Shown here piece by piece: positions 1-64,000 of a stretch of DNA of 64,000 bases. The number at the start of each line of letters is the position of its first letter. Within the stretch, counting starts at the first letter, position 1. Origin of the DNA: Polyangiales bacterium (GTDB lineage: Bacteria > Myxococcota_A > Polyangia > Polyangiales > JADJQN01); contig CAXNJO010000003.1 of the NCBI GenBank assembly GCA_964202905.1, forward strand, positions 448,001 through 512,000. Direction: 5' to 3'. The translations under genes and the position numbers were made by a program. A model generated the notes under the pieces. That model was given only the letters and a program-made list of their open reading frames with translations, did not search any database and was not told the origin of the DNA.

Positions 1-76
1 CGGCCATGCCGCCCGAGCCGAGGGGCTTGAGGAGCTGGTAGGGGCCGAAGGGGATCGGGACGCCGTACGTGGACAA
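1..76 (-). CDS. Ser/Thr protein kinase, N-terminus (runs off window edge)
   Basis: Reverse strand from TTG at 76 reads LSTYGVPIPFGPYQLLKPLGSGGMA, typical of kinase subdomain I (GxGGMA); not in the ORF track. Confidence 0.8.
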   Translation of the reverse strand, partial: MSTYGVPIPFGPYQLLKPLGSGGMA

Positions 77-180
77 GCCGGGCCGACCATAGTGCACGGC
101 CCCGGCCGCGTACAGGCGCCGCGCACGGCCCGGTCCGCGCGGCCGGCGAGCGTCCGGCCGACCTGCGCGATCGGGGCCGG

Positions 181-1785
181 TCAGTGCCCGCCGACGCTCG
201 CCACCCCGGGGATGCCGCGCAGCTCGACGTCCACGCCCCGCAGCCGCGCGACGATCTGGAAATCGTGGAGCGCCTCGCACACGTCGTGCTCGACGAAGTC
301 GGCCGCGCCGCGATCCACGACGAGGCGCGTGCCGGCCGGCGTCGCGTGGAGCGCCTCGAAGAGCGACGCCTTGTGGAAGAAGTAGACGTCCTTCTCGAAG
401 CGGATGTGGACGGTGCCCTCCGGCCCGCGCACCGTCGAAAACGAGCCCTTCATGCTCGTCCGGAGCGTGAACGCGAGGCCGACGACGATGCCGATCGCGA
501 TGCCGACGAGCAGGTCGGTGAGCAGGATGGCGCCCACCGTCGCGACGAACGGGACGAACTGTGAGGGCCCGAGGCGGAACATCGCGCGGAAGAGCCGTGG
601 GGACGCGAGCTTCCACCCCGTGATGACCAAGATGGTCGCGAGCGCGGCGAGCGGGATCCGGTTGAGCCACGCCCCCGCGAAGAGCACCGCGGCGAGGAGC
701 AGCGCGCCGTGCGCGAACGCGGCCGCCTGCGTGCGCCCGCCCGCGTTGACGTTGGCGCTGCTGCGCACGATCACGCTGGTGATCGGCAAGCCCCCGACGA
801 GTCCGGAGAGCACGTTCGCGAGCCCTTGTGCGACGAGCTCGCGGTTGGGCGGAGAGCGGCGCTTGAAGGGATCCAGCCGGTCGACGGCGTCGAGCGAGAG
901 CAGGGACTCGAGGCTCGCGACGACCGCGAGCGTCGCCGCGAGCGTCCAGACGCGCACATCCCCGAGGGCCGCGAAGTCCGGGAGGCGCAGCTCGCCGAGC
1001 AGCGCGGACGGTCCGCCCTCCGCGGGCACCGAGACGAGGTGCCGCCGCGCGAGCCCAAGCATCGGCTCGAAGGCTTGGAACGCCGCATTGAGCAGCGTGC
1101 CCGTGACGACGACGACCAGTGCGCCCGGCAGCCACTTGAGCCGCTTGAGCGCGGCGCTGCGCTCGAACACGAGCAAGATCGCGAGCGAGGCGAGGCTGAT
1201 CAACACGGCGCCCCACTCGAGCCGGGCGAGCGCGTGGCCGAGGAGCGAGAACGTGTTGCCCTCGCCCTCGACCATGAAGGACTCGCTCGCGAAGTTCTCC
1301 GCGTCGTAGCCGATCGCGTGCGGCGTCTGCTTGAGGATGAGCAGGAGACCGATCGCGCTCAGCATCCCGCGGATCACGGCCGACGGGATGAACGACACGA
1401 TCACGCCTGCGCGGAGCGCCCCGAGGGCGAGCTGCATGACGCCGCCGAGGACGACCGCGAGGCAGAAACGCTGGAAACCGCCGACCTGGACGACGCCCGC
1501 CGCCACGATCGCGGCGAGCCCCGCCGCGGGCCCGCTCACGCTGAGGGGCGACCGGCTCACGAGCGGGACGACCATCCCGCCGATCACCCCGGCGAGCAGC
1601 CCGGCGACGAGCGGCGCACCCGACGCGAGCGCGACGCCGAGGCAGAGCGGCAGCGCGACGAGGAAGGTCACGAGCCCCGCCGGCAGATCGAAGGCGACGT
1701 TGCGCAGCGGCGAGAGGTCCGTGACCGGGGCGGCGGCGGGCGGGGCGTGAGCGGGTTCTGCGGCGGACGGCGGCGTGTCGTTCAT
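181..1785 (-). CDS. SulP/SLC26 family anion (bicarbonate/sulfate) permease
   Basis: DLPAGLVTFLVALPLCLGVALASGAP, SVSGPAAG, NRELVAQGLANVLSG, PITSVIVRSSAN motifs and STAS-like C-terminus; start at MNDTPP (ORF extends to 1848). Confidence 0.92.
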   Translation of the reverse strand: MNDTPPSAAEPAHAPPAAAPVTDLSPLRNVAFDLPAGLVTFLVALPLCLGVALASGAPLVAGLLAGVIGGMVVPLVSRSPLSVSGPAAGLAAIVAAGVVQVGGFQRFCLAVVLGGVMQLALGALRAGVIVSFIPSAVIRGMLSAIGLLLILKQTPHAIGYDAENFASESFMVEGEGNTFSLLGHALARLEWGAVLISLASLAILLVFERSAALKRLKWLPGALVVVVTGTLLNAAFQAFEPMLGLARRHLVSVPAEGGPSALLGELRLPDFAALGDVRVWTLAATLAVVASLESLLSLDAVDRLDPFKRRSPPNRELVAQGLANVLSGLVGGLPITSVIVRSSANVNAGGRTQAAAFAHGALLLAAVLFAGAWLNRIPLAALATILVITGWKLASPRLFRAMFRLGPSQFVPFVATVGAILLTDLLVGIAIGIVVGLAFTLRTSMKGSFSTVRGPEGTVHIRFEKDVYFFHKASLFEALHATPAGTRLVVDRGAADFVEHDVCEALHDFQIVARLRGVDVELRGIPGVASVGGH

Positions 1786-1884
1786 CGGGGCGTGGTATCC
1801 GGAGTCGGCCCCCGGGGGCGGGGCGGTGGAGAAAGAGTTCGACGGCACCGGTCGCGCCGCGGGAGGCCGAGCGCGGGTCGCGCC

Positions 1885-2339
1885 CTACTCGGCCGCGGCG
1901 GCGGCGTCGTCGGGCGCGTCCGGCGCGGCGCGGTGGACCTCGCCGAGGCGCACGAAGTCGCCGTGCGCGGGGTCGTGCTCGAAGAGCTCCGCGCGGCCGA
2001 GGTCACAGTACCACGCGTGCAGGCGCCCTCCGCCGCGCTCGACGCGCTCGCGCACGGGCGCGTCGGTGCCCAGGTGCGCGAGTTGCGGCGGCGCGGCGCG
2101 ACGCACCGACCGGTCGACCGTCGTGGCGAGCGAGGGCAGCGTGACCGGCAGCACGAGGGCGATGCGCGAGGGGACGACGAGACCCGTGGGCGAGCGCCGG
2201 GCGAGCGCCGGGCGAAGGGCACGACGAGCGCGGTGATGAGCGCCGCCGCCGCACCGATCGCGAGCGGCGCGGTCGCTGCGAGCAGCGGCGAACGTAGCCC
2301 CGCGGCGAAGCCGCAAGCACGGTGGCGCAGCGGAGACAC
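1885..2339 (-). pseudogene. Degenerate remnant resembling a beta-carbonic anhydrase C-terminus with an upstream hydrophobic SulP-like segment
   Basis: QLAHLGTDAPVRERVERGGGRLHAWYCDLGRAELFEHDPAHGDFVRLG resembles the beta-CA C-terminus; Zn ligands absent; 11-bp tandem duplication at 2188-2209 breaks the frame. Confidence 0.55.
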
Positions 2340-2454
2340 GCGTCGGCAAAGTATCCGCGCCGCCACGGTGCGGCAAGCAGATCGTCCGCGCCGTGCGGCC
2401 CGCCGCGCCGCCGCGCGATTGCGCGCCCGCTCCCCCCGCCGCACCGTCGCGCGG

Positions 2455-3639
2455 GTGCCCCCGCTGCGTCTCTCCGCGCGCTCCGCCCACGACGCCTCGC
2501 CCAACGCCCTCGCGCGTGCGCTCGCCGCGCGGCGCGCCGCGGGGCGCCCGCTGCTCGACCTCACCCTCTCGAACCCCACGCGCGCGGGCCTCCCGTACGA
2601 CGGCGCGGCGATCCTCGCGGCGCTCGCGCAGCCCTCCGTGCTCACGCACGCGCCCGCGCCGCTCGGCCCCGCGCCGGCACGCGAGGCCGTCGCCGCCGAC
2701 CTGCGGGCCGCGGGCGTCGTCGACGCGCAGGCGGCGCGGATCGTCCTCACCGCGAGCACGAGCGAGGCGTACGCGTGGCTCTTCAAGGTGCTCTGCGATC
2801 CCGGCGACGACGTCCTCGCCCCCGAGCCGAGCTATCCGCTCCTCGCGCACCTCGCCGCGCTCGAGGGCGTTCGGCTCCGGCCGTATCCGCTCCGCCACGA
2901 GGGCGGGTGGCACCTCGATCTCGACGCGCTCGCCCGCGCCCGCGGCCCGCGTACGCGCGCCGTGGTGATCGTGCACCCCAACCACCCCACGGGCTCGTAC
3001 ACCACCCGCGCAGAGCTGCGCGCCCTCGCCACGCTCGGCCTGCCCATCGTCTCGGACGAGGTGTTCGCGCGCTATCCGCTCCGCGACGATCCGGCGCGCG
3101 TGCTCTCCGCGGCGATCGACGCGGAGGTGCTCACCTTCGCGATGTCGGGCCTCTCGAAGCTCGCCGGCCTGCCCCAGCTCAAGCTCGCGTTCACGCACGT
3201 CGCGGGCCCCGCCGCGGACGTCGAGGCCGCGCTCGAGCGCCTCGAGCTGGTGGGCGACACCTTCCTCCCCGTGGGCGCGCCCGTGCTCGCGGGCCTGCCC
3301 GCGCTGCTCGCCGCGCGCGGCCCCACGGAGCGCGCGATCGCGGCGCGCGTGCGGCGCAACCACGACGCGCTCATGGCCCTGGCCGCCACGGGCTCACCGC
3401 TCACGCCGCTCCCGGCGGAGGGAGGCTGGTCCGCGTGCGTGCGGCTGCCGCGCGTGCTCGACGAGGAGACGTGGGCGCTGCGGCTCCTCGAGCGCGACGG
3501 CGTGCTCGTGCAGCCCGGCTATTTCTACGATTTCGCCGACGAGGCCTGGGCCGTGCTCTCGCTGCTCACGCCGGAGGCCGTGTTCGACGAGGGGCTGGCG
3601 CGGCTGAACGCCCGCGCCGTCGCGGAGTGCGGGGGGTGA
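2455..3639 (+). CDS. PLP-dependent aminotransferase class I/II
   Basis: DLTLSNPT, LTASTSEAY, PSYP, HPNHPTG, SDEVF, SGLSKLAGLPQLK (PLP Lys); GTG start at 2455 within ORF 709..3639. Confidence 0.9.
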   Translation: MPPLRLSARSAHDASPNALARALAARRAAGRPLLDLTLSNPTRAGLPYDGAAILAALAQPSVLTHAPAPLGPAPAREAVAADLRAAGVVDAQAARIVLTASTSEAYAWLFKVLCDPGDDVLAPEPSYPLLAHLAALEGVRLRPYPLRHEGGWHLDLDALARARGPRTRAVVIVHPNHPTGSYTTRAELRALATLGLPIVSDEVFARYPLRDDPARVLSAAIDAEVLTFAMSGLSKLAGLPQLKLAFTHVAGPAADVEAALERLELVGDTFLPVGAPVLAGLPALLAARGPTERAIAARVRRNHDALMALAATGSPLTPLPAEGGWSACVRLPRVLDEETWALRLLERDGVLVQPGYFYDFADEAWAVLSLLTPEAVFDEGLARLNARAVAECGG

Positions 3640-3775
3640 GACGGCGGCGCCGCGCGTCCGCGCGCACGCGCCAGACTGGTTGGACCAGTCGTCCCCTGCC
3701 CAGACGGATAACATCGAGATTCTCGCTGCGCAGCCCATCGGTGGCGCGGGACTGGTCGGACCAGCTGACGCGGCG

Positions 3776-5152
3776 TCAGGCCGTGCGGCGCGCGAGGTAA
3801 TCGATGAGGTCGATCTTCGTCACGACGCCCGCGATGCCGCCGTCGTCGCCGAGCACGATCGCCATGCGCACGTCGCCGAGCAGGCCCTGTACGCGCTCGA
3901 CGGCCGTCTCCGCGGTCACCGTCGCGTAGTCGCGCTCCGCGAGCACGCCGACGGGGCTGTCGAGCGAGTGCTCGCCGCTCACGAGGTAGCGCAGCAGGTC
4001 GACCTCGGCGACGGCGCCGATCAGCCGCCCGCCCTCGAGCACGGGGAGCTGCGAGATGCCGTGCGCCTTCATGCGGCTGATCACGTCGCGCACGCGGTCG
4101 TGCGCGCGCGCCGCGATGACCTCGCCGCTCTTGTCCCGCAGCACGTCCGCGACGACGCCGAGCCCCGGCTGCGCCTCGAGGAAGCCGCGCGCCCGCAGCC
4201 ACGCGTCGTCGAAGATCGGCGAGAGCGCCTCGCCCGCCGCGTCGGGCAGCAGGACGACGATGTTCTCCGCGCGCCCGGCCCGCCGCGCGTACGCGAGCGC
4301 GCCCGCGACGGCCGCGCCCGAGGCCCCGCCGACGGCGAGTCCCTCGCGGCGCAGGAGCTCACGCGCCGTCAGGAAGCTCGCCTTGTCGTCGACGCGCACG
4401 ACCTCGTCGATGAGCGCAGGCTCGAGCGTGCTCGGCACGAAGTCGCCGCCGATCCCCTCGACCTCGCGCGCGAAGCCCCGCGTGACGCGGCCAGAGTGCA
4501 GGTAGTCGTGGTAGAGCGAGCCGAGCGGATCGACGCCGACGAGCCGCACCCCGGGCTTGCGCTCGCGCAGCGCGCGGCCGACGCCCGCGATGGTGCCGCC
4601 GGTGGCCAACCCCACGACGAGCACGTCGATCGCGCCGTCCGTCTGCGCCCACAGCTCGGGGCCCGTGAACCGCGCGTGCGCGGCCGCGTTGTCGGGGCTG
4701 CCGGCCGGGTCGACGAGGAAGGCGCGGGGCGTCTCCCCCGCGAGGCGCCGCGCGACGGCGCGCGCAGAGCGCGCATCGTCGGGCTCGAGATCCGTCGGGC
4801 AGACGACGACGCGCGCCCCACGCGCCCGCAGCGCGACGAGGCGCTCGGCGGGGGCGCGGTCCGGCACGACGCAGACGCAGGCGTAGCCGCGCACGGCGGC
4901 GATGGTCGTGAGCGCGGCGCCCGCGTCGTCGAACACCGCGGCGACCAACGTCCCACCGGGGACGAGCGCGCCGCGGCGCTCGGCCTCGTCCACGAGGTGC
5001 CGCAGCATCGGGGTGCGGCCGGACCCGCCCGGGCGCAGGTACTCGCACTTCACGTACACCTCCGCGGCGAGGCCGGAGGCCACGCGCTGGAGCTTCACGA
5101 GCGGCGTCGGGTCGGCCGCGTGCAGGATGGTGGGGAGCGCACCGCGTATCAT
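3776..5152 (-). CDS. Cystathionine beta-synthase-like protein (PALP fold + CBS domain pair), active site degenerate
   Basis: TPLVKL, KCEYLRPGGS, GxATGGT, VGVDPLGS, EGIGGDF, C-terminal ISQLPV and KIDLIDYL CBS domains. Confidence 0.85.
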   Translation of the reverse strand: MIRGALPTILHAADPTPLVKLQRVASGLAAEVYVKCEYLRPGGSGRTPMLRHLVDEAERRGALVPGGTLVAAVFDDAGAALTTIAAVRGYACVCVVPDRAPAERLVALRARGARVVVCPTDLEPDDARSARAVARRLAGETPRAFLVDPAGSPDNAAAHARFTGPELWAQTDGAIDVLVVGLATGGTIAGVGRALRERKPGVRLVGVDPLGSLYHDYLHSGRVTRGFAREVEGIGGDFVPSTLEPALIDEVVRVDDKASFLTARELLRREGLAVGGASGAAVAGALAYARRAGRAENIVVLLPDAAGEALSPIFDDAWLRARGFLEAQPGLGVVADVLRDKSGEVIAARAHDRVRDVISRMKAHGISQLPVLEGGRLIGAVAEVDLLRYLVSGEHSLDSPVGVLAERDYATVTAETAVERVQGLLGDVRMAIVLGDDGGIAGVVTKIDLIDYLARRTA

Positions 5153-5310
5153 CGAGGACCTCCGCCGGACGCCCGCGACGGCGGGCGACGCCGGACGGGC
5201 GCGACTGTAGCAGGCGACGCACGGCGGCCCGCACGGCCACGGCCTGCGCGCGGCGCACGGGATGCGCGCGGCCGCGGCATGCCCACGGCCGCGGGCGCGC
5301 GCCTGCGCCG

Positions 5311-7467
5311 TCAGAGCGGGAAGTCGAGCTCGAAGACGGCGCCGCCCTCGGAGCGCGTCGTGAGGCGGCCGCGGAGCTGTCGCGTCAGCGTCGTCACGAG
5401 CTGCAGCCCGAGGCTCCCGGTGGTCCGGGGGTCGAAGTCTTCGGGGAGCCCCGGCCCACCGTCGCGCACGCTGAGCACCGCGCGCCGCCCATCGACGTGG
5501 AGGCGCACCGCGACCTCCGGGCCGAGCGGCGCCCGCGGGCCCTCGCCCGGCGGCGTCGAGGCGCGCTGCGCCCCGTATTTGAAGGCGTTGGTGAGCAGCT
5601 CGTTGAGGATCAGGCAGACGGGCGCCGCGCGATCGACCGCGATCTCCACGGGGGCGACGTCCACGCTCACGCGCGCCGAGGGCGCGAGCGCGTGGCGCAG
5701 CGTCTCGACGAGGTCGCGTGCGTACGCGCCGAGATCGATGCGCTCGAGGGAGGCCGAGCCGTAGAGGTGCTGGTGGATCAGCGCCATCGAGCGCACGCGC
5801 CGCACGCTCTCGAGCAGCAGCGCGCGCCCGCGCTCGTCGGGCATCTGATCGAGCTGCAGCGTCAGGAGGCTCGAGACCATCTGGAGGTTGTTCTTGACGC
5901 GGTGGTGGATCTCCTTGAGCAGCGTCTCCTTCTCGAGGAGCGAGCCCTTGAGCGCCTCTTCCATGCGCTGCTGCTCGGTGAGCGCCGCGCTCCCCGAGCG
6001 CACACGCTGCGCGAGGTCGTCGCGCTCACGGAGCAGCGTCGCCTCGCGCGCGGCGGCCACCGTCACGTCGCGCACGAGCAGCACGAGCCGGCCGGGGCCG
6101 TTCCAGTCCATGCCGAGCAGGTGCAGCTCCACGCTGCGCTCGGCGCCGTCTCGGCGCACGAACGCGGCCTCCTCGGCGGCGAGCCGCGCGGTCCGTGCGC
6201 CGGCCTGCTGCGCGGCCGCGAACCAGCGCGCGCACTGCTCGTCGGTGAAGGTCGGGCACACGACGCGCAGGGACGCGCCGACGAGCGCGTCGAACGCGTA
6301 GCCGAGCGCGTCGAGCGCGGCCACGTTCGCGTCCACGATCCGGCCGCGATCGTCGAGGACGAGCAGCGGACCGACGACCTGCTCGAGCACCACGCGCAAA
6401 CGCTGCTCGCTCGCCTGCAGCTCGGCCTCCACGCGCACGCGCGCCCCGATGTCGCCGAGGCGCGCGTCGAGGATCGCGTCGAACGCGTCGAGCTGCGCGA
6501 GCAGCGGCTCGACCACGTCCCCGGCCGGCCTCGCCTCGCCGGCGACCTGGGCCGCGAGACGCCGCGCCCGCTCGAGCGGCCCGCCGAGCTCCCGGCGCAC
6601 CTCGGCGACGACGCCGGACTGCGCGTTGAGGCGGCGCTCGAGCGAGATGTCGCGGATCACGCAGACCACCTGCGAGCCGCTGTCCGCGAGGAACGAGACG
6701 CTCACGCCGCCGTTCACCAACGCGCCGTTCAACCGCTCGAAGCGGAGCTCGCGGCGCGTCGGGCTCTCGTGGTGCGTGAACGCGTGCCCCACCATGGCGC
6801 GCAGCACGCCGCGGTCCACCGGCACGACGAACGACGCGAGCGGCATGCCGAGCATCGCGGCCGGGGGCCGCCCGACCATGCGCCCGAACGCGCCGTTGAT
6901 GCGGACCGCGCGCTCCGACGCGTCGAGCACGACCATCGCGAGCGGCGAGTCTTCCCAGACGCGCTGCAGGGTGACCGTCTCCAGGTAGTGCTCGACGAGC
7001 GCCGCGAGCCGCGCGAGCTGCGTCTCCTCGGCGCGGGTCCAGCGGCGCGGCTGGTGATCGATCGCGCAGAGCGTCCCGATCGCGCTCTGCCCGGGCCCGG
7101 CGAAGAGCGGCACGCCGAGGTACGCGCGCACGTGCGGCGGCCCCGCGACGAGCGGCCCGCCCGCGAAGCGCGGATCCATGTCCGAGTCCTCGACGACGAG
7201 CGGCTGCTGCGACGCGACACAGTGACCGCAGAAGCTCTCCGCGCGACCGGTGCTCGTCGCGTCGAGGCCGTGGCGCGACAGAAAGAACTGCCGCTCCGGC
7301 TCGACCAGCGTGACGAGCGCGATGGGCGCGCCGAGCAGGGCGCCCGCGAGCGCGGTGAGGTGGTCGAGGACCTCGTGGCGCTGCCCCTCCGCGACGCCGA
7401 GCCCGGCCAGCCGACGCAGGCGCTCGGGCTCGTCGTGGAGGGCCGGGGCCGGGACCCACGAGTTCAT
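5311..7467 (-). CDS. Sensor histidine kinase GAF-PAS-PAS-HisKA_2-HATPase
   Basis: N-terminal GAF ([20 protein letters not shown]), two PAS domains, [37 protein letters not shown]. Confidence 0.92.
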
Positions 7468-7620
7468 GCGCGCGCGCTCCCCGGGACTAGCCGACCTGGG
7501 TGTGCCGCGTCGAACGCGGCGCGAGCGCTGGGGCCGTCACACATCGCGCTGAAGGTTGCGCCCCGCTCGCCCCGGCGCAACGTCTTCCTGAGGCCCGCGC
7601 GTCGGCGTCCGGCGCCGGGT

Positions 7621-9859
7621 TCAGCGGCCGCCGCGCAGCGAGAGCGTCAACGCGACGCGCGCGTCGGGCGCGCCCACCACGCGCAGGAAGCCGAGCCCGT
7701 TGGGCGTGCGGACCGCCTCGCCCGGCGCGAGGGGCGCCTCCCACGCGACGACCGCGAGATCGTCGAGCCCGACGAGACCCTCGCCGCGCGCGGGGGCGCG
7801 GTGCTCGAGGAAGAAGCGCAGCGCCCGCGGGTTCACGGTCGGGTCGGCGGCGGTGGTGAGATCGGGCGGCACCGTCAGGTCCCCCGTGAACATCGTCCAG
7901 TCGTACGTGCCGCCCGCGAGCGCCGCGACCTGCTCGTCCCCGAACTCCGCCTCGCCCTCGCTCGCGCAGTAGCCGACACGCACCGCGAGCGGCCCCGCGC
8001 CCTCCCCCCGCGCCCAGCCCACGAACGTGAGGTCGCGGTTCGGCGTGTTCGTCGCGTCCCCGGGCACGCGCACGCGGTTGCGGAACGCGACGACCGCGGG
8101 CGCGAGGCTGCCCTCGCCCCGCACCATGCTCAGCCCCTGCAACCCGCGGTGCGCGAGGCGCACACACGGCTCGCTGTAGACGGACGTCACGTCGTAGCGG
8201 GCGGCCTCGCCGTGGTCCTCGTCGACGTCCTCGTCCTCGAAGGTCCCGTACACGAGCACGTCGCTGCCCCAGCGCACGCCCGTCGTGCCGGGCGCGTCCT
8301 CGAGCCGCGCGACGCTCTCGCCGGGGCCGAGAACGCCGCGCAGATCGACGACGCCGACGCCATCGGGGCCGAGCTGCGCCTCGACCGTCACGCGCCGCTC
8401 GGCCGGCGCCCACGGCGCCTCGCCCGCGCGCGCGACGAGCAGCCGGCCCGCCTCGAGCGCGAGCGTCACGGTGGGGTCCGAGCGCTGCGCGATCCGGCGG
8501 AGCACGGCCTCCGCGGCCGGCCCCACCGCGAGGCGCGGCCGGTAATCCTCGAGATAGACGGGGTACACGGCGACGTGGCGCTCGCGCTCCGCGTCGAGAT
8601 CCGCGAGCACGACGAGGCCCAGCATCGTCTCGTGCCGATCCTGGTCGAAGGCAAAGTTGCCAAGCGAATACACCTGCAATACGTTTGCATGAACGCCGAA
8701 GCCCTGCGCGACGTGCGGGTGGTGCCCGACGACGAGGAGCGCGCCGGACTCGGCCGCGAGATCGAGCCGCGTGCGCGTGTAGGCGCTCGGCGCCACCGAG
8801 TACTCGACGCCCGTGTGCAGCTGCGCGATCGGCAACCGCCCGAGCGCGCGCTCCCCGGCGATCGTCGCGGCGACCCGCGCGGAGTCGTTGAGGTCGGCCG
8901 CCCCGCCCTGCGTGTCGGAGGCGTTGTAGCGGATCGCGTGCTCGGCCCCGCTCACCGAGCTCGCGCCCACGAAGGAGAAGGGCAGCCCGCCGATCGCACC
9001 GCGCCACGGCACGAAGGCCTCCTCCGGCGTGCGCCCCGCCCCCGAGTACGCGACGCCCGCGGCGTCGAGGGCCGCGCGCGTGTCCGCGAGCCCGCGCTCG
9101 AGGTAGTCGTAGATGTGGTTGTTGCCGACCGAGACGAAGGCGACGCCCAGCCGGTCGAGCGCCGCGAGCGAGCCGGGCAGCGTGAAGTAGCAATAGGGTT
9201 TCGTCGGGTGCGGCGTCGCGGGCTCGAGCGTCAGCACGCTCTCGAGGTTCAGCACCGGGAAGTCGCTCGCCTCGAAGAGCGGCGCGATGCGCGACACCGC
9301 GTCGATGCTCCCCGCCACCGGGTCACGCACGCTCACGAGCGCGCTCGGGTCATCCGGCGGGAAGGTGTAGCGATCGGTGCGCTCGAGCGGGTCGAGGAAG
9401 CGCCGCGCGAAGCTCGTGTCCCCCGCGAAGGCGAAGCGCACGCCGCGGTCCGCCGGCGCCACGGTCACGTCGCCGAGCGCGACCTCCGTGACGGCCGCCG
9501 GCTGCGCGAGCCAAGCGCCGAGCAGGGTCGTGCGCAAGCCCGCACCGCGCACCGTGAGCCACGTATTGCGCCGGGGCGCCTCGAGCCGGAAGCGCCCGCC
9601 CGCGTCCGTACGCACATGCGCGTCACCGAGCACGACCTCCGCCCCGGAGACGGGAGTCCCCTCCGGGAGCATGACCCGAGACGGCGACCGCCGTGCCCGC
9701 GAGCGCCTCGCGGGCGAGCGCGTCGTCCACGAGCACCGCGGGCACCGCCGGCGGCGCGTCCTCGAGGGGCACCCCGAGGCAGCCGCCGAGCAGCAGGACC
9801 AGGGCCGCGACGTACCCGCGCAGGCGCCCAAGATACGCCCTCGAGGGCGCGCGGCCCAC
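7621..9859 (-). CDS. CapA (PGA_cap) family metallophosphoesterase lipoprotein with carboxypeptidase-regulatory-like domain; one frameshift near 9677
   Basis: FAGD, NLE, GNNHIYDY, HTGVEY, GHHPH, YSLGNF motifs; lipobox LLLGGC lies in a different frame (ORF 9623..9859) and joins at AVAVS/RVMLPEG. Confidence 0.8.
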
Positions 9860-9936
9860 GGTCGCCGCAGGCGTCCCGCGTGACCCCGCGCACGCGCGCC
9901 GTGTCGTGCTTCGCGCGGGCGCGCTATGGTCGTCGC

Positions 9937-10869
9937 GTGGAACGAGGGGACGCCGTTGCAGCGCGACTCGCCGCCGCCGCCGCCGCCCGCGCCGGGCTCG
10001 CCGAGGCGGGCCTCGCGCGCGCCGCCGACGCGTCGCCCGAGGACACCGCCTACTTCCTCGCCGCCGAGCTCGCCGCGGTCCTCGAGCAGCGCCGCGGCCT
10101 GATCCTCGACCCGGCCACGCTGGACGCCGCCGCGCTCGACGCCCTCCGCGCGCGCGAGCCCGCGGCGCTCACCGACCTCGAGCCGCGCCCGCGCCCCGGC
10201 GCGCTCGTCCTGCTCGAGGCGGGCGAGCGCATCGGCACGGTGTGCTTCGACGACTTCGAAGGCATGTCGCCCTACGCCCAGATCTCCAGCCTCTACGTCG
10301 CCCCACGCTGGCGCGCGCGCGGCGTCGCCTCGCACCTGCTCGACGGAGTCGCGGCGCTGCTCTCTCCCGCCTACGCGGGCCTCTCGCTCACGACGTACTG
10401 GTCGTGGCAGCGCGCGGTGCGCTTCTATCTCCGCCACGGCTGCGTCGTGAGGCAATGGAAGCACGGCCTCGTCTTCCTCTGGCGCGTCGCCGGCGTGCGC
10501 TGGGACGTCGCGTTCGCGGGGGATGTCGCGAGCTTCACGTGGACGCGCGCCGGGGCGCCCGCCCGCACGTGGACCGCGCGTCGCCAGGACGGCTGGCTCC
10601 ACTGGGACGAGCCCAGCCCGTACGACATCGACTGGTCCGACGGCACCATGACCTTCGGCCTGCTCCTCGCGATGGCGGGCTGGCCCCTCGACCGCAGCCC
10701 CGCGACGCGCGCGGAGGCCTGGCGCTGGCTCGACTGCGGCTACTCAGAGGGTCTCGCCGCCCGCATCGAGCGCTGGGAGGCCCTCGACCGCAGCCGCGGC
10801 TTCGTCGTGGACACGCCGCGCATCCCCGGCATCGCCTACCGCAGCCGGGCCGAGCTCGGCGACGAGTAG
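9937..10869 (+). CDS. GNAT family N-acetyltransferase
   Basis: ISSLYVAPRWRARGVAS (motif A) and AVRFYLRHG (motif B); C-terminal part of ORF 5497..10869; GTG start inferred. Confidence 0.75.
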   Translation: MERGDAVAARLAAAAAARAGLAEAGLARAADASPEDTAYFLAAELAAVLEQRRGLILDPATLDAAALDALRAREPAALTDLEPRPRPGALVLLEAGERIGTVCFDDFEGMSPYAQISSLYVAPRWRARGVASHLLDGVAALLSPAYAGLSLTTYWSWQRAVRFYLRHGCVVRQWKHGLVFLWRVAGVRWDVAFAGDVASFTWTRAGAPARTWTARRQDGWLHWDEPSPYDIDWSDGTMTFGLLLAMAGWPLDRSPATRAEAWRWLDCGYSEGLAARIERWEALDRSRGFVVDTPRIPGIAYRSRAELGDE

Positions 10870-10929
10870 GCGGGCGCGGCACGCGGTCACCGCTCGACGG
10901 ACAGCAGGCTGGCCGTCAGCGGCTGGCCG

Positions 10930-13628
10930 TCAGCGGCGGGCGCGGAGGCTGGCCTGCGCGGCGGCGATGCGCGCGATGGGGACGCGGAAGGGCGAGCAGC
11001 TCACGTAGGCGAGGCCGACCTCCTCGAAGAAGGCGATCGAGGCGGGGTCCCCGCCGTGCTCGCCGCAGACGCCGAGCTTGATCTCCGGGCGCGCGCCGCG
11101 GCCGCGCTCGCAGGCCATGCGCACGAGCGCGCCGACGCCCTCGACGTCGATGCTGGCGAACGGGTCGCGCGTCAGCACGCGCAGGCCCTCGCCGAGGTAG
11201 TCCGGCAGGAAGTGGCCCGCGTCGTCGCGGCTCACGCCGAGCGTCGTCTGCGTGAGGTCGTTCGTGCCGAAGGAGAAGAACTCCGCGCTCGCGGCGATGC
11301 GGTCGGCGACGACGCACGCGCGCGGCAGCTCGATCATCGTGCCGAAGAGGTAGGGCACGCGGCGCCCCCGCGCGACGAACACCGATTCGGCCGCGTCGCG
11401 CACCGTGCGTTCGATGCGCGCGAGCTCCTCGGCGAGCATGACGACGGGGATCATGATCTCGGGCTGCACGTCGACGCCCTCTTCGGCGACGAGGCACGCC
11501 GCGTCGAGGATCGCGCGCGCCTGCGTCGCGTAGACGTCCGGGTGCGTGAGGCCGAGGCGCGCCCCGCGGTGGCCGAGCATCGGGTTGATCTCGTGCAACT
11601 GCTCGGCGCGGCGCGCGACGACGTCGACGGGCTCCTTCAGCTCCGCGGCGATCTGCGCGAGCTCGGCCGCCTCGCGCGGCATGAACTCGTGGAGCGGCCA
11701 GTCGAGGAGGCGAATGGTGACGGGCAGCCCGGCCATCGCGCGGAAGATCTCGACGAAGTCCTGGCGCTGCATCGGCTCGATGCGGGCGAGCCAGCGCGCG
11801 CGCTCCTCGGGCGTGCCCGCGAGCACCACGCAGCGCACCGCCGAGAGCCGATCGGCCGCGAAGAACATGTGCTCGGTGCGGCAGAGCCCGATGCCCTCGG
11901 CGCCGAACGCGCGCGCGTCGCGGGCGCCCTTCGGCGTGTCGGCGTTCGCGCGGACGCGCATGCGGCGCGCCGCATCCACCCAGCCCATCAGGCGATCGAA
12001 GCCCGCGACGGCCGCCGCGGGCTCGACGGGCACCTCGCCCGCGTAGACCTTGCCGGCCGTGCCGTCGAGCGTGAGCACGTCACCGCGCACGAACACGCGC
12101 TCGGCGCTCCCGCCGTGCGCGCGCACGACGAGCTTGCCCGCGCGCACGTCGACGTGCAGATCGCTCACGCCCGCGACGCAGCACTTGCCCATGCCGCGCG
12201 CGACGACGGCGGCGTGCGAGGTCATGCCGCCCATCGCGGTCAGGATGCCCTGCGCGGCCTTCATCCCGTGGATGTCCTCGGGGCTGGTCTCGCCGCGCAC
12301 GAGCAGCACCTTCGTGCCGTCCTTCGCCGTGCGCACGGCGTCGTCGGCGTCGAAGACGATGATGCCCGTCGCGGCGCCGGGGCTCGCGGGGAGGCCCGAC
12401 GCGAGCGGGAAGATGCCGTCCTTCGCGAGGCGCTCGGGCGGCGGCACACGCGGGTGCAGGAGCTGCTCGACGCGCGCCGGGATCGACGCGGAGCACGGCC
12501 TCGTCGGGGGTGATCAGGCCCTCGTCGACCATCTCGACGGCGATGCGCACCGCGGCGCGCCCGGTGCGCTTGCCGTTGCGCGTCTGCAGCAGCCAGAGCT
12601 TGCCGCGCTGGATCGTGAACTCGATGTCCTGCACGTCGCGGAAGTGCTGCTCGAGGCGCGCCGCGACCTCGACGAACTGCGCGTAGACGCCGGGCAGCGC
12701 GCGCTCGAGCGACTCGTGCTCACGCCCGCGCGGCGAGGCCGCGGCGGCGACCGGGCGCGGCGTGCGGATGCCCGCGACGACGTCCTCGCCCTGCGCGTTG
12801 AGCAGGTACTCGCCGTAGAGCAGGCGCTCGCCCGTCGAGGGATTGCGCGTGAACGCGACGCCGGTGCCGCAGTCGTCGCCCATGTTGCCGAAGACCATGG
12901 ACTGCACGTTCACCGCCGTGCCCCAGTCGTCCGGGTAGTTGTACATGCGGCGGTAGGTCAACGCGCGCTTGCTGTTCCAGCTCTCGAAGACGGCGGCGAC
13001 GGCGCCCCAGAGCTGCGCGTGCGGGTCCTCCGGGAAGGGCTTGCCCGTCTCGGCGAGCACGAGCGCCTTGAGCCGACCGACGAGCGTCTCGAGCGCCTCG
13101 GCGGGCACCTCGGGATCGGGCATCGAGGGGTTGCCGAGCTCGCGCTTGAGCGCCGAGAGGTGCTCCTCGAAGTGGTGCCGATCGATGCCGAGCACGACGC
13201 CGCCGTACATCGTGAGAAAGCGCCGGTACGCGTCGAAGGCGAAGCGCCGATCGCCCGTGTTCGCGGCGAGCGCCTCCACCGTCGCGTCGTTGAGACCCAC
13301 GTTCAGGATGGTGTCCATCATGCCGGGCATCGACACCCGCGCGCCCGAGCGGACCGAGAGCAGCAGCGGCTGCGCCGTGTCGCCGAAGCGCGCGCCGAGC
13401 GACCTGTTCGACCGTCGCGAGCGCGGCGAGGACCTCGGGGCGCAGCGAATCGGGCCACGCGCCCGCCGCCGCGGTCACGGCGCGGCACGCCTCCGTCGTG
13501 ATCGTGAGACCCGGCGGTACGGGGATGCCGAGCCGCGTCATCTCGGCGAGCCCGGCGCCCTTGCCGCCGAGCAGCTCCTTCGCCTGCGAGGCCGGGGGAT
13601 CCGCGAAGAGGTGGACGTAACGCGTCAT
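10930..13628 (-). CDS. ppdK: Pyruvate, phosphate dikinase (two apparent frameshifts at ~13403 and ~12480)
   Basis: LLGGKGAGLAEM, SVRSGARVSMPGMMDT, NAQGEDVVAGIRTP, GGMTSHAAVVARG (phospho-His), GIGLCRTEHMF, FSFGTNDLTQ, GVCGEHGGDP spread over three frames. Confidence 0.93.
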
Positions 13629-13687
13629 GGCCGCGGAACGCTACCAGAGGCGACGGGCACCGCCAACGCGCGCCACGTCCAACGCGC

Positions 13688-14446
13688 TCAGGTGCGGAAC
13701 GAGGGGTCGAGGCGATCGAGCTTGCGGAGCAGCGCCGGCCACACGAGCGCCTCGCTCGCGGCGGCGAGGCCCATCTTGCCGATCATCTCGTTCTTCGCGA
13801 GGACGCCGGGCTCGGTGGGGTACGGGTCGCGCGTCGCCGAGAGCGTGCGCACCTGCATCGCGCACGCGCGCTCGAGGAAGTACATGCGCGTGAAGGCCGC
13901 CGAGACCGTCTGCCCGACGGTGAGCGTGCCGTGGTTGCGCAGCAGCATCACCGAGTGCGCGCCGAGATCCTTCTGGAGGCGCGGGCGCTCGGCGTGGTCG
14001 AAGGCGACGCCCTCGTAGTCGTGGTAGGCGAGGTCGCCGATGACGAGCTGCGCCGTCTGGTTGAGGGGCAACAGGCCCTCGCGCGAGCACGCGACCGCGG
14101 TGCCGTCGAGCGTGTGCAGGTGCAGCACACAGCCGGCGTCCGCGCGCGCCTCGTGGATGGCCGAGTGGATCGTGAAACCCGCGGGATTCACGGGATATCC
14201 CGTGTCGAGCAGGATCTTCGCGTCGAGGTCGATCTTCACGAGGCTCGAGGCCGTGATCTCCTCGAAGAGCATCCCGTACGGGTTGATGAGGAAGTGGTGC
14301 GCGCCGCCCGGCACACGCGCGGAGATGTGCGTGAACACGAGGTCGTCCCAGCCGAACAGCGCCACGAGGCGGTAGGCGGCGGCGAGGTCGACGCGGACCG
14401 CCCACTCTGCCTCGCCGACCTGCTCACGAATCGAGGGTGTCGTCAT
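13688..14446 (-). CDS. Class II aldolase/adducin family protein
   Basis: RVDLAAAYRL, THISAR, FLINPYG, NPAGFTIHSAIH, HLHT, LRNHG. Confidence 0.92.
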   Translation of the reverse strand: MTTPSIREQVGEAEWAVRVDLAAAYRLVALFGWDDLVFTHISARVPGGAHHFLINPYGMLFEEITASSLVKIDLDAKILLDTGYPVNPAGFTIHSAIHEARADAGCVLHLHTLDGTAVACSREGLLPLNQTAQLVIGDLAYHDYEGVAFDHAERPRLQKDLGAHSVMLLRNHGTLTVGQTVSAAFTRMYFLERACAMQVRTLSATRDPYPTEPGVLAKNEMIGKMGLAAASEALVWPALLRKLDRLDPSFRT

Positions 14447-14556
14447 GGCGCGAGCGTGCCACGACGCGCCGCGTGTCTCGCACGCAAAAACACCCGCGGC
14501 GCCGAGGCCGCACGAGGGCCCCGACGCCGCAGAGAGGGAGCGAGACTCGAACGCGC

Positions 14557-16614
14557 TCAGCCCGGGCCGATCGGGACCTCGATGCGGGGCGGCACGAGGA
14601 AGAAGATCGCGCGGTCGTCGAGCGGCGTGAAGCCGTCGCCGAGCACGCGCAGGTTCGCGCGGAACACCTGCGGCGAGATCGTCGGCATGACGGTGTCGTT
14701 CTGCTTCACGACGATGTCGAAGCAGACGGGCGTGCCGGGGCGCACGCCACGAAACGTGTCGGGGAAGCCGTCGCCGTTCGTGTCCTCGGCGGGCAGGGCC
14801 TCGCAGCGGCCGGGCACGCCCGCGGTGTTCGCCTCGAGGTGATCGACGAAGGCCGCGAAGGCGTCGACGGAGTCCGCCGGATCGTCGACGAACTGCACGG
14901 AGATGTCGATCGGCGTCTGATTCGCGAGCGTCTGGATCTGGCGCACGACGTCGTCGCCGATGGAGCCCGACCACGTCGTGACGAGGGGCGTGCCCGCCCC
15001 GTCGACGGCGCCGGTGTCACGCGCGATCGCCTCGAGATCGGAGCGCCCGCCGCCGTTCACCGCGACGCCGATCACGCGGATGCGCGAGGCGGTCGAGGCG
15101 CCGACGACCTCGGCGTACGTCGGGCCGCCGAACGAATACGCATCCTCGCCCATCGGCCCGTTGTGCGAGTCGATGTCGGTGATCATGACGACGATCGGCA
15201 CCGCGGAGTTGCGGAAGCAGGGCCACCCGACCGTGCGATCCGCGGGGCAGGCCGCGAAGCCGCCCGCGCCCGACGCGCGCGACGCGGACCAGCCGCTCGG
15301 CCCGGCGAGCCCGTTGCCCGAGGCGACCGCGTAGAGCGCGGGGAAGCCCGACTCGGGGCCGTCGCCGCCGTAGTGCGTCGTGAGCCGGTTGACCGACGCC
15401 TGCGCGGTCGCGGTGTCCGCCGTGAGATCTTGCAGGTGGTAGAAGGCGCGGTCGCCCGAGCTGGCGTAGCCGTAGGGGGCCTGCTGGTAGTCGTCGTAAC
15501 CGCCGACGCCGAACCACACATCGGGGATGACGGCGCGCACGCGGTCGATGAGGCCCGAACCCGGCGTCGAGAGGCCGCTCTTCAGCGAGGCGATCGCGCC
15601 GCCCATCGAGCCCGTCGTGTCCATGAGGAAGTAGACGTCGGCGATGCGCAGATCGGTCGCGAACGAGAGCGTGTCGCGCACGGGATCCGGCGCCTCCAGG
15701 TACGGCTCGAAGAAGACGAAGTCACCGCGCGTGCGCGGGCTCGAGGTCGGGTCGGTCGCGTCGCCGGAGCAGGTCGCGTCGCCCGCGGGGCACGCGCCGA
15801 TCTCCACGAGATCGGTGACGCCGTCGCCGTCCGAGTCGGCGAGGAGCGGGTCGGTGCCCGCGAGCGCTTCGTCGGCGTCGGAGAGGCCGTCGTTGTCGGA
15901 GTCCGGATCGCGGTAATCCGGGATGAGGTCCATGTCCGTGTCGCGCGCGGGCGTCAGCAGATCCGCGTCGCCCGCCTCCATCGCGTCGGTGAGGCCGTCG
16001 TTGTCGGCGTCGAGGTCGAGGCGATCGGGGACGCCGTCGCTGTCCGTGTCGTCGGGGACGAACGATTCCTCGAGGTCGCGGACGGTGTCGCCGTCGCTGT
16101 CGGTGTCGAGGTAGTCGGGCGTGCCGTCGCCGTCCGAGTCGGCGGGGGCCGCGGGGTCGGCGCCGATCTCCACCGAGTCGCGCGCGCCGTCGCCGTCGTT
16201 GTCGAGGTCGCGCGAGTTGGGCTGCGTGTCGTTGTCGAGATCCTCGGCGCCCTCGACGAAGTCGGGGATGCCGTTGCCGTCGCTGTCGAGGTCGCGGAAG
16301 TCGTACGTGCCGTCGCCATCGGTGTCGGCGGGGACGCCGCCGAGCACGCCGCCCTCGTCCGCGTCCGGCACGCCGTCGTCGTCGCTGTCCGCGTCGCGGT
16401 AGTCGGGGGTGCCGTCACCGTCCGTGTCGACGTCGTCCGCGCGGCCTTCGAAGGAATCCGAGATCCCGTCGCCGTCCTCGTCGGGCGCGGTCGGGTCCGA
16501 GCCCCCGTCGCGCATCGCCACGGGGCGGCGGCGCGGGTCGGCCCCGGGATCGGAACAACCCGCCGAGACCGTGGCGAGCGCGAGCGCACAGAGAACGACA
16601 GCGGCGAGACGCAT
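14557..16614 (-). CDS. Lipoprotein adhesin with thrombospondin type-3 (DxDxDG) repeats and integrin-beta-like vWA domain (CglD-like architecture)
   Basis: Lipobox SAGC, many DTDGDG/DSDGDG Ca-binding repeats, MIDAS-like YFLMDTTGSM, GGDGPES. Confidence 0.8.
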   Translation of the reverse strand: MRLAAVVLCALALATVSAGCSDPGADPRRRPVAMRDGGSDPTAPDEDGDGISDSFEGRADDVDTDGDGTPDYRDADSDDDGVPDADEGGVLGGVPADTDGDGTYDFRDLDSDGNGIPDFVEGAEDLDNDTQPNSRDLDNDGDGARDSVEIGADPAAPADSDGDGTPDYLDTDSDGDTVRDLEESFVPDDTDSDGVPDRLDLDADNDGLTDAMEAGDADLLTPARDTDMDLIPDYRDPDSDNDGLSDADEALAGTDPLLADSDGDGVTDLVEIGACPAGDATCSGDATDPTSSPRTRGDFVFFEPYLEAPDPVRDTLSFATDLRIADVYFLMDTTGSMGGAIASLKSGLSTPGSGLIDRVRAVIPDVWFGVGGYDDYQQAPYGYASSGDRAFYHLQDLTADTATAQASVNRLTTHYGGDGPESGFPALYAVASGNGLAGPSGWSASRASGAGGFAACPADRTVGWPCFRNSAVPIVVMITDIDSHNGPMGEDAYSFGGPTYAEVVGASTASRIRVIGVAVNGGGRSDLEAIARDTGAVDGAGTPLVTTWSGSIGDDVVRQIQTLANQTPIDISVQFVDDPADSVDAFAAFVDHLEANTAGVPGRCEALPAEDTNGDGFPDTFRGVRPGTPVCFDIVVKQNDTVMPTISPQVFRANLRVLGDGFTPLDDRAIFFLVPPRIEVPIGPG

Positions 16615-16685
16615 GCAGAGCCTCCGGGTGACGGACTGAACCGTCGTTCATGGTACCGGCGTCGCGCCGCGCGCGATAGCGCGAA

Positions 16686-18113
16686 TCAGCGCGCGTCGTC
16701 GTCCGAATCGCCGCCCGCGTCGAGCCCCGCGAGCCGCCGCGCGAGCGCCATGCGCGCGTCCCAGTCGTAGCGGCGCTCGATCACGACGCGCTGCGCCTGC
16801 GGGGAGCCTGCGCCGTGCATGCACTCGAGACGCAGCGGCACGCTGAGCGCGCCGTACGCCATCGCCTCGACGAGGCGCAGCGTCTTCACGCGCTCGTCGC
16901 TGCCGACGACGCCGCGCAGGCGCGCGCCGAGCTCCGGATGTTCGAGATCCGCGAGCGAGGGGAGCGTACCCATGAGCCCGCCCGCGAGATCCTCCGCGAG
17001 ACGCACGACCTCGTACGGGATCTTCGTCACGTTCTGCTTGCAGACGTTCGCGAGGAGCGCGTCCACCTGCCACACGCCCGCGTCGTGCCGCGTGCTCTTC
17101 GTGCTCGCGGCGAGGCCGACGCCGTGCAGCGTCTCGGTGAGGTGCGCCATCTCGACGAGCTTGTCGCGCACGTGCGCGACCTCGCGCACGCCGTGCGCCT
17201 TCGCGAGCACGGCCGCCGCGCCGATCAGCACGTCGAGGTTGCCGGGTTTGCAGCCGCCGTAGCTCGCGCGGTGATAGCCCGCGAAGGCCTCGACCAGCGT
17301 GCCGACGGCGCCGAGGTCTCCGTCGAGGAAGACGCGCTCGCGCGGCACGAAGACGTCGTCGAAAAACACGATGCATTCCTGCCCGCCGTAGCGCGCGTTG
17401 CCCGCGTCGGGGCCGCCGCGCCGCTCGTCGGAGGGTTGCCGCCCGATCACCATCGACACGCCCTCGGCATCGACCGGGAGCGCGCACGCGATGGCGAAGT
17501 CCTCCTCGCCGGGGCGCAGCGCCTGCCCCGGCATCACGAGGATCTGGTGGGAATTCGCGGCCCCCGTCTGGTGCAGCTTCGCGCCGCGGATCACGACGCC
17601 CTCGGGCGTGCGCGACACGACGCGCAGGAACTGATCGGGCTGCGCCGCGGGACGCAGACGCCGATCGCCCTTCGCGTCGGTCATCGCGCCGTTCACGACG
17701 TCGTCGCGGCGCTGCACCTCCGCGAGCCAGCGCACGAAGCGCGCGTGCGACTCGGGGCCCGCCTCCCACGTCGCGAGAAAGAGCGCGTTGAGCCCGTCCA
17801 TGCCGACGCAGCGCTGGAAGCACGTGCCCGTCACGCGTCCGAGCACGCGCTGCAACTCGACCTTGCGCACGAGGTCGGCCGGCTCACGGAAGAGGTGCGT
17901 GAAGCGGTTGACGGGCGCGTCGATCACATCGCTGTGCGCGACGGCGAGCGCGCGGTGCTCGGGGTCGTGCGCCAGCGCGTAGGTCGCGCCGATCGCGTGG
18001 ATCGAAGGGCGCACGCGCGGGTGATCGACGGGGTCGCGCAGGCGCTCGCCGTCGAGGTAGACGACGAGGCGACGCGCACGCAGGCTCTCGAGGTAGTCGG
18101 CTTCGGTTCTCAC
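16686..18113 (-). CDS. abfD: 4-hydroxybutyryl-CoA dehydratase (AbfD; HpaB/4HBD family)
   Basis: CFQRCVGMD and HRASYGGC [4Fe-4S] ligand motifs, GAMTDAKGDR, GAKLHQTG, C-terminal ECMHGAGSPQAQR. Confidence 0.82.
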   Translation of the reverse strand: MRTEADYLESLRARRLVVYLDGERLRDPVDHPRVRPSIHAIGATYALAHDPEHRALAVAHSDVIDAPVNRFTHLFREPADLVRKVELQRVLGRVTGTCFQRCVGMDGLNALFLATWEAGPESHARFVRWLAEVQRRDDVVNGAMTDAKGDRRLRPAAQPDQFLRVVSRTPEGVVIRGAKLHQTGAANSHQILVMPGQALRPGEEDFAIACALPVDAEGVSMVIGRQPSDERRGGPDAGNARYGGQECIVFFDDVFVPRERVFLDGDLGAVGTLVEAFAGYHRASYGGCKPGNLDVLIGAAAVLAKAHGVREVAHVRDKLVEMAHLTETLHGVGLAASTKSTRHDAGVWQVDALLANVCKQNVTKIPYEVVRLAEDLAGGLMGTLPSLADLEHPELGARLRGVVGSDERVKTLRLVEAMAYGALSVPLRLECMHGAGSPQAQRVVIERRYDWDARMALARRLAGLDAGGDSDDDAR

Positions 18114-18206
18114 GGAAGGGCCTCCGCGCACGACGATAGCCCGACGCAGCGCCCCTTCGCGACGCGGGATGCGGGCGACGCGCGCGACGCCGAAGAGACG
18201 CCGCGA

Positions 18207-18701
18207 TCAGCGCACGGGGCGGTGGCCGTAGACGCCGGTGAGCTTGGTGGTGTCGACGCGCAGCGCGAGCAGCAGCGTGAAGAGGCGGCGGTACGTCTCG
18301 TGGTCGGCGCCGAGCTCGGGGAGCGCGCGCGCGAGCGTGCGCGCGGCGTCGTCGTGCACGACCTTCTTGCCCATGTCGAGCGCCTCGAGCTGCGCGGGGT
18401 GCAGCGAGCCGTCGTCCTGCGCCATGCGGCGCACGACGTCGACGTACTCCTTCACGTGGCGGCCGAGCACCTCGCGCGGGAGACGGAGCGCGAGCAGCGA
18501 GGCGCCCTCCTCGCTGCGCGCCTCGAGGTGCACGGCCTGCTCGCTTGGCGCGAGCCGGAGCCGCCACGCGTCGGCGACGCCGGAGAACACGAACACGTTG
18601 CGGCGCACGAGCTCCGCGATGGCGAGCCGCCACTCGGCGCGGCGCGTCTCGGGCGTCGCGCTCCACGTGTCCTCGGCGATCTCGATGGTGATGAGCGGCA
18701 T
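18207..18701 (-). CDS. UPF0262 family protein
   Basis: EWRLAIAEL, EALDMGKKVVHDDAA, RRLFTLLLAL pattern. Confidence 0.75.
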   Translation of the reverse strand: MPLITIEIAEDTWSATPETRRAEWRLAIAELVRRNVFVFSGVADAWRLRLAPSEQAVHLEARSEEGASLLALRLPREVLGRHVKEYVDVVRRMAQDDGSLHPAQLEALDMGKKVVHDDAARTLARALPELGADHETYRRLFTLLLALRVDTTKLTGVYGHRPVR

Positions 18702-18728
18702 GGGCTCTCCTCGTGCGCGCGCCCGGGC

Positions 18729-19808
18729 TCAGGCCTCGCGCACCTTCGCGACGCGGCCGCGCACGACGCCCGGGCTGCGCGGGTAGACGGTCAGCGTCGC
18801 GTCGTCGCGCAGCCCCGCCGCGAGCCGCTGCGCACCCGCGTACGCGATCATCGCGGCGTTGTCGGTGCACGACGCGGGCGACGGCAGCGAGAGCGTCACG
18901 CCACGCGCGGCGCAGAGCGCGGTGGTGCGCGCGCGGAGGCCGCGGTTGGCTGCGACGCCACCGGCGAGCACGAGCCTCGGCACGCCGCGCGTCTCGCAGG
19001 CGAGCAGGCTCTTCTGCACGAGCGCCTCGACGATCACCGCCTGAAAGGACGCGCAGAGATCGGCGAGCGCGTCGGGTGTCGCGGGCGCCCCTTGGCGCGC
19101 GACGTGCTGCGCGACGGCCGTCTTCAGGCCGCTGAAGCTGAACTCGAGCGAGCCGCGTCCGCCGACGTTGGGGCGCGGGAGCGCGACCGCGCGCGGATCG
19201 CCCGACGCCGCGAGCGCGTCGATGCGCGGGCCGCCCGGGTAGCCGAGCCCGAGCAGCTTCGCGACCTTGTCGAAGGCCTCGCCCGCCGCGTCGTCGCGCG
19301 TCTGCCCGAGCAAGATCTGCTCGGTGGGGGAGCGCACCTCGTAGAGCGCCGTGTGACCACCGCTCGCGAGCAGCGCGACGAAGGGATACGCCGCACCCCC
19401 CGGCGCTTCGCCGTCGCGGCGGAGCTGCACGGCGAGCAGGTGACCGACGAGGTGGTCGACGCCCACGATCGGCAGCCCGCGCGCGAACGCAAGCGCCTTC
19501 GCGAACTGCACGCCGACGAGCAGCGCGCCGACGAGCCCGGGCCCGTTCGTCACGGCGACCGCGTCGAGGCCCGCGAGCCCGCCAGGCAAGGCCGCGAGCG
19601 CCGACTCGACGACGCCCGCGATCACCTGCAGGTGCGCGCGGGACGCGACCTCCGGCACGATGCCCCCGTAGGGCGCGTGCAGGCGCACCTGGCTCGCGAC
19701 GACGTCGGAGACGACGTGGCCGTCTTGCAACACGACTGCAGCAGCAGTTTCGTCGCAAGAACTCTCGATGCCGAGCACGCAGCGCGGCCCGCCTTCCGCC
19801 GCGCTCAT
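18729..19808 (-). CDS. tsaD: tRNA N6-adenosine threonylcarbamoyltransferase TsaD
   Basis: LGIESSCDET, YGGIVPEVASRAH, GPGLVGAL, HLVGH, SGGHT, DDAAGEAFDK, FSFSGLKT, CTDNAAMIA. Confidence 0.97.
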   Translation of the reverse strand: MSAAEGGPRCVLGIESSCDETAAAVVLQDGHVVSDVVASQVRLHAPYGGIVPEVASRAHLQVIAGVVESALAALPGGLAGLDAVAVTNGPGLVGALLVGVQFAKALAFARGLPIVGVDHLVGHLLAVQLRRDGEAPGGAAYPFVALLASGGHTALYEVRSPTEQILLGQTRDDAAGEAFDKVAKLLGLGYPGGPRIDALAASGDPRAVALPRPNVGGRGSLEFSFSGLKTAVAQHVARQGAPATPDALADLCASFQAVIVEALVQKSLLACETRGVPRLVLAGGVAANRGLRARTTALCAARGVTLSLPSPASCTDNAAMIAYAGAQRLAAGLRDDATLTVYPRSPGVVRGRVAKVREA

Positions 19809-20441
19809 GGGCTGCACGCCAGGCGGAACACGCCGAAGAGGTCGCGTCCGGCGCTGTGCGCGGGCACGTCGCCGCCGCAGCGCTCGCCGGTGCTCGAGCT
19901 GCCGGCGCCCGCGAGGATGCGCGCCTCGAGCCCGCCCGACTCGAGGAACGAGACGTACAGCGTCGCGTCCTGACCGCATGGGGCTTCGGTGTCGAAGCGC
20001 TCCGGCGCGTCCTCGGCGCAGACGCGCACGGAGCCGTCCTCGGGGCCGCGCGTGCGGCGCACCGCGTAGAGCTTGTTCGCGAGGCGGCGCTCGCCGGGGA
20101 AGTCGAAGCGGCCGAGCAGATCGTGCTCGAGGGGCCCGACGATCCGCACGGGCGCGCAGTCGAACGCGCCGTCGCTCGTGGTGAGCAGCGCCTCGCTCGT
20201 CGCATCGCCGAGCGCGAGTCCGCGGCAGCGCTCGGGTACGAAGGGCCGGAAGGCGAGCTCGAGCGTCACGCTCTCGCAGAAGCCGCGCCGGATGAAGGCC
20301 GCGTCGCTCGTGCCGACGACGGCGCCGCGGCACACGCGGCCCGAGCCGGGCCCGACGGCCTCGAGGCTGGTGCAGCCGCCGAGCAGCGCGCACGAGCGCG
20401 GCGGCGAGGGCGGGGGTCGGTCGCGGCACGGGCGCGAGCAT
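19805..20441 (-). CDS. Hypothetical Cys-containing lipoprotein (probable frameshift near 20392)
   Basis: ATG 20441 MLAPVPRPTPALAAAL continues in another frame as CALLGGC (lipobox); stop overlaps tsaD start (ATGA). Confidence 0.6.
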
Positions 20442-20464
20442 AGCCGCAGCGCGCGCGGCGGGGC

Positions 20465-20670
20465 GGAGCGCGCGGCGCCCGACGAGCGGCGGAGCGCGCG
20501 CGGCGCCCGACGACGCGGCGAGGGCGGGCGCGCGGCGCCCGACGACGCGGCGGGGCGGTGCTGCCGCGTGCGCTCGACGACGCGGCGCCCGGCGCGCGGC
20601 GCGAGCGAGCGCGCGGCGCCCGACGGCGCGGCGCGGGCGGAGCGCGCGGCGCCCGACGACGCGGCCGCGG
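20465..20670. repeat. Imperfect intergenic tandem repeat, core GCGCGCGGCGCCCGACGACGCGGCG, about 5-6 copies
   Basis: Core visible near 20468, 20496, 20528, 20609 and 20642, with a degenerate copy near 20571. Confidence 0.75.
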
Positions 20671-20712
20671 CGCGGCACGCGCGCGGCCGCTGCGTGCAGT
20701 GAGGGCGCGCGC

Positions 20713-22551
20713 TCAGCGCCGGCGGCGGCGCCGGACGGCGAGCAGCGCGAGGACCGCGACGGCAGAGAGCACGGGGGCCGCCCCGCCGCGACCACCCGCC
20801 GGGATGCGGCAGCCGCAGCCATCGTCGTCGGCCGGGGGCGCACCGCCCGCGGCGGCCGGCGTGAGGCAGATGCCCGCGGTGCCATCGCCGAAGCGCACGC
20901 ACGCGTCACCCGCGCCGCAGGGGCTGTCGAGATCGCAGAAGCGCGTGCACAGGCCGTTGCCGAGCTCGCACAGGCCGGAGACGCACGCTTCGTTCGCGGT
21001 GCAGGGCTCGCCGAGCAGCCCGAGCGCGGGCGCGCAGACGCTGAGGTCGGGCCCGACCGGGTCGCACGTGAAGCCCGTCGGGCACTCGCCCGCGGCCGCG
21101 CACGTCACCGTGCACCAGCGCTCCGTGCCGCGCTGCGCGCAGACGGCGGGCGCCGCGCAGTCCTCGTTCGAGAGGCAGGGCCCGCCCGCGGGCTCGGCGG
21201 CCCCGCGGTGACAGAGCCCGTCCGCGAGGCAGCGGAAACCCGTGCCGCAGGCGGCGTCGTCGGCGCAGCCGCGCGAGCAGTGCGAGAGCGTGCCGACCGT
21301 GAGGCAGCGCGCGGAGAGACACTCGGCGTCGGACGCACAGGGCTCGCCGAGGCCGCGGGTGCTCGCGACGATCGCGGCCGGCACGCACGCGCCGCACGCG
21401 CCGGCGGCGGCCGCGCACGCCTCGCCGGTGACGCAGCCGCCCGTGTCTCCGCGGCAGGGCGCGAGACAGCGGCGGCGCCCGTCGCCCGGGTCGACGCAGG
21501 CGAGCGTGCCGCAGTCGGTGTCGGCGGTGCAGGGCGCGTCGTAGGGCGTCGTGCCCGCGGTCCCGGGCACGCAGCGCCCGTCGCAGCCCGCGGCGCCCGA
21601 GCAGTAGAGCCCCGGCGGGCAGCCGAGGTACGGCGTCACAGGGTCGCACGCCTGCGTGCAGATCTGGCCCGCGCTCGTCGCGTCGCAGAGGCCACCCACA
21701 CACGTCTCGCTCGCGGTGCAGGCGCTGCCGATCGGGGTGCAGCCCTCGTCGACGTCGCCGTCGCAATCGTTGTCGTCGCCGTCGCAGACCTCGTCGCCCG
21801 TCGGCACGCAGGAGCCGCTGTCGGTGATCGCCTGATCGATGAGGTCGAGGTACGGGTAGATCGCCGCGTACGCGCCCGGCGCGGTGCCGCAGCGGGGCGC
21901 GGTGCGGCCGTCCGGGCTGTAGATGAACGACGCGACGCCGTGCACCAGCCCGGCCGAGTCGAGGAGCGGGCCGCCCGAGTCGCCCGAGCACACGGACGGA
22001 TCGACGAAGATGAAGTTGCCCATCACGTACTCGACCGTGGTCGAGACGCGGTACTTCGTGCCGCTCGAGCCGTCGGGCAGCTCGCCGTAGCCGATGGCGG
22101 TGATCGTCTGGCCCGTCAGCCGGAAGGGACGCTCGCGCGAGTAGGCGATGGGCGCCTCACGCGCCGGCGTCGAGAGGATGAGGAGCGCGACGTCCGAGCC
22201 GTCCTCGATGTCCCACGAGCCGGGCGCGACGCGCACCTCCGACACGTTGTACATCGAGGAAAACGCGCGTGTGGAGCTGCCGACGTACACCTGGAAGCGC
22301 GACGCGGGCGAGGCCGAGTTCGTGTTCCCGTTGCGGACGCAGTGTTTGGCGGTGAGCACGACGCGCGGCGCGACGATCGACGCGGTGCACGCAGAGCCGC
22401 TGGTGTTGTAGAGAAACACGACGCTCGGATAGCCGGCCTCGCGCACGCCGGCCGCAATCGGCGCACGCGACGCGGAGAACCCCTCGCCCGCACCGTCGAA
22501 CGCGCAGCCCGCGAGGGCCGCGGCCGCGAGAGACACGGCGGCGAGCATCAT
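20713..22551 (-). CDS. Trypsin-like (S1) serine protease lipoprotein with Cys-rich repeats and MYXO-CTERM-like tail
   Basis: LAGC lipobox, LTAKHC, DVAL, GDSGGP triad; EVCDGDDNDCDGDVDEG motif; GCGC-TM-RRRRRR C-terminus. Confidence 0.88.
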   Translation of the reverse strand: MMLAAVSLAAAALAGCAFDGAGEGFSASRAPIAAGVREAGYPSVVFLYNTSGSACTASIVAPRVVLTAKHCVRNGNTNSASPASRFQVYVGSSTRAFSSMYNVSEVRVAPGSWDIEDGSDVALLILSTPAREAPIAYSRERPFRLTGQTITAIGYGELPDGSSGTKYRVSTTVEYVMGNFIFVDPSVCSGDSGGPLLDSAGLVHGVASFIYSPDGRTAPRCGTAPGAYAAIYPYLDLIDQAITDSGSCVPTGDEVCDGDDNDCDGDVDEGCTPIGSACTASETCVGGLCDATSAGQICTQACDPVTPYLGCPPGLYCSGAAGCDGRCVPGTAGTTPYDAPCTADTDCGTLACVDPGDGRRRCLAPCRGDTGGCVTGEACAAAAGACGACVPAAIVASTRGLGEPCASDAECLSARCLTVGTLSHCSRGCADDAACGTGFRCLADGLCHRGAAEPAGGPCLSNEDCAAPAVCAQRGTERWCTVTCAAAGECPTGFTCDPVGPDLSVCAPALGLLGEPCTANEACVSGLCELGNGLCTRFCDLDSPCGAGDACVRFGDGTAGICLTPAAAGGAPPADDDGCGCRIPAGGRGGAAPVLSAVAVLALLAVRRRRRR

Positions 22552-22670
22552 GGCCGCACGGAGGCACGCCCCGGGGGAACCCGCTGCGTGCATGCCGGGG
22601 GCGCGCGGACGGGGCGTGCGCGACGACGCGGCGCGCGAGGGCTGCGGCGCGCAGCGGAGGCGCAGGACGC

Positions 22671-24548
22671 TCACCGCGCGCTCCGGCGGCGACGCTGGGA
22701 CGCGAGCGCGCAGAGGCCGACGAGCGCGGCGAAGGCGAGCCCGCCGCGCGAGGAAGGAAGGCCGGGCGCGGCGCTGCAACCGCCGTCGGCCTCCGGGCTG
22801 GGCGCGGCGGTGGGGCGCTCGCAGAACGCGCCCGCTCCGTCCGGCGTGCGGCGGCACTCGACGCCGACGCCGCAGGGCGTGTCCACGCTGCACGTGCGCG
22901 TGCACTCGCCCGCGCGGCACAGCCCGCTGAGGCACTCGGCGTCCGCGGCGCACGACTCGCCGAGCAGGCGCACCATCGGGCGGCAGAGCGTCGCGTCGCC
23001 CACGGGGACGCAGTCGAAGCCGGCCGGGCAGGCGTTCATCGGGTCCGCGCAGTTCAGCTGCGTGCACCAGCTGCGCCCCGCTTCCGACGCGCAGACCATG
23101 CCCTCGCGGCAATCGTCGTTGGCGGCCGGCGCGCACGTCGTGCCCGTGCCCTCGCGCTCGCCGCGCACGCACGCGTCCGCGCGGCAGTGGTAGGCGGAGG
23201 GGCAGTCCGCGTCGCTCGCGCAGGTGCGCGTGCAGTAGCGGGCTCCGAGGTCGTCGAAGCAGCGGCCCGAAGCGCACGCGGCGGCGCCCGTGCAGCCCTC
23301 GCCGAGCCCGCGCGGGATGACCAGCTGGCGCTGATCCACGCACGCCGCGCAGCCGCCGGCGGCCGCGGCGCAGGCCTCGCCCGCGGGGCACATCCCGTCG
23401 TCGGCGCGGCACGGATCGAGGCAGCGACGGTTGCCGTCGCCGGGGTCGCTGCAGAGCAGCGAGGCGCACTCGGTGTTGGTCGTGCATGTCGCGCCGTTCG
23501 ACTTCGCGACCTCGGGCGCGGGCCCGACGCCGGGCACGCAGAAGCCCTCGCAGCCGCCCGTCGGGTCCGCCGAGCAGTACATCCCCGAGGGACAGCCCGC
23601 GTAGGGGCGCAGCGGATCGCAGGTCTGCGTGCAGACCCGCCCGATCACCGTGGCCGCGCAGTTCGTGCCCTGGCACTGGTCGCTCGCGACGCACACGGCG
23701 CCGAGGGGCAGACAGCCCTCGTCGATCATGCCGTTGCAGTCGTTGTCGGCGCCGTCGCAGACCTCGAGGCCGTCGTTGCGGCAGGTGCCCGCCTCGTCGA
23801 GCGCCGCGTCGATGAGCGCGAGCGACATCGGGAACGAGATGGTGTTGTGGCCGTTGTAGCCGCTGCCGCACGCGCCCGTCCCGAAGGACGCGACACCGAA
23901 GACGCGCCCCATGGCGTCGATCATCGGGCCGCCGGAGTCACCCTGGCAGATCGCCGAGGCCGAGTAGATGACGTCGCCCGCGAGCCCGGTGACCGTGGTC
24001 ATGCCGCGGTACTTCGTGCCCGCATCGCCCGAGGGCAGCTGCCCGAAGCCGACGACCGTGACGCGGTCGCCGCCCGCGTCGGACGGGCGCTCGCGCCGGA
24101 TCGGCAGCGGCTCGACGCCCGCCACCGCGCGCTCGAGGGTCAGCACCGCGACGTCGCTGCCGGTGAGGCCGCGGAGGCCCTCGCTGTAACTCCCTGGCGG
24201 CGTGCGCACCGTGATGACGCGGTAGGAGGCCATCGGGCGCAGCGCGGAGGGCCCGATGCCGACCGAGAACGCCGACGGCGGGGACGCCGCAGCGGCCCCT
24301 TCCTCCTGCACGCAATGCTTCGCGGTGAGGACGACGCGCGGCGCGATGAGCGACCCCGTGCACAGCCCGCCGAGCGTGCGGTTGAGCACCGAGACGACGG
24401 CGTCGTAGCCCGGCTCGTACGCGCCGCCCGCGATGGCCCCGCCGCTGCCAGCGACCGGCTCGCCGAGCTCCGCGGCGCAGGCACCGAGCGAGAGCACGAA
24501 CAGCAGCGAAAAGAAAAGGGAAGATGGACGAACGGTCAAGCGCGACAC
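22671..24548 (-). CDS. Trypsin-like (S1) serine protease paralog with Cys-rich repeats and MYXO-CTERM-like tail
   Basis: LGAC, LTAKHC, DVAV, CQGDSGGP; EVCDGADNDCNGMIDEG; GGCS-TM-RRRR tail. Confidence 0.88.
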   Translation of the reverse strand: MSRLTVRPSSLFFSLLFVLSLGACAAELGEPVAGSGGAIAGGAYEPGYDAVVSVLNRTLGGLCTGSLIAPRVVLTAKHCVQEEGAAAASPPSAFSVGIGPSALRPMASYRVITVRTPPGSYSEGLRGLTGSDVAVLTLERAVAGVEPLPIRRERPSDAGGDRVTVVGFGQLPSGDAGTKYRGMTTVTGLAGDVIYSASAICQGDSGGPMIDAMGRVFGVASFGTGACGSGYNGHNTISFPMSLALIDAALDEAGTCRNDGLEVCDGADNDCNGMIDEGCLPLGAVCVASDQCQGTNCAATVIGRVCTQTCDPLRPYAGCPSGMYCSADPTGGCEGFCVPGVGPAPEVAKSNGATCTTNTECASLLCSDPGDGNRRCLDPCRADDGMCPAGEACAAAAGGCAACVDQRQLVIPRGLGEGCTGAAACASGRCFDDLGARYCTRTCASDADCPSAYHCRADACVRGEREGTGTTCAPAANDDCREGMVCASEAGRSWCTQLNCADPMNACPAGFDCVPVGDATLCRPMVRLLGESCAADAECLSGLCRAGECTRTCSVDTPCGVGVECRRTPDGAGAFCERPTAAPSPEADGGCSAAPGLPSSRGGLAFAALVGLCALASQRRRRSAR

Positions 24549-24805
24549 GACGACGCCTCCAGCGGGGCGCCGGAGGTCGGCGCCGGGAGACGCTACACCC
24601 GCGCAGAGAAGCGCCGCAAGCTGGCGAATGGCCGCGGCGCGGGTGCCGCGCGTGCGTCGAAAGGCCGCGGCAGCCCGGCAGCGGGCCCCCCGCAGTCCAC
24701 GCCCCGTGCCATGACATCACGGGCACGACGCCTCGGCCACGGCGCCACGGCCACGACCTCGCGGTGCGGGCACAGGACGCCGCGCGGGCGCAGAGACGCC
24801 GCGCG

Positions 24806-27800
24806 CTACGCCGAGGCGAGGACGCCGCTGCGCCGACGTTCCATCGCCGCGCGCTCCCAACGCTCGCGGGCCTCGGCGTCGCCGGCGCGCGCCGCGAGCG
24901 AGGCGGCCTCGCGGTAGCGCGACGCGGCCTGCGCGGTGCGGCCCGAGAGTTCGTCGACCGAGGCGAGCGTGCCCAGCGCCGACGCGACGACCGCAGGCGC
25001 GTCGGCCTCGACGCCGAGCCGCGCGGCGCGCTCGAGGTGGGCGTTGGCGTGCTCGAGCTCGCCGAGGTCGAGGAGCACCTCTGCGAGCTCCACGAGCGCC
25101 GAGGCCTGCCGCGCGAGGGGCGCGTTCGCCTGGGCGAGCAGCTCCACCGCGCGACGGTGCGCCCCTGCCGCGCCGCGCTCGTCGCCCTCCTCGCGCCGGA
25201 CGCGGCCGAGCGCGGCCTGCACCTCCGCGGCGACGCGCAGATCCGCGTGCCGCGTGGCGAGATCGAGCGCCTCGCCGAGGAGCCGCACCGCGTCGCGATG
25301 GCGCTGCCGCCGCGCCGCGACGCGACCGAGGACGAGCAGCATCCGAGCGCGCTCGAGGCCGTCGCGCGGCGTGAGATCGAGGGCCTCGCGCACGACGCCG
25401 TCCGCGCCCGCGCTGTCGCCGCTGAGGTCGAGCGCGTCGCCGAGTTTGCGGCTGAACGTCGCGATCGCGCGGTCGAGCGTGGTGTCGCCCGTCTCGAGCA
25501 GCGTGCGCCGCGCGAGGTCGAGGCCGCGGCGCAGCGCGAGCACGGCCGTCGCGGCATCGCCGCGGGCGAGCGCGCGATCGCCCATGCGCTCGAGCAGGAC
25601 GAGCGCGCCGACCAGCTCCCCGGCGCGGTAGGCGTGCTCGGCCCGCACCTCGAGCGGCGCCTCGGCCTCGATCGCGAGCTCGAGCGCCCGCTCGTGGAGC
25701 CGCCGCCGCGCCTCCGCGGGGACGGACATCGCGACGAGGTCGCGGACGAAGAGGCTGCAGATCCCGAGGGAGTCGCCCTCGAGCCGCACGAGGCCGCTCG
25801 TACAAAGCGCCTCGAGGCCGACCCGATCGCGCTCGTCGACCATCGCGCGGACCATCGCGACCGGAGCGCGCTCGCCGAGCACCGCGGCGGCCTGCAGCAT
25901 CCGGCGCGCGGGCAGCGTGAGCCGCTCGAGGCGCAACAACACGGCGTCAGCGAGCCGCATCGGGAGGCGCACCGCATCGGTCTCGAGCGTGAGACCGAGC
26001 GCGCGCAACTGCTCGAGGTAGAGCGGCAGATACCGGATGTCGCTGGCGTCCGCGGCCGCGGGGACCGGGGTCACGGCGCCGCCTCCGAGGAGCCGCGCCG
26101 CGTCGGAGGGGCCGAGTCCCGCGAGGGCGATCGACGTCGCCCCACGCGCGAGGGCGGGCGGAGCCGGTCGCTGCGAGGCGGTGACGAGGAGCAGCGCGGC
26201 GTCACCGACGAGCCGCGGGAGCTCGGCCAGCACCTCGCGCGAGAGTTCGTCGCACGCGGCGAGGTCGTCGACGAGCAGGACGACGCGCCCCGTTCGCGAG
26301 CGGCCCGCGGCCACGCGCACCGCCGTCGCGAGCATCGCCGCCACCGCCGTGGGCCGCGCCTTGCCGTTTGTTCCCGCGAGCCCCGTGGGCGCGAGCAGCT
26401 CCGCGAGGCCGGCCCGCGTCAGGGCATCGACGAACACCCCGGCGTCACGGCCGACGAGCTGCTGCAGGCGCTCCGGCGCGGCGTCGAGGAGGGTCTCCAC
26501 GAGCGTGCGGATGGGGGCGTAGGGCACGAGCGCACCGCTCGGGTGCGGCCGTCCGAGCGCGACCTGATCGCCCTCCCCCGCAGCGAGCGACGCGACCCAC
26601 GAGAGCAGGCGCGTCTTGCCCACGCCCGCGTCGCCCTGCACGTGCGCCCACACGACCGCGCCGCTGGCTTGCGCCCTCAGCGCCTCGAGCAAGGCGATCT
26701 CCTCCGTGCGCCCGATCGGGACGCCGCATCGGGCCGAGGCCTCGCTGCGGGTCGCGGGCAGCGGCGTGTGCTGCGCGGACACGAAGACGACCGTGAGTCG
26801 GGCGCCGCACTCCGCGCAGAAGCGGCTCATGACGGGGCTCGGCTGGCCGCAGGTGGAACACGGAGCCTCGAGCCCCGGCGCCAGCGCGCGCTGGGAGCCG
26901 AGCGCGCGCTGGAGCGCTTCGGCCATCGCCTCGGCGCTCTGGAAACGCTCGTCCGGAACCTTCGCCATCGCCCGCATGCACACCGACGCGAGCGCCGCCG
27001 GGATGTCGCGCGAGGGCGCGACGGCGCGCGGATCCGGCACCGGATCCGTCATGTGCCTGAGCACGACTTTCGTGGGCGTGTCGTCCACGTACGGGAGGCG
27101 GTCGGCCAACAGTTCGAAGAGCAGCACGCCGACCGAATAAAGGTCACCGCGGCCGTCGGTCTCCTCGCCACGTCCCTGCTCGGGGGACATGTAGTCCGGC
27201 GTCCCGCACACGAGGCCCGGCGAGGTGATCGACGAGCTGCGCGAGTTGCCCATGAGCTTCGCGAGGCCGAAGTCCACGACCTTGACGGAATCCGCACCCT
27301 TGCGCCCCGGCTCGAGGAGCACGTTCTCCGGCTTGAGGTCGCGGTGGACGACGTCGAGCGAGTGCGCCTCCCCGAGCGCCGCGAGCACGCCGCAGAGGAT
27401 GTCGACGATCCGCGGGAAGGGGAGCGGCCCCTCCTCGTGCATGACGCGGGCGAGGTCCTTGCCGCGCAGGTACTCCATCACGAGGTAGAGGACGCCGTCT
27501 TCCGTCCGCCCGAAGTCGATGACCCCGACGGAGTTCGGATGGTTGAGACGGCTCGCGGTGCGGGCCTCGGAGTAGAAGCGTGCCACCGACTGCTCGTCAC
27601 CGAGCAGGTGCGGGTGCACGACCTTGATGGCCACCGTGCGGCCGAGCATGCTCTGCTCCGCGCGGTAGACGCGCCCCATGCCGCCGACGCCGACCAGCTC
27701 GAGGACGACGTACGCGCCACCGATCGTCCGCCCGATCAGCGCGTCCTGGGGGGTAGCGCCGCCAACCGGGTACGCGCTGCCGCACCGAGCGCAGAAGCGA

Positions 27801-27856
27801 TCGGCGTCACCCATGCCCTCCCCGCACCGTTGGCACGCACGCACGCGTCCGTCCAT
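24806..27856 (-). CDS. Ser/Thr protein kinase with zinc ribbons, AAA/P-loop domain and TPR repeats
   Basis: CQRC..FCARCG, GVGGMG, VAIK, HRDLKPEN, DFGLAK, GTPDYMSPEQ, second CSTC..FCAECG, Walker A GDAGVGKT, helical repeats. Confidence 0.92.
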   Translation of the reverse strand: MDGRVRACQRCGEGMGDADRFCARCGSAYPVGGATPQDALIGRTIGGAYVVLELVGVGGMGRVYRAEQSMLGRTVAIKVVHPHLLGDEQSVARFYSEARTASRLNHPNSVGVIDFGRTEDGVLYLVMEYLRGKDLARVMHEEGPLPFPRIVDILCGVLAALGEAHSLDVVHRDLKPENVLLEPGRKGADSVKVVDFGLAKLMGNSRSSSITSPGLVCGTPDYMSPEQGRGEETDGRGDLYSVGVLLFELLADRLPYVDDTPTKVVLRHMTDPVPDPRAVAPSRDIPAALASVCMRAMAKVPDERFQSAEAMAEALQRALGSQRALAPGLEAPCSTCGQPSPVMSRFCAECGARLTVVFVSAQHTPLPATRSEASARCGVPIGRTEEIALLEALRAQASGAVVWAHVQGDAGVGKTRLLSWVASLAAGEGDQVALGRPHPSGALVPYAPIRTLVETLLDAAPERLQQLVGRDAGVFVDALTRAGLAELLAPTGLAGTNGKARPTAVAAMLATAVRVAAGRSRTGRVVLLVDDLAACDELSREVLAELPRLVGDAALLLVTASQRPAPPALARGATSIALAGLGPSDAARLLGGGAVTPVPAAADASDIRYLPLYLEQLRALGLTLETDAVRLPMRLADAVLLRLERLTLPARRMLQAAAVLGERAPVAMVRAMVDERDRVGLEALCTSGLVRLEGDSLGICSLFVRDLVAMSVPAEARRRLHERALELAIEAEAPLEVRAEHAYRAGELVGALVLLERMGDRALARGDAATAVLALRRGLDLARRTLLETGDTTLDRAIATFSRKLGDALDLSGDSAGADGVVREALDLTPRDGLERARMLLVLGRVAARRQRHRDAVRLLGEALDLATRHADLRVAAEVQAALGRVRREEGDERGAAGAHRRAVELLAQANAPLARQASALVELAEVLLDLGELEHANAHLERAARLGVEADAPAVVASALGTLASVDELSGRTAQAASRYREAASLAARAGDAEARERWERAAMERRRSGVLASA

Positions 27857-27985
27857 ACGGCCCCCAGCCGGAGAACTTGAGGCTCCCCGCGAGAGGTCGC
27901 CGCAGGTCGGCCGTGCGCAAGCGGGGCGGCGGTGAGCGCAGCGGACACGAAGCGGCCCGCACGCCTCGCGGACGCCGGCAACGGA

Positions 27986-28732
27986 ATGCCCCCGGATGGG
28001 GACACGACCCGCCGCGACGTGACACGGATCGCGCTGCTCGGACTCAACGCGTGGGCGGTCGCGCTCGCGATCCCCGTCCTGCACGCGGCGGGCGGATCGA
28101 CGGCGGCGCGGGTCGCCGCGCTCCTCGGCCCCCTCGTCGCGCTGGCGCTCGGGGTGCTCGCGCTCCGCGGTGGCCACCGCGCGGCGCCGAGCGCGCTGCT
28201 CGTCGGCTTCCCGACCGCGCTCGCGCTCGCGCTCGGCACCCGCGCGGAGCTGCACGGCGCGGACGGCCACACCCCGCTCACGCTCGTCGCGGCGACGCTG
28301 AGCTTCGTCGCGTGGGGCGCCGCGGCCGCGCGCGCGGTGGGACGGCCGCCCCGCACGCGCGTCGCGACCCGCGAGCCGCTCGGACCGCGCGCCGAAGCGG
28401 TCCCAGGGAGTGGACGTCGGACGGCCGCTCGCCGGGCGCTCCTCGGGATCACGGCGCTCGGTGCGCTCGCGATCGTGTCCGTCGCCCCGACCCTGACCGG
28501 TGGCGGGGACGCCGAGCGTGCCTGGGGCGACGCCGCGGCCGAGGGCGCGCTGCTCGCCACGGTGACGGGGGGCGCCCTCGCGACGCTCGTGCTCGCGCTC
28601 TTCGTCGGGCCGGCCCTGCGCGCGCCGCGTGGACCGCGCGGCACCCGACCCTCGCTGCTCCGCGCCGGGCTCGCGGTCGTCGCCTTCGCGACGGGGATCG
28701 CGGCGTGGGTCGTCTACGCGCGGTTGCGCTGA
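27986..28732 (+). CDS. Hypothetical integral membrane protein (about 7 TM)
   Basis: Multiple hydrophobic segments, GC-type codon usage; alternative start 27932. Confidence 0.7.
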   Translation: MPPDGDTTRRDVTRIALLGLNAWAVALAIPVLHAAGGSTAARVAALLGPLVALALGVLALRGGHRAAPSALLVGFPTALALALGTRAELHGADGHTPLTLVAATLSFVAWGAAAARAVGRPPRTRVATREPLGPRAEAVPGSGRRTAARRALLGITALGALAIVSVAPTLTGGGDAERAWGDAAAEGALLATVTGGALATLVLALFVGPALRAPRGPRGTRPSLLRAGLAVVAFATGIAAWVVYARLR

Positions 28733-28823
28733 CGCCGCGTCCCGGGGCGCGCCACGGCGGGAAGCGCCGGCCGCCCGCCTCGGGGGAGCGCGCGCCCGAA
28801 AAGCCCGTGGAGCACGGGGGCTG

Positions 28824-30896
28824 CTAGCGCGCTTCGTCGAGGCGCCGGAGCCCCTCGAGGAGGAGGGTCTCCGCGGAGGCGTGGATCGTGCGGGCCGTCG
28901 GCTTCACGTCGGGGTCGAGCGCGAACTCGCCGCCCGTCAGCGACAGCATCTTGTAGAAGGCCTCGTCGCCGCGATCCTGCCCGAACATCGCGTGGTGGAT
29001 CTGCCCCTCGAGGAACTGCACCTCCCCCGACTGCCCCTTCGCGCTGACGCGCAACTGGCCGGATTTGCGGCCGTACGCGAGGATCTGCACGACGTCGGGC
29101 AGCGACATCTCGGTGAGGCTGCCGCTGACGCCCCGGCTGGTGCTCGGCTTGGACGCGCCCTTCGCGGCGGCGGCCTCGAGGATCTGGCGCGCCTTGGCGA
29201 CGATCACGTCGGCGCTCGTCGGCTTCACGAGGTAGTCGGCCGACCCGAGCGCGAAGCCGCGCTGGATGCTCTCGCGATCCGACCGGCGGGTGAGGAAGAC
29301 CACCGGCACGGCGGACGTCTTCTGGAAGCTGCGCATCTGCTCGAGCAGCGTGAAACCATCATAGGGGGTGAGGTCGACCTCCGAGAGGACGAGGTCGACG
29401 TCCTGCGCCTCGAGGAGCTTGCGCGCGTCGGCGGCGTTCCGCGCGATCAGCGTGTCGTAGCCCTGCTCGATGAGCCGCAGCTCGAGGACGGTGGTGTCCT
29501 CCGGGTCGGCGTCCACGATGAGGACGCGGCCATGCCCCTCGAGACGGCGGCGCAGGTCGTCGCCGAGCACGACCGAGGCGAAGAGGTCGACGAGGTTCGG
29601 ATCGAAGATCGTGCCGCGCTTCTGGGCGAGCGCGTCGCAGCCCTCCTTGGCCGAGAGCTTGCGTCGGTAGGGGTTGCGCGCGCTCTGGACGAGGTCGGCG
29701 TACGTCTCGACGATCGCGAGCAGGCGCGCGCCGATCGGGATCTCCTTCCCGGAGAGGCGGTCGGGGAAGCCGGCTCCGTCGAAGCGCTCGTAGAGGCTCG
29801 TCAGCGTGCGCGTGCAGGACTCCGGCAGCGCGGTCGCCTCGAAGAGCTTGAGCGGCGCGGTGTGGGTCTTCTGCGCCTGCACGCGGTGGCCGTCGTACTC
29901 GGCGACGTTGAGCGCCGTGAGGTGGAAGCTCGACGCCTTGCCGACGTCGTGGATGTACGCCGCCGCGAGGATGCCGGTCACGTCGCGCTCGGGCAGGCCG
30001 ATGCGCTCGCAGAGGCGGCGCATCATCCGCGCGACCTGCGCAGAGTGACCGCGGAGGTCCGTGCGCCCGTTCTCGAGGAGCGCGACGAGCACGTTCAGCG
30101 TCTCGAGCCAGTCCTTCGCTTGCACCCCCGCGTCGAGGCTGCCGGTGCGCCCGGTGCCCGCGTCGACGCCGGTGGCGCTGGTGACCTTCTGGAGGTTGCG
30201 CCGCTCGCCCTCCGGGTCGAGCCGGAGGACGATGTTCGGGCTGCGCGACGTGGCGACCGCCGGCGTGTAGCCGGGCGTCACCGGCACGACCTCCGCGCGG
30301 CCCGGCGTGAGGGTCAGATCGAGCCGCGCGAGCTCCCCGCCGAGCGGATCGTCGTCGAGACGCGCCGGGCCGGACGGGTACTCGATGGTGCCGCGCTCGA
30401 GCCGCGCGAAGGCGTGCGGGTCGCCGTCGTAGAACTTGTGGATGGCCGCGCGGATGGCCCCCGGGCGGCCGGCGTAGAGCTTGATCTCGCGCGCCCCGGT
30501 CGCGACCTGCACCTGCCGGACGAGGTCGTCGTCGTCGAGGTCCGCGGCGACGACGCTGAGCGACTGCGTCCGCCTGTCGAAGAGGATCGGGAAGACGAGG
30601 AGCTTCTCCGCGACCCGGCGCGGCAGCCACTCGAGCGTGGTGCGGTCGATGTCCGCCCGGGAGAGCTTCTTCGTCGAGACGAAGCGCGTCTTGTAGGTGG
30701 CGGCCGCCCACTCGAGGAAGGCCTCTTCCCCCATGATGCCCGTCTCGATCAACGCCTCGTCCGCGCGGTCGCCGGAGCGGTGCGCGGCCGTGACGACGCT
30801 GTCACGCTGACCAGGCGTGATGCGTCGATCCTGCACCAGGCGGTCGAGGACACGCTGGCCTTGCGGGGGTGGGCGGGCCACTGGACGCGCGAGCAT
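28824..30896 (-). CDS. GSPII_N(MshEN-like)-HD-GYP-REC-DUF4388 signalling protein
   Basis: PilB N-terminal-like region, HSAQVA/HDVGK/ERFDGAGFP/GKEIPIGAR, receiver domain (ADYLVKP), GSLTEMSLPDVVQIL..KSG. Confidence 0.82.
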   Translation of the reverse strand: MLARPVARPPPQGQRVLDRLVQDRRITPGQRDSVVTAAHRSGDRADEALIETGIMGEEAFLEWAAATYKTRFVSTKKLSRADIDRTTLEWLPRRVAEKLLVFPILFDRRTQSLSVVAADLDDDDLVRQVQVATGAREIKLYAGRPGAIRAAIHKFYDGDPHAFARLERGTIEYPSGPARLDDDPLGGELARLDLTLTPGRAEVVPVTPGYTPAVATSRSPNIVLRLDPEGERRNLQKVTSATGVDAGTGRTGSLDAGVQAKDWLETLNVLVALLENGRTDLRGHSAQVARMMRRLCERIGLPERDVTGILAAAYIHDVGKASSFHLTALNVAEYDGHRVQAQKTHTAPLKLFEATALPESCTRTLTSLYERFDGAGFPDRLSGKEIPIGARLLAIVETYADLVQSARNPYRRKLSAKEGCDALAQKRGTIFDPNLVDLFASVVLGDDLRRRLEGHGRVLIVDADPEDTTVLELRLIEQGYDTLIARNAADARKLLEAQDVDLVLSEVDLTPYDGFTLLEQMRSFQKTSAVPVVFLTRRSDRESIQRGFALGSADYLVKPTSADVIVAKARQILEAAAAKGASKPSTSRGVSGSLTEMSLPDVVQILAYGRKSGQLRVSAKGQSGEVQFLEGQIHHAMFGQDRGDEAFYKMLSLTGGEFALDPDVKPTARTIHASAETLLLEGLRRLDEAR

Positions 30897-30992
30897 AGCA
30901 GGGCGCACGGGCGGGCGACGGGGTGTTCCGCGACGGCGCGCTCACCGCCCGCGGTTGCCTCGCGCCGGGGCGCTGTCTACCCTTCGCGCGCT

Positions 30993-31556
30993 TTGCGTCC
31001 CCGCACCCGCGCCCGCCGGGGCCTCGTCGCCCTCGCCTGCCTCGTCCCCGCGCTCGCCGGGTGCGGCGGCGCCACGTACGCCGGCGGCGAGTACCGCGAC
31101 GGGCCGGTCGCCTTCCGCGTCGCCGAGCTGCCCGCCCCCTGGGCGCGCGTCGCGGTGGGCACGCACAACGACCTCGCGTGGTCGCACGCGGGGCTCGCGG
31201 CCGTCGTGCAGGTCAACGCCGTCTGCGATCAGCCCGATCAGGACGTGCCCCTGCACGCGCTCACGCGGCACCTGCTCAACGGGTTCACCGGCTACACCTA
31301 CCCGCCGACCGAGCCAGCGGATCTGCAGCTCGTCCCCCTCGACGGCCGCGAGGCCCAGCGCACGCACGTCGTCGCGCGGCTCGACGGCGTCCCGCGTGAG
31401 CTGCTGCTCGTCGTGCTCAAGAAGGACGACTGCGTCTACGACCTCGCGCTCGTCGCGCCGCCCGGCGCGCGGTACGAGGCGGCGCGCCCCGCCTTCGAGG
31501 CGCTGGTCGCGGGCTTCCACGCGACGCCCCGCGACGCATCCCGGGGGGAGCGGTGA
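30993..31556 (+). CDS. Hypothetical lipoprotein
   Basis: Lipobox LAGC; VVLKKDDCVYDL; stop overlaps mlaE start (GTGA); TTG start inferred. Confidence 0.7.
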   Translation: MRPRTRARRGLVALACLVPALAGCGGATYAGGEYRDGPVAFRVAELPAPWARVAVGTHNDLAWSHAGLAAVVQVNAVCDQPDQDVPLHALTRHLLNGFTGYTYPPTEPADLQLVPLDGREAQRTHVVARLDGVPRELLLVVLKKDDCVYDLALVAPPGARYEAARPAFEALVAGFHATPRDASRGER

Positions 31557-32335
31557 GCGGCGCGGCGGGCACGCGCCGACCGGGTCAGCGGCTCGCCACG
31601 TTCTTCGAGACGTTCGGCGCGGTGACGGTGCTCACGGGGCGCGCGGTCCGCTCGCTCTTCACGACGCGACTCGAGTTCCGCGCGCTCGTCTACCAGATCG
31701 AGCAGGTCGGCGTGCGGTCGCTCGGGATCGGCGCGGCGACGGCGATCTTCGTCGGCATCGTGATGGCCATCCAGTTCGCGTTTTCGCTCGAGAAATACGG
31801 CGCGAAGGACACGATCGGCCGCATCGTCGCCCTCTCCGAGGTGCGCGAGCTCGCGCCTTCGCTGACGGCCCTCGTCGTCGGCTGCCGCGTCGGCGCCGGC
31901 ATGGCCGCGGAGCTCGGCTCGATGGCCGTCACCGAGCAGATCGACGCGATCCGCGCGCTCGGTGCGGACCCGATCCGCAAACTGGTCGTGCCGCGCGTGC
32001 TCGCGGGCATCGTGGTGACGCCGCTCATCACCTGCTTCGCGCTCGTGCTCGGCGTGGGCGCCGCGCTCGTCGTCTCGGCGACGTCGTTCCAGATCCCGCC
32101 CGCGTTCTTCCTCTCCTCGGCGCTCGACGCCATCACCCTGCGCGACTTCTGGGCGGGCATCGGCAAGACGCCGGTCTTCGGCTACCTGATGACGATGATC
32201 GGCTGCTACTACGGGATGCACACCACCGGTGGCACCGAGGGCGTCGGCCGCAGCACGACGACCGCCGTGGTCGTCGTCGCGATCGCGATCCTGATCGCCG
32301 ACGCGCTGCTCACGCAGGTCTTCGTCAGCCTATGA
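31553..32335 (+). CDS. mlaE: MlaE family ABC permease
   Basis: RELAPSLTALVVGCRVGAGMAAELGSMAVTEQIDAIRALGADP..LVVPR; GGTEGVGRSTT. Confidence 0.92.
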   Translation: MSGAAGTRRPGQRLATFFETFGAVTVLTGRAVRSLFTTRLEFRALVYQIEQVGVRSLGIGAATAIFVGIVMAIQFAFSLEKYGAKDTIGRIVALSEVRELAPSLTALVVGCRVGAGMAAELGSMAVTEQIDAIRALGADPIRKLVVPRVLAGIVVTPLITCFALVLGVGAALVVSATSFQIPPAFFLSSALDAITLRDFWAGIGKTPVFGYLMTMIGCYYGMHTTGGTEGVGRSTTTAVVVVAIAILIADALLTQVFVSL

Positions 32336-32700
32336 GCCCGCCGGCGCGCGCCCCGCGGCTCGGCGCAGCGGCGATCGCGGTCGGCGCGGCGCTTGCGGCG
32401 GGCCTCGCCGCGATGCTGATCCACGCGCGCGCAGGGCGGGCCGAGGCCGATCGACCGGCGGCACGGCAGGCCCGGGCGGCGATCGTCGGGCTGACGGGGA
32501 GCCCCGATCTCGCGCTCTCCTCGGCCTCGCGCTGGCTGCGGCACCCCTCGCTCAGCGAGCCGGGCGCCGCGTTCGCGGACGCCCCCGCGATGCCCGACAC
32601 CGATCCGGCGGGCGCCGCGATCGCCGCCCCGCGCGCGCTGTTCCACGGCGCCGCGCGCGAGCGCCTCACGGTGCGCCGCGCACACGGGGCGCCGCGATGA
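32332..32700 (+). CDS. Small hypothetical membrane-anchored protein
   Basis: ATGA overlaps at both ends; N-terminal TM; LTGSPDLALSSASRWLRHPSL. Confidence 0.65.
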   Translation: MSPPARAPRLGAAAIAVGAALAAGLAAMLIHARAGRAEADRPAARQARAAIVGLTGSPDLALSSASRWLRHPSLSEPGAAFADAPAMPDTDPAGAAIAAPRALFHGAARERLTVRRAHGAPR

Positions 32701-33875
32701 AGCGACACCGCGCGCTCCTCGCGCACGCGCTCGGCGCGCTCGTGCGGCGGCGCGGGCGCAACGCGGCGGTCGCGGTGGGCCTCGCGCTCGTGGTCGCGCT
32801 CTTCACGGCGGTGCTCTTCCTCGGGGACGCGCTCCGCGCCGAGGTCGAGGCCGGCGCGCGGCACGTGCCGGACCTCGCCGTGCAGCGCCTGGTCGCCGGG
32901 CGCCCCGCGCTCGTCCCGACGGACGCGGCCCGCGCGGTGGCGGCGATCCCCGGCGTGCGCACCGTGACGCCGCGCGTCTGGGGCTACCTCTACGCGCCGC
33001 CGATCTCCGCCAACGTGACCGTGCTCGGCGCGACGGGCCGCGAGGCGCTCCCGCCCGCGGTCGTGGCGGGGCGCGCGCTGCGGCCGGGGGAGCGCGGCGC
33101 GTGCGTGCTCGGCGCGGCGCTCGCCGACGCGCTCGGCGTGCGCGTGGGCGACGAGATCGCGCTCGCCGGGAACGCGGGCGCCGACGCGGTGCGCGTGCTG
33201 CGCGTGGTCGGCACGTTCCACGACGCGAGCGCGCTCCGCACCGCGGATCTGCTCGTGACGAGCGACACCGACGCGCGCGCCCTGCTCGGCGTCGCCGAGG
33301 GCTTCGTCACCGACCTCGCCGTCGCGCTCAGCACGCCCGACGAGGCGCGCGTCGCGACGGACAAGATCGCGCGCCTGATCCCGGGCGCGCGCGTCGTCGA
33401 CAAACAGCGGCTGCGGCGTGCGTACGCGCTCACGCTCGACGGCCGCAGCGGGCTGCTCACGGCCGCGCTCCTGCCCGCGCTCGCCGCGCTGCTCCTGCTC
33501 GCGTGGGACCGCCTCACCGGGCTCTCGGAGGCCGAGCGCCGCGAGCTCGGGGTGCTGAAGGCCGTGGGCTGGGAGGTGCGCGACGTGCTCACCGCACGGC
33601 TCTGGGAGTCGGCGCTCGTGGCCTTCGCCGGGGCGACGGTCGGCGTGCTCGTCGCGTACGTCTACGTGTTCGTCGCGCAGGCCCCGGGGCTCGCGGGGGC
33701 CCTCTTCGGGTGGAGCGCGCTCCATCCGCCGCTCCGCCTCACGCCGCAGGTCGACGCCGCGCAGACGCTCGCGCTCGTCGCGGGCGTCGCCGTGCCCTTC
33801 ATCGCGGTCGGCCTCGTGCCCGCCTGGCGCGCGGCGACGCTCGATCCGGATCGCGCGCTGCGGGGGCAGGCGTGA
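32697..33875 (+). CDS. ABC transporter permease, FtsX/MacB (LolC/E-like) family
   Basis: N-terminal TM, periplasmic domain, ERRELGVLKAVGW, PAWRAATLDP. Confidence 0.9.
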   Translation: MKRHRALLAHALGALVRRRGRNAAVAVGLALVVALFTAVLFLGDALRAEVEAGARHVPDLAVQRLVAGRPALVPTDAARAVAAIPGVRTVTPRVWGYLYAPPISANVTVLGATGREALPPAVVAGRALRPGERGACVLGAALADALGVRVGDEIALAGNAGADAVRVLRVVGTFHDASALRTADLLVTSDTDARALLGVAEGFVTDLAVALSTPDEARVATDKIARLIPGARVVDKQRLRRAYALTLDGRSGLLTAALLPALAALLLLAWDRLTGLSEAERRELGVLKAVGWEVRDVLTARLWESALVAFAGATVGVLVAYVYVFVAQAPGLAGALFGWSALHPPLRLTPQVDAAQTLALVAGVAVPFIAVGLVPAWRAATLDPDRALRGQA

Positions 33876-34606
33876 CGCGCGCCCCGTCCGATGCAGCGGC
33901 GCGGCCGGCGATCGACGCGCGCGCGCTCTGCAAGCGCTACGACGACGGGGTGCGCCGCCGCGAGGTCGTGAGCGACGTGACGCTCGCAGTCGCGCCGGGG
34001 ACCCTCTCCGTGCTCCGCGGCCCGAGCGGCTCCGGCAAGACGACGCTGCTCGGCCTGCTCGGCGGGATGATCGCCCCGACGAGCGGCGAAGTGAGCGTCT
34101 GCGGCGAGCCGCTCTCGCGCCTGCGCGATCACCACCGCGCGCGCGCGCGTCGGCGGCTCGTCGGCTTCGTCTTCCAGGATCTCGCGCTGCTGCCGGGCAT
34201 GAGCCTCACGGAGAACGTGCTGCTGCCGCTCGTCCCGGACGGGGGCGCGACACCCGCGCAGCGCGCGTACGCCGAGGCGCTGCTCGCGCGCTTCGAGCTC
34301 GGGGCGCTCGCCGACGCGCGCGTCGAGCGGCTCTCGGGCGGCGAGCGGCAGCGGGGCGCCCTCGCGCGGGCGCTCGTCTGCGCGCCCGCCGTGCTGCTGC
34401 TCGACGAGCCGACCGCGCACCTCGACGGTGCCCGTGTGCGCGACGTCATCGCGCTCCTCGCGGCGCTCCGCGACGAGGGCCGCACCATCGTCGCGACCAC
34501 GCACGACCCGCGCCTCGCGGACGACCCGCGCATCGACCGCGTGCTCGACCTCGCCGATGGGCGGCTCGTCGGCGACGCCCCCCGCGGCCCCGCAACCCCC
34601 GATTGA
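33872..34606 (+). CDS. ABC transporter ATP-binding protein (LolD-like)
   Basis: GPSGSGKT, GFVFQ, LSGGERQR, LLLDEPT, TTHD. Confidence 0.93.
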   Translation: MTRAPSDAAARPAIDARALCKRYDDGVRRREVVSDVTLAVAPGTLSVLRGPSGSGKTTLLGLLGGMIAPTSGEVSVCGEPLSRLRDHHRARARRRLVGFVFQDLALLPGMSLTENVLLPLVPDGGATPAQRAYAEALLARFELGALADARVERLSGGERQRGALARALVCAPAVLLLDEPTAHLDGARVRDVIALLAALRDEGRTIVATTHDPRLADDPRIDRVLDLADGRLVGDAPRGPATPD

Positions 34607-34658
34607 ACCGCGACGTCGCGACGCGAACCGCCGTGGCGCCCGCGCGCGGCGACGGCGA

Positions 34659-35735
34659 TCAGCCGCGCAGGGACGCGACGACGCGGAGGACGTTGCCGCC
34701 GAGGATCTTGCGGATGCGCTCGGGTCCGTAGCCGCGCTCGAGCATGAGCGCGACGAGGCGCGGCAGCTCGAGACAGGTCGGCATGTCGCGCGGCGTGACG
34801 ATCGCGCCGTCCCAGTCGCTGCCGAGCGAGACGTGATCGTCGGAGGTCAAACGAATCACGTGGTCGAGGTGATCGACGATGCGCGCCGCGCGCCGACCCT
34901 CGCTCCCGCGCCCGAGGAAGCTCGCCTGGTACATGATGCCGATGGTCCCGCCGCGGTCGGCGATCGCGCGGACCTGATCGTCGTCGAGGTTGCGCCAGTG
35001 CGGGTGCACGCCCGCGATCCCGGTGTGCGTGACGATCGGCGCGATCGTGCGGTCGTGCACCGCGAGCGCGTCCCAGAAGCCCCTCTTGCTGATGTGCGCG
35101 AGGTCGACGAAGACCTTCCGCGCGTTCAGGGCCTCGACGAGGGCACGCCCCGCGTCGGTGAGCCCGGTGTCGCCGGGGCCACGCAGCGGCGAGCTGGTCG
35201 CGCCGAGCCCCGAGTTCGAGAGATGCACGAGCGTCACGCGCAGGATGGCGCCCGGCGGGAGGCGATCGAGCGCGCCGACGTCCCCGTCGAGCGCGTTGCC
35301 GCCCTGGATGCCGAGGAAGGCGCCGTGCTTGCCGGCGGCGCGCGCCGCGCGGTACTCGCGCACGTTCGTCACGAGCGCGAGGTCCTCGGGTGCGCGCGCG
35401 ACGAGCGCGCTCAGCGCGCGCACGTTCTCGACGAGCGCGTGGGGGCGGCTGCCCGTCGGGCGGAGCGGGTTGGTCGTGACGACCCAGACCGCGCCGCCGA
35501 TCGCCGCCTCGCGGATCCGCGGGAAGTCGACCTGCCCGAGGATGCGCGCCCCGAAGGGCCCCGTCCCGTGGCGACGCGTCAGGTCGTAGCCGAAGACGCG
35601 ATGCCAGATGAACGTGTCGACGTGGAGGTCGATCACCTCGCTCGCGAGGTAGAGCTCGACGGCCTCCCGCGGGATGCCGAGCGCGCGCGCCCAGGCCCCC
35701 GGATCGACGTGGTGATCGGTGAAGGCGAGTCGCAC
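34659..35735 (-). CDS. Membrane dipeptidase (peptidase M19)
   Basis: IDLHVD, GQVDFPR, TLVH, VDLAH, THTG, WRNLDD, HVSLGSDWDG, KILGGN; GTG start inferred. Confidence 0.88.
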   Translation of the reverse strand: MRLAFTDHHVDPGAWARALGIPREAVELYLASEVIDLHVDTFIWHRVFGYDLTRRHGTGPFGARILGQVDFPRIREAAIGGAVWVVTTNPLRPTGSRPHALVENVRALSALVARAPEDLALVTNVREYRAARAAGKHGAFLGIQGGNALDGDVGALDRLPPGAILRVTLVHLSNSGLGATSSPLRGPGDTGLTDAGRALVEALNARKVFVDLAHISKRGFWDALAVHDRTIAPIVTHTGIAGVHPHWRNLDDDQVRAIADRGGTIGIMYQASFLGRGSEGRRAARIVDHLDHVIRLTSDDHVSLGSDWDGAIVTPRDMPTCLELPRLVALMLERGYGPERIRKILGGNVLRVVASLRG

Positions 35736-35746
35736 CGCGGGGCGCC

Positions 35747-37762
35747 TCAGCCGAGGATCGGCGTGCAGAGGCCCGCGACGTCGACGCTGAACACGCGCGG
35801 CGCGCTGCGCCGATCGTCGGTGCTCAAACGGATCTCGACCTGCAGGAACCGTCGCTCGGGGATGGGGCCGGGTGCCTCGGTGAGATCGACGGGCGAGCCG
35901 GCGAAGGGGCCGATCCACGTCTCGAGCTCGAGGCCCGCGAGGCTGTCGGCGGCGCGCACCCAGATCTCGACGCGCGTGCCCGGCGGCGTCTCGGCGCGGA
36001 AGCGCGCGCCGAGCCAGCGGTTGCGGCCGCCGGCGCAGCCCTCCTCGACGAAGCGGTAGCGGCCGCGCGGCTCCGCGAAGGTGTTGAGGCCGAAGCCGAT
36101 GAAGTCGCTGTACGTGTACGGCGTGAGCCCGACGGGATGCTCGATCCACGTCCCCGCGGCCGGATCGAAGCGCGCCGCCGAGTTCGTGCCCTGACAGATC
36201 GCCCACACCGAGCCGTCGAAGGAGACGCCGACGCCCACCGGCCCCGTGCCCGTCGGCATCGTGTGCGTCGCGACGAAGCCCATCGTCGCGAGGTCGTACT
36301 GCACGATGCGGTTGGAGAGCCCGCCGCCGAAGCCCGCCGTGTTGTGGCTGAGCCCCACCCAGAGGCTCGTCTCGTCGGCCGCGACGCCGCGCGTCGTGCC
36401 GCCGCCGGGCACCGTGTACTGCTCCCAGGTGTCGGTCGCGATGTCGTAGCGGAGCAGGTTCGGCTCGGAATCGCTGTTCGCTACGATCACGTGGCCACGA
36501 CCATCGACGGTGATGCCATACGTACCGACCGGCTGCCCACCCGGCAGCGGCGAGGCCATGCGCCAGGCGCCGCTCGCGTCGAGGTAGCCGAGCAGGTCGC
36601 GCACGCTCGAGCGATCGCCCATCCAGATGCGGCCGTCGGCGTCCGCGGAGGCGCCGTACGGACGAAACGGCCGCCCCGCCGAAGAGAGCGGCGTGCACGC
36701 CACCGTCGCGCCCGTGCGCGGGTTGAGGCGACACGCCTGCGCCGCGTTGTAGAGCCCGACCCAGACGTCGCCGATGACGTCGTCCGCGGGCGCGAGGCCG
36801 ATCGTGAGCGCGCGCGGCACGCCGTCGTTGCCGCCGACGGGCACCGTCCAGAGGATGCACTCGTCGTCGTGGCCGATGTACTCGCCGGGCGCGCTCAGCG
36901 AGATCGCGCCGTCGCCGTCGAGGTCGCGGCTCGTGTCGATCACGCCGTTCGCGTTGCGGTCGACGCAGTCGCTCTCGCGGTTCGCGTACTTGGTGACGCT
37001 GCCCTGGTTGCCGAAGGCGCGGTTCGCGACGTACGCGTCGAAGTTCTGATCGACCGCGGTGCGCGAGGGGCAGTTGCCGATCTCCGGCAGGCCCAGCGCG
37101 GCGTTCGCGCCGAAGCTGCACCGCTCGCCCCAGGGCCGCGCGCGGTTCGTCGCGTCGGGGCGCGCGCTCGGGTAGCGCGCGAGCTCCGTGTTCGTGCGCG
37201 AGTCGAGCTTCGACACGGTGGACTCGTCCTGATTGGCGACCCACACCGCGAAGGAGCGCGACTCCGTGCGGCCGAGCGTGAGGGCGCCCTCGGCGTCCAC
37301 GATCACGCCCTCCGCGTTCTCCGGCGTCGGCATCCAGCCCGCCATGCCGGGCGTCGCGGAGACGGTGCAGCCCGGCTCGCAGAGCGTGCAGACGTCGGCG
37401 AAGCCCTCATCCGTCTCGCCGTCGCAGTCGTTGTCGACGGTGTCGCAGACCTCGTCCCCGCCGCGCTGCGCGCTCGTGTCGTCGCAGTCCGGGCCCGCGG
37501 CGCAGCCCTCGCCGCGACCGTCGCCGTCGCCGTCGCTGCAGCCGTCGCCGAGGTCCTGTCCGCCGAGATCGGGGGCGCCGGCGTCGGGCCGCGCGACACA
37601 GCGCCGATCGCGGCAGGTCTCGCTCGCGGGGCAGTCCGCGCTCGACACGCACGCCCCCGGCGCCGGGGGCGTCGGAGAGCCTCCGCAGTCGCACGCGCCA
37701 AGCCCGAGCACCCCGAACAGGAAGACGAGCACGCGGGCGGAGCGGGAGCGGCTTGGCATCAT
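35747..37762 (-). CDS. Cys-rich lipoprotein with beta-propeller (Vgb-lyase-like) repeats
   Basis: LGACDC lipobox, EVCDTVDNDCDGETDEG, VWVAN..TVSKLD, PSRTAVD, YGITVD, PYTYSDFIG. Confidence 0.75.
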   Translation of the reverse strand: MMPSRSRSARVLVFLFGVLGLGACDCGGSPTPPAPGACVSSADCPASETCRDRRCVARPDAGAPDLGGQDLGDGCSDGDGDGRGEGCAAGPDCDDTSAQRGGDEVCDTVDNDCDGETDEGFADVCTLCEPGCTVSATPGMAGWMPTPENAEGVIVDAEGALTLGRTESRSFAVWVANQDESTVSKLDSRTNTELARYPSARPDATNRARPWGERCSFGANAALGLPEIGNCPSRTAVDQNFDAYVANRAFGNQGSVTKYANRESDCVDRNANGVIDTSRDLDGDGAISLSAPGEYIGHDDECILWTVPVGGNDGVPRALTIGLAPADDVIGDVWVGLYNAAQACRLNPRTGATVACTPLSSAGRPFRPYGASADADGRIWMGDRSSVRDLLGYLDASGAWRMASPLPGGQPVGTYGITVDGRGHVIVANSDSEPNLLRYDIATDTWEQYTVPGGGTTRGVAADETSLWVGLSHNTAGFGGGLSNRIVQYDLATMGFVATHTMPTGTGPVGVGVSFDGSVWAICQGTNSAARFDPAAGTWIEHPVGLTPYTYSDFIGFGLNTFAEPRGRYRFVEEGCAGGRNRWLGARFRAETPPGTRVEIWVRAADSLAGLELETWIGPFAGSPVDLTEAPGPIPERRFLQVEIRLSTDDRRSAPRVFSVDVAGLCTPILG

Positions 37763-37869
37763 CGCGCTCAGACTAGCGGAGAGGCGCGGCGGCGCGAAGT
37801 GGACGGCGGCACGCAGGACCCGCGCGGTGCGGCGGCGCGCGCGGGGGCGCGTGGTAGATCCCCGGTGTC

Positions 37870-38907
37870 GTGGCGACGAACGTCCTGCACCCGCTGCTGC
37901 TGCTCCGGCTCGTGGCCGCGGTCGTGGTGGCCGCGCTCGTGATCGCCGGGACGCGGGTCGGCTGGCAGGTGCTCGCGCGCTGGCACGTCGCGCAGGCGAG
38001 CGAGGGGCAGTTGATCCTCGAGCGGCGCGCGGAGCTCGTCGCGACGCTCGTGCAGGGCGCGCTCGGCGCGACGGTCGCGGGGCTCGTGCTCACGGTGCTC
38101 ACCGCCGATCGGCTCGCGCCGTCGATCCGCGGCGCGATGTGCGCGTACGGCGTGTTCGGCTCGACGGCGACGGGCTTCGTCGCGCTCGCGACGAGCGCCG
38201 CCTCCGCCGCGGCGTGCGCGCTCTGGGTCGTGCTGCACCGGCTCGACCTGCGCCTCGCGACGCCGGCGCTCACGCGCCGGAAGTTCACCGCGCTGCTGCT
38301 GCTCGCGCCGCTCGTGCTCGCGGACCTCGTCGCGCAGCTGCGCTTCGTGCTCGAGCTCGACTTCACCGTGGTCGCGTCGTGCTGTTCGACCTCGCTCGAC
38401 GGCGCCGCCGCCGTCGTCGAACGCGCCGCACCCGCGGGCGCGCGCTCCCTCGCGACGGGCGTCGCGCTCACGGCGGCCCTCGGCGCGGCGGGCGCGGCCC
38501 TCCTCACGCGCAGGGCCCCCAGGGCGGGCGCGGCGTGGGCGGGCGGCGCGCTCTCGCTCCTCGCTGCGGCGGCCGCGGTGCCCGCCGTGCTCTGGGTCGT
38601 CGCGCCCTACGCGTACGAGTCGCCGCACCACCTCTGCCCGTTCTGTCTGCTCCGCGCCGAGGCCGCGGGGCTCGGCTGGCCGCTCTTCGCCGCGCTCTTC
38701 GCGGGCACGGTGCTCGGCAGCGCGCTCGCGCTCGTCGAGTCACAGAAGCGCGCACCCGGCGCGGCCGTCGAGGGCGCGGCCCTGCAACGCGGGCTCGCGG
38801 GCTGGGCGGCCGGGGCCTGGCTGCTCGCCGTCGCGCTCGCGGCGACACCGGTCGTGCGCTACCTGCTGCGCACGGGCGGTGCCTCGCTCTTCGGAGACCA
38901 CGGATGA
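37870..38907 (+). CDS. Polytopic membrane protein with GAMC, SCC and HHLCPFC motifs
   Basis: About 8 TM; stop overlaps NosL-like gene start (ATGA). Confidence 0.78.
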   Translation: MATNVLHPLLLLRLVAAVVVAALVIAGTRVGWQVLARWHVAQASEGQLILERRAELVATLVQGALGATVAGLVLTVLTADRLAPSIRGAMCAYGVFGSTATGFVALATSAASAAACALWVVLHRLDLRLATPALTRRKFTALLLLAPLVLADLVAQLRFVLELDFTVVASCCSTSLDGAAAVVERAAPAGARSLATGVALTAALGAAGAALLTRRAPRAGAAWAGGALSLLAAAAAVPAVLWVVAPYAYESPHHLCPFCLLRAEAAGLGWPLFAALFAGTVLGSALALVESQKRAPGAAVEGAALQRGLAGWAAGAWLLAVALAATPVVRYLLRTGGASLFGDHG

Positions 38908-39365
38908 CGAACGCCCTCCCGCGCCGCAGCCTGATTTTCGCTTTTTTTTCAGGCGTTTTCGCCCTCTTCGTCGCGGGCGCGTGCAACCGCGAGGAGCGCC
39001 CACGCTGCGAGCGCTGCGGGATGTTCGTCGACGCGCAGCCGCGCTGGCGGGCGGGCGCCGTCGCCGCGGGCGGGCGGGCGGTGCACTTCGACGCGCCGCG
39101 CTGCCTCTTCGCGTGGCTGCGCTCGGACGCCGCGCGCGGCAGCGAGGCGCCCTGGGTCACGGAGTACTACGCGCAGCGCCGGCGCCCCGCCGCCTTCCTC
39201 TGGTACGTCGCGGGCAGCGACGTGACGGGCCCGATGGGCCCCGACCTCATCCCCCTCGACGACGAGGCGGCCGCGCAGCGCTTCCGCGAGGAGCACCGCG
39301 GCACGCGGGTCCTGCGCTTCGACGCGATCGACGCCGCGACGCTCGACGCGCTCGACGCGCGCTGA
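38904..39365 (+). CDS. nosL: NosL family metal-binding lipoprotein
   Basis: AGAC lipobox, CERCGM, FDAPRC, YVAGSDVTGPMGPDLIP, AQRFREEH. Confidence 0.85.
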   Translation: MTNALPRRSLIFAFFSGVFALFVAGACNREERPRCERCGMFVDAQPRWRAGAVAAGGRAVHFDAPRCLFAWLRSDAARGSEAPWVTEYYAQRRRPAAFLWYVAGSDVTGPMGPDLIPLDDEAAAQRFREEHRGTRVLRFDAIDAATLDALDAR

Positions 39366-39374
39366 GGAGCCCGC

Positions 39375-40290
39375 GTGCGCCGACGACACCTCGCCCTCGT
39401 GCTCGTTCTCGCGCTCGGCCCGCCGACGGCGCCGCGGCACGCGCGGGCCGGGGACTTCTGGGAGCAGGTCCGCTCGCCCGGCGTGCGGGCCTATCGACGG
39501 CGGGTCGAGGAGGGTCGCGCCGCGCTCCGTGAAGGCCGCGCCGAGGATGCGCTCGCCGCCGCAGACGCCGCGATCGCCCTGCGTCCGGACGCGGCCCCGG
39601 CGCACGCGCTGCGGGCGCTCGCGTCCATCGGCACGGGGGGACCGGGCGACCCGCGCGCGCTTGACGCCGTGCGACGGGCCGCCGCCGCCGATCCCGCCGC
39701 GTTCGACGCGCCCGACGAAGCCGAGGCCGCCGCCCGCGCCGCCGCGCTCGGAGGCGAACCCGCGCTCGGCGCGACGCTGCTCGCGCGCGCCGTCGCGCGG
39801 CTCGCCGGCGCACGCTCCGCACCGCGCGCGCCTCTACGTGCTGCTCGGCGATCTGCGGCTCGCCGCGGGCCCTGGCGTCGAGGCGGCCACGGCGACGGAC
39901 GCGCTGCGCACGGCGATCCGCGCCTTCCGCGAGGGCCTCTCGCACCCCGCCACGCAGACGCGCGCGCGCCTCGGGCTCGCGCTCGCCCTGCGCCGCGCGG
40001 GACAGCTCGAGGAGGCGCGTGTCGTCGCGCGGGAAGTCCTCGTGCAGGGCGGGTTGGTGGAGCAGGTCTTCGGGGCCGATCGCCCCCTGCTGCCGCCGAC
40101 GGAGCTCACCGCGCGCGCGGCGGTCGCGCTCGAAGCGCTCGGCGACCGCGAAGGGGCCCGCGAGCGCTGGCGACGCGCGGCGGAGGACGGCCCCTGGCAG
40201 GCCCACGCCCTCGCGGAGGCCGACGCCCCCGCCATGCCGACGCCGACACGCCCGCCGCGCAGGCCCGCACGCCGCGGAACGACGCCGTGA
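39375..40290 (+). CDS. Secreted TPR protein (frameshift near 39804)
   Basis: Signal peptide and TPR-like helices in frame 39375, continuing HRARLYVLLGDL..ARLGLALAL in frame 39529. Confidence 0.65.
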
Positions 40291-41952
40291 GCCCGCCGCG
40301 GCGGCGCGCTCCCCGCGTCACGCGGCCCCCCGCGCACCGCGCCGACACGCGGCGATCCGCAGAGACGCCGCCTGCACCGCCGCCGCGCGACATCCACGGG
40401 CGCCGCACGGCGCGCGGACGCCGCGCATGGGCGCGGTGTGCACGCGCGCGGCGCGCGTCCGCGGGGCACGCCGCAGGACTGCGACCGGCCACGCTGCGAC
40501 CGGCCGACGCTGCGACCGGCCGCACTCCTCGCGGCCGCGCTGTTCGCGCAGGCGCTCGGGCTCGACGCGCCGCGACGCGCTCAGGCCGACGACGGCGTCC
40601 GCCGGCCCCGCGCGACGGCCCCGTTCTGGGCCCGCGTGACCGAGCCGGGCGCCGCGCGGGCGGCGACGCTCCTAGCCTCGGCGCGCGGCTGGCTCGACCT
40701 CGCGACGGGGGTGCCCGGCGGCTGGGCCACGCTCTGCCCGGCGCTCGACGCGGCCTCCGCGCGGCTCACGCGTGAGCGGCTCGTCAAACAGTCCGTCGCG
40801 GCCGACAACGCGATCGCGCGGCTCACGCTGGCGCGCGCGGACGCCCCGCGGGACCCCGCGATCGTCTACGCGCTCGCGCTCGCGACGAGCCTCTGGGAGC
40901 GCCCGGATCGCGGCTGCGCCGTGCGGCGCCGCGACGCCGACGCGCGCGCGCTGTGGCAAGCGCTGCGCGACCTCGATCCGGGCTTCGAGTCGGAGACGGT
41001 CGGCGCCGAGCTCGCGCTGGCGCATACGCGGCTCGGCGACGTCGACGCGGCGATCGCGGCGTACGCGCAGCTCGTCCAGCAGACCGAGCACGCCCCGCGC
41101 AAGGCGCTCCTCGCGCACGGCAACCTCGCGGAACTGCTCATGTTGCGGGGCGACCTGCGCGCCGCCGTGGCGCACTACGAGCGGGCCGCGGCGCTCGCCC
41201 GCGAGGCCGATGACCCCGACGCGCTCGCGCTCGCGGAGCTGGGGCTCGCCTGCGCGCTCGATCGGCTGGGCGAGCACGCGCAGGCGCTCACGGTCGCGCG
41301 CGCCGCCGTCGATCGCAGCGGCGACTCGCTGCGCGTGCTGCGGAGCGGCGGCGTGTTCTTCGTGCCCGCGTGGGAGGTGCACGTCTACGAAGCGCTCGGG
41401 CACGAGGCGCGGGCCGATGGCACCCGCGCGCCGCTGCCTGCCGCACGGGCCCGCAGCACCCGCGCGGAGGGCCTCGCCCGCGCGCTCGACGCGCTGCTCG
41501 CCCGCCCCCTCTCGCGCGAGGCGCTCGACACCGTCGCGCGGGGCACCGCGGCGTGGCTCGCCGCCTCCGGCGCCGGTGTGTCCGAGCCCTTCGCCCGCGA
41601 GGAATCCGCGGCCGCGCGCAGCCTCGGTGAGACGCTCGCGCGGGTCGGCGCCGCGCACGAGGCGCAACGCCGACGGGAGCGCGAGGTCGCACGATCGGCC
41701 TCGCTCCGCACCCTCGCCGACGACGCAGCGCCTTCCGCGGTCGCGACGGCCGAAACCCGCGACCGCCTCACGCTCGGCGGCCTCGCCGCCGCGGCGCGCA
41801 GCTGGCGGCGTTACCTCGACGAAGGCGGCGCCGACGGGCCCTCCGCCGCACACGCCGGCGCGCACCTCACCCGGCTCGCCGCACGCATCGCGACCCTCGC
41901 GGCGCGCCCCGCAGCCCAGGGGGCCCGCCGTGACAGGCTCCACATCCCGTGA
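40287..41952 (+). CDS. Secreted TPR protein (start uncertain; possible frameshift near 40506)
   Basis: [39 protein letters not shown] 40287 overlaps upstream stop; main ORF 40438..41952. Confidence 0.7.
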
Positions 41953-42009
41953 CCGGCGACGCCCCCGGTGAATGGCGACGCGCCATGCGCCCGGTAAACG
42001 GCGACGCGC

Positions 42010-42654
42010 TCAGCCCTCGAGCGGGAACGCGACGAGCACGACGACGTTCCACACGAGGTGCGCGACGAGCGGGGGCACGAGGCTCCCCGACCCCTCACGC
42101 AGCAACCCCCACGCGAGCCCGCACGCGAGCGCCACGAGCGCCAGCGTGGGCGCGCCGAGCGGCAGCAGCACCAGCCCGTACACGAGCGCGCACGCGCCGA
42201 GCCCCACCACGCGCCCGAAGCGCCGCACGAGCGCGGCATGCACCACCCCGCGCCACACGAGCTCTTCGCCGACGATCACGGGCAGGACCGCCAGCGCCGC
42301 GGTCGCGGGCGAAGGCCCACGGAAGGCCGCGTACAGCGCCGCCGTGTCATGCGCGACGAAGGGCGCGAAGCGCGCGATCGTCGGGTAGAGCAGGTGGGTC
42401 GCGCAGGCCATCGCGACGCCCACCCCCGCCCCGAGGAGCACGAGCGGGCCGCTCGGCCGCGCGACGGCGCGCATCGCGGGACCCTCGATCGCGAACGCCG
42501 CCGCGCCGAGCACGAGCGCCGCGCTGCCGACGGCGAGCCACATGCCGATGGGCCGCGCCGCCGCGACCGCCACCAGCCAGACGAGCACGGACGCGCCCGC
42601 GAGCGCTTCGTCACGCCGTACGCGGGGGTCGCGCGCGGCCACCCCCTCGCTCAT
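42010..42654 (-). CDS. CPBP (CAAX/Abi) intramembrane metalloprotease
   Basis: [22 protein letters not shown]; multiple TM. Confidence 0.88.
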
Positions 42655-43622
42655 GCGCCCCCCGAGACGCGGCCGCGGGCCCGCTCGACCGCGCCCCAGG
42701 CGCCGCCGACCGGCCCACGCGCAGCCTCCGCGCCGAGCGCGCGCCGCGCCGCCTGCGTGAAGCTGAGCCGGGTCGGATGCCCGATCAGCGTCCAGAAGCG
42801 CGCGTCCTCCGCGAGCAGGTCCTCGGTGAGCCCGACGACCACCTCACGCGCGACCGACCACTCGGCGCGCGTCACGAAGCGCACCCACAGCGACGAGAGC
42901 CGCGGCGTCAGCAGCGGCACCGCGATCATCCGCGGACTCACGAGGCCCATCACGCGCGACGTCGCCTCGAGGATCTCGCGCCCCGAGAGAATGTCGGGAC
43001 CGGGCAGGTCGTACACGCCATCGGCGCCCGGCGGCAGATCGAGCGCCCGCACGAGCGCGACGACGATGTCGTCGATCGCCACCGGCTCCGTCCGCGAGCG
43101 GAGCCAGCGCGGCAGCACCATCACCGGGAGCCGCGCCGCGAGGTCGCGCACGATGAGCCAGCTGAGGCTCCCATCGCCGACGATCATGCTCGCCCGCAGC
43201 TCCACGACGGGCACCGCGCCGGCGCGCAGCACCTCACCCACGTCGCGCCGGCTGCGGAGATGCGCAGAGCCCTCGCCCTGGGGCGCGACGCCGCCGAGGT
43301 AGACGATCCGCGCGACGCCGGCCGCGCGCGCGGCCGCCGCGAACGTCTCGGCGGCCTCGACCTCGCGCCGGTGGTAGTCGTGGCCCTCGCCCATCCCGTG
43401 CACCAGGTAGAGCGCCGCGCCGCATCCCTCGAGCGCACGCGCGCACGCGTCGCGGTCGCCGACGTCACCTTGCACCCAGTCGCGCCCCGGCATCCGCTGC
43501 CGCGCCCGCTCGGCGTCGCGCGTGAGCGACCGGACCGTCCAGCCCGCCTCGACGAGCGCAGGCCAAACGGCGCGGCCGACGAAGCCCGTCGCACCGGTGA
43601 GCAGGAGCGTTCTTGGTGGCAT
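42651..43622 (-). CDS. Atypical SDR NAD(P)-binding oxidoreductase (YbjT-like)
   Basis: [40 protein letters not shown]. Confidence 0.88.
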
Positions 43623-43688
43623 GCAGCTCCCCGGAGGTTGATGGAAGGCGATCGCGGCCCCAGGTTCGCCCGCGGAGGGCAGAGCACC

Positions 43689-44180
43689 ATGGCCACACGC
43701 GTTTTGGGTCCGGCGGGGGCGCACGTCCACCACGAGTTCGAGGTCTTCTTCGACGGGGATTGCCCGCTCTGCGTGCGCGAGATCCGCCTGCTCGAGCGCC
43801 TCGACCGGAAGCACCGCATCCTCTTCACGGACATCGCCGCGTCCGACTTCGACCCGTCGGGCACCGGGCGCTCGTGGCAGGCGCTCATGGACCACATCCA
43901 CGGGCGTTTGCCCGATGGCACGCTGGTCGAGGGCGTCGAGGTCTTCCGGCGGCTCTACACGGCCGTCGGCTTCGGCCCGCTCGTCGCGCTCACGCGGCTT
44001 CCCGTCGTCGCGCCGCTGCTCGACCTCGGCTACCGCGTCTTCGCGAAGAACCGGCTGCGCCTCACGGGCCGCTGCGCGGACGGCACCTGCCGCGTCGCGC
44101 CCCGCGCCGCGACCGACCCCGCTTCTCCGACCTGCGCGTCGTCGACCGCACCGTCGTCGACCGCACCGTCGGCCGCCTGA
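43689..44180 (+). CDS. DCC1-like thiol-disulfide oxidoreductase (DUF393)
   Basis: [28 protein letters not shown]. Confidence 0.88.
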
Positions 44181-44240
44181 CCCGCGCGGACCTGAGCCGC
44201 GCGGACCTGGACCACGTAGCGCGTCTCGTGACGGGCGCTC

Positions 44241-44693
44241 TCAGCGCGAACACGCCACGCGGTCAGCGCACACGCACGGTGCCGCGGCGCGGCGGCACCG
44301 ACCTGCACGCCCCCGCGTGCCGGCGGCGGTCGGACGCCCACGCTCGCCGTGCGGCCGCGGACGCCATCGACCCGGCTCCCAGCGCCAGCCACGCGCCTGC
44401 GGGACCCAGCGTGGCTGCACGAAGAACTGCCCCGGGCGCGGCGCCGTCCAGTGGCCGTCGAACCACGCCCAAGTCGAGCCGCTCCAGCCCCAGTAGCCGT
44501 CCACCCAGACTTGGCCGAGGCCCGGCGCGACCGGCCGCGCCATGACGCGGGGCGCCGGCGGCGCGTCGTACACGACGACGGCGCCGCCGTACCCAGCGCG
44601 CGCATAGCACCCCGAGAGGGCGAGCACGAAGCCCAGTCCCGCGGCGAGTCCCAACCGGCGTCCGCGTGCGCTCGCGTCCATCGAGGCCTCCAT
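44241..44693 (-). CDS. YXWGXW-repeat lipoprotein (C-terminal frame uncertain)
   Basis: LSGC lipobox, WVDGYWGW, WFDGHW, WEPGRW. Confidence 0.75.
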   Translation of the reverse strand: MEASMDASARGRRLGLAAGLGFVLALSGCYARAGYGGAVVVYDAPPAPRVMARPVAPGLGQVWVDGYWGWSGSTWAWFDGHWTAPRPGQFFVQPRWVPQARGWRWEPGRWRPRPHGERGRPTAAGTRGRAGRCRRAAAPCVCADRVACSR

Positions 44694-44798
44694 GACGGCG
44701 TCCGCGTGCATCCGACGCGGGGCGGCGGTCGCGTTCGAACTACGCCCGCCACGCGCCGCTGCACGTCCGCGCGCGCGTTCCATGCGATGCTCGCGCCG

Positions 44799-45056
44799 AT
44801 GACGACCCCCGCTGACCTCGAGGCGGCCGTGCGCCGCGTGAACGCGCTCTCGCAGGCCCCGAGCACCGGCGACATGCTCGCGCTCTACGGCCTCTACAAG
44901 CAGGCCACGGCGGGGGACGCGGGCAGCACGCGCCCCGGCATGTTCGACCTGAAGGGCCGCGCCAAGTACGACGCCTGGGCGACGCACCGCGGGCTCGACG
45001 CCGAAGCCGCCCGCGCGGCCTACGTCGCCCTCGTCGATCGCCTCGCGGGGCGCTGA
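44799..45056 (+). CDS. Acyl-CoA-binding protein (ACBP)
   Basis: LALYGLYKQATAGD..RPGMFDLKGRAKYDAW. Confidence 0.93.
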   Translation: MTTPADLEAAVRRVNALSQAPSTGDMLALYGLYKQATAGDAGSTRPGMFDLKGRAKYDAWATHRGLDAEAARAAYVALVDRLAGR

Positions 45057-45132
45057 CGCCGCGCTGGCCCGCACCGCCCGGCGTCGGCGCGCGCCACCTC
45101 CGCGCGCCCACTCCGCGCGCTCAGCCGCGCGC

Positions 45133-45504
45133 TCAGCCGCCCTGCAGGAACAGCGCGACGCAGCAGCCGATCCCGCCCGTCCAGAGCGCGGTGCGGAGCA
45201 GCGCGGCGTCCGCGAGGTACGCGACGAGGTAGCCCACACGCAGCCCGACGAACGCGAGCGCGAGCGCGTCGACGCGGCCCATCGGCGCGTGCGTCTGGTG
45301 CGCGACGAGCACCGCGGCCGCGAACAACGGGAACGCCTCGAAGCCGTTCGCCTGCGCGGCGTTCGCGCGGCGGCGCCAGCCCTCCTGGCGCGCGAGCCAA
45401 TCACGCGGGTTGCTGTTGTCGAAGCGCGAGCCCGCCTTGGCGATGCCCGTCGCGATGTAGGGCAGAAGTCCTGCAACCAGGATGCACCAGTAACCGATCG
45501 TCAT
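45133..45504 (-). CDS. MAPEG family membrane protein
   Basis: FDNSNPRDWL..RRANAAQANGFEAFPLF, RVGYLVAY. Confidence 0.9.
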   Translation of the reverse strand: MTIGYWCILVAGLLPYIATGIAKAGSRFDNSNPRDWLARQEGWRRRANAAQANGFEAFPLFAAAVLVAHQTHAPMGRVDALALAFVGLRVGYLVAYLADAALLRTALWTGGIGCCVALFLQGG

Positions 45505-45581
45505 CACGCCTCCGCGCTCCGCAGCGCGCGGAGCGCCGCGACCCTGCCACGGAAACCGCCCCGGCGACGCCGAGAAGCGCC

Positions 45582-45813
45582 ACGCACGACGCCGAGTCAG
45601 CGTGAAAGACCCAGCACTCGCGCCGGGATGTCGCGCTGAATCAAGGAGGCGCCCGCAGCCGGGCTCGGGGCCCGGCGAGGACGCACGACGCCGAGTCAGC
45701 GTGAAAGACCCAGCACTCGCGCCGGGATGTCGCGCTGAATCAAGGAGGCGCCCGCAGCCGGGCTCGGGGCCCGGCGAGGACGCACGACGCCGAGTCAGCG
45801 TGAAAGACCCAGC
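45582..45813. repeat. Perfect 99-bp tandem repeat (2.3 copies), palindromic REP-like intergenic element
   Basis: Unit beginning ACGCACGACGCCGAGTCAGCGTGAAAGACCCAGC at 45582, 45681 and 45780; internal inverted repeats. Confidence 0.95.
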
Positions 45814-45820
45814 GAGCGCG

Positions 45821-47056
45821 TCAGCCGTCGCTGACCATGTCGCCGAGTTCTTCCCCACTTTGCACGAAGAAGGCCTGCCCGTACGAGTCGAGCAGCTCGA
45901 GCGCCATGTCCATGTCCTCGCGCGTGTGGCCGCGCGTGACGTTCACGCGGAGGCGCTCTTCGCCCTTCTTCACGCCGGGATACGTGATCGGCACCATCAT
46001 CACGCCGCTCTCGAGGAGCGCGATGTGCATGAAGAGCGCCTTGCGCTCGTCGCGGCACATCACGGGCATGATGTGCGTGTCGCTCATGCCGAGGTGGAAG
46101 CCGAGCTCGCCGAGGCGACGCCGCATGTAGCCGGCCTTCTCGTGCAACTCCGCGACGAGCGCCGGGCCCTCTTCTTCGAGCATCGTCAGGATCGTCGACG
46201 CCGCCGCGACGATCGGCACGGGCAGCGACGCCGAGAAGAGGAACGAGCGCGCGTAGTGCTTCACGTGGTCGACGACCTCGCGCGAGCCGAGCAGCACGCC
46301 GCCGATGCCGCCGAAGGTCTTCGAGAAGGTCGTGACGACGACCGGCACGCGCCCCTCGAGCCCGAGGTGCTCGGCGAGCCCGCGTCCGTGCGTGCCGAGC
46401 GTCCCCGAGCCGTGCGCGTCGTCGCACACGACGACCGCGTCGTAGCGGTCGCACACCTCGAGGATCTCGGCGAGCTTCGCCATGTCGCCGTCGAGCGAGT
46501 AGATGCCCTCGATCATGACGAGCGCGTTCTTGCGCTCCTTCGTCTTGAGGATGCGCTCGAGCGACTTCACCGAGTTGTGGTTGAAGAAGCGGACCTCCGG
46601 CTGCCGCGTGGGCGTGCCTGCCGCGAGGAAGGTCCCGTCGAGGATGCAGGCGTGCGAGAGGTTGTCGAGGACGATGGTCGTGTCCTGATCGGCGAGCGCC
46701 ATGATGGTGCCGACCATCGCTTGGTAGCCGGTCGTGAAGATCAGCGCCTCTTCGAAGCCGAAGTACTGCGCGAGCCGCTCTTCGAGCTCGACGTGGGCGG
46801 TCGTCGTGGCCTGCACGCGCGACGACGAGAGGCCCGTCGAGAAGCGGTCGATGGCGGCCTTCGCGGCCTCCTTCACCTTCGGGTGGTTGGTGAGCCCGAG
46901 GTAATCGTTGGAGCTGAAATTGACGATGGGTTTGCCGCCGATCGTCGTGTGCAGCCCGCCCGTCTCGAAGGGACGGAAGTACGGGTAGACCTGCTTCTCG
47001 CGCGCCTCGCGGATGCGGGCGAGTTCCTGGTGGGCCTTGTCGTCGATCCAGCTCAT
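45821..47056 (-). CDS. Alpha-oxoamine synthase (serine palmitoyltransferase/BioF/Kbl family)
   Basis: QVYPYFR, NFSSNDYLGL, TGYQA, SHACILDG, EGIYSLDGD, DDAHG, TFSKTFGGIGG (PLP Lys), FSAS. Confidence 0.9.
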   Translation of the reverse strand: MSWIDDKAHQELARIREAREKQVYPYFRPFETGGLHTTIGGKPIVNFSSNDYLGLTNHPKVKEAAKAAIDRFSTGLSSSRVQATTTAHVELEERLAQYFGFEEALIFTTGYQAMVGTIMALADQDTTIVLDNLSHACILDGTFLAAGTPTRQPEVRFFNHNSVKSLERILKTKERKNALVMIEGIYSLDGDMAKLAEILEVCDRYDAVVVCDDAHGSGTLGTHGRGLAEHLGLEGRVPVVVTTFSKTFGGIGGVLLGSREVVDHVKHYARSFLFSASLPVPIVAAASTILTMLEEEGPALVAELHEKAGYMRRRLGELGFHLGMSDTHIMPVMCRDERKALFMHIALLESGVMMVPITYPGVKKGEERLRVNVTRGHTREDMDMALELLDSYGQAFFVQSGEELGDMVSDG

Positions 47057-48267
47057 GGGTGTCTCTCAGCAGTGGAGGCGCGTCCCAGCACGACGGCCGA
47101 GACGTTGCCGTAGAAGCCAACCGTCGTGACGACGACGTGCTCGAGTCGCGCGCGCGGGCGGCCGCAGAGCACGGGCTCGACGGGCGCGCCGTCGAGCCAC
47201 GCGAGCGCCGTGGCGAGGCCGAAGGCGCCTGCCGCGCCGAAGGTCTCGCCGCAGTAGGCCTTGGGCGCGGCGCAGAGCACGTCCGGGTGCAGCGCACGCC
47301 CGATCCCGACGAGCTCCGCGGCGTCGAAGCGCTCGAGACCGCTCGCGGCACACACGACCGCGTCGATGTCGCCGGCGCCGAGCCCCGCGTCACGCACGGC
47401 CGCGCGGATCGCCCGCGCGACACCATCGACGGAGGGGTGCACGATGAGCGCCTCGCTCTCGGGCGCGGTGAAGGCCGTGCCGTAGCCGAGGAGCCTCCCG
47501 CGGATGCGGGCCCCGCGCGCGCGCGCGTCCGCCGGTCGCTCGACGACGACGTACGCCGCGCCTTCGCCGACCCGCATGCCGTGGCCGTGCGACTCGCCCG
47601 GCGCCCACGGCCCGTCGCCTTCGGAGACGAGCTCGAGCTTGCGGAGCGCGCGGTAGAGCGGCTCGCTCACGACCTCGCCGCCGCCGACGAGGAAGACGTC
47701 CGCGCGCTCGTGCGCGAGGTGCGTCTCGGCCGTCAGCACCGCGTCGAGCGCGCCGCAGTTCCCATCGACGATCGTGACGTTGGGCGCCCGCAGGTCCTCC
47801 CAGATCGACACGTAGCCCGCGGCCGCGTTGACGACGGTGTTCGGGAAGCGCGCGGGGTTGATGTAGCGGGGGTCCTCGCGCTCGGCGACGAGGTTCAGCT
47901 CGGTGATCGCGTCGAGCGAACCGTACGCGGTCGCCGAGATGATCCCGACCTCCTCGGGCCGACGCGCGATCCACGCGCCGTCGCGCTTGAGCCCCGCGTC
48001 CTCGAGCGCCTGCTTCGCCGCGACGATCAGGAACTTCGTGAGCCGGTCGAAGTTGCGAAGCCCCTTGTCGCCGAGATAACGCGCCGCGTCAAAGCCACGC
48101 ACCTCCGCGATGCGCGCCTGCGGGAGCTCGGCGGCGGGCAGCGCCGTGACGGGCCCGTCGAACGCGCGCGCCGCCGCGAGGCTCGGATCCGCGAGCGCCT
48201 CGCGGTGCGCCGCGGCTCCGACGGCGAAGGGCGCGACGACGCCGAGGCCGGTGATGGCGAGCTCCAT
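47053..48267 (-). CDS. Ketosynthase-like protein lacking the catalytic triad (chain-length-factor-like)
   Basis: AITGLG, FPNTVVNAAAG, GEGAA; catalytic Cys position reads N (DGNCG); His motifs replaced (CAASG, GETFGA). Confidence 0.82.
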   Translation of the reverse strand: MELAITGLGVVAPFAVGAAAHREALADPSLAAARAFDGPVTALPAAELPQARIAEVRGFDAARYLGDKGLRNFDRLTKFLIVAAKQALEDAGLKRDGAWIARRPEEVGIISATAYGSLDAITELNLVAEREDPRYINPARFPNTVVNAAAGYVSIWEDLRAPNVTIVDGNCGALDAVLTAETHLAHERADVFLVGGGEVVSEPLYRALRKLELVSEGDGPWAPGESHGHGMRVGEGAAYVVVERPADARARGARIRGRLLGYGTAFTAPESEALIVHPSVDGVARAIRAAVRDAGLGAGDIDAVVCAASGLERFDAAELVGIGRALHPDVLCAAPKAYCGETFGAAGAFGLATALAWLDGAPVEPVLCGRPRARLEHVVVTTVGFYGNVSAVVLGRASTAERHP

Positions 48268-49511
48268 CAGCGCCTCCCCACGGTGTCGGGGAGCACGCCC
48301 TCGCGCGCGAGCAGGAGCACCGCGTCGTAGCCGCCGAAAGCGAGCGCGTTGTTGAGCACGACGTCGACCTTCGCCGTGCGCGCCGCGCCGACGACGAGGT
48401 CGAGCGCGCAGTCGGGATCGGGCGTCTCGTAGCCGAGCGTCGGCGGGAGGATCCCCGTCGCGATCGACTCCACGCACGACACCGCCTCGAGCGCGCTCGC
48501 CGCGCCCATGCAGTGGCCGATCATGCTCTTCATCGAGCTGATCGGGACGCTGCGCGCGCGGTCGCCGAAGACCTTGTGCATCACGAGCGCCTCGACCTTG
48601 TCGTTGGCGTCGGTGCCGGTGCCGTGCGCGTTGACGAAGTCGACGTCCTCGGCGCGCAGGCCGCTCGCCTCGATCGCGCGGCGCATCGCCTGCACGGAGC
48701 CCTCGCCCTCCGGGTGCGGCCGCGTGATGTGGTGCGCGTCGCAGGCGAGGCCGTAGCCGCCGATCTCCGCGAGGATCCGCGCGCCGCGGGCGCGGGCGTG
48801 GTCCTCAGACTCGATCACCATCATGCCGGCGCCCTCGCCGACGAGCAGCCCCTTGCGGTTCAGGTCGAAGGGCTGGCAGCGCTCGGGCGCGATCGCGCCG
48901 AGCCGCGCGAACCCCGCGAACTGCAGCTTCTCGATGATCTCGCTCGCGCCCGTGATCGCGACGTCGGCGCGGCCCGCGCGGATCTGATCGGCCGCGAAGC
49001 CGATCGCGTAGTTGCCCGCGGCGCACGCGGCCGGCAGCGTCTGCGTCATGCCGTGCGCGCCAAACGCGCGCGCGACGTGGATCGGCAGCAGCGTGGTGCC
49101 GTAGCGGTTGATCGTGCGGCTCTTCACGGCCTCTTCGCCGCGGTGGATCCACGCCGACTCGAGCTCGCTGATGACGTCGGCCTCGCCCATCGTGGTGCCG
49201 ATGATGACGGCCGTGCGCTCGGTCGCGAGGAGCCGCGCGGGGATGCCGGCGTCCTCGACGGCCATGCGCGCGGCGGCGACCGCGAACTGCGAGCAACGCC
49301 CCATGCGCCGCGCCTCGGCCGCGGTCATCCAGTCCCGCGCGCGGAAACCCTTGACCTCGCAGGCGATCGAGCGGCCGATGGTGCCGGTGTCGAAGCCCTC
49401 CACGGGGGACGCGCCGCTCCGACCTGCGGCGAGCGACTCCCAGAAGGCCCGACGCCCGAGGCCGATGGAACTCACGGCCCCGAGCCCCGTCACGAAGACA
49501 CGGCGGCTCAT
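48267..49511 (-). CDS. Beta-ketoacyl-ACP synthase (FabF-type / type II PKS KS)
   Basis: RRVFVTGLG, AACAAG (Cys), NAHGTGT, KSMIGH, AFGG. Confidence 0.93.
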   Translation of the reverse strand: MSRRVFVTGLGAVSSIGLGRRAFWESLAAGRSGASPVEGFDTGTIGRSIACEVKGFRARDWMTAAEARRMGRCSQFAVAAARMAVEDAGIPARLLATERTAVIIGTTMGEADVISELESAWIHRGEEAVKSRTINRYGTTLLPIHVARAFGAHGMTQTLPAACAAGNYAIGFAADQIRAGRADVAITGASEIIEKLQFAGFARLGAIAPERCQPFDLNRKGLLVGEGAGMMVIESEDHARARGARILAEIGGYGLACDAHHITRPHPEGEGSVQAMRRAIEASGLRAEDVDFVNAHGTGTDANDKVEALVMHKVFGDRARSVPISSMKSMIGHCMGAASALEAVSCVESIATGILPPTLGYETPDPDCALDLVVGAARTAKVDVVLNNALAFGGYDAVLLLAREGVLPDTVGRR

Positions 49512-49679
49512 GAATGAGCCGCGCGTTGTACCCCGCGCGCGCGCAGCAGCGCAAGGCGACGCCCAGCGTCATCGGGCGCGGCGCACACCCCGTCCGCGCG
49601 CGCGCCGCACCGCCCGCGGACCACGCCCGACGCACGGCCCCCGCGACGCGCACCCCCGCGACGCGCTACCCTCGACGCC

Positions 49680-50672
49680 GTGACGCGACGCACCGGCCGC
49701 TCCTTCGCGCTGCTCTCCGTCTGCGTTCTGCTCGCGGGCGGCTGTGCCGTCGCCCGCGGAGGGCTGTTCGGCGCGGCGGCGCCCGACGCAGGCCAGCGCG
49801 ACGCCGGCGACGCCACCGACCTCGGCACCGAAGACGCCGGCGACGCGACCGACCTCGGCAACGCAGACGCCGGCGACGCCACCGACCTCGGCAACGCAGA
49901 CGCCGGCGACGCGACCGACCTCGGAACACCCGACCTCGGAACACCGCTCTGCGACCCCGAGCTCTGCCCCGGGCGCGTCTGCGTCGCGGGCGCATGCGGC
50001 TTCGCGACGAGCTGCGCCGCGCTGCTCGCGGCCGTCCCGCGGCTGCCGGACGGCGCCTACACCCTCGACGGAGATGGTCCCGGCGAACTACTCCCCGCAG
50101 ACGCCTGGTGCGACATGAGCACCAACGGCGGCGGCTGGACGCTCGTGCTGAAGGCCGATGGCGCCCTCGCGACGTTCTCGTACGACGCGGCCGCGTGGAC
50201 GGACGACACCGAGTTCGGTGACGCCGCGATCGACGGCATCGAAGCGAAGCTCCGCAGCTACCGGACGGTCGCCTTCACCGCGCTGCGTCTCGTGCTCGTG
50301 ACGGGCGCGGAGCGACGCGCCGTCGAGCCGATCGTCGACGGCGCCAGTGCGCGCGCGCTCTTCGCGGGCCCCACGCGCGACACGGGCCTCTCGCGCGACA
50401 CATGGCTCAGCCTCGTGCCCGGCAGCGCGCTGCAGGACGACTGCAACGACGAGGGCATCAACGTCGTTCCCGCCGCCGGCTTCGCCCGTGTGCGGATCGG
50501 CATCGTCGCGAACAACGAGCGCAACTGCTACACGCCCGACTCGCGGGTCGGCCTCGGCGGCGCGGGCGGCGCCGACCCGCTCACCGTCGGCAACGTGAAC
50601 CCCGACGTCGGGTGGACGTGGGGCGACGAATCGCGCCGCAGCGCGTCGTTCGCCTACCTGTTCGTGCGCTGA
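49680..50672 (+). CDS. Lipoprotein with fibrinogen-like (xCDxxxxGGGWT) domain
   Basis: LAGGC lipobox, DAGDATDLG linker repeats, SCAAL..DGAY..WCDMSTNGGGWTLV. Confidence 0.8.
   Translation: MTRRTGRSFALLSVCVLLAGGCAVARGGLFGAAAPDAGQRDAGDATDLGTEDAGDATDLGNADAGDATDLGNADAGDATDLGTPDLGTPLCDPELCPGRVCVAGACGFATSCAALLAAVPRLPDGAYTLDGDGPGELLPADAWCDMSTNGGGWTLVLKADGALATFSYDAAAWTDDTEFGDAAIDGIEAKLRSYRTVAFTALRLVLVTGAERRAVEPIVDGASARALFAGPTRDTGLSRDTWLSLVPGSALQDDCNDEGINVVPAAGFARVRIGIVANNERNCYTPDSRVGLGGAGGADPLTVGNVNPDVGWTWGDESRRSASFAYLFVR
49800..49931 (+). repeat. Coding 33-bp tandem repeat x4 (DAGDATDLGxx)
   Basis: GACGCCGGCGACGCSACCGACCTCGG repeated four times. Confidence 0.9.
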
Positions 50673-50750
50673 CGCCGCGCGGAACGGGCCGTGATGTTCC
50701 GCGCCGCGGCACCTTGACACCCCCGACGCGCCCCGTACAAAGCGCGCCGC

Positions 50751-52466
50751 ATGGCCCCCTCCGACGCGCCGCTCACGCTCGTCTCCGCGATGTCGAGGCT
50801 CCGCCGCGGGCCGGGTCGCGGCTTCCGCTTCGTCACGACGAAGGGCGAGGAGCGCTTCTACGCGTACGAGGCGCTCGAGGCCGAGGCGCACCGCCGCGCC
50901 GCGCACCTCGCGTCGCTCGGCCTCGCGAAGGGCGACCGACTCGCGATCGTCGTCGCCGAGGGCGACGAGTTCGTGCTCTCGTTCCTCGGCGCCTGCGTCG
51001 CGGGCGTCGTGCCCGTCCCCATCTATCCGCGCGCGACCTTCAAGGGCATCGAGGGCTACGCCGACACGGTCGCGCACATCGCGCGCGCCTCGGGCGCCCG
51101 CGTCCTGCTCACGATGGAGGCGACGCGGCCCTACGTGGAGCCGGCGCTCGCGAAGGACTGCGGGCTCGAGCGCGTCGTGCTCACCGAGCAGGTCTTCGCG
51201 GGTGAGGCGCCGGCCTTCACGCCGCCCGCGATCACACCGGAAGACCTCTGCTTCCTCCAGTTCACCTCGGGCTCGACCAGCCAGCCCAAGGGCGTGGTCG
51301 TCACGCACGCGAACCTCGTCGCGAACGCCACGGCCTTCCTCGGGCCCGCGGGACTCGACCGCAACGACGACGACCTCGGCGTCTCGTGGCTGCCGCTCTT
51401 CCACGACATGGGGCTCATCGGCTTCGTGCTCGGCACGCTCGTCTGCGACATCCCCGTCGTGTTGCTGCCGACCTCGACCTTCGCCCGCGGTCCGCGCATC
51501 TGGCTCGAGACCATCCACAAGCACCGCGGCACCATCACCTACGCCCCGAACTTCGCGTACGCGCTCGCGGTCAAGCGGCTCAAGGACCGCGACCTCAAGG
51601 ACCTCGACCTCTCGTGCCTGCGCATCGCGGGCTGCGGCGCCGAGCCGATCCACGCGCAGACCATGCGGGACTTCGCCGAGCGCCTCGCGCCCGCGGGCTT
51701 CGACGCGCGCGCCCTGCTGCCGAGCTACGGCATGGCCGAGGCGACGCTCGCGATCACCTTCCATCCGCGCGGCACGCCGCTCCTCACCGACACCGTCGAT
51801 CCCGAGGCGATGAAGCGCGGCGAGGCGCGCCCCGTCCCGCCCGGCACGCCCGGCGCGCTCGAGCTCGTCGCGTGCGGCGTGCCCTTCCCCGAGCACGGTC
51901 TGCGCATCGTCGACACCGAGACGGGCGAGCCCCTCGGCGAGCGCCGCGTGGGCCAGATCGTCAACATCGGACCGTCGGTCACGGGCGCCTATTTCCAGAA
52001 CCCCGAGGCCACCGCGCTCGGCTGGAAGGACGGCTGGCTCCAGACGGGCGACCTCGGCTACGTCGCCGACGGCGCGCTCTACATCTGCGGTCGCCTCAAG
52101 GACCTCATCATCATCCACGGCGCGAACTACTACCCACAGGACATCGAGTGGGCCGTGCAGGACATCGAGGGCGTGCGCCGCGGGAACGTCGTCGCCTTCA
52201 GCGTGCTGCGCGACGGCGTCGAGCAGCTCGTCGTCGCGGCGGAGGCCAACTCGGGCGACCTGGAGCGCCTGAAAAAAGCCATCCCCGAGCGCGTCTACGA
52301 AGCCGCCGGCCTCGCGACCTCGCACGTCGCGATCGTCGGTGTCGGTACGCTGCCGAAGACCTCGAGCGGCAAGGCGCAGCGCCTGAAGACGAAGCGCCTC
52401 TACGAGGACGGCCTGCTCGCCGAGCACGGCAGCGGGCGTGTGGCCGAGGGCGGCGAGGCCGACTGA
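50751..52466 (+). CDS. Fatty acyl-AMP ligase (FAAL)
   Basis: FLQFTSGSTSQPKGV, SWLPLFHDMGLIG, PNFAY, SYGMAEATL, TGDLG, GRLKDLII, PKTSSGK. Confidence 0.93.
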   Translation: MAPSDAPLTLVSAMSRLRRGPGRGFRFVTTKGEERFYAYEALEAEAHRRAAHLASLGLAKGDRLAIVVAEGDEFVLSFLGACVAGVVPVPIYPRATFKGIEGYADTVAHIARASGARVLLTMEATRPYVEPALAKDCGLERVVLTEQVFAGEAPAFTPPAITPEDLCFLQFTSGSTSQPKGVVVTHANLVANATAFLGPAGLDRNDDDLGVSWLPLFHDMGLIGFVLGTLVCDIPVVLLPTSTFARGPRIWLETIHKHRGTITYAPNFAYALAVKRLKDRDLKDLDLSCLRIAGCGAEPIHAQTMRDFAERLAPAGFDARALLPSYGMAEATLAITFHPRGTPLLTDTVDPEAMKRGEARPVPPGTPGALELVACGVPFPEHGLRIVDTETGEPLGERRVGQIVNIGPSVTGAYFQNPEATALGWKDGWLQTGDLGYVADGALYICGRLKDLIIIHGANYYPQDIEWAVQDIEGVRRGNVVAFSVLRDGVEQLVVAAEANSGDLERLKKAIPERVYEAAGLATSHVAIVGVGTLPKTSSGKAQRLKTKRLYEDGLLAEHGSGRVAEGGEAD

Positions 52467-52586
52467 TCGGGCGGGCCGCGCGCCGCGGTCCGGGCGTGCT
52501 TTCAAGCGGCGGGCGGTTATGCTCGGCCGCGCTGCGCGACCACCCGGACGCGCGGAGATGTCCGCGAAAATCAGGGAGACGAGAAG

Positions 52587-52835
52587 ATGGACCGCCCCGA
52601 GCTACTCAAGACGTTCCAGCGCATGGCGACCGAGATCGCCGAGAAGGACTTCGGCCACGTCACCGAAGAGCACGTGATCGCGGACCTCGGCATCGACTCC
52701 CTCGGCATGCTCGAGCTCGTCGGCTCGATGGAGCGCGAGCTGAAGATCGCGGTCCCCGACGAGCAGCTCGTCGGCATCCAGACCGTCCGTCAGCTCCTCG
52801 ACCTCGTCGAGAAGCGCACGCGCGCATCGGCCTGA
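52587..52835 (+). CDS. Acyl carrier protein
   Basis: 82 aa, acidic, DLGIDSL phosphopantetheine site. Confidence 0.92.
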   Translation: MDRPELLKTFQRMATEIAEKDFGHVTEEHVIADLGIDSLGMLELVGSMERELKIAVPDEQLVGIQTVRQLLDLVEKRTRASA

Positions 52836-52856
52836 GCACTGCAGCGAGGGGGTCCC

Positions 52857-53675
52857 ATGGCGTCCGACCAGTTCCACGAGAAGCTCTACAAGAACTTCAC
52901 GACCTTCTTCGACAAGGCGGAGCAGGAGCGCCGCTGGAACCCGTACCGCGACGTCCCCTGGGATCGCATCAACCCCGAGACGCCCGCCTTCGTCGCCACC
53001 TGCGCGGAGACCTTCCTCGGCGTCGAGAGCTTCCTGCCCGACTACATCCGCAAGGGCCTCGAGGTCGTGCGGGCGTCGTCGTGGGCGCAGCGCTCGTTCG
53101 CGGCGAACTGGGGCTACGAGGAGCTCAAGCACTCGGTCGCGCTGATGGAGTACCTCCTCCGCTCGGGCAAGCGCACGCAAGAGCAGATGTTCGACTTCCA
53201 GGCGAAGCTGATGACCGAAGAGTGGCGCCGCCCCTTCGACACCGCGCGCCAGATGACCATCTACGGCAGCTTCCAGGAGATGGCGACCTTCGTCATCTAC
53301 CTGCGCCACGAGGCGCTCGCCAAGCAGTACAACGACGACGCGCTCGCGGCTGTGTACCGCTTCAACGCGCGTGACGAGATCGCCCACGCGCGCTTCTACG
53401 AGGACATCGTGAAGGTCTATCTCGAGGAGGACCGCGAGGGCACGCTCCGCGACATCGCGCACGTCGCGAAGAACTTCGAGATGCCCGGCATCGGCATCGT
53501 CCCGGACTACGACGCCCGCATCGAGCTGATGCGCGAGCACGGCCACGTCGACCGCGACATCTTCCTTCAAAAGGTCTATTTCCCCGTCCTCAAGTACCTC
53601 GGCGTGACCCGCCAGGAGCTCGTCGAGGTCGCGCGCCGCGAGCGCGACGAGCGCCGCGCGTCCGCCGCGCAGTGA
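52857..53675 (+). CDS. Soluble ferritin-like diiron enzyme, acyl-ACP desaturase family
   Basis: GVES, WGYEELKH, QEMAT, RDEIAH diiron ligands; FEMPG. Confidence 0.85.
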   Translation: MASDQFHEKLYKNFTTFFDKAEQERRWNPYRDVPWDRINPETPAFVATCAETFLGVESFLPDYIRKGLEVVRASSWAQRSFAANWGYEELKHSVALMEYLLRSGKRTQEQMFDFQAKLMTEEWRRPFDTARQMTIYGSFQEMATFVIYLRHEALAKQYNDDALAAVYRFNARDEIAHARFYEDIVKVYLEEDREGTLRDIAHVAKNFEMPGIGIVPDYDARIELMREHGHVDRDIFLQKVYFPVLKYLGVTRQELVEVARRERDERRASAAQ

Positions 53676-53697
53676 TCCCCCCGATCGGAGCACGAGC

Positions 53698-53940
53698 ATG
53701 AGCGCCGAATTGAAAGAGAGCCTCCGCCGCATCGTCGCCGACGTGAGCGAGGTCGACGAGATCCCCGACGACACCGACTTCCGCGAGCTCGGCATCGACT
53801 CGATGATGGGCATCGAGATCGTCGCGGAGATCGAGCGTACGTACAAGATCTCCGTCCCGGAGAGCGAGCTGAAGAACATGACCTCGCTCACCCGCGTGTA
53901 CGAGCTCGTGCAGACGCACCTCGCGGCCGCGGCGGGCTGA
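53698..53940 (+). CDS. Acyl carrier protein (second)
   Basis: 80 aa, ELGIDSM. Confidence 0.92.
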   Translation: MSAELKESLRRIVADVSEVDEIPDDTDFRELGIDSMMGIEIVAEIERTYKISVPESELKNMTSLTRVYELVQTHLAAAAG

Positions 53941-53947
53941 GCCCGCG

Positions 53948-54373
53948 GTGCTCGGCACGCGCGACGGTCGCCCGGCGTACACGCACGCGGTCCGCGTCGC
54001 CTACGTCGACACCGACGCCGCCGGCGTGGTGCACCACTCGCAGTACTTCCGCTATCTCGAGCAGGGCCGCGTCGAGCTGATGCGCGCGGTGGGCGTCGAT
54101 TACCTCACGTTCGAGCGCACGCGCGGCCTCGCGTTGCCCGTCGTCGAGGCCCGCCTCCGCTACCGCGCGCCCGCGCGCTTCGACGATCTGCTCGCGCTCG
54201 AGACCTGGCTCACCGAGGGCTCCCGCGCGAAGCTCGTGTTCGCGAGCGTGCTGCGCCGTGCAGCCGACGACGCCGTGCTCCACGAGGCGAGCGTCACCCT
54301 CGCGTGCGTGACGATGCCGGCCGGCACGATCTGCAGCGTGCCGACGGACCTGCGCGAGCGGCTCGGCGCCTGA
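53948..54373 (+). CDS. Hotdog-fold acyl-CoA/ACP thioesterase (YbgC/FadM family)
   Basis: DTDAAGVVHHSQYFRYLEQGR, YRAPARFDD. Confidence 0.9.
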   Translation: MLGTRDGRPAYTHAVRVAYVDTDAAGVVHHSQYFRYLEQGRVELMRAVGVDYLTFERTRGLALPVVEARLRYRAPARFDDLLALETWLTEGSRAKLVFASVLRRAADDAVLHEASVTLACVTMPAGTICSVPTDLRERLGA

Positions 54374-54407
54374 ATCTCGCGCAGGCATTCGCGGTACGGT
54401 CGCGCGC

Positions 54408-54947
54408 ATGCATCCCCCCTCGACCCCCGACGCGCCGCAACCCGCGCCGACGCAGCAGCCCCCCACCCGGACGAACCGCAAGCTCTGGATCGTCGTCGGC
54501 GCCCTCGCGGTGTGTGGGATCCTGGTGATCCCGTGCCTTGGGATCACCGCGGCGGTCGCGATCCCGGCCTTCGTCGGGTACGGGCGGCGGAGCAAGACCG
54601 CCGAGGCCCACGCGAACCTCGCCGCGCTCGCGTCGGCCGAGCGCGCGTACTGCGAGGAGCACGGCGCCTACCTCGCCCCCGCCGGCCCCGTCCCGCCGAG
54701 CCCCGGCGCGCTCCGCGTTCTCGGTGACTTCGCCGGCGATCCGACCTTCGCCGAGCTCGGGTTCTCGCCGCCCGAGCCCGTCTACTTCCGCTACGCGATC
54801 GAGCGCGATGCGCGCGATCCGCAGGCGATCCGGCTGGTCGCGCAAGGCGACCTCGACGGTGACGGCAACCTCAGCACCTTCGCCCGGCGCTGCGGCCCCG
54901 CCTGCACATGCGCGGAAGCCGCCGAGGTCAGCGACGAAACCGAGTGA
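54408..54947 (+). CDS. Type IV pilin-like membrane protein
   Basis: GITAAVAIPAFVGYGRRSKTAEAHANL alpha-1 helix, ELGF, AQGDLDGDG; no prepilin cleavage motif. Confidence 0.75.
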   Translation: MHPPSTPDAPQPAPTQQPPTRTNRKLWIVVGALAVCGILVIPCLGITAAVAIPAFVGYGRRSKTAEAHANLAALASAERAYCEEHGAYLAPAGPVPPSPGALRVLGDFAGDPTFAELGFSPPEPVYFRYAIERDARDPQAIRLVAQGDLDGDGNLSTFARRCGPACTCAEAAEVSDETE

Positions 54948-55002
54948 TCGCGCCGCGCGCGCCTGCGGCCGTGCCCGACGGCGCCCACGGCGACGCCACG
55001 GA

Positions 55003-55899
55003 TCAGAGGCAGTCGACGACGGTCGAGCTGATGTGGTCGGCGGCGATGCGCACGTCCGTCGTCTCCGCGGCGCTCCCCGCCCAGGCAAAACCGGTCGCCG
55101 CGCAGGTGAGCGTCGGGTGCGCGAAGCCCACGACGTAATCGCCGGGCGCGACGTTCGCGAACACCGCGGCCCCCGAGGTCGTCGTCGACGAGAGCCCCAT
55201 CGAGGGCACGCCCGTGGCGCTCGCGTAGAACGGCCCGGAGCCGCTCGTCGGCGTGAGCGTGACGACGACGCCCGCGGTCGCGCCCGTCTGCACGAAGATC
55301 TGGCCCTTCGTCGCGTCGATCGTCTGGCCGATCGCGAAGCCGAGCAGCGACACCGTGGAGCGCTTGGCGAGCAGGTAGTTGAACGAGACGTTCGTCGTGC
55401 CGCTCGTGACCGTCGCGAGCGCCGGCGTGTACATCGGGGCCGTGATCTCGACGAGCATGCGCGTGTTCTCCGGGATGCCCGTCGCGGTGAACGAGCCGTC
55501 CGCGGCGCTCGGGACGCATGGGCCGCCCGCGGGCTCGATCACGCAGATCGTCGCGCCCGCGACGAGCTCGCCCATGCCGCTCACCGGCTGCTCACGGAGG
55601 ACGCCGGTGATCGTGAGGCTGCCCGCCGGGAAGGCCGCATCGACCGCAGGCCCGGCGTCGGAGGCCGCGCCGAGATCCTCGGGCGCCGGGCCGAGATCGG
55701 CCTCGACGCCGCCGTCCGCATCGCCGCCGAGATCGGGCGCGCCGAGGTCCCCGCCGCCGAGATCCCCCGTCACGCCGAGATCGACCGCGGGCGCATCGTC
55801 GTCGTCGCCGCAGCCGACCAGCGCGAACGCGCCGGCGACGAGCAAAATCGGGAGGAGACGGGAGCGGGGCGTGGCGGGCGCGGAAACGAGAAGCGTCAT
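55003..55899 (-). CDS. Hypothetical lipoprotein with carboxypeptidase-regulatory-like beta-sandwich
   Basis: LVGC lipobox, DLG-rich linker, GATICV..ADGSFT, FANVAPGDY. Confidence 0.7.
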   Translation of the reverse strand: MTLLVSAPATPRSRLLPILLVAGAFALVGCGDDDDAPAVDLGVTGDLGGGDLGAPDLGGDADGGVEADLGPAPEDLGAASDAGPAVDAAFPAGSLTITGVLREQPVSGMGELVAGATICVIEPAGGPCVPSAADGSFTATGIPENTRMLVEITAPMYTPALATVTSGTTNVSFNYLLAKRSTVSLLGFAIGQTIDATKGQIFVQTGATAGVVVTLTPTSGSGPFYASATGVPSMGLSSTTTSGAAVFANVAPGDYVVGFAHPTLTCAATGFAWAGSAAETTDVRIAADHISSTVVDCL

Positions 55900-56007
55900 G
55901 GCGGTGATTTGCTCTTGAAAAAGAGGGCCGACGGTAGCGGCTCGGCGCGCGCGCGTCCACCGGGGGACGGCAGCGTGCGCCCCGTCGCGGAGACCGGACC
56001 GCGGCGA

Positions 56008-56460
56008 TCAGCGCGGCTCGACGTGGACCTCGGTCTTCACGCTCGACGCGATGAAGCAGCCGCGGTGCGCGGACTCGTGGAGCACCTGCGCCTCGGCGAC
56101 GTCGGGGCGACGGTCGCCCCCGAACGTCACGCGTGGCCGCAGCACAACGCGCGTGACGGCGTGGCGCCCGTCGCCTCCCTTCTCGAGATGGCCGATGGCC
56201 TCGTCGTCGTAGGCGTCGACGACGAAGCCCTTGCGGGCCGCGACCGCCAGGAAGGTGAGCATGTGGCAGCTCGCGAGGGCCGCGACGAGCAAGTCCTCGG
56301 GGTTGGGGAGCGCCGCGTCGCCGTGATACTGGGGTGCGGCCGAGGCCGCGAGCGGCGTGCGCGCCGGCCCGAGGGTGAGCGCGTGCGCGCGCACATACGT
56401 GGGGTAGGCGAAATCCGGCGTCGTTCGGGACCAGGAGACGCTGGCGGTGTGCTCGCTCAT
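56008..56460 (-). CDS. OsmC family protein
   Basis: NPEDLLVAALASCHMLTFL, HESAHRGCFIASSV. Confidence 0.92.
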   Translation of the reverse strand: MSEHTASVSWSRTTPDFAYPTYVRAHALTLGPARTPLAASAAPQYHGDAALPNPEDLLVAALASCHMLTFLAVAARKGFVVDAYDDEAIGHLEKGGDGRHAVTRVVLRPRVTFGGDRRPDVAEAQVLHESAHRGCFIASSVKTEVHVEPR

Positions 56461-56678
56461 GTCGGGGGCTCCAGAGAATGAATGGCGGTTCAGTGGCCCT
56501 CCGCGCACGAGGCGTCAACCGGAACGCGCGCTCGTACGTCGGAGGCTCCACGCCCTCGCCCCTGCGCCGCTCCGCCGTGCGACGACGCCCCGCCACGTTC
56601 TCCGCGAGGCCGAGGCGCTCGCCCCGCTTTCCCTCGATTTTTCCGGTCACGAACCCGGCCGACCCGGCCACATGGGAG

Positions 56679-57257
56679 ATGATGATGGCCCTCGAAGCGA
56701 CCCCCACCCCCCTCGCGCCGCCCGACCCGATCGGTGCGCTCGTGCGCGCCGGCGCCTACCGCGAGGCCGTCTCGCTCTGCGCGCGCGAGCACGGCCCCGC
56801 GCTCGGCCGCCTCTGCCTCGCGATGCTCGGCTCGCAGGCCGAGGCCGACGAGACCGTGCAGGAGTCGCTCATCGCCGCGCACGACGCGATGGCCGGGTGG
56901 CGCGGCGAGGCGAGCGTGCGCGCTTGGCTCTTCGGCATCGCGCGGCGGATGTGCGCGCGGCGCCTCGAGCTGCGCGGCCGGCAGGAGCGGCGGCTGCGGC
57001 TCGTCCACGACGCGGGCGCCGAGACGCACCTGCCCGACGAGCTCGTCGCGACGCGGCGGCGCGCTGCGCGGGTGCGTGAGGCGCTCGAGGCGCTCCGGCC
57101 GACGGAGCGCGACGCGGTGCTGCTCCGCTACGAAGCGGGGCTGAGTTTCCGGGAGATCGCCGCGGTGTGCGGCATCGACGAGGCCGCGGCGCGCAAGCGC
57201 GCGAGCCGGGCGCTCGAGAGTCTGCGGTCGCTCCTTGCCGACGAGGGATCACGATGA
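56679..57257 (+). CDS. ECF sigma-70 factor
   Basis: AEADETVQE, WRGEASVRAWLFGIA, LRYEAGLSFREIA..AARKRASRA; ATGA overlap with next gene. Confidence 0.9.
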   Translation: MMMALEATPTPLAPPDPIGALVRAGAYREAVSLCAREHGPALGRLCLAMLGSQAEADETVQESLIAAHDAMAGWRGEASVRAWLFGIARRMCARRLELRGRQERRLRLVHDAGAETHLPDELVATRRRAARVREALEALRPTERDAVLLRYEAGLSFREIAAVCGIDEAAARKRASRALESLRSLLADEGSR

Positions 57258-60200
57258 CGACGAACCCGCAATGTGAAGCCGTCCGCGACGACCTCGCGGC
57301 CCTCGTCGATGGAGACGCGGACGCCCTGCGCCGACACGCCGAGCACCTCGCCGACTGCGACGCGTGCCGCGACGCGCGGCACGAGGCCAGGCGCCTCGCG
57401 GAGCACGTCGCCGACGCGGGGCACGACTACGCGCCGCCCGCGGATCTGGAGGCGCGCGTGCTCACCGCGCTCGCCGCGCGCGGGCCCGGCGTCGGCGCGC
57501 CCGCACCGCAGGCGGCGTTCACGCCGCCTCCCGCAGCCACGCCCGCCACGCCCCCTGCCACAGCCACGCCCGACGCCACGCGCGAGGCCGAGGACGGCGC
57601 GTCGTCCCCTGCGAAGACGGCGGGCGCTGGCCCGACCCGCACCGCGTCGCGCGGCCCGCTCGTGTGGCTCGTCGGGCTCGCGGCCGCGGCAGCGCTCGTG
57701 CTCGCCGTCGTCGCGCGGCGCGATGTCCCGAGGCCCCCGAGCGCAGGCGGCAGCGCCGGCGGTACGGGCGTCGCCGCCACGGGCGGTGGCCGCCTCGCCC
57801 GCATCGCGCGCGCCGCGAGTGACCGCGCGACGGGCGTCTCGCTGCGCGCCCCCGGCGCGACCGGGTTCGTGGAAGTCGGCCCCGGCGCCGCCCTCGTGCC
57901 CGGTGCGACGCTGCGCACCGACGCGAGCACGCGCGCGCGCCTCGAGCTGGTCGACGGCACGATCCTCGTCCTCAACCACCGTTCGGAGCTGACGCTCGAC
58001 GCGACGGCCCCGCGCACCTTCACGCTGCCGCGCGGCGAGCTGCTCGCGGACGTCGCGCACCTCGGCGACGCCGCGCCGCACGCGCTCTTCCGCACACAGA
58101 CGGGCGAGGTGGAAGTGCTCGGCACGAAGTTCCTCCTCGCGTCGGACGACACGACCTCGAGCGTCCGCGTGACGCGCGGCGCGGTGCGCGTCCGCAGCGC
58201 GGGCGGGCAGGCGGCCGACGTGAAGGCCGGCCAGGAGGGCCTCTTCACGAAGTCCGGCGCACCGAGCGTCGCATCCACGCTCGACCTCGCGGGCGCGATC
58301 AGCTGGTCCGAGCTCGAGCCGCCGCAGCTCGGCGGCGCGACGGGCGACGCGCCCATCGCCGGCCTCGGCGAGCTCCGCGCGAAGCGTCCCGGCGATCGCG
58401 GTGAGGATCGCCCGCTCGCGCTCGCGAGCCACAAGGTCACGGTGCGGATCGTCGGGAACGTCGCGCGGACCGAGATCGAAGAGGTCTTCCGCAACGACGG
58501 GGGCGACGAGCTCGAGGGCATCTACCGCTTCCCGCTCCCGCCGGACGCGCACATCTCGCGTCTCGCGCTCGACGTCGACGGACGCCTCGAGGAGGGCGCG
58601 TTCGTCGAGAAGGACCGCGCCTCGAAGATCTGGCGCGGCGTCATCCGCAACGCGACGCGGCCCACGCAGCGACTCGCGCAGGAGGAGTACATCTGGGTCC
58701 CCGGCCCGTGGCGCGATCCCGCGCTGCTCGAGTGGCAGCAGGGCGGCCGCTTCGAGCTGCGCATCTTTCCGATCCCCGCGCGCGGCGAGCGCCGCATCGT
58801 GATCGGCTACACGCAGACGATCGCGCCGCACGGCGAGGGTCGTCGCTACGTCTATCCGCTCCCCTTCGGCAGCGACCCCTCGCTGCGCGTCGGGCGCTTC
58901 GAGGTCGACGCGCGCATCACCGGCGCCTCGCGCGTCGTGCCCCGCGGCTACGAAACACAAACCATCACGGAAGATGGTGCCATTCGCGTCACCTACGGCG
59001 CGCAAGGCTTTCTCCCGACAGGCGATCTCGTGCTCGACTACGCGACACCGGAGGGCGCCGCGGAGCTCCGCGCCTTCACGTACGAAGGGAGCGTCGCGGT
59101 GCCCTCGGGCGACACCGACGCGTGCACCGGCGCGATGCGCTCCGACGCACAGCGCGCGGCGTGCACCCGCGCGACGGCGCAGAACGCGCTCGCGGCGGAC
59201 ACCCGCCCCTACGTCGCCTTCACGCTGCGCCCCGAGCTGCCCGCCTTCGCGGCGAGCACGGCGAGCGACTTCGTCGTCGTCGTCGACGCCTCGCAGTCGA
59301 TGGTGGGTGAGCGCTTCACGCGCGCGCAGCGGCTCGTCACGGCGATGGTCTCGGAGATGGACCGCCGCGACCGCTTCGTCGTCCTCGCGTGCGATTCGAC
59401 GTGCCGCGCCGAGAGCGCGGAGCCGCGCGTGCCCTCCGCGCAGAGCGCGACCGCGCTCAGCGCCTGGCTCGCCGCGATCCGCCCCGCGGGTGCGTCCGAC
59501 GTCGTCGGCGGGCTGCGCGCCGGTGCGCACGCGCTCGACGGCCACCGCGTCGCCGACCGCACGCTGCGCGTCCTCTACGTCGGCGACGGGCTCGCGTCGG
59601 TGGGCACGCGCCGCGTCGCGTCCATCGCCGCCGAGGCCGCTGCGCTCGCGCGGGATCCCGCAGTGCGGATCGGCACCGTGGGGATCGGCGGCGACGCGGA
59701 CACGCAGATCCTCGCGGCGATCGCGCGCGCGGGCGGCGGACACTACGTGCCGTACGTGCCCGGCGAGCGCGCTACGGCGGCCGCCCTCTCGGTGCTCGAG
59801 ACGACGTACGGCGCCTCGCTCGAGGACGCGGTGATCGAGCTGCCCGAGGGCGTCGTCGACGTCGCGCCGGCACGCCTGCCGACGATCCGCGCCGGGCAGG
59901 AGATCGTCGTAACCGCGCGACTGACGCGCCCGGAGGTGACGGGCGAGGTCGTGCTGCGCGGGAAGGTCGGCGGCGAGGCCTACCTCGATCGCTATCCGGT
60001 CACGCTCCGCGCCTCGACCGCGGCCGGCAACCTCTTCGTCCCGCGCCTCTGGGCCACGGGCGAGATCGAGAAGCTCGAACTCTCGGGCGTCGCGGGCGAC
60101 CGCGATCGCATCATCGCGCTCTCGAAGGGCTTCGGCGTGATGTCGCGCGAGACCTCGCTGCTCGTGCTCGAGAGCGACGCGATGCTGCGCGCCTTCGGTG

Positions 60201-61549
60201 TCGATCGCGAGCAGCAGGTCGCGCAGTGGAGCGGCGAAGAAGACGTCGACGGCACCGTGTCGACCGGCACCGAAGAGCAGGCTGGCGCATCGCTGCTCGG
60301 CGCGTTGGGCGACGCGGGCGGCGGCAGCGGCGGGCTCGGCGTGCTCGGGGCCGCGAGCGGCGCGGGCGCACAGCGCGCGATGGGCCCGCGCGCGGAGGCG
60401 TCGATGGACGCGCTCGCGGACAGCGCGCCGAGCGGAGGCCAAGCGCCACCCGCCGCGAGACCGCGCGCGGCGGGGGGGAGAGCCGCGAGCAGCGCCATGG
60501 ACGAGGAGGCCGAGCGCGTGATGGCGGCCCCCGCGCCATCGTCTCCCGCCATGGTCGCGCCCCTCCCCGACACGCGCGTCATGCGCCGCGTGCCGCCGCC
60601 CCCGCCCAACCGCGGGCAGTGGATGCGCCGCGTCTGGTTCAAGGTGGGTGAGGTCACGCCCGGCGGCGACGCGCAGGCCCGCGAGCGCGCCGCGGTCGCT
60701 GCGGCCGAGACGGCGCTCCGCCTCGCGCCCGACAGCCGTGATCGCCACCGAGAGCTCGTGCGCGCGCTCGCCCGGGCGGGCGCTCTCCCGCGCGCAGCCG
60801 AAATCGCGGAAAAATGGCTCGGCCGTGACGCGCTCGACGCCGAAGCGCTCACCTACCTCGCGGACGTCGTCGGCCGTCAGGGTCGCCGTGACGACGCACT
60901 GCGTCTCCTCAGCGGCGTCGTGGACCTGCGCCCCGACGACGCCACGCTCCAGGAGCGCCTGGCGTGGGCCTTCGAGCGCGCGGGCATGTCCGAACGCGCA
61001 TGCGCCCACCGCGTCGCGCTCGCCGAGCTCGGCGGTGCAAGCGCCGAGACGCTCGGCACCGCCGTCCGCTGCGAGCGCAACCTCGGCCGCGCCGACGCCG
61101 CGCAGCGTCTCCTTGACGCGGCCGACGACCCCTCGCTCCGCGCGCGCGCAGAGACGGTCGCGCTCAACGGGGGACTCGTCGAGCGCGGGGGCGGCGACGT
61201 CATCCTCGACGCGACTTGGTCGGGCGGCGCCGACCTCGACATCGCGCTCATCACGCCGCAGGGCACGCGCCTCTCGTGGATGGGCGGCCGCAAGAGCGTG
61301 CATGGGAGCGACGCGACGAGCCTGAGCCACGAGCGCCTCGGCCTGCGGAGCGCGACGGTCGGCGACTACGTCGTCGAGGTCAGCCGCACGCGCCCGGGCG
61401 ACGCGACCCCGTCGAGCGGCACCGTGCAGATCACCGCCTTCGGCACGCGGCGCGCGATCCCGTTCACGTTGCTGCGCGAGCGCGCGGCGATCGGGCGCGT
61501 GCAGGTGCGACGCGAGTCTCGGCTCGAGACCGTGTTCGGCCCGCGCTGA
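57254..61549 (+). CDS. Anti-sigma (HxxxCxxC)-TM-FecR-VIT-vWA-TPR multidomain protein
   Basis: HLADCDAC; TM; EVEVLGTKF (FecR); ARTEIEEVFRN..LEGIYRFPLP..DPALLEW (VIT); VVDASQSM and YVGDG (vWA); TPR; TWSGGADLDI. Confidence 0.87.
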   Translation: MTTNPQCEAVRDDLAALVDGDADALRRHAEHLADCDACRDARHEARRLAEHVADAGHDYAPPADLEARVLTALAARGPGVGAPAPQAAFTPPPAATPATPPATATPDATREAEDGASSPAKTAGAGPTRTASRGPLVWLVGLAAAAALVLAVVARRDVPRPPSAGGSAGGTGVAATGGGRLARIARAASDRATGVSLRAPGATGFVEVGPGAALVPGATLRTDASTRARLELVDGTILVLNHRSELTLDATAPRTFTLPRGELLADVAHLGDAAPHALFRTQTGEVEVLGTKFLLASDDTTSSVRVTRGAVRVRSAGGQAADVKAGQEGLFTKSGAPSVASTLDLAGAISWSELEPPQLGGATGDAPIAGLGELRAKRPGDRGEDRPLALASHKVTVRIVGNVARTEIEEVFRNDGGDELEGIYRFPLPPDAHISRLALDVDGRLEEGAFVEKDRASKIWRGVIRNATRPTQRLAQEEYIWVPGPWRDPALLEWQQGGRFELRIFPIPARGERRIVIGYTQTIAPHGEGRRYVYPLPFGSDPSLRVGRFEVDARITGASRVVPRGYETQTITEDGAIRVTYGAQGFLPTGDLVLDYATPEGAAELRAFTYEGSVAVPSGDTDACTGAMRSDAQRAACTRATAQNALAADTRPYVAFTLRPELPAFAASTASDFVVVVDASQSMVGERFTRAQRLVTAMVSEMDRRDRFVVLACDSTCRAESAEPRVPSAQSATALSAWLAAIRPAGASDVVGGLRAGAHALDGHRVADRTLRVLYVGDGLASVGTRRVASIAAEAAALARDPAVRIGTVGIGGDADTQILAAIARAGGGHYVPYVPGERATAAALSVLETTYGASLEDAVIELPEGVVDVAPARLPTIRAGQEIVVTARLTRPEVTGEVVLRGKVGGEAYLDRYPVTLRASTAAGNLFVPRLWATGEIEKLELSGVAGDRDRIIALSKGFGVMSRETSLLVLESDAMLRAFGVDREQQVAQWSGEEDVDGTVSTGTEEQAGASLLGALGDAGGGSGGLGVLGAASGAGAQRAMGPRAEASMDALADSAPSGGQAPPAARPRAAGGRAASSAMDEEAERVMAAPAPSSPAMVAPLPDTRVMRRVPPPPPNRGQWMRRVWFKVGEVTPGGDAQARERAAVAAAETALRLAPDSRDRHRELVRALARAGALPRAAEIAEKWLGRDALDAEALTYLADVVGRQGRRDDALRLLSGVVDLRPDDATLQERLAWAFERAGMSERACAHRVALAELGGASAETLGTAVRCERNLGRADAAQRLLDAADDPSLRARAETVALNGGLVERGGGDVILDATWSGGADLDIALITPQGTRLSWMGGRKSVHGSDATSLSHERLGLRSATVGDYVVEVSRTRPGDATPSSGTVQITAFGTRRAIPFTLLRERAAIGRVQVRRESRLETVFGPR

Positions 61550-61653
61550 CGCATCGGGCGCCCCGTCGACGAGCGCGCGGCGAATCGGGCCCGCCGCGCG
61601 CAACCGCCCGCGATCGCCCGCGATAAGGCGCGCGCTTTTCACGGAGCGTGCCC

Positions 61654-63132
61654 ATGTCGGATCCCGTCTCGTCGTATCGCAACACCTGTCGCAACGCCCC
61701 TCTCATGCTCGGCGGCGACCCCGCCCGCGTCCGCGGCGAGGCCGCCGTGCAGCTCGCCCGCAGCGCGCTCGACGGCGTGCGCCAACACCGGCTCGACGCG
61801 ACCACCGGGCGCGCCGCCTACGCGGAGGGGAACGCCGCGATGCGACATCTCCCTCCCGATCTGCAAGCGCAGCTCGCCCCACTGCTCTCCCAACTCGACA
61901 CGCAGGTCTCCGATCTCGAGCGCGCCGGCCGCGTCCACCAAGACCACGGCGCCCCCGCGGCGCGACAGACCGCGCACGCCCCCCGCCACGCCGCGCCCGC
62001 CGCGGCGACCATCGCCGCGGGCCTCTCCCCGAGCCTCGCGTCACACCGCGGCAGCGAGCTCCACGCGACGATCCAGCAGACCCTGTTCACCGACGGACCG
62101 CAGACGACGCGCACGCTCCGCGCGCTCGCGTCTCTCTCCCCCGCGGCGCTCCGCGAGACGGTCACTGCGCGCGTCGGTGCGCACGCGGCGGATGCGGTGC
62201 TCGACGCCATCTCTGGCGGCGCGCGCATGCAGTTCCGCGTCCGCGTCTCCGAGCGCGCCCACGACGCAATCACGCGCACCGCGCAGCGCCTCGAAGACCG
62301 CAGCACCGGCGCAGGCCTCGACACGACGCTCGCCGCGCTGCGCGGCCCGGGCCGCGGTCCCGTGATCGCCCAGCTCGCCGCGCTCGGGGTCTCGCCCGCT
62401 CGCGTCCACGCGCTCGTCGCAGAGGACGCGTCTCCGGAGGCGCGTCACGCGCTGCGCACGCTCGTCGCGGACGCGACGCGCGACGGCGCCGAGACACTCC
62501 GCGCCTTCGCCCAGCGGTACGACGCCGCGCACAACGTCCTCGACGCGACCGGCCAGCTCTACACGCTGCTCGAGGACTCGGTGCGCCAGACCCGCGCGCA
62601 ACTCGGCGTCCCCGTCGACCCGGCGCGGAGCGCACTCGGCCGCTTCATCGAGGCGGACATCGCTGAAGCCCGAGCCAACCAGCGGGTGAACGACGTGTCC
62701 GCATTCGTCGCCGGTGTGGTGGCGACGGTCGCACTCGCCGTGTCGGGCGTGGGCGTGGCCGCCGACGCGGTCGCCATCGCCACACGCGGCACGGCGAGCT
62801 CGTTCGGCGCGGCCGACCACGCCGATGACGTCGGCCTCGCGGCCCTGGCAGGCGAAACGACGCGCGAAGCGGCCGACGACGCGCGCGCGCACGCGCGCAT
62901 CGAGACGGCGATCACGGTGGGCGCCGGCATCGTCGGCCTCGGCGCGGGAGTTCTCCAACAACACCGCGCGGCGGCCGCCCTCCGCAACGCGTACTTCCCC
63001 ACAACGGCGCTGCGCGAGGCCGCCCATCACGCCGCGCACGTCCAGGCCAGCCTGACCGGCGGGGCCGTCGAGACAGCCATCCACGGTGCCGCCCTCGCCC
63101 ACCGCCACGCCTCGCACGGCGAGACGCCCTGA
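61654..63132 (+). CDS. Hypothetical Ala-rich protein with C-terminal hydrophobic segments
   Basis: Long ORF with a plausible RBS (GGAG near 61643); no recognised family. Confidence 0.6.
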   Translation: MSDPVSSYRNTCRNAPLMLGGDPARVRGEAAVQLARSALDGVRQHRLDATTGRAAYAEGNAAMRHLPPDLQAQLAPLLSQLDTQVSDLERAGRVHQDHGAPAARQTAHAPRHAAPAAATIAAGLSPSLASHRGSELHATIQQTLFTDGPQTTRTLRALASLSPAALRETVTARVGAHAADAVLDAISGGARMQFRVRVSERAHDAITRTAQRLEDRSTGAGLDTTLAALRGPGRGPVIAQLAALGVSPARVHALVAEDASPEARHALRTLVADATRDGAETLRAFAQRYDAAHNVLDATGQLYTLLEDSVRQTRAQLGVPVDPARSALGRFIEADIAEARANQRVNDVSAFVAGVVATVALAVSGVGVAADAVAIATRGTASSFGAADHADDVGLAALAGETTREAADDARAHARIETAITVGAGIVGLGAGVLQQHRAAAALRNAYFPTTALREAAHHAAHVQASLTGGAVETAIHGAALAHRHASHGETP

Positions 63133-63144
63133 GGGAGCGCGACG

Positions 63145-63849
63145 ATGAACGACGATTCATTTCCCTGCGCGCCGCTCGAGACGCACGACGCCGTGTCCCT
63201 TTGCGAGCGCGCCGACGTCGCGCTCGACCCGGAGGTCGTCTCCTACGCGCGCGTCCAGGCCGTCCACCACCGCGTCCTCCTGCTCGAGATCGACGACGAC
63301 GAGGCCACGGAGAGCGGCTATCGGGGCCTCCCCGCGACGCGACGCGTGCTCGTCGGCACCCTCGACGTGCTCCGCGCTCGCTACGACGTGAACGAATCCC
63401 TCGACGCCGTGCGCTGGCTGGAGGGGCCCACCCCCGAGTGGCTCTCCGAACGCGTCCGCGCGACGTTCGCCGCAGCCGCGCTCGCCCCGCGCGCGGTGAC
63501 GCGCTGGGCTGAAGAGGACGTCGCCGAGATCCGCGCGACGCCACAATACACATGCTCGAGCATCTTCGTCGGGACGAGCCCGCCACGCCCCCTCGCGCCG
63601 TGGCACGACGCGTCGCCCGCGCTCGGCGCGCTCGACAGCGTGGTCCAGTTCGTCACGGGCTCTGCGCTGGCGGCGCTCATGTTCGTGGCGATGGAGGTCG
63701 CACGGGATCACGACAGGATCATCGCCGTGGTGGCTCCCCCCCTGATGTTCCTGGCCGCGCGCGGGATCGCGTGGCTCTACCGGAGCCTCAGCGAACGGCA
63801 CTCACCGCGCGGCCGACGCTTCGCGGGCGCCGCCGCCCGTACGGCGTGA
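63145..63849 (+). CDS. Hypothetical protein with two C-terminal TM helices
   Basis: GGGAG RBS upstream; 12 bp after previous stop. Confidence 0.6.
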   Translation: MNDDSFPCAPLETHDAVSLCERADVALDPEVVSYARVQAVHHRVLLLEIDDDEATESGYRGLPATRRVLVGTLDVLRARYDVNESLDAVRWLEGPTPEWLSERVRATFAAAALAPRAVTRWAEEDVAEIRATPQYTCSSIFVGTSPPRPLAPWHDASPALGALDSVVQFVTGSALAALMFVAMEVARDHDRIIAVVAPPLMFLAARGIAWLYRSLSERHSPRGRRFAGAAARTA

Positions 63850-64000
63850 GCTGGCCCCGCGCCCGCTGCGCTCGCGCGCGTCGACCCGTCACGCCGCCTG
63901 ATCCGTCGCGGCTGCGGGCGACGCCTCACGCCGAGTCGACGCCTGCCCCCGGCCCCGCCGCGGTCCCGCCGCCCGGCGCGGCCGCGCGGCCCAAGACGCC

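Follow-up and report, generated by a model that had tools for sequence, protein, structure and literature searches.

The window, a 64,000-nucleotide stretch of a Polyangiales genome (the source genome), carries two divergent gene sets with eight genes between them (Table 1), as the preliminary description had reported. All eight are present and intact, their families were verified by Pfam and NCBIfam profile searches, and their GC3 of 0.93-0.97 is typical of the genome (mean 0.92). On the minus strand, a FabF-like ketosynthase (KS), a chain-length-factor-like KS (CLF) and an alpha-oxoamine synthase (AOS) are translationally coupled, with a TGATG junction (1 bp overlap) followed by an ATGA junction (4 bp overlap). 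On the plus strand, a fatty acyl-AMP ligase (FAAL), a carrier protein (ACP1), a di-iron desaturase-like protein, a second carrier (ACP2) and a hotdog thioesterase follow one another with gaps of 120, 21, 22 and 7 bp, so that the overlaps and short gaps are also as first described.

Table 1. Genes of the divergent lipid cluster, with positions in the window and basis of assignment.
Feature	Position	Strand	Basis
PLP-dependent alpha-oxoamine synthase (AOS), 411 aa, predicted serine acyltransferase, divergent Spt-sister lineage	45821..47056	-	PF00155, invariant residues, motifs, trees, alternation with Spt
Catalytically dead KS, chain-length-factor-like (CLF), 404 aa	47053..48267	-	triad lost; best PDB sequence match 9S5H chain C
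FabF-like ketosynthase (KS), predicted active, 414 aa	48267..49511	-	triad invariant; PDB matches 9S5H chain B, 6KXD
Fibrinogen-like YCDxxxxGGGW lipoprotein, 330 aa	49680..50672	+	NF040941 above cut-off; local insert
Fatty acyl-AMP ligase (FAAL) / acyl-ACP synthetase, AasR-like, 571 aa	50751..52466	+	NF006624 best family, FAAL insertion, AasR match
ACP1, DSLGMLE type; carrier accompanying FAAL, desaturase, methyltransferase	52587..52835	+	PF00550
Soluble di-iron acyl-ACP desaturase-like protein, 272 aa, accessory	52857..53675	+	PF03405, six ligands, fold
ACP2, DSMMxIE type; carrier accompanying AOS	53698..53940	+	PF00550
Hotdog-fold YbgC/FadM-type thioesterase, accessory, likely editing	53948..54373	+	TIGR00051 above cut-off

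A ninth gene, omitted from the preliminary description, lies between the arms and encodes an unrelated fibrinogen-like lipoprotein. As a similar gene occurs in 1/78 AOS loci and 0/51 desaturase loci, it is a local insert outside the conserved system. Three further genes were considered as members and rejected: an ACBP and a MAPEG gene, which showed no recurrence in the AOS and desaturase loci compared, and an NmrA-like SDR gene at 42651, whose one link to the system is a weak match to CerR. Promoter and terminator scans of the locus yielded nothing above chance.

The two arms were found adjoining and divergent in 38 of 78 AOS loci and 12 of 51 desaturase loci, two sets that share some loci; the arrangement is therefore not due to chance, and the arms are co-conserved. 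The AOS was detected in 255/401 genomes of the order and in 0/62 genomes of other orders, with the reservation, which applies to all presence counts given here, that related genomes are not independent observations. There is one match per genome in 254 of the 255 carriers, among them a 1.8-Mb genome, and the matches are mostly 72-93% identical. This is a housekeeping pattern, single-copy and conserved across the order. The CLF co-occurs with the AOS in 201 of 206 CLF genomes. As one genus carries the AOS in 50/55 genomes and the CLF in 0/55, with ACP2 and the AOS kept there, AOS function needs no extension. Of the 255 AOS-positive genomes, 222 lack the desaturase (52/401 genomes of the order); it is also absent from a locus of the same genus as the source genome, and was found in 19 genomes with no detected AOS of this lineage. 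The thioesterase is present in 9/78 AOS loci and 10/51 desaturase loci. Both are accessory parts. The idea of a self-contained line had to be given up, since the desaturase and thioesterase are accessory, one genus lacks KS/CLF, and the cluster holds no malonyl transferase, KR, DH, ER, ferredoxin or ceramide synthase.

The FAAL has NF006624 as its best family (499 bits, cut-off 600) and, of all proteins in the source genome, matches E. coli B AasR best (36% identity, E 1e-100), with which it has the FAAL insertion in common. ACP1 and ACP2 belong to distinct families, ACP2 forming a clade of its own. ACP1 lies beside the desaturase in 47/51 desaturase loci, and ACP2 is found in 49/78 AOS loci, in 11 of which it stands alone, head-to-head to the AOS. 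Each carrier thus keeps to its own partners, ACP2 to the AOS and ACP1 to the FAAL and desaturase, as predicted for a KS that bridges two carriers.

The KS triad C163/H296/H333 is invariant in 12/12 orthologs, and the CLF carries N170, A307 and E341 at the places of the cysteine and the two histidines, which confirms that the second KS is inactive and gives the arrangement of a type II KS/CLF pair, a Cys-His-His subunit beside a triad-less partner. The best PDB matches of the KS were 9S5H chain B (6.7e-127) and the ishigamide KS 6KXD (4e-98), and the CLF matched 9S5H chain C best by sequence (E 6.8e-42). A monomer model of the CLF has a thiolase fold with low-confidence segments within residues 116-144, and a fold search with this model returned generic FabF matches, with 9S5H not among the matches listed. 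The two proteins are predicted to form a heterodimer that sets chain length. In the desaturase, the di-iron ligands, set in a four-helix bundle, are E57, E89, H92, E141, E174 and H177, and its model (pLDDT 94) has as top folds the plant soluble acyl-ACP desaturases and mycobacterial DesA2, with which it shares ligand set and fold at about 20% identity. The protein would desaturate an acyl-ACP rather than hydroxylate it. A cyclopropane-synthase-like methyltransferase, encoded away from the cluster, was found in 50/51 desaturase-positive genomes; its presence in 47/80 desaturase-negative genomes makes the association one-way only, and a tight link between the two enzymes was rejected. An ERG4-like reductase was likewise rejected as a partner of the methyltransferase (5/51 loci, none in the source genome).

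The AOS has the stacking histidine H135, the D-x-A-H residues D212/H215 and the PLP lysine K246, all invariant in 10 orthologs, together with the Spt-type motifs TTGYQ, TFSK and ARSFLFSAS. The Spt substrate loop S-R-x-x-N-G-[ST] is replaced by SRVQATT (SRIQATT in 1 of the 10 orthologs), and the amino acid used may therefore not be serine. The protein is 35% identical to E. coli Spt and falls below all three NCBIfam Spt cut-offs (330/640, 286/500 and 231/670 bits), and the conventional Polyangiales Spt-like genes likewise miss the curated cut-off (453-474/640 bits). A 27-row tree resolves the AOS lineage as the sister group of the Spt clade (SH-aLRT 99) and not as part of it, and in a 76-row tree it again lies outside the known-Spt clade (placement support 83-92), both trees containing one experimentally studied Spt, that of E. 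coli B. A sister-lineage protein, P0002, known from a single sequence on a single contig, is a fusion of an AOS and an SDR domain resembling ketosphinganine reductase. The nearest Atlas clusters of this domain are 3-dehydrosphinganine reductases (feature score 1.00), and its TM scores to eukaryotic KDSR models are 0.92-0.93; a PDB sequence search with the domain at E<=1e-25 returned generic SDRs only.

A conventional Spt-like gene (442-475 bits, model NF047600) was detected in 36/36 AOS-negative genomes and in 0/36 AOS-positive genomes, where the best score was 334 bits, bar one 384-bit match in a 1496-aa open frame. Among the 36 + 36 genomes compared, the AOS and conventional Spt are mutually exclusive. 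The ceramide synthase bCerS adjoins the conventional Spt gene in 5/30 short loci, and its homologs in 375/401 genomes argue that an Spt activity is required in the order. In the source genome, the bCerS homolog lies away from the cluster (C1:770850-772136; 34% identity to YghO, E 1.6e-62), the best CerR candidate (29% identity, E 1.4e-29) is no clear ortholog, and no KDSR ortholog or close KDSR-like SDR was found. A parallel FAAL-methyltransferase-ACP1-(desaturase)-FabF module, in which a predicted active FabF lies directly behind ACP1, is retained in genomes with conventional Spt (18 loci and 5 more). LpxC was not found in the source genome (assembly 94.5% complete); loss of LPS as the reason for the cassette is not supported, as the absence of LpxC is not tied to the AOS (the enzyme is present in 12/36 AOS-positive and 24/36 AOS-negative genomes).

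Three observations bear on the function of the cluster: no other protein of the source genome matches AasR as well as the FAAL, the genome encodes a bCerS homolog at another site, and the AOS is present where Spt is missing. From them, we judge it most likely that the cluster carries out the opening steps of ceramide (sphingolipid) synthesis in most members of the order, through a divergent AOS that would replace the absent Spt. A sphingoid or amino-lipid product remains the best reading; the same three observations speak against setting the line apart from the spt/cerS/cerR set, as had first been done. AasR-AcpR-Spt is a described route to sphingolipids and operates with bCerS and CerR in Caulobacter crescentus and E. 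coli BL21(DE3), where a FAAL-type synthetase charges an ACP reserved for the PLP-dependent oxoamine synthase, as the cluster would, and where the ceramide synthase gene lies in a separate operon, as in the source genome (PMC9386255, PMC11324152). The cluster differs in that its AOS is a separate lineage outside the Spt clade and in having two ACPs, a KS/CLF pair, an acyl-ACP desaturase and a thioesterase, with no linked cerR. No description of the cluster was found in the literature searched, in keeping with the earlier failure to recognise it. MXAN_6636-6639 may be a FAAL-ACP-desaturase-type III PKS cluster.

The data are best read as a front end of ceramide synthesis that is non-orthologous to the known one. 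What the genes are, their catalytic residues, their co-conservation, the partners of each ACP and the alternation with Spt are observed directly; we infer every reaction, the amino acid, the chain length and the double-bond position. The AasR-like FAAL would put a long-chain fatty acid on ACP1, and the desaturase, where present, would add a mid-chain double bond to the acyl-ACP1, which the unlinked methyltransferase may then modify. KS/CLF would take the chain off ACP1 and condense it with malonyl-ACP2, a two-carbon extension in which the dead subunit would gauge length, while housekeeping FabD, FabG, FabZ and FabI would presumably perform loading and reduction. The AOS would join acyl-ACP2 and L-serine into a 3-keto-sphingoid base, probably C20, for which the bCerS homolog would perform N-acylation and some reductase the reduction, and the thioesterase may clear ACPs carrying the wrong load. 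The petroselinic acid route of coriander and ivy combines a delta-4 desaturase with a dedicated ACP, KAS and thioesterase; it follows the private-ACP, desaturate-then-elongate logic proposed here, where the acceptor would be the AOS.

An active KS beside a triad-less partner is also found in the ishigamide KS/CLF (6KXD) and in the anammox amxFabF2/amxFabFmut heterodimer, which 9S5H, the closest solved KS/CLF, probably represents. The cluster differs from the anammox case in having no linked FabZ or radical SAM genes and in that its KS/CLF adjoins an AOS. The anammox KS/CLF prefers short chains and did not elongate hexanoyl-ACP in vitro, a result that counts against elongation by the window pair, and its authors present it as the first CLF from a fatty acid pathway (bioRxiv 10.64898/2026.05.19.726425). 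The window pair would be another.

An alternative that is not likely, but has enough in its favor to be weighed seriously, is that the AOS and ACP2 substitute for Spt while KS/CLF serves solely as a transacylase or selector between ACP1 and ACP2, with the products of the desaturase and methyltransferase going to the N-acyl chain or, via the thioesterase, to glycerolipids. The lack of KR, DH and ER in the cluster would fit, as would the occurrence of ACP2 and the AOS by themselves (11/78 loci and one whole genus) of ACP1 and desaturase apart from the AOS (family-f9 loci L006-L018 and L029), and of the desaturase in the 19 genomes with no detected AOS. Against it stand the full Cys-His-His triad in 12/12 KS orthologs, the translational coupling of KS, CLF and AOS, the co-occurrence of CLF and AOS, and the active FabF right after ACP1 in Spt-bearing relatives.

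Quite improbable is a dissociated RedL- or PigJ/PigH-type line, in which an unreduced beta-keto chain would be condensed with glycine, alanine, serine or cysteate to an aminoketone, pyrrolinone or capnine-like lipid rather than a ceramide precursor. The RedL and PigJ/PigH prodiginine lines have the FAAL-ACP-KS-ACP-AOS parts list, and the cluster, with FAAL, ACP, KS/CLF, ACP, AOS and thioesterase and no reductases, has the same architecture; the atypical substrate loop of the AOS and a cysteate acyltransferase, 28EH, among its close PDB matches (E 5e-61) point the same way. However, the window genes are stand-alone, the KS reaches 78.9 bits on the PigJ model (cut-off 900), the AOS is near single-copy across the order, very small genomes included, and alternates with Spt where bCerS is near-universal, and the sister lineage carries the KDSR-like fusion. 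Very improbable is a second BioF or Kbl for which the acyl genes provide pimelate or another short acyl donor, since despite a narrow top NCBIfam score for bioF (335 vs 330 bits), a nearest Atlas cluster auto-named putative 8-amino-7-oxononanoate synthase and an AOS + Kbl grouping that the AU test does not reject (p=0.07), an AOS + BioF grouping is rejected (p=0.004), the AOS scores 312 bits on NF005394 against 579 bits for the source genome's own kbl, that genome has no other AOS-family genes than bioF, next to bioD, and kbl, next to tdh, and the presence pattern mirrors that of Spt. Biotin and threonine roles for the AOS were rejected on these grounds. The phylogenetic check suggested in the preliminary description thus bore out the separation from BioF and the kinship with Spt; membership in the Spt clade was not borne out, nor was a separation from Kbl.

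In the ceramide reading, chain-extending and desaturating enzymes are predicted to reshape the fatty acid before condensation; among described bacterial sphingolipid pathways, we found none with such a step. Fungal-style 9-methyl sphingosines occur in Sorangium cellulosum So ce56. It is conceivable, if doubtful, that Polyangiales pre-tailor chains on their carriers, with the double bond and methyl branch installed on ACP1 and CLF-KS extension onto an incompletely reduced ACP2, so that the AOS would receive a trans-2-enoyl (or 3-hydroxy or 3-oxo) chain and yield 4E-sphingenine-type bases without an oxygen-dependent delta-4 desaturase. Bacteria would then have an independent way of making such 9-methyl bases, alongside a second, non-orthologous Spt lineage. 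If the ceramide reading is true, the Spt of about two thirds of Polyangiales belongs to a lineage that automatic annotation at present labels BioF or Kbl, and genome surveys may therefore miss or misassign sphingolipid producers. Two elements would also be new to sphingolipid synthesis, a KS/CLF step of type II and an acyl-ACP desaturase of the plant type, and the cluster provides candidate genes for how long, how unsaturated and how methyl-branched the sphingoid bases of myxobacteria are. Many members of Polyangiales, an abundant group of myxobacteria, have no detectable LpxC, and the outer membranes of the order may rest on sphingolipids.

The source genome (5.68 Mb, 94.5% complete; window at C3:448001-512000), whose named relatives are MAGs of Polyangiales, Sandaracinaceae and Labilithrix, carries all eight genes of the divergent two-arm layout proposed in the preliminary description, each intact, and a fibrinogen-like lipoprotein gene that had been overlooked. 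The minus-strand junctions between the active FabF-like ketosynthase (KS), its triad-less, chain-length-factor-like partner (CLF) and the alpha-oxoamine synthase (AOS) are TGATG and ATGA overlaps. The plus arm runs fatty acyl-AMP ligase (FAAL), a DSLGMLE-type carrier (ACP1), desaturase, a DSMMxIE-type carrier (ACP2) and thioesterase, with gaps of 120, 21, 22 and 7 bp. The lipoprotein gene is a local insert; a gene resembling it was also seen in another locus (L055). Just 3' of the AOS stop lies a perfect 99-bp tandem repeat of 2.3 copies (45582-45813), with 34-40 bp partial copies elsewhere in the genome (C3:38918 and C1:55368), which could represent a REP-like element or a duplication introduced by assembly. 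Genes that look by sequence like a Pfa-type polyunsaturated fatty acid synthase lie at C15:11303-25100. The genome also has, as read from translations, an oleABCD-like olefin gene set (C4:367425-372116) and a separate acyl-ligase/ACP/acyltransferase/kinase lipid locus (C6:179445-190319).

Genes of the minus arm and its surroundings, in window positions
Feature	Position	Strand	Remarks
KS	49511-48267	-	minus arm, intact
CLF (dead KS)	48267-47053	-	minus arm, intact
AOS	47056-45821	-	minus arm, intact
Fibrinogen-like YCDxxxxGGGW lipoprotein	49680-50672	+	between the two arms; 33-bp repeats in linker
Acyl-CoA-binding protein gene	44799-45056	+	adjoins AOS; not conserved with the cluster
MAPEG-family gene	45133-45504	-	adjoins AOS; not conserved with the cluster

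The KS triad C163/H296/H333 is kept in 12 of 12 orthologs, and CLF has N170/A307/E341 at these positions. The best PDB sequence matches of the two proteins are chains B and C of a single entry, 9S5H, followed for KS by the ishigamide KS; we infer that this entry is the anammox FabF heterodimer of bioRxiv 2026.05.19.726425, the code being absent from the preprint text. All six di-iron ligands are present in the desaturase, whose fold resembles plant acyl-ACP desaturases and DesA2. The FAAL carries the FAAL insertion and is the best match within the genome to E. coli BL21 AasR. In AOS, the PLP residues and the serine palmitoyltransferase (Spt)-type motifs TTGYQ, TFSK and ARSFLFSAS are present, together with an atypical substrate loop (SRVQATT).

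On balance we favor, as a whole scheme, a route leading from FAAL to ceramide. FAAL would load ACP1, the desaturase and an unlinked ferredoxin would put a double bond into the chain, and an unlinked cyclopropane-synthase-like methyltransferase may modify the product. KS/CLF would then lengthen the chain onto ACP2, housekeeping enzymes would reduce it, AOS would join the extended chain to serine, and the ceramide synthase bCerS would finish the ceramide. The genome has one 2Fe-2S-like ORF as a ferredoxin candidate (motif only), a bCerS homolog with 34% identity to YghO and, as to reductases, only a weak CerR candidate and no clear KDSR. A search of the whole genome for LpxC and for the LptF/LptG paralogs encoded in the E. 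coli B sphingolipid locus gave no match, and LpxC loss across genomes does not follow AOS presence.

Across 401 genomes of the order, in which related genomes are non-independent observations and four are flagged as unpublished (G122, G313, G387 and G396) and enter only into these tallies, AOS was found in 255 (E<=1e-110), CLF in 206 (E<=1e-45), the desaturase in 52 (E<=1e-20) and a bCerS homolog in 375 (E<=1e-40). AOS and CLF occurred together in 201 genomes, AOS without CLF in 54 (50 of them from one genus), CLF without AOS in 5 and neither in 141. CLF orthologs are recorded in Pendulispora rubella (LVJ94_16310) and P. brunnea (LZC95_16360). None of 62 genomes from other orders of the phylum had AOS (E<=1e-100). 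Among 78 AOS loci, 9 of which are distant non-orthologs and several of which end at contig edges, KS-CLF-AOS diverges from an ACP2-bearing arm in 38, ACP2 alone stands head-to-head with AOS in 11, and the desaturase is present in one. The two carriers are distinct families that sort by partner, ACP2 with AOS and ACP1 with FAAL, desaturase and methyltransferase. A third, unrelated ACP lies on the opposite strand downstream of AOS in L053, L078, L085 and L099; in the ACP tree it groups loosely, with long branches, with E. coli AcpR.

The desaturase occurs in 33 genomes with AOS and 19 without. Both arms are adjacent in 12 of 51 desaturase loci, and four of these contain all eight genes (L002, L003, L019 and L028), while ACP1-desaturase stands by itself in 14 loci of one family (f9). 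A further 18 join FAAL-methyltransferase-ACP1-desaturase to a different, active FabF-like KS, every one in a genome where the cluster AOS was not found. The desaturase is missing from the seven-gene form seen in a same-genus genome, and in a same-family genome the two arms occupy separate contigs. The leading alternative, in which KS/CLF is a transacylase and the desaturase serves other lipids, we regard as unlikely.

Counterparts of the methyltransferase in the favored FAAL-to-ceramide route (C7:33206-34075) occur in 50 of 51 genomes with the desaturase and in 47 of 80 without it; L003 and L177 encode it within the cluster itself. A module of FAAL, cyclopropane-synthase-like methyltransferase, ACP and FabF, with or without desaturase, was observed in L030-L046, L048 and L049 (not L043) and in L172-L176; its genomes lack the cluster AOS, and those tested carry conventional Spt. 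The genes of this module are candidates for the synthesis of methyl-branched sphingoid bases or fatty acids. C9-methyl-C20-sphingosine was reportedly described by Keck in 2011. Other systems for comparison are RedL, PigJ/PigH and the petroselinic acid route; that the cluster is an aminoketone line of the RedL/PigJH type seems to us distinctly improbable.

Besides the cluster AOS, the genome has two AOS-family genes, bioF next to bioD and kbl next to tdh. The cluster AOS forms its own clade in trees: a 27-row LG+G4 tree makes it the sister of the Spt clade (SH-aLRT 99), and a 76-row quick tree places it less firmly (support 83-92). The AU test rejected its grouping with BioF (p=0.004) and with conventional Polyangiales Spt alone (p=0.0006) and did not reject grouping with Kbl (p=0.07); we give very little credence to AOS being BioF or Kbl itself. 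Its nearest outside relative, a member of the sister lineage (P0002, one sequence on one contig), is an AOS fused to an SDR domain resembling 3-ketodihydrosphingosine reductase, and the nearest Atlas clusters to that domain are named 3-dehydrosphinganine reductase. An AOS clade of Bacteroidota and unassigned MAGs (L118, L119, L121 and L123; 40-43% identity) also groups with the cluster AOS lineage, with no bCerS, CerR or AasR match nearby.

In their accessible portions, PMC9386255 describes AasR-AcpR-Spt, reports operons homologous to aasR-acpR from three myxobacteria and assigns the Spt of S. cellulosum to the Bacteroidetes type; PMC11324152 gives a five-gene pathway with cerS in an operon of its own; PMC11334938 counts as non-Spt any homolog that falls outside its clade B; PMC9278070 shows a bacterial KDSR; and PMC11837247 contains nothing on the AOS cluster system. 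Literature searches outside subscription journals and MIBiG found no account of the cluster AOS clade and no bacterial sphingolipid pathway with a KS/CLF pair or an acyl-ACP desaturase. The cluster likely works like AasR-AcpR-Spt; unlike that system, its AOS falls outside the described Spt clade.

Conventional Spt was sought with model NF047600 in 36 AOS-negative and 36 AOS-positive genomes, mostly near-complete and selected solely by their AOS result. All 36 AOS-negative genomes had a gene scoring 442-475 bits, against 0/36 AOS-positive genomes, where the highest score was 334 bits if one 384-bit match inside a 1496-aa open frame is set aside; because the AOS-negative genomes come from only two families, this pattern reflects few independent AOS/Spt swaps. 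In 5 of 30 short loci, bCerS adjoins a conventional Spt-like gene. AOS and conventional Spt are mutually exclusive in this sample, and we consider it quite probable that AOS takes the place of Spt in the genomes that carry it.
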